DNA from: Candidatus Pacearchaeota archaeon
Lineage (GTDB): Archaea > Nanobdellota > Nanobdellia > Pacearchaeales > GW2011-AR1
Direction of reading: 5' to 3'
DNA length: 14,321 nt
NCBI GenBank assembly: GCA_018304175.1
Contig: JAGVWT010000010.1
Span: 1-14,321 of the forward strand
The position numbers and the translations under genes were made by a program. Under the pieces are notes generated by a model. That model was not told where the DNA came from and did no database searches. It was given only the letters and a program-made list of their open reading frames with translations. Below, in pieces: positions 1 to 14,321 of this stretch. Positions within the stretch are counted from its first letter, which is position 1. Every line of letters begins with the position of its first letter.

Positions 1-285
1 TCGCGAGACAGTTTGTATGATATCTACTAGGTGTGTTATTGTCTGAGTGGAACGAGTTAGTAGTACGAGAGGAACCTGACTCGGATGCCTCTGGTGAGCG
101 GTTGTCATTGGCAGGCCGCATAGCTACGCATTTTATGGATAAGAGCTGAAAGCATCTAAGCTCGAAGCCACCCGCAAGACGAGACAATTAAAGCCGTCGA
201 AAAACACGACGTCGATAGAGTTGCTGTGTAAGGCTCAAGCCGCAAGGCGAGAGTTTCAGCAGACAACTACTAAAAGCTTCACTTG
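1..285 (+). rRNA. rrl: 23S rRNA, 3' end (partial; exact 3' end uncertain, about 280-302)
   Basis: Starts in H93 (TCGCGAGACAG). Sarcin-ricin loop AGTACGAGAGGAAC (archaeal form) at 62-75, closed by GAGTTAG/CTGACTC. Conserved GGATAAGAGCTGAAAGCATCTAAGCTCGAAGCC, CACGACGTCGATAG and TACTAA near the terminus. Confidence 0.96.
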
Positions 286-302
286 TGATTTAATTATCAC
301 AA
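283..302 (+). other. Hairpin at or just after the 23S 3' end (terminal helix, processing or termination element)
   Basis: TTGTGAT-TTAATT-ATCACAA, a perfect 7-bp stem. Function not determinable from sequence. Confidence 0.4.
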
Positions 303-404
303 TATGTTCAGTAATGGATGTTCTCAGTGTTTATTGAGTTGCGAGAATTCTAAAGATTTTTTTCTAATGAGAGGATTTAAAAACAAGAAAATTAAGAGAT
401 GTTT

Positions 405-791
405 ATGGAAAATAAAAAACTTGAAACCATAGTAGAAGCAGTAATTGTAGGATTTGATAAAGGAAAGGCTTTAACAGATGGTATAACAAATTTAAATTAT
501 ATGAGAGAAATATCTGAAAATGGGAACAAGCAATTATTTCAAAGACTAATAGAATCTTATCTAGGATATGCTAAAAAAATTAATTCAGATATTTCTTCAG
601 AAGAAGTTAGACTAGAAGCATTGGATTTTGTTGAATTTCAATGTATGGTTGCAGACACTGGAAAACTTGCAATAAACCTACCTCTTAAATACGAAATGAA
701 TGGTAAAACAAGAAAAATGTTTTTAGATATCTATTCAGGAAAATTAGCTAGGGATAATAATTATATTGTAAAACATTCTATTAAAGTTTAA
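405..791 (+). CDS. Hypothetical protein (128 aa)
   Basis: ORF track 399..791. The second ATG (405) is preferred because TTTAAAAA at 376 lies 29 nt upstream, the spacing seen for other genes here. No recognisable motif. Confidence 0.7.
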   Translation: MENKKLETIVEAVIVGFDKGKALTDGITNLNYMREISENGNKQLFQRLIESYLGYAKKINSDISSEEVRLEALDFVEFQCMVADTGKLAINLPLKYEMNGKTRKMFLDIYSGKLARDNNYIVKHSIKV

Positions 792-804
792 ATTCTTAGC
801 TAAT

Positions 805-834
805 TTTTCCCACAAATATTTTTAAAGTAGGAAA
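805..834 (+). repeat. 30-bp direct repeat copy 1 (contains a TATA-like box with no + strand gene downstream)
   Basis: TTTTCCCACAAATATTTTTAAAGTAGGAAA; 27/30 identical to 2042-2071. Confidence 0.75.
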
Positions 835-854
835 GTGAGAAAAATAAAACTAGA

Positions 855-950
855 TTATTTTTTCTTTTGAATTTTCCTTGTTAAATTTCCAATTTCGTCA
901 TCAATATCAGCAGTTATCTTTTCTTGTAAGGTTAGTTTTTTGTTTTTCAT
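855..950 (-). CDS. Small basic/coiled-coil protein, 31 aa (MKNKKLTLQEKITADIDDEIGNLTRKIQKKK)
   Basis: Translated by hand (below the ORF-track cutoff). ATG is 3 nt after the stop of the upstream micro-ORF, and the composition resembles real genes in this window. Confidence 0.5.
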   Translation of the reverse strand: MKNKKLTLQEKITADIDDEIGNLTRKIQKKK

Positions 951-953
951 TTT

Positions 954-1046
954 TTATGTAAATGTTTTGATTATTCCATAAAACAAGAGAATTAAGGCAG
1001 TAATTCCCAAAATCCAAAGTATCATGTCCAAAAGTTTTTTGTTCAT
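954..1046 (-). CDS. Small single-TM membrane protein, 30 aa (MNKKLLDMILWILGITALILLFYGIIKTFT)
   Basis: Translated by hand. ATGA overlap with the stop of the 1043..1213 ORF; one hydrophobic helix after a basic N-terminus. Confidence 0.6.
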   Translation of the reverse strand: MNKKLLDMILWILGITALILLFYGIIKTFT

Positions 1047-1213
1047 TTTCTTTTTTTAATCATTTTATAAGTATGAATTATAAGAAAAAGGGAAAGAGCT
1101 ATCACAACAAGCCAGCCCAAAACCACATTTTCAACTTTGAAAATTCTAAGCAGATAAACAATCAATACAAAAAGAATCAATCCAAGAGTTATCCTTTCAA
1201 GTTTGTTTTTCAT
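1043..1213 (-). CDS. Small two-TM membrane protein, 56 aa (MKNKLERITLGLILFVLIVYLLRIFKVENVVLGWLVVIALSLFLIIHTYKMIKKRK)
   Basis: Translated by hand. ATGA overlaps at both ends (nuclease stop 1210-1212; next ORF start 1046); two hydrophobic segments with basic termini. Confidence 0.75.
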   Translation of the reverse strand: MKNKLERITLGLILFVLIVYLLRIFKVENVVLGWLVVIALSLFLIIHTYKMIKKRK

Positions 1214-1857
1214 CTCCCTTCACACCATCCACAACTCTTCTGAGGACAATCAGAGTTTAATAGTTTAATTGCATTATTGAATATCTTTTCTGCGTTTTTT
1301 ATATCAATTTTCATCTTTATTAATTCAGTATCAAAAATAACTTCTCCAGTATCATTAACTTCTTTAGGAACATAGAATAACAGAAAAGCATAATCTTCAG
1401 TATCATATCCTTCTTTTCTTAAAAGAAAATTGTAAATATCTAATTGGTCTTGATAATGTTCAGCCGTATCTTCTTTAAGTGCATAACCTCTTGTTTTATA
1501 ATCCAAAACAATTAACTTTTTTCCTTTCATTAAAATATTATCTACAGCTCCACGAAGAATGTTTCCTTCTTTGTCTTTCCATTGAATTCCTTTAAAGTTA
1601 CTTCTCCAAATAGCCAGTAAAGTATGGTCGTTAAACAATTTCATTTTATTAGTATGCCCATTTGCCATTAGTTCTGGGGGTAACTTTCCTCTGTCCATAA
1701 ATTTGTTAAAATGTTCTTTTAGTATTTTATCCATTCCTGAAGGAAGAGAAGAAAAAGCACCTTCAGGTCTTTTCCATACTTTATGCTGAGTTAACCAAAA
1801 ACATCTTGGGCATTCTTTCATAAGATTCAAAGAAGACGGAGAAAGTTTGAAAGTCAT
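1210..1857 (-). CDS. PD-(D/E)XK nuclease, RecB/AddB/Cas4-like (PDDEXK_1 type)
   Basis: LSPSSL..ECPRCFW N-terminus, G-x-VD...LDYKT catalytic motifs, QLxxY motif, C-terminal CPQKSCGWC. Confidence 0.9.
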   Translation of the reverse strand: MTFKLSPSSLNLMKECPRCFWLTQHKVWKRPEGAFSSLPSGMDKILKEHFNKFMDRGKLPPELMANGHTNKMKLFNDHTLLAIWRSNFKGIQWKDKEGNILRGAVDNILMKGKKLIVLDYKTRGYALKEDTAEHYQDQLDIYNFLLRKEGYDTEDYAFLLFYVPKEVNDTGEVIFDTELIKMKIDIKNAEKIFNNAIKLLNSDCPQKSCGWCEGR

Positions 1858-1892
1858 TAATCCCTATTATTCTTCAAACCTTAAAACACTTT

Positions 1893-2012
1893 CTACTCAA
1901 ATGCTCCCATAAACTCTTTCCTAATTTCTTCATCAAATTTCTTAAAGGCTTCTTCAAGGGTTATGTCTTTTCCATATCTTCTACTTAAATTAAAAAAGTC
2001 TTCAGATTCCAT
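1893..2012 (-). CDS. Small protein, 39 aa (MESEDFFNLSRRYGKDITLEEAFKKFDEEIRKEFMGAFE)
   Basis: Translated by hand. Own TATA-like box (TATAAATA starting 2041 on the - strand, 29 nt before ATG); amphipathic helical composition. Confidence 0.55.
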   Translation of the reverse strand: MESEDFFNLSRRYGKDITLEEAFKKFDEEIRKEFMGAFE

Positions 2013-2041
2013 GGAAAATCAAAATATTAAAACTATTTATA

Positions 2042-2071
2042 TTTTCTCATAAATATTTTTAAACTAGGAAA
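2042..2071 (+). repeat. 30-bp direct repeat copy 2, overlapping the promoter of ORF 2085
   Basis: TTTTCTCATAAATATTTTTAAACTAGGAAA; its TATA (2058) is 27 nt before ATG 2085. Confidence 0.75.
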
Positions 2072-2084
2072 AAATAAAAATATT

Positions 2085-2360
2085 ATGAAATCGCTTCAGC
2101 AAATTGCTTTTGATTCTGGAATTATAATTGGTAGCAAAATAATTGACAGAAATTCTTCTGAATTCTCAAGATTAAGTTATATCATAAGTGAATTAATTAT
2201 GCCTCTCAGCGATTTAGATTTTATGGGTTTGAATAGAGCTATAAACGGAACAACTTATGACAGAAGAAAAGGAAATCCCCTCGTTAAACTTGGATGTATG
2301 GCTTGGCTACCACTTAAATATTATATTTTGTATAAAGCCATGAACACTATGTATAATTAA
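2085..2360 (+). CDS. Hypothetical protein (91 aa)
   Basis: ORF track; TATA at the canonical distance; no recognisable motif. Confidence 0.65.
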   Translation: MKSLQQIAFDSGIIIGSKIIDRNSSEFSRLSYIISELIMPLSDLDFMGLNRAINGTTYDRRKGNPLVKLGCMAWLPLKYYILYKAMNTMYN

Positions 2361-2387
2361 AAAAGGGTAAAGGTTAAATTCGCAAGG

Positions 2388-2395
2388 TTTAAAAA
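2388..2395 (+). promoter_or_regulatory. TATA box for the RRM gene (predicted TSS about 2415-2417)
   Basis: GCAAGG-TTTAAAAA, BRE/TATA-like. Confidence 0.55.
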
Positions 2396-2465
2396 CGAAG
2401 ATTATTACATATTTTCAAGCTGTTAGGAAGAAGCATAGACTGATTCTTAATGCTCAAATAAGTGT

Positions 2466-2472
2466 AAGGAGG
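2466..2472 (+). promoter_or_regulatory. Shine-Dalgarno site
   Basis: AAGGAGG, 10 nt before ATG 2483. Confidence 0.7.
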
Positions 2473-2482
2473 AAAGTGAATA

Positions 2483-2857
2483 ATGAAAGTATATGTAGGG
2501 AATTTGCCTTTCAGTGTTGATGACGAGCAACTCAGGAAGATCTTTTCTGAATTCGGCGAGATTGAAGAAGCTCAAGTTATACAGAACAAGTTTTCCGGAA
2601 GAAGCAAGGGATTCGGATTCGTTACTTTTAAGAACGATGAGAATGCAAAGAAAGCAATTTCTGAAATGAGCGAGAAAGAATTTGAAGGGCGAAAGTTGAA
2701 TGTAAATGAAGCAAAGCCATTCGACCCTGACGCACCAAGACCTGAACGAAGAAACTTCGGTAGTAATAGAGGAGGAGGAAGTGGATTTGGAGGAGGTAGA
2801 GGCGGTGGCGATAGAGGTGGAGGCAGAAGTTTCGGAAACAGACCAAGAAGATTTTGA
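2483..2857 (+). CDS. RRM (RNP-1) RNA-binding protein with Gly/RGG-rich C-terminal tail
   Basis: RNP2 KVYVGNL, RNP1 RSKGFGFVTF, tail GSNRGGGSGFGGGRGGGDRGGGRSFG. Confidence 0.97.
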   Translation: MKVYVGNLPFSVDDEQLRKIFSEFGEIEEAQVIQNKFSGRSKGFGFVTFKNDENAKKAISEMSEKEFEGRKLNVNEAKPFDPDAPRPERRNFGSNRGGGSGFGGGRGGGDRGGGRSFGNRPRRF

Positions 2858-2909
2858 ATTGTAAAAACGCCAAAAAGATTTTAATTTAAATTTTAAAGAA
2901 AAGAGGTAA

Positions 2910-2940
2910 TTTTTTTATTTTATTTTTGAATTTTTAGTTT
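2910..2940 (+). terminator. T-rich archaeal terminator-like tract
   Basis: TTTTTTTATTTTATTTTTGAATTTTTAGTTT downstream of the RRM gene. Confidence 0.4.
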
Positions 2941-3051
2941 GAGTTGAAAAGGTTTAAAATGACTTGTCAAGAGGTAAAGTATAGCAATGGTGAAAGGAAC
3001 AAGGAATTGGTAAAAATTTTTAGGACACTTGAATCTAAAATTTATTAATTC

Positions 3052-3771
3052 TTATGAATCATCGCAAAGATTTTTCTCAACAACTATATCTTTATCAGAT
3101 AATACAAAAAGCTCTTTATACAGTTCAGCTGCTGATTCATTATAATACTTAAATGGGCAAACCTGCGTGAAATATTTTGGATATTGGGCAAATTCTCCTG
3201 TTTCAAAAAGATAATTTTTTTCTGATGAATTGTAAACAGCAAAATTCCAATTATGTGCATTTACAGTACCAGTAGTGTAGCCAACAAGCTCTCCTGCTTC
3301 CATTTCTAATATGCTATTGAAAAAATCTGTGCGGCTGTCGTTTCTTGGAATATCCGGGAATAATTTTCTGATTTTTTCAATCGGCTCTGTTACATGATCA
3401 AAAACAATTGTTACTCCGCAACCAACATCAACTTCCCACATATAAAACTCTGCGCCTTGCTCAGTGTGATATGACCCCTGAATCAACTTGCCCGATGTTG
3501 GCATATAAAGTGGAGCTTCTCCGTCGATGTTTATAAGAGTAGTTGGCATTGTTCCTTTGCTATTTCTAAAAACAGGGGGAATTATAGAATCAATTGTATT
3601 AACATCTGTAAAGTGGTGAGTAAATTCAATGGGGAAATCACAATTCGGATTTTCGTCTATCTTTTGATAAAAATAAAATTCATCTTTGTTGTTTTGCTTA
3701 ACAAAATAGTACGCGCCGATTAAAATTATTATAATAACCAGAGCAAATAACAAAATCTGTTTTTTATACAT
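3052..3771 (-). CDS. Membrane-anchored/exported protein, probable degenerate M23/LytM-like fold
   Basis: N-terminal TM (ILLFALVIIIILIGAYYF). Pattern PLYMPTSGKL...VFDHV...MEAGELVGYTTG...HNWNFAV resembles the M23 beta-fold, but HxxxD/HxH ligands are not intact. Confidence 0.6.
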   Translation of the reverse strand: MYKKQILLFALVIIIILIGAYYFVKQNNKDEFYFYQKIDENPNCDFPIEFTHHFTDVNTIDSIIPPVFRNSKGTMPTTLINIDGEAPLYMPTSGKLIQGSYHTEQGAEFYMWEVDVGCGVTIVFDHVTEPIEKIRKLFPDIPRNDSRTDFFNSILEMEAGELVGYTTGTVNAHNWNFAVYNSSEKNYLFETGEFAQYPKYFTQVCPFKYYNESAAELYKELFVLSDKDIVVEKNLCDDS

Positions 3772-3917
3772 TTTAAATTTCTAAATTTTTGACCTTTTTA
3801 CCATTTTTTAAGTGATATTCTTTATTAGATTTTAGTGTTATAAAATCTTTGCATATCAGAATTTTTTAAAATCAAAATTTAGTAATATTTTTATAATTTG
3901 CAACAGTGTTTTTTATT

Positions 3918-4319
3918 ATGAAAAAACCTGAAAGCTTTTGGAAAAAGAAATTATCAAAAGAGCAATATCATATTTTGAGAGAGAAAGGAACTGAGATTCC
4001 TGGAAAAGGAAAATTATTGCACAACAAAGAAACAGGAGTTTATGTTTGCGGCGCCTGTGGAAGTGAATTGTTTTCTTCAGACTCTAAGTTTGATTCTGGA
4101 ACAGGTTGGCCGAGCTTTTATGATGTTATGAAAAATAAAAACATCAGGATTGAAGAAGATAATCGCCTCGGCATGAACAGAGTAGAAGTTTTATGCGCAA
4201 AATGTGGCTCGCATTTAGGTCATTTATTTAAAGAAACGAAAACACAAAAATGTCCTACGGGAAAAAGATACTGCATAAATTCTCTAGCTTTGGATTTTAA
4301 AAATAAAAATGGAAAATAA
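3918..4319 (+). CDS. msrB: Peptide methionine-(R)-sulfoxide reductase MsrB
   Basis: GTE, Zn CxxC pairs CGAC/CAKC, SKFDSGTGWPSF, HLGH, catalytic RYCINS. ATG 3918 is preferred over GTG 3906 (TATA at 3890, 28 nt upstream). Confidence 0.97.
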   Translation: MKKPESFWKKKLSKEQYHILREKGTEIPGKGKLLHNKETGVYVCGACGSELFSSDSKFDSGTGWPSFYDVMKNKNIRIEEDNRLGMNRVEVLCAKCGSHLGHLFKETKTQKCPTGKRYCINSLALDFKNKNGK

Positions 4320-4776
4320 AATAAAAACAGAAACGGCAATTTTTGCAGCAGGGTGCTTTTGGAAACCTGAAGATATATTTTCAAAAACTCCAGGAGTTTT
4401 GAAAACTCAAGTTGGATACATCGGAGGAAAAATGAAAAATCCAACTTATCAAAATGTCTGCTCTTTGAATACTGGGTATGTTGAAGCAACTCATGTAATA
4501 TTTGACCCAAAAAAAATTTCGTATAAAAAACTTTTGGATATTTTTTGGAATATTCATAATCCTACTACAAAAGACAGACAAGGTTTAGATATTGGAAGCC
4601 AGTACAACTCTATGATTTTTTATCACAACGAAAAACAGAAAAAGCTGGCTGAAAAATCAAAAAAAGAAAGACAAAAAAACATGGAAAGAAAAATAGTTAC
4701 GCAGATAAAAAAAGCACCAAAATTCTGGAAAGCAGAAGAATACCATCAAAAATATGTACAGAAACACGGATTTTAA
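4309..4776 (+). CDS. msrA: Peptide methionine-(S)-sulfoxide reductase MsrA (short form)
   Basis: FAAGCFW, VGYIGG, NPTY..VC, HNPT, RQGLDIGSQY, AEEYHQKY; 11-nt overlap with msrB. Confidence 0.96.
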   Translation: MENKIKTETAIFAAGCFWKPEDIFSKTPGVLKTQVGYIGGKMKNPTYQNVCSLNTGYVEATHVIFDPKKISYKKLLDIFWNIHNPTTKDRQGLDIGSQYNSMIFYHNEKQKKLAEKSKKERQKNMERKIVTQIKKAPKFWKAEEYHQKYVQKHGF

Positions 4777-4781
4777 GGATT

Positions 4782-5108
4782 TTATCTTAAATATTTATCA
4801 AGTTTTTCCGTTAGTATTCCAATCAACCTAAGGTCATTTCTAAAGTAAGTATCTTGAATATCTAAGATAACTATTTTTTTCTTTTTAAACTCTGGAAATT
4901 TTTTAAGAATGTAATCTTTGTGGATTTCTTCCATGCAGAAAATAATGTCAGCCCATTTCATTGAGTGAACTGTGATTTTTTTGGGAGAGAGACCATTAAT
5001 TCCCACAGATTTTACTTCATATTTTTCATTTCCATCAAACAAAGATTCAGCAGTCGGACTTCTTTGCAAATTTGCAGTACAGACAAAAAGAAGTTTTTTC
5101 TTTTTCAT
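4782..5108 (-). CDS. Low-molecular-weight protein-tyrosine-phosphatase-like protein (short type)
   Basis: P-loop LFVCTANLQRSPTAE (Cx5R), SVG, WADIIFCME, LDIQD. Confidence 0.88.
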   Translation of the reverse strand: MKKKKLLFVCTANLQRSPTAESLFDGNEKYEVKSVGINGLSPKKITVHSMKWADIIFCMEEIHKDYILKKFPEFKKKKIVILDIQDTYFRNDLRLIGILTEKLDKYLR

Positions 5109-5145
5109 AAGATAATGTTAAAAACTTCATATTTTATATATTTTT

Positions 5146-5631
5146 ATGGGACAAGAAGAAGTTGATAGAATAAAAAATAAATTTTTTAAATTAAACCTAA
5201 ATCCAACTTATTTGGAACATGAAGAAGTCATAACAAGTGAGGATGCTGCTAGAACAAGAGGTTTTGAATTGAAACAAGGAATAAAGTCAATTCTTTTCAC
5301 AAATGGAGAAGAATGGGTTGTTGTAAATGTCCCTGCTGATAAAAAGGTTGATTCTAAAAAAGTAGCCTCTAAGCTTGGATGGTCAAATAATAAAACAAGA
5401 ATTGGAAATGAAGAAGAAGTTATGATAAAAACAGGGTGTAAAATTGGTGCTGTTCCTCCGTTCGGACATAATGAATTAATAAAGATTTTCGTTGACGAGA
5501 AGGTTTATGATAACAAAATAAGCACATTCAACATTGGCTTGAGGGAAGTTTCTGTTAAAATCCAAACTGAAGAAATGAAAGTTGTATTCAACAATCTAAA
5601 TGCAATTGAAGGGGATTTTGTTAAGGAATAG
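5146..5631 (+). CDS. YbaK/EbsC (ProX-like) aminoacyl-tRNA deacylase
   Basis: TSEDAA...IKSIL (conserved Lys), VVVNVPAD.KVD, GCKIGAVPPFG (GxxxP loop), NIG. Confidence 0.9.
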   Translation: MGQEEVDRIKNKFFKLNLNPTYLEHEEVITSEDAARTRGFELKQGIKSILFTNGEEWVVVNVPADKKVDSKKVASKLGWSNNKTRIGNEEEVMIKTGCKIGAVPPFGHNELIKIFVDEKVYDNKISTFNIGLREVSVKIQTEEMKVVFNNLNAIEGDFVKE

Positions 5632-5674
5632 TTTTATACAAAAAATTTTTAAATAATAATTATCTGGGACTTTT

Positions 5675-6211
5675 ATGATAGAAGGTAAAAAAGTTCCTAG
5701 TGTTATATTCAAGACGAGAGTTAGAGATGAATCTCTCGGAGGAGAAAATCCTTTCAGATGGCAAGATGTTCACTCAGATGAAATTTTCAAAGGAAAAAGG
5801 GTTGTGGTTTTCGCCTTGCCTGGTGCTTTTACACCAACATGCTCTTCAACACATCTGCCAGGATATGAAAAATTCTACGATGAAATAAAAGCAAACGGAG
5901 TTGACGAAGTTTATTGTCTTTCTGTAAATGACGCTTTCGTTATGCATCAATGGGAAAAGCATCAAGGCGCAAATAAAGTAAAACTAATTCCTGACGGAAA
6001 CGCAGAATTCACGAGAAAAATGGGGATGCTTGTAAGAAAAGAAAATCTCGGCTTCGGCGAAAGAAGCTGGAGATACTCTATGGTTGTGAATGATAGAGTT
6101 GTGGAAAAGATTTTCATTGAACCTGGTTTCAGCGACGATTGCCCTGACGACCCTTTTGAAGTTTCTGACGCTGATACAATGTTGAAGTATTTGAAAGAAA
6201 AGAGGAAGTAA
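5675..6211 (+). CDS. Peroxiredoxin, Prx5 subfamily
   Basis: [17 protein letters not shown] peroxidatic motif, [23 protein letters not shown]. Confidence 0.96.
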
Positions 6212-6259
6212 ACAATCCTACACAACAATTTATTTAAAGAGTTTTTATTAAATTTTATT

Positions 6260-7060
6260 ATGAGTGTTGTTGAATCTAAAGAAAGTTTAGATCAAGTTAA
6301 ACCAGATGGATTAGTCCTTCTAGTTAATAATTGTGATGAAAGCCAGGAGGCTTTAGATTTTCTTTATAGGCATGAATTAAATGTTAAAATTGTTTTAGGT
6401 GAAGAAAGAGCTAAAGATTGGCATCATTTTTATTCAGAAGATGATGATTTTTATCGTAATTCATTTAATGAACCATCTCCGCCTTCATTAATAGTAACAT
6501 CATTTAATGAATCTTCCAATAGTAGTGGGAGATATACTTCCCTCTCAGGAATAAGAGCATATCTAAGATACAAGTTGTTAAATGAATTAATGGAAAAAGA
6601 GGGATTTGAGAAATCAGATTGGAAAGATTTTTTTTATTGGACGAATGTGGAGACTTTTTATCCTTCACAAGAATATGAAGAAAATAGGTTTGGTAAAAAA
6701 CAAAATTTAGTGACATGTTTTAATCAAAAAAGAGGTAAAATTTTTGAAGGTCCTATAGACAGGGCACCATTCAAAATGGAATCGCAGATGAATCAGCATA
6801 GATACAATGATTGGCATAAAGTTAGTTCATGGGAAATTGGAAAACTCAAAGAACTTTCGGGATTAAAAAATGAAAAAGGAATTATTATAAAACCAGAAAC
6901 AAGAACTGTTTTATTCGAGGAAGAATTAGCAGATTTACAGTCAGGAAGAAAAGATAAAATTATTGTTGCTGACAACGCTTCAATAATGCACGTAAATTAT
7001 GAAGTATATTTCAACGATGAAGGAGTTCTTAGGGGAATTTATGCAAATATGTTTGATTAA
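6260..7060 (+). CDS. Hypothetical protein with a possible N-terminal glutaredoxin-like (CxxS) domain
   Basis: LVLLVNNCDESQEALDFL..HELNVKIV...PSLIV resembles a Grx beta1-CxxS-alpha1-beta2 arrangement; the remainder is unrecognised. Confidence 0.6.
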   Translation: MSVVESKESLDQVKPDGLVLLVNNCDESQEALDFLYRHELNVKIVLGEERAKDWHHFYSEDDDFYRNSFNEPSPPSLIVTSFNESSNSSGRYTSLSGIRAYLRYKLLNELMEKEGFEKSDWKDFFYWTNVETFYPSQEYEENRFGKKQNLVTCFNQKRGKIFEGPIDRAPFKMESQMNQHRYNDWHKVSSWEIGKLKELSGLKNEKGIIIKPETRTVLFEEELADLQSGRKDKIIVADNASIMHVNYEVYFNDEGVLRGIYANMFD

Positions 7061-7246
7061 AATTTATTGAAATTTTAGCTGAAAATTCACTCACTCCAAA
7101 GTTGCTTGATATTTATAATTTTTTAATGTAAATTTTGTTTTATGATATTAATTATTATTTAGGGGTTAGATAAGAATAATGATTTGGGAAGATAATATTC
7201 AATCTATAGTGAAGAAAATTTGTTCTATAATTTTTTGAACAAAAAC

Positions 7247-7254
7247 CTTAAAAA
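7247..7254 (+). promoter_or_regulatory. BRE/TATA of the RNase P RNA gene
   Basis: AACAAAAAC-CTTAAAAA, 28 nt before the P1 5' strand. Confidence 0.6.
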
Positions 7255-7274
7255 CTCTTTTTATTTAGGATTTT

Positions 7275-7673
7275 TGTAAGTCAGGAAGCTAACTCCGGAA
7301 TTCAGGAATTAATTTTCCAGATGTTGCAAAATAACAACGTCGAATTCTGAGGAAGGTCCGGCCACTAAGGGGCACCAAGGTTCCCCTTACACTAACCCCT
7401 CCTTTACTACACGGAGGAAATGTGTGGTTGTCTTTCGAAAGGAAGATTTCCGTAAGGAAAAGCAACAGAACAGAAACGGCACAGCTCTCACTGAACTTTG
7501 AATCATGCGATGAGTTACGACGTGAGAGATTTGATGAAACGGCTGACTCAATCGGTGCAACCTGCGCATCTCTTTAATGAGAAGAAAGGGCTTAGTCGAA
7601 TGTTAGCGAGTTCGGTTCGCTCCTGATAAAACAGAAAACGACGAACTACAGAAGCTGGCCTACCTGACTTACA
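7275..7673 (+). ncRNA. rnpB: Archaeal RNase P RNA (about 399 nt)
   Basis: P1 TGTAAGTCAGG/CCTGACTTACA (11 bp); P2 GCTAAC/GTTAGC; CR-I GAGGAAGGTCCGGC; CR-V ACAGAAGCTGGCCTA (P4 with bulged U); CR-II ACAGAAAC; CR-III TGAAAC; GGTGCAA; CR-IV CTTAGTCGAATG; GNRA-capped P8/P9; P12 CTCTCAC/GTGAGAG. Confidence 0.96.
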
Positions 7674-7706
7674 TAATTTTTTAAACACTTCTGAAATGAA
7701 TCATTT

Positions 7707-8060
7707 ATGGTAGACCCTAGAAATTTTATTTTAACTTGGGAAGATAATCCTAGCTGGGATGACTGTGTTCCAGTTGAACGAATAAGAATAATTGACGAGT
7801 TAACAAATAACAGCGAAGAAAAAAATGTTTGTCCTTACTTGAATAGGTTGGAACAAAGGTTTTATTATTGTGGTTCAAAAGCAGCCTTATCAAATTTAGA
7901 TTTTACAAAAAATCCAAACCCATTCAGTGCACAATATAATGCACAAGTTGACCATTTAGAACTGCAACTATGGTGTATGGCTTCGCCAGAAGAACGCGAG
8001 AAATGTATGTTTTTTCAAAAGGCAAAAGATAAAATCATAGAAGGCAAACAACATATTTAA
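7707..8060 (+). CDS. Hypothetical Cys-containing protein (117 aa)
   Basis: ORF track; TATA at 7680, 27 nt upstream; five Cys (CVP, CPYL, YYCG, LWCM, KCMF). Confidence 0.7.
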   Translation: MVDPRNFILTWEDNPSWDDCVPVERIRIIDELTNNSEEKNVCPYLNRLEQRFYYCGSKAALSNLDFTKNPNPFSAQYNAQVDHLELQLWCMASPEEREKCMFFQKAKDKIIEGKQHI

Positions 8061-8079
8061 AAAAGAATTAATTCTTTTT
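8060..8079. repeat. Perfect 20-bp palindrome between the tRNA TATA box and the tRNA
   Basis: AAAAAGAATT|AATTCTTTTT; TTTAAAAA at 8056-8063 overlaps its left arm. Confidence 0.7.
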
Positions 8080-8086
8080 CTTTTGA

Positions 8087-8158
8087 GGGGCGGTAGCTCA
8101 GCGGGAGAGCACATGACTGAAGCTCATGGTGTCCGGGGTTCGACTCCCTGTCGCCCCA
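8087..8158 (+). tRNA. tRNA-Phe(GAA), intronless, CCA not encoded
   Basis: Acceptor GGGGCGG/TCGCCCC+A, D stem GCTC/GAGC, anticodon stem CATGA/TCATG with loop CTGAAGC, T loop GTTCGACT. Confidence 0.97.
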
Positions 8159-8174
8159 TTTCTTAAAAATAAAC

Positions 8175-8414
8175 TTAATTCCTTAATTCATAATCCTTAG
8201 GAACTTCAATAGGTTCTGTACACTTAACCCCATGACTGGAATAATTATCTCTTGTTATTTTTGCTTCTTGTTTAGTATTGTACGGACCCAAATCAATTTC
8301 TTCTCTATCTGCTCTTAAATATCTGAAGATCCATTTTGTTTCACGTTTTATACCCATTGCAACGTCCAAAAGTCTTGCCTCTTCCCACGTCATGAAATCA
8401 TCTTCCAATCCCAT
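8175..8414 (-). CDS. Hypothetical protein (79 aa)
   Basis: ORF track; TATA (TTTAAAAG starting 8442 on the - strand) 28 nt before ATG. Confidence 0.7.
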   Translation of the reverse strand: MGLEDDFMTWEEARLLDVAMGIKRETKWIFRYLRADREEIDLGPYNTKQEAKITRDNYSSHGVKCTEPIEVPKDYELRN

Positions 8415-8459
8415 ATCAATTAATAAAGAAATTACTTTTAAAAATATTTATATAAAATT

Positions 8460-9272
8460 TTAATAATACAAATTAACAAAACCGGCGATTATTGCGAGAA
8501 GTCCGAACATAATTGCGAAGTGACCGAATTTAACTTTTTCTGAAAACTTCATAAGAATGTGAATTGTCATTAATCCAAAGAAAAACGCAAGCAAACATCC
8601 AAAAAACATATCCTTTATGAAAGCGATATCAAAATTTAATAATACATTTCCTATCAAAACAATTGGAAGACTCATAAGAAAGCTTAACCTTAAAGCCACT
8701 GTTTCGTCAAATTTCCTGAACAAAAATCCCGAAACTGTCAAACCGCTTCTTGATAGTCCTGGAAGAGCTGAAACACCTTGGAGCAATCCAAGAATTAAAC
8801 TGTCTGCATCTGTTAATTGGAACTGTCTTTTGTAACCGCCGTCCCTGACTTTAAGCTGCACAAATCCGGTTATTAGAAGCAAAAATCCTACAAGAAAGTT
8901 TACTGAAGAACTTGTTAATGGGAGTTCATTTATATTTACCAAATCGAGGAAATTTATTATTGCCAAACCGACAATTCCAGAAGTGAGAGTCGCGATGAAC
9001 AAAAATCTCAGGGTTTTTCTTGTCTCAGGATCAGTGCGATTGTATTTTAATGCACCTTTCAAAAGTTCCTTGACTTCTTTTCTGAAATAAATCAGCGCCG
9101 CAAAAAAAGTTCCGAGATGCAAAAATAAAGCCTGACGAATAAAAAGTTCGACATCTATAGAACTAGAAAAGAAATTTGAAATCAAAAAAATAATCACGCC
9201 TTCTGAACTTATTGGAATCCATTCAGTTATTCCCTGAGCAATTCCAAGAACCACCTGCTGAAAAAAATCCAT
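8460..9272 (-). CDS. uppP: Undecaprenyl/polyprenyl-diphosphate phosphatase UppP (BacA family), 270 aa
   Basis: QGITEWIPISS, LHLGTFFA, PGLSRSGLT, A.RLSFLMSLP, multi-TM. Start reassigned to ATG 9272 (MDFFQQ; TATA 27 nt upstream). Confidence 0.93.
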   Translation of the reverse strand: MDFFQQVVLGIAQGITEWIPISSEGVIIFLISNFFSSSIDVELFIRQALFLHLGTFFAALIYFRKEVKELLKGALKYNRTDPETRKTLRFLFIATLTSGIVGLAIINFLDLVNINELPLTSSSVNFLVGFLLLITGFVQLKVRDGGYKRQFQLTDADSLILGLLQGVSALPGLSRSGLTVSGFLFRKFDETVALRLSFLMSLPIVLIGNVLLNFDIAFIKDMFFGCLLAFFFGLMTIHILMKFSEKVKFGHFAIMFGLLAIIAGFVNLYY

Positions 9273-9356
9273 TAATATCAGACAACATTGATAATTAAAA
9301 AGTTTTTGAATTGATATTACACAAAGATTTATAAAATAAAAAAGCAATTATTTGGT

Positions 9357-9611
9357 ATGGCAAAAAAGGACGGTGATTTCAGCCAGATAAGTTACGTTCT
9401 TGGTGTAATAAGTGTCGTGATGGCTTTTTTTGTTCCAATCTCAGGAGCAGTTCTTGGGATAGTTGGAATTGTTCACAGCAAAAAACAAAAAACAGAATTG
9501 TCAAAAAGGGCGAAGAATCTTAGCATTGCAGGAATAATTATAAGCATAGTAATGCTTGTTGTAAATGCAATAATCACTGCATATCTTGGACCAAACTTAG
9601 GAATAATATAA
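9357..9611 (+). CDS. DUF4190-like two-TM membrane protein
   Basis: SYVLGVIS...GAVLGIVGIVHS.K...LSIAGIIISIV pattern. Confidence 0.75.
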   Translation: MAKKDGDFSQISYVLGVISVVMAFFVPISGAVLGIVGIVHSKKQKTELSKRAKNLSIAGIIISIVMLVVNAIITAYLGPNLGII

Positions 9612-9612
9612 G

Positions 9613-10173
9613 ATGGAAAATAAAAAGGCACAGATTCAAATGTCTATTGGAACAATAGTCGCAATTGTTCTTTTCATGGTTGTTATGGTTTTGGGATTAA
9701 TGCTTGTAAGAACCATATTCACTGGCTCTGTTGAAAACGTCAAGAGTATTGACCAGGCTGTGAAAAACGAGATAAACAAACTATTTGCCGAGGACGATTC
9801 AAGAAAAATTATAATATATCCTTCGACAAGGCAGGTTTCAATAAATAAAAACGAACCGGCTGGTTTTGCATTTTCAATAAGAAATATTGAATCAACTTCG
9901 GGGACATTCAGTTATGTAATTTCTGTTAACGACCCTGATTTAAGAACAAGGTGTAACGTCAATGAGGAAGAAGCTGAAGGTTGGATAGAATTAGGAAGAA
10001 CAGGGAGTATATCAATTCCCCCAGGAAGTTCAATGCAAGACCCTGAGTTTGTAAGATTCCTTGTTCCAGACAATGCACCTCCGTGCCAGATAAGATATGG
10101 CGTAAATGTTGACAAAGATGGGGCTCAGTATGGAACAACTGTAAATGTAGACGTGAACATCTTATCAAGTTAG
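9613..10173 (+). CDS. Type IV pilin-like protein with a class III signal peptide
   Basis: MENKKA/QIQMSIGTIVAIVLFMVVMVLGLML: short basic leader, small residue-Gln, hydrophobic helix; beta-rich C-domain with two Cys; 1 nt after the upstream stop. Confidence 0.78.
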   Translation: MENKKAQIQMSIGTIVAIVLFMVVMVLGLMLVRTIFTGSVENVKSIDQAVKNEINKLFAEDDSRKIIIYPSTRQVSINKNEPAGFAFSIRNIESTSGTFSYVISVNDPDLRTRCNVNEEEAEGWIELGRTGSISIPPGSSMQDPEFVRFLVPDNAPPCQIRYGVNVDKDGAQYGTTVNVDVNILSS

Positions 10174-10182
10174 AACTTTAAG

Positions 10183-10190
10183 TTTAAAAA
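10183..10190 (+). promoter_or_regulatory. TATA box of the cysS-rbcL operon
   Basis: TTTAAAAA, 29 nt before ATG 10212. Confidence 0.55.
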
Positions 10191-10211
10191 ATACTTTTCC
10201 TTGTTATACTA

Positions 10212-11540
10212 ATGGTATTAAAATTGTATAATACGCTAACAAGAAAAAAAGGGATTTTTAAGCCAGTTAAAAAAAATCAGGTTAAAATTTATGTCTGCGG
10301 TCCTACTGTAAACGATGTGCCACATTTAGGACATGCCAGAATGCAGATAATTTTTGATGTTCTTAGGAGATATTTGAAATTTCTAAAATATGATGTGAAA
10401 TTTGTTTCTAACATTACAGATATTGAAGACAAAATAATCAACAAAGCAAAAGAACTGAATGAAGATATAAACAAGCTTACTGAAAGAAATCTTAAATCTC
10501 ATTTGGAAGATTATGAAAAGATAGGAATTTCTAAACCTGATTTTCAGCCGAAGGCAACAGAATATGTCAATGACATGATTGCGTTAATAAAAAAGCTCGA
10601 AAGCAAAGGGTATACTTACATAATAAAAAATGACGGTGTTTATTATAATATTTCAAAATTCAAAGGCTATGGAAAATTGTCCCATCAAGATATTAAAAAA
10701 TTAAAATCCGGCTTGAGAGTTAAGGAAAAAGAAGGAAAGAAGAATAAAGAAGATTTTGTTTTGTGGAAATTTTCAAAGCCTGGAGAACCAAAATGGGAAT
10801 CTCCTTGGGGAGAGGGAAGACCTGGATGGCATATTGAATGTAGTGCAATGTCTGAAAAAATTTTAGGACTTCCTTTAGATATACATGGTGGAGGGCAAGA
10901 TTTGATTTTCCCACATCATGAAGACGAAATAGCACAGAGTGAAGTTGGTTACGGAAAAAAGTTTGCAAACTATTGGATTCATAATGGAATGGTCAACGTA
11001 GATAAAATAAAAATGTCAAAATCGCTTGGTAATTTCAAAACTATCAGAGATATTCTAAAAGACTACTCTGGAGAAACCATAAGATATTTTGTGATTTCAA
11101 CACAATACAGAAAACCAATTGATTTTTCAAAAAAAGCCTTGGATAATTCAGAGAATTCTTATCAAAGATTGAAAAATATAATTTCTGAAATTAGGGATGA
11201 CAAAAAATTAAACAAAAAATATCTTGCAGAATTTGAAAACGCAATGAATGATGATTTAAACACCGCGAAAGCATTGCAGGTTTTGTGGAATTTAGTTAGA
11301 GATAAAAAAGCCGAAGGAAAAATAGCAACTACAAAAAAAATTGATGAAGTTTTTGGATTAAATCTTTTGAAAAAAGAAAAAATTGAAATTCCTAATGAAA
11401 TAATGAAACTTGTAGATGAAAGAGAAATTGCAAGGAAAAACAGCGACTGGAAAAAATCAGATGAGTTGAGGAAAAAGATTAATAATCTCGGCTACTTTAT
11501 TGAAGATACAAAAAGAGGTTATGTTTTGAAAAAGAAGTGA
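10212..11540 (+). CDS. cysS: Cysteine--tRNA ligase
   Basis: YVCGPT, HLGH (HIGH), DFVLWK, GRPGWHIECS, DIHGGG.DL.FPHHEDE, KMSKSLGN, DDLNT. Confidence 0.98.
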   Translation: MVLKLYNTLTRKKGIFKPVKKNQVKIYVCGPTVNDVPHLGHARMQIIFDVLRRYLKFLKYDVKFVSNITDIEDKIINKAKELNEDINKLTERNLKSHLEDYEKIGISKPDFQPKATEYVNDMIALIKKLESKGYTYIIKNDGVYYNISKFKGYGKLSHQDIKKLKSGLRVKEKEGKKNKEDFVLWKFSKPGEPKWESPWGEGRPGWHIECSAMSEKILGLPLDIHGGGQDLIFPHHEDEIAQSEVGYGKKFANYWIHNGMVNVDKIKMSKSLGNFKTIRDILKDYSGETIRYFVISTQYRKPIDFSKKALDNSENSYQRLKNIISEIRDDKKLNKKYLAEFENAMNDDLNTAKALQVLWNLVRDKKAEGKIATTKKIDEVFGLNLLKKEKIEIPNEIMKLVDEREIARKNSDWKKSDELRKKINNLGYFIEDTKRGYVLKKK

Positions 11541-11541
11541 G

Positions 11542-12843
11542 ATGACAGAAAAAAAAGTTGAGTGGTATCATGATTTTATTGATTTAAAATACAAACCTAA
11601 GAAAACAGATTTGAAAGTTCTTTTCTATTTCGAACCAGATAGAGGAATAACAAAACAAGATGCGATAGGTCGTGTGGCTTCGGAATCATCTACTGGAACA
11701 TGGACAACATTATTCAAACTCCCTGAGATGATGAAAAAACTTATGGCTACTGCTTACAAAATTGAAGGAAATTATGTTTACGTTGCTTATCCTCTTGACT
11801 TATGGGAAAAAGGAAATCTCCCTCAATTATTAAGTGGAATTGCAGGAAATATTTTTGGAATGAAAGCCTTGAAAAACTTGAGGTTAATCGACGCTTCATT
11901 ACCTGAAGAATATATAAAAAATTACAAAGGTCCAAATCTTGGAATTGAAGGATTGAGAAAATATTTCAGAGTTTATGACAGGCCTTTGACTGGAGCTGTT
12001 CCAAAGCCAAAAGTTGGCTTCAGTTCAGAAGAACATGCAAAAATAGGTTATGAAACATGGCTAGGCGGTTTTGATTTAGTTAAAGACGATGAGAATTTGA
12101 CGAGCCAAAGTTTCAATAATTTTTACAAAAGAGTGAAACTAATGACAAAGTTAAGAGACAAAGCCGAAAAAGAAACTGGAGAAGTAAAAGACGCTTTGCT
12201 TAATATTACAGCTGAAACAAAAGAAATGGAAAAGCGTGCGAAATTTTTGCATGACTATGGTTGGAAATACGCTATGATTGATGTAGTCGTTTCTGGAACA
12301 AGCGCGACGCAGACATTAAGGGAAAAACTAAGAGATTATGATATGGCAATCCACGCACACAGAGCAATGCATGCTTCCTTTGACAGAAATTTGAAGCATG
12401 GAATTTCAATGCAATTTCTTGCGAAGATAATGAGACTAATTGGAGTTGAACAAATTCATTCAGGAACAGGAGTTGGAAAACTTGTAGGAAGCATTTCAGA
12501 AGTTAAGTCAATATCTTCAACATTAAGAGACAAAATCGTGAAAGAAAAAAAAGGTTTCTTGCTTGAACAGAACTGGAAAAATATCAAATCATCATTTCCT
12601 GTTTCTTCAGGAGGAGTACATCCTGGAATTGTCCCTGACGAAATCAATATTTACGGAAAAGATTTTGTTCTCCTTGTTAGCGGAGGAATTCATGGACATC
12701 CTCAAGGAACACGCGCAGGAGCTAAGGCTACAATGCAGGCAATTGAAGCAGTAAAGAAAAAAATTTCTCTGGAAGAATATTCTAAAAATCATAATGAGCT
12801 TGCACAGGCTTTAGAAAAATGGGGAAGATTGAATCCGAAGTAA
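11542..12843 (+). CDS. rbcL: Ribulose-1,5-bisphosphate carboxylase, form III (archaeal type)
   Basis: ESSTGTW, GN, PKPK.G, GGFDLVKDDEN, HAHRAMH, HSGT.VGKL (loop 6 Lys), SSGG, GGIHGHP. The canonical active-site residues appear intact; no small subunit nearby. Confidence 0.96.
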   Translation: MTEKKVEWYHDFIDLKYKPKKTDLKVLFYFEPDRGITKQDAIGRVASESSTGTWTTLFKLPEMMKKLMATAYKIEGNYVYVAYPLDLWEKGNLPQLLSGIAGNIFGMKALKNLRLIDASLPEEYIKNYKGPNLGIEGLRKYFRVYDRPLTGAVPKPKVGFSSEEHAKIGYETWLGGFDLVKDDENLTSQSFNNFYKRVKLMTKLRDKAEKETGEVKDALLNITAETKEMEKRAKFLHDYGWKYAMIDVVVSGTSATQTLREKLRDYDMAIHAHRAMHASFDRNLKHGISMQFLAKIMRLIGVEQIHSGTGVGKLVGSISEVKSISSTLRDKIVKEKKGFLLEQNWKNIKSSFPVSSGGVHPGIVPDEINIYGKDFVLLVSGGIHGHPQGTRAGAKATMQAIEAVKKKISLEEYSKNHNELAQALEKWGRLNPK

Positions 12844-12845
12844 AA

Positions 12846-13301
12846 ATGCCTGAAAAATTTAGAAAAGCAGTTTTTATAGTTACTTACATAAGAACAGAAA
12901 AAGGAATAAAATATCTAATTCTGAAAAGAAAACTACATTGGCGAGGCTGGGAATTTCCGAAAGGAGGAGTTAAAAAAGATGAAAATATTGAGAATGCAAT
13001 TAAAAGGGAAGTTAAAGAAGAGACTGGCTTGGAAATAAAGGGAAAAATAAAAAAATTTGATTTCCATGGAAGCTACAAATATAAAAGAAATTATTCAAGC
13101 AGACCAGAATATTCAGGACAATCATTTTCGCTTTACGCAGTAGAAACTTTTTGGAAAAAAGTTAAAGTTGACAACCGCGAACATTCTGCATATAAATGGC
13201 TTTCATTTAATGATGCTTTAAAAAAAATCACATTTGAAAATCAGAAAAAATCTTTAAAAATAGTAAATAATTGGCTAGAAAATGAAAAAAATAAAAGTTA
13301 G
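12846..13301 (+). CDS. Nudix hydrolase, Ap4A-hydrolase/NudB-like
   Basis: Nudix box GGVKKDENIENAIKREVKEETGL (Gx5Ex7REUxEExGU), W.FPKG, EH.AYKW. Start reassigned to ATG 12846, 2 nt after the rbcL stop. Confidence 0.92.
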   Translation: MPEKFRKAVFIVTYIRTEKGIKYLILKRKLHWRGWEFPKGGVKKDENIENAIKREVKEETGLEIKGKIKKFDFHGSYKYKRNYSSRPEYSGQSFSLYAVETFWKKVKVDNREHSAYKWLSFNDALKKITFENQKKSLKIVNNWLENEKNKS

Positions 13302-13665
13302 AAAAATCACACTGAAAACAGGGACAGAATTAATCCTTGGAAAAGATGAAGACAGCAACGACGAACTAATGAAAAAATTCAAAGGAAAAGAAAATATAAT
13401 TTTGCATACCTCTGCTCCAGGAAGTCCTTTTTGTGTAATTAAAAAACAAGTTTTTGAAGGAGATGTTTATGCTGCAGGTATTCTCTGTGCAAAATACAGC
13501 CAAGATTGGAGGAATAATAAAAAAGATGTTGTGATTAATGTCTTCACTGGAAAAGACATCTCAAAACCCCTTAGTTTAAAGGCAGGAACCTGGAATGTAA
13601 AAAAAGCTAAAAAGATAAAAATAAAAAAACAAGATATTTTAGAATTTGAGAGAAAAAATGTATAA
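13282..13665 (+). CDS. Stand-alone NFACT-R (DUF814) RNA-binding domain protein
   Basis: ILGKD..SNDEL, ILHT..PGSPFCVI, AAGILCAKYSQ.W; 20-nt overlap with the Nudix gene. Confidence 0.85.
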   Translation: MKKIKVRKITLKTGTELILGKDEDSNDELMKKFKGKENIILHTSAPGSPFCVIKKQVFEGDVYAAGILCAKYSQDWRNNKKDVVINVFTGKDISKPLSLKAGTWNVKKAKKIKIKKQDILEFERKNV

Positions 13666-13854
13666 AATAGGAACTATTCAATTAGGAAAGCAGGGAATAA
13701 CTGAGAATTTTATTGGGAATTTAAGAAACCAATTTAAGAATCATGAAAATGTGAAAATCTCTGTTTTGAAAAGTGGAACAAGGAATAAAAATGAACTGCA
13801 AAAATAATCGGCTGGACAATTGTGGTTAAGAAGTGGCGAAAAATTGTTAGATGA
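13658..13854 (+). pseudogene. yhbY: YhbY/CRM-domain RNA-binding protein, broken by internal deletion plus frameshift
   Basis: Frame from 13658: MYKIGTIQLGKQGITENFIGNLRNQFKNHENVKISVLKSGTRNKNELQK* (GKxG, HE.VK; stop 13805-13807). The -1 frame from 13798 gives AKIIGWTIVVKKWRKIVR* (CRM last strand, IG-x-T-hhh). The intervening helix is missing. Confidence 0.8.
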
Positions 13855-13976
13855 AACATCAAGGTATAAATTGCTATCCTTATGAATTAGCTATTCCTAA
13901 TTTGACTTTAAATAATGAAGATAAGTGGAGGGAGTTAATTAATCTATCAAAATTTAATTCTAATTTAATTGATTAA
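13851..13976 (+). CDS. Possible small protein, 41 aa (MKHQGINCYPYELAIPNLTLNNEDKWRELINLSKFNSNLID)
   Basis: Translated by hand. ATGA overlap with the yhbY-remnant stop; ends overlapping the convergent Ltp stop. Confidence 0.35.
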   Translation: MKHQGINCYPYELAIPNLTLNNEDKWRELINLSKFNSNLID

Positions 13977-14321
13977 TATCCAACTTGTTCTAATGCATAT
14001 TGTATTTGAGATTCTGTAAATCCTTCATATTCTAATTGGTCGTGCAGTTCCTGTTTTGAGAAACTTGAATACTTTAAATACGATTCGGCACTTTCATAAG
14101 CTTCTTCATTCCAATCAACTTCAACATTATTTATCGCATAATTAATTTCTAATGAAGTGTAGCCTTCATAATCTAATTGGTCTTCAAGACCTTTTTCTGA
14201 AAACCCTGAATATTTTAGGTAACTTTGAGCTGATTTTAACGCATTCCTTTCTCCCAATGTTGCTTTATCTGATTGTTCTTCTACGGCTGGCGTAGTTGTT
14301 GGTGTTGTGATTGTTTCCGTA
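13973..14321 (-). CDS. Ltp-family (host cell surface-exposed lipoprotein) repeat protein, 5' partial
   Basis: Two tandem repeats SA.SYLKYS.FS...L.DQL.YEG(Y/F)T...I.YA. The frame stays open past the TTG at 14257 to the window edge (TETITTPTTTPAVEEQSDKATL, a Thr/Pro linker). Confidence 0.85.
   Translation of the reverse strand, partial: TETITTPTTTPAVEEQSDKATLGERNALKSAQSYLKYSGFSEKGLEDQLDYEGYTSLEINYAINNVEVDWNEEAYESAESYLKYSSFSKQELHDQLEYEGFTESQIQYALEQVGY

Follow-up and report, generated by a model that had tools for sequence, protein, structure and literature searches.

The stretch of DNA analysed here (the window; 14,321 nucleotides of the forward strand) carries a complete archaeal RNase P RNA gene at positions 7275–7673 of the plus strand, with the 3′ end of an archaeal LSU rRNA at positions 1–293 and a tRNA-Phe at 8087–8158 as neighbours. 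RNase P RNA belongs to the small group of universal ribozymes, and the structural types in which it comes are a textbook example of RNA evolution. The source genome of the window (G000) comprises 544 kb in 17 contigs, is 88% complete and is archaeal; the organism is a DPANN archaeon. The gene is 399 nt long and is the sole copy found in this genome. An insert in the junction between its helices P5 and P7 (J5/7) is the subject of this study.

Identification of the RNase P RNA gene

An Rfam scan of the window at gathering thresholds reported no RNase P family. In a permissive cmscan search the RNaseP_arch model (RF00373) matched positions 7350–7674 with 78.4 bits (E = 7e-22), a score that does not reach the gathering score of 84 because the insert makes cmscan misplace CR-I onto P1/P2. 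A 5′ end of the RNA near 7350, as given by this alignment, was rejected; the true start is at 7275, and the relatives agree. The RNase P RNAs of relatives score 98–150 bits on the Rfam model. When the family was surveyed with Rfam, 126 of the 141 sampled genomes had an RNase P match, 94 of these 126 passed the gathering threshold and the lengths ranged from ∼224 to 440 nt, and the RNase P RNAs of this family are generally plastic.

All five conserved regions (CR-I to CR-V) are present in the window RNA, and so is the P4 pseudoknot with its bulged U, as judged from the cmscan alignment, the invariant columns and the pairing of P4 (98%), and 53 of the 53 invariant alignment columns are retained. 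A run of six T residues at 7677–7682 of the plus strand, read from the sequence directly 3′ of the RNA, is likely to be an archaeal terminator. The original prediction had recognized an RNase P RNA at this locus; that identification was confirmed, and each feature that it had described along the RNA was found again at the same positions.

Secondary structure and covariation

The window RNA was aligned with 19 homologs from related genomes, giving 20 sequences. The proposed full fold pairs 95.2% of the cells of this alignment, compared with 34–45% when the 3′ partners are slid by 1–3 columns. Compensatory changes on both sides occur in 59 of the 77 pairs, and none of 500 shuffles reached any of the observed measures. 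The whole RNA has a folding z-score of −5.0, and the P5/P7 junction folds to −20.6 kcal/mol (z = −3.9 versus shuffles).

All of the following elements lie on the plus strand. P1 is formed by 7275–7285 with 7663–7673 (11 bp) and P2 by 7288–7293 with 7602–7607 (100% paired, four of six pairs compensatory). P3 (7296–7349) is branched and consists of a base helix, 7296–7303 with 7342–7349 (84% paired), and two inner hairpins; an expansion of ∼40 nt is found at P3 in the relatives too. CR-I and the 5′ strand of P4, with the bulged U7357, occupy the invariant columns at 7349–7362 and pair with 7654–7661, two of the eight P4 pairs covarying. P5 follows at once (7363–7366 with 7554–7557; 96% paired), and both-side changes occur in two of its four pairs.

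The S-domain (7426–7553) comprises P7–P12 with CR-II and CR-III and is aligned by cmscan with high posterior probability. Compensatory changes were found in all five pairs of P7 (7426–7430 with 7549–7553), in all six pairs of P8 with its GAAA loop (7431–7446) and in four of the five pairs of P9 with its GUAA loop (7447–7460), and the earlier assignments of P5, P7, P8 and P9 are each supported by this covariation in the 20 sequences. P10–P12 with CR-II and CR-III extend to 7548, and seven of the ten pairs of P11/P12 are compensatory. P12 is almost wholly missing in G001, a genome of the same genus, and in G033 (alignment columns 319–370); reduction of P12 is otherwise known from Thermoproteaceae and a Mycoplasma (PMC2858038).

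P6, P16 and P17 are absent from the window RNA. The P15 region, 29 nt between GCAA and CR-IV (7561–7589), consists of a 3-bp closing helix (three of three pairs compensatory) and a 23-nt loop or small hairpin, and is as minimal as had been predicted. P15 of the relatives is a hairpin of 4–5 bp with a short loop, and 34–36 model positions are deleted there. A P6-like pairing between 7420–7425 and 7564–7569, which the original prediction had put forward as a possibility, did not withstand analysis: it is at chance level, being equalled in 17% of shuffles of the linker alone and in 67% of shuffles of the whole junction, and no homolog shares it. CR-IV (7590–7601) and the 3′ strand of P2 (7590–7607 together) are placed by invariant columns and the cmscan alignment. 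Between the 3′ strands of P2 and P4 lies a hairpin (7609–7647) that is P19-like by position, 100% paired and compensatory in six of six pairs across the 20 sequences, followed by CR-V and the 3′ strand of P4 (7648–7662; invariant columns).

The insert in the P5–P7 junction

The gap between P5 and P7 measures 59 nt. Compared with the RNA of G001, the extra material is 7366/7–7417, so that the insert proper is 51–52 nt long, and it consists of hairpin 1 (7366/7–7388/9), a linker (7390–7397) and hairpin 2 (7398–7417, with 7398–7402 pairing with 7413–7417). Positions 7418–7425 resemble the original linker in the alignment with G001 and others, and this residual segment is likely to be equivalent to the 6–7 nt linker of the relatives. 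The prediction of a two-hairpin insertion between P5 and P7, at the place where bacterial type B has P5.1, was therefore sound in its hairpins and its location, and the size of ∼53 nt that it gave is corrected to 51–52 nt within the 59-nt gap.

CR-I and CR-II are 118 nt apart in the window RNA, 64–66 nt apart in seven relatives including G001, and 75 nt apart in the second genome of the same genus, G002. P5 and P7 are joined by a 7-nt linker in G001, and in G002 the junction holds an unrelated 5-bp hairpin. The two-hairpin insert is missing from all 19 other aligned homologs. A pattern running from CR-I through P5 into the first part of the insert had no matches among one genome per GTDB species and the JGI metagenome contigs, two scans that may not have included the window's own records.

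Hairpins of other kinds are common at this site. A hairpin, each of different sequence, occupies J5/7 in 12 of the 19 other homologs, and in the six sequences that come from four other families it starts directly after P5 without exception. In G010 (L006:1648–1714) an unrelated 63-nt insert lies at the same site and P15 is enlarged too; a second copy of that insert is located elsewhere in the genome of G010 (L085:167–230, on G010:C22), with 75% identity (E = 3e-5), under a long open frame. By nature J5/7 is a permissive, variable junction, as the other hairpins of the relatives and P5.1 at the same place in bacterial type B show, and this permissiveness would be why the insert is tolerated.

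In the assembly of G001, contig C15 stops precisely where the insert of the window starts, and contig C22 overlaps C15 by 49 nt and reads through. This break fits a branch of the assembly graph and gives a weak hint of polymorphism, with filled and empty alleles.

A dispersed family of hairpin modules

When the genome was searched with its own RNase P RNA, the extra matches were confined to positions 7366–7406. BLAST gave 92–95% identity over 35–38 nt to three other genomic copies (best E = 3e-11), other copies being weaker or matching in the core only, and a 20-nt core with up to three mismatches occurs 13 times in the genome. The aligned copies share a G4–loop–C4 hairpin, a conserved linker of 7–8 nt and a C-rich strand that often opens a second hairpin. 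The copy in the RNase P RNA fits this pattern (match at 7369–7399) and aligns with a copy in a tRNA-Asp intron; the RNase P insert is a copy of a dispersed family of hairpin modules.

Covariation in a 2-bp lower helix of the module is free of exceptions in 37 copies taken from 15 genomes: the base located 3 nt ahead of the G-run and the fifth one following the C-run are U–A in 31 of them and C–G in the other six. Selection therefore acts on the structure of the module. In the RNase P copy one pair of the 2-bp lower helix is A·C (TAA for TGA), as in the copy at C16:12299, and an alternative continuous stem of 7 bp is possible. A reading of the module as a K-turn was rejected by eye, the bulged strand having no G-A dinucleotide. 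Rfam searches with E-values up to 10 over positions 7100–7900 of the window returned nothing for the module besides RNase P and a junk U3 match, and around the other copies they returned tRNAs only.

A strict pattern for the module gave 12 matches in G000 and none in the reversed control. Of 301 genomes sampled from the order, 15 contain it; these represent 10 of 122 genera and belong to a single family. In the other pattern-positive genomes every copy is either a tRNA intron or a tRNA 5′ insert, and no RNase P RNA contains one. One copy was found in G002 and none in G001, from which it follows that the family multiplied in the lineage of the window.

tRNA-Asp(GUC) has a 65-nt intron at the canonical position 37/38, and the copy at C14:126796 (minus strand) forms the body of this intron. 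The intron motif is a perfect hBHBh′ with h of 5 bp, H of 4 bp and h′ of 4 bp, and Rfam calls a tRNA of 137 nt there. ARAGORN missed this tRNA (G000:C14:126600–127000, minus strand) even in intron mode; 21–28 tRNAs are called in the genome, and several more are probably hidden by inserts or introns. Four copies lie directly upstream of tRNA genes, behind a duplicate of the first ∼14 bases of the tRNA, and four lie directly downstream of tRNA genes in the opposite orientation, adjoining a duplicate of the tRNA 3′ end. Two copies are intergenic. One of them, at C13:54251 (G000:C13:54050–54450), sits within a BHB-like motif with H of 4 bp, h of 5–6 bp and an excised length of ∼150 nt, and a long GC-rich stem closes this motif; the copy could represent an excised or circular RNA.

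The gene of a Trm5/TYW2 methyltransferase (G000:C16:316–1305, minus strand) holds an antisense copy of the module at C16:570–607. This copy is one end of a stop-free, in-frame insertion of 177 nt (59 residues) that at least 11 orthologs do not have; in G007 an insertion of partial similarity, without the module, occupies the same Trm5 site. Around the Trm5 copy, a BHB candidate of 169 nt was rejected: its length would shift the frame, yet both flanks share one frame.

Relative to the genes that they adjoin, copies are found in either orientation. From this and from the antisense, in-frame copy in Trm5 we infer that the module would move at the DNA level. Unlike the tRNA-flanking copies, the RNase P copy has no target duplication. 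Searches of the genome (88% complete) gave no family match to a Y1 transposase, TnpB or a reverse transcriptase.

Splicing and gene activity

A scan for 3-4-3 bulge–helix–bulge (BHB) motifs around all 13 copies recovered the tRNA-Asp intron and found no motif at the RNase P copy that preserves P4, P5 and P7. Every BHB candidate at the RNase P copy would delete CR-I/P4 or P7/P8 and was rejected. One 3-4-3 geometry does exist there, formed by 7362–7365 with 7424–7427 and having 3-nt bulges that reach into hairpin 1 and P8; its cut would remove the 5′ strand of P7, and an unusual route of processing is conceivable.

The genome has a single splicing endonuclease gene (EndA), and its frame of 180 amino acids has the size of the alpha4 class. 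Endonucleases of the alpha4 class require the strict hBHBh′ motif (PMC3239211), and the EndA of this genome looks like a strict alpha4 type. The introns called by ARAGORN in the genome are in or beside the anticodon loop, consistent with a strict EndA. The insert is probably unspliced, because no usable splice motif is present and EndA appears to be of the strict type, and the mature RNA most likely retains it as a peripheral extension of two hairpins.

A protein-only RNase P (PIN_5/HARP) was not found in the genome. Rpp30 is present, and Pop5, Rpp29 and Rpp21 had no Pfam match in six-frame searches of the genome; these three may have diverged, may be encoded in the 12% of the genome that is missing, or may have been lost from a reduced enzyme. 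Many tRNA genes of the genome are necessarily transcribed with long leaders, and 5′ processing is therefore needed. The RNA is a genuine RNase P RNA and is probably working.

Comparison with known structural types

A literature search found no paper on the structure of RNase P RNA in DPANN archaea and none on an intron or a mobile element in an archaeal RNase P RNA. Archaeal type A RNAs have P8, P6/P16/P17 and P19 and no P5.1, and in archaeal type M all of these helices are absent and L15 is lacking too (PMC2858038, Table 3; PMC2475606). Bacterial type B has P8, P19 and P5.1 and no P6/P16/P17 (PMC2858038, Table 3), the contact between L5.1 and L15.1 replacing P6 (PMC5066622; PMC2858038, Table 3) and being what defines the function of type B (PMC5066622). 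Archaeal type T (Thermoproteaceae) is described as having a largely missing S-domain (PMC3579882).

The window RNA shares P1–P5, P7, P9–P12, P15 and CR-I to CR-V with archaeal types A and M (RF00373; Harris et al., 2001, via PMC2475606 and PMC2858038). P8 is found both in type A and in the window RNA, whereas P6/P16/P17 are found in type A alone. Type M and the window RNA both lack P6/P16/P17, and of these two the window RNA alone has P8, the P19-like hairpin and the J5/7 insert. Unlike type T, it keeps P7–P12 with CR-II and CR-III. The helix set thus fits none of archaeal types A, M and T, in agreement with the original prediction.

The window RNA and those of much of the order have P8, a P19-like hairpin and a helix element after P5, and have no P6/P16/P17. 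The order-level architecture is a modest new variant, in which a type-M-like P15 region is combined with P8, the P19-like hairpin and a frequent J5/7 hairpin, and the helix inventory of the catalytic domain in this lineage resembles that of bacterial type B. The type B RNA of Bacillus and the window RNA both have P8, an extra helix element directly behind P5 and a P19 or P19-like hairpin, and both are without P6/P16/P17. However, there is no sequence relationship between them, P10.1, P15.1 and P18 are lacking in the window RNA, and the element of the window is a two-hairpin mobile repeat known at this site from one genome. The helix elements of the window and of 12 of 19 relatives lie at the position of P5.1. 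Loop–loop complementarity of the L5.1–L15.1 kind was not above chance in the window RNA, and a loop–loop contact between the J5/7 insert and the enlarged P15 was not significant in G010 and G020.

The proposal that the insert defines a new structural type, which homologs without the insert would undermine, is not upheld. Such homologs were found (the 7-nt linker of G001 and the unrelated hairpin of G002), the public collections that were scanned gave no match, and the insert belongs to a dispersed family of modules. This species-specific representative of a mobile module of the intron family lies at a variable junction and is not the hallmark of a new type of RNase P.

Repeats inside the RNase P RNA gene are reportedly not without precedent: Vioque (1997, cited in PMC2858038) is said to have described STRR repeats in the gene of heterocyst-forming cyanobacteria. 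The cyanobacterial and archaeal elements would both be dispersed repeats in rnpB at a peripheral helix, whereas STRR elements are reportedly tandem heptamers of bacteria, located in P12, and the window holds a single structured module of 51 nt, of an intron family, in an archaeal J5/7. BHB tRNA introns of Thermoproteales have near-identical bodies at several genomic places, implying mobility (Fujishima et al., 2010, summarised in PMC4090602). In contrast to these introns, copies of the window's family also occur outside tRNAs without a splice motif, namely in the RNase P RNA, in tRNA flanks with duplicated ends and in an open reading frame. The Rickettsia palindromic elements are small palindromic mobile elements of a reduced genome that are kept in frame in protein genes (PMC10969869); they are ∼150 bp long, bacterial and not known as introns, whereas the module of the window is ∼50 nt long and archaeal.

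Origin and fate of the insert

We consider it probable that the gene encodes a functional RNase P RNA into which a mobile module of 51–52 nt was inserted at the DNA level, in J5/7, and in which the module is retained as a peripheral extension. A copy would have entered the single-stranded J5/7 once this lineage had separated from G001 and G002, the two genomes of the same genus. The inserted unit would be the module made up of the G4/C4 hairpin, the conserved linker of 7–8 nt and the second short hairpin, and the same family also yields canonical tRNA introns, the copies flanking tRNA genes and the in-frame copy in a protein gene. Having no usable BHB motif, the RNase P copy would stay in the mature RNA, where its effect may be near neutral.

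In the reading nearest to the original prediction, the retained module might have been domesticated as a brace that acts like P5.1 and stabilises a catalytic domain without P6/P16/P17, perhaps by touching the enlarged P15 loop, and the RNA would then be a functional new variant. Such a role would fit the presence of some J5/7 hairpin in most of the order, the co-occurrence of the two largest J5/7 inserts (those of the window and G010) with an enlarged P15, a region that is enlarged in G020 too, and the way in which L5.1–L15.1 stands in for P6 in type B (PMC5066622; PMC2858038, Table 3). It is nevertheless unlikely: no second genome is known to carry the insert, a linker of 6–7 nt suffices in seven relatives, the same module is found in unrelated contexts, and a 6-bp helix to the P15 region arises in the 17% (linker alone) and 67% (whole junction) of shuffles given above. 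Excision of the insert by the splicing endonuclease, with ligation of the exons, would make it the first known intron of an RNase P RNA. The module is indeed the body of the canonical tRNA-Asp intron and of tRNA introns in other genomes, the C13:54251 copy sits in a BHB-like motif and the genome splices many tRNA introns; however, no hBHBh′ or relaxed motif yields a product with P4, P5 and P7, the sole 3-4-3 geometry deletes the 5′ strand of P7 and EndA is apparently of the strict alpha4 type (PMC3239211), which makes splicing very improbable.

The same low probability is given to a gene that was disabled by a recent insertion, with 5′ processing relying on something else. The insertion is recent, being missing from the relatives of the same genus, and three RNase P protein families were undetected, yet the conserved regions and helices are intact in what is the only RNase P RNA gene, HARP was not found, the long tRNA leaders need to be removed and J5/7 of the relatives tolerates inserts. 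That a repeat copy was wrongly joined into the contig during assembly can be practically dismissed. The element is repeated in the genome and the assembly of G001 breaks at the same point, but the shared stretch of ∼38 nt is shorter than the usual assembly k-mers, both flanks continue the gene in register, and the RNase P copy is distinguished by a hairpin 2 and substitutions of its own.

Implications

These results explain why standard models miss or under-score the RNase P RNA in these genomes, approximately a quarter of the matches in the family being under the Rfam threshold; this bears on annotation and on claims that DPANN archaea lack RNase P. They also widen the known targets of mobile hairpin elements in DPANN archaea from tRNA genes to another structured RNA and an open reading frame. 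With a natural insertion variant and uninterrupted sister sequences at hand, the tolerance of J5/7 can be probed.

On the favoured reading, the catalytic domain of an essential ribozyme can take in and keep a small mobile element that is related to tRNA introns, which offers a concrete route for the origin of peripheral helices such as P5.1. A wider generalization, which we hold to be doubtful, is that the peripheral RNase P helices of this lineage arise by capture of mobile, intron-family hairpins in J5/7, the window being a fresh case and G010 an independent one with a different repeat, and that the module of the window is possibly already a P5.1-like brace. If capture of this kind did take place, the lineage would provide a live example of a ribozyme gaining structure, convergent with bacterial type B.
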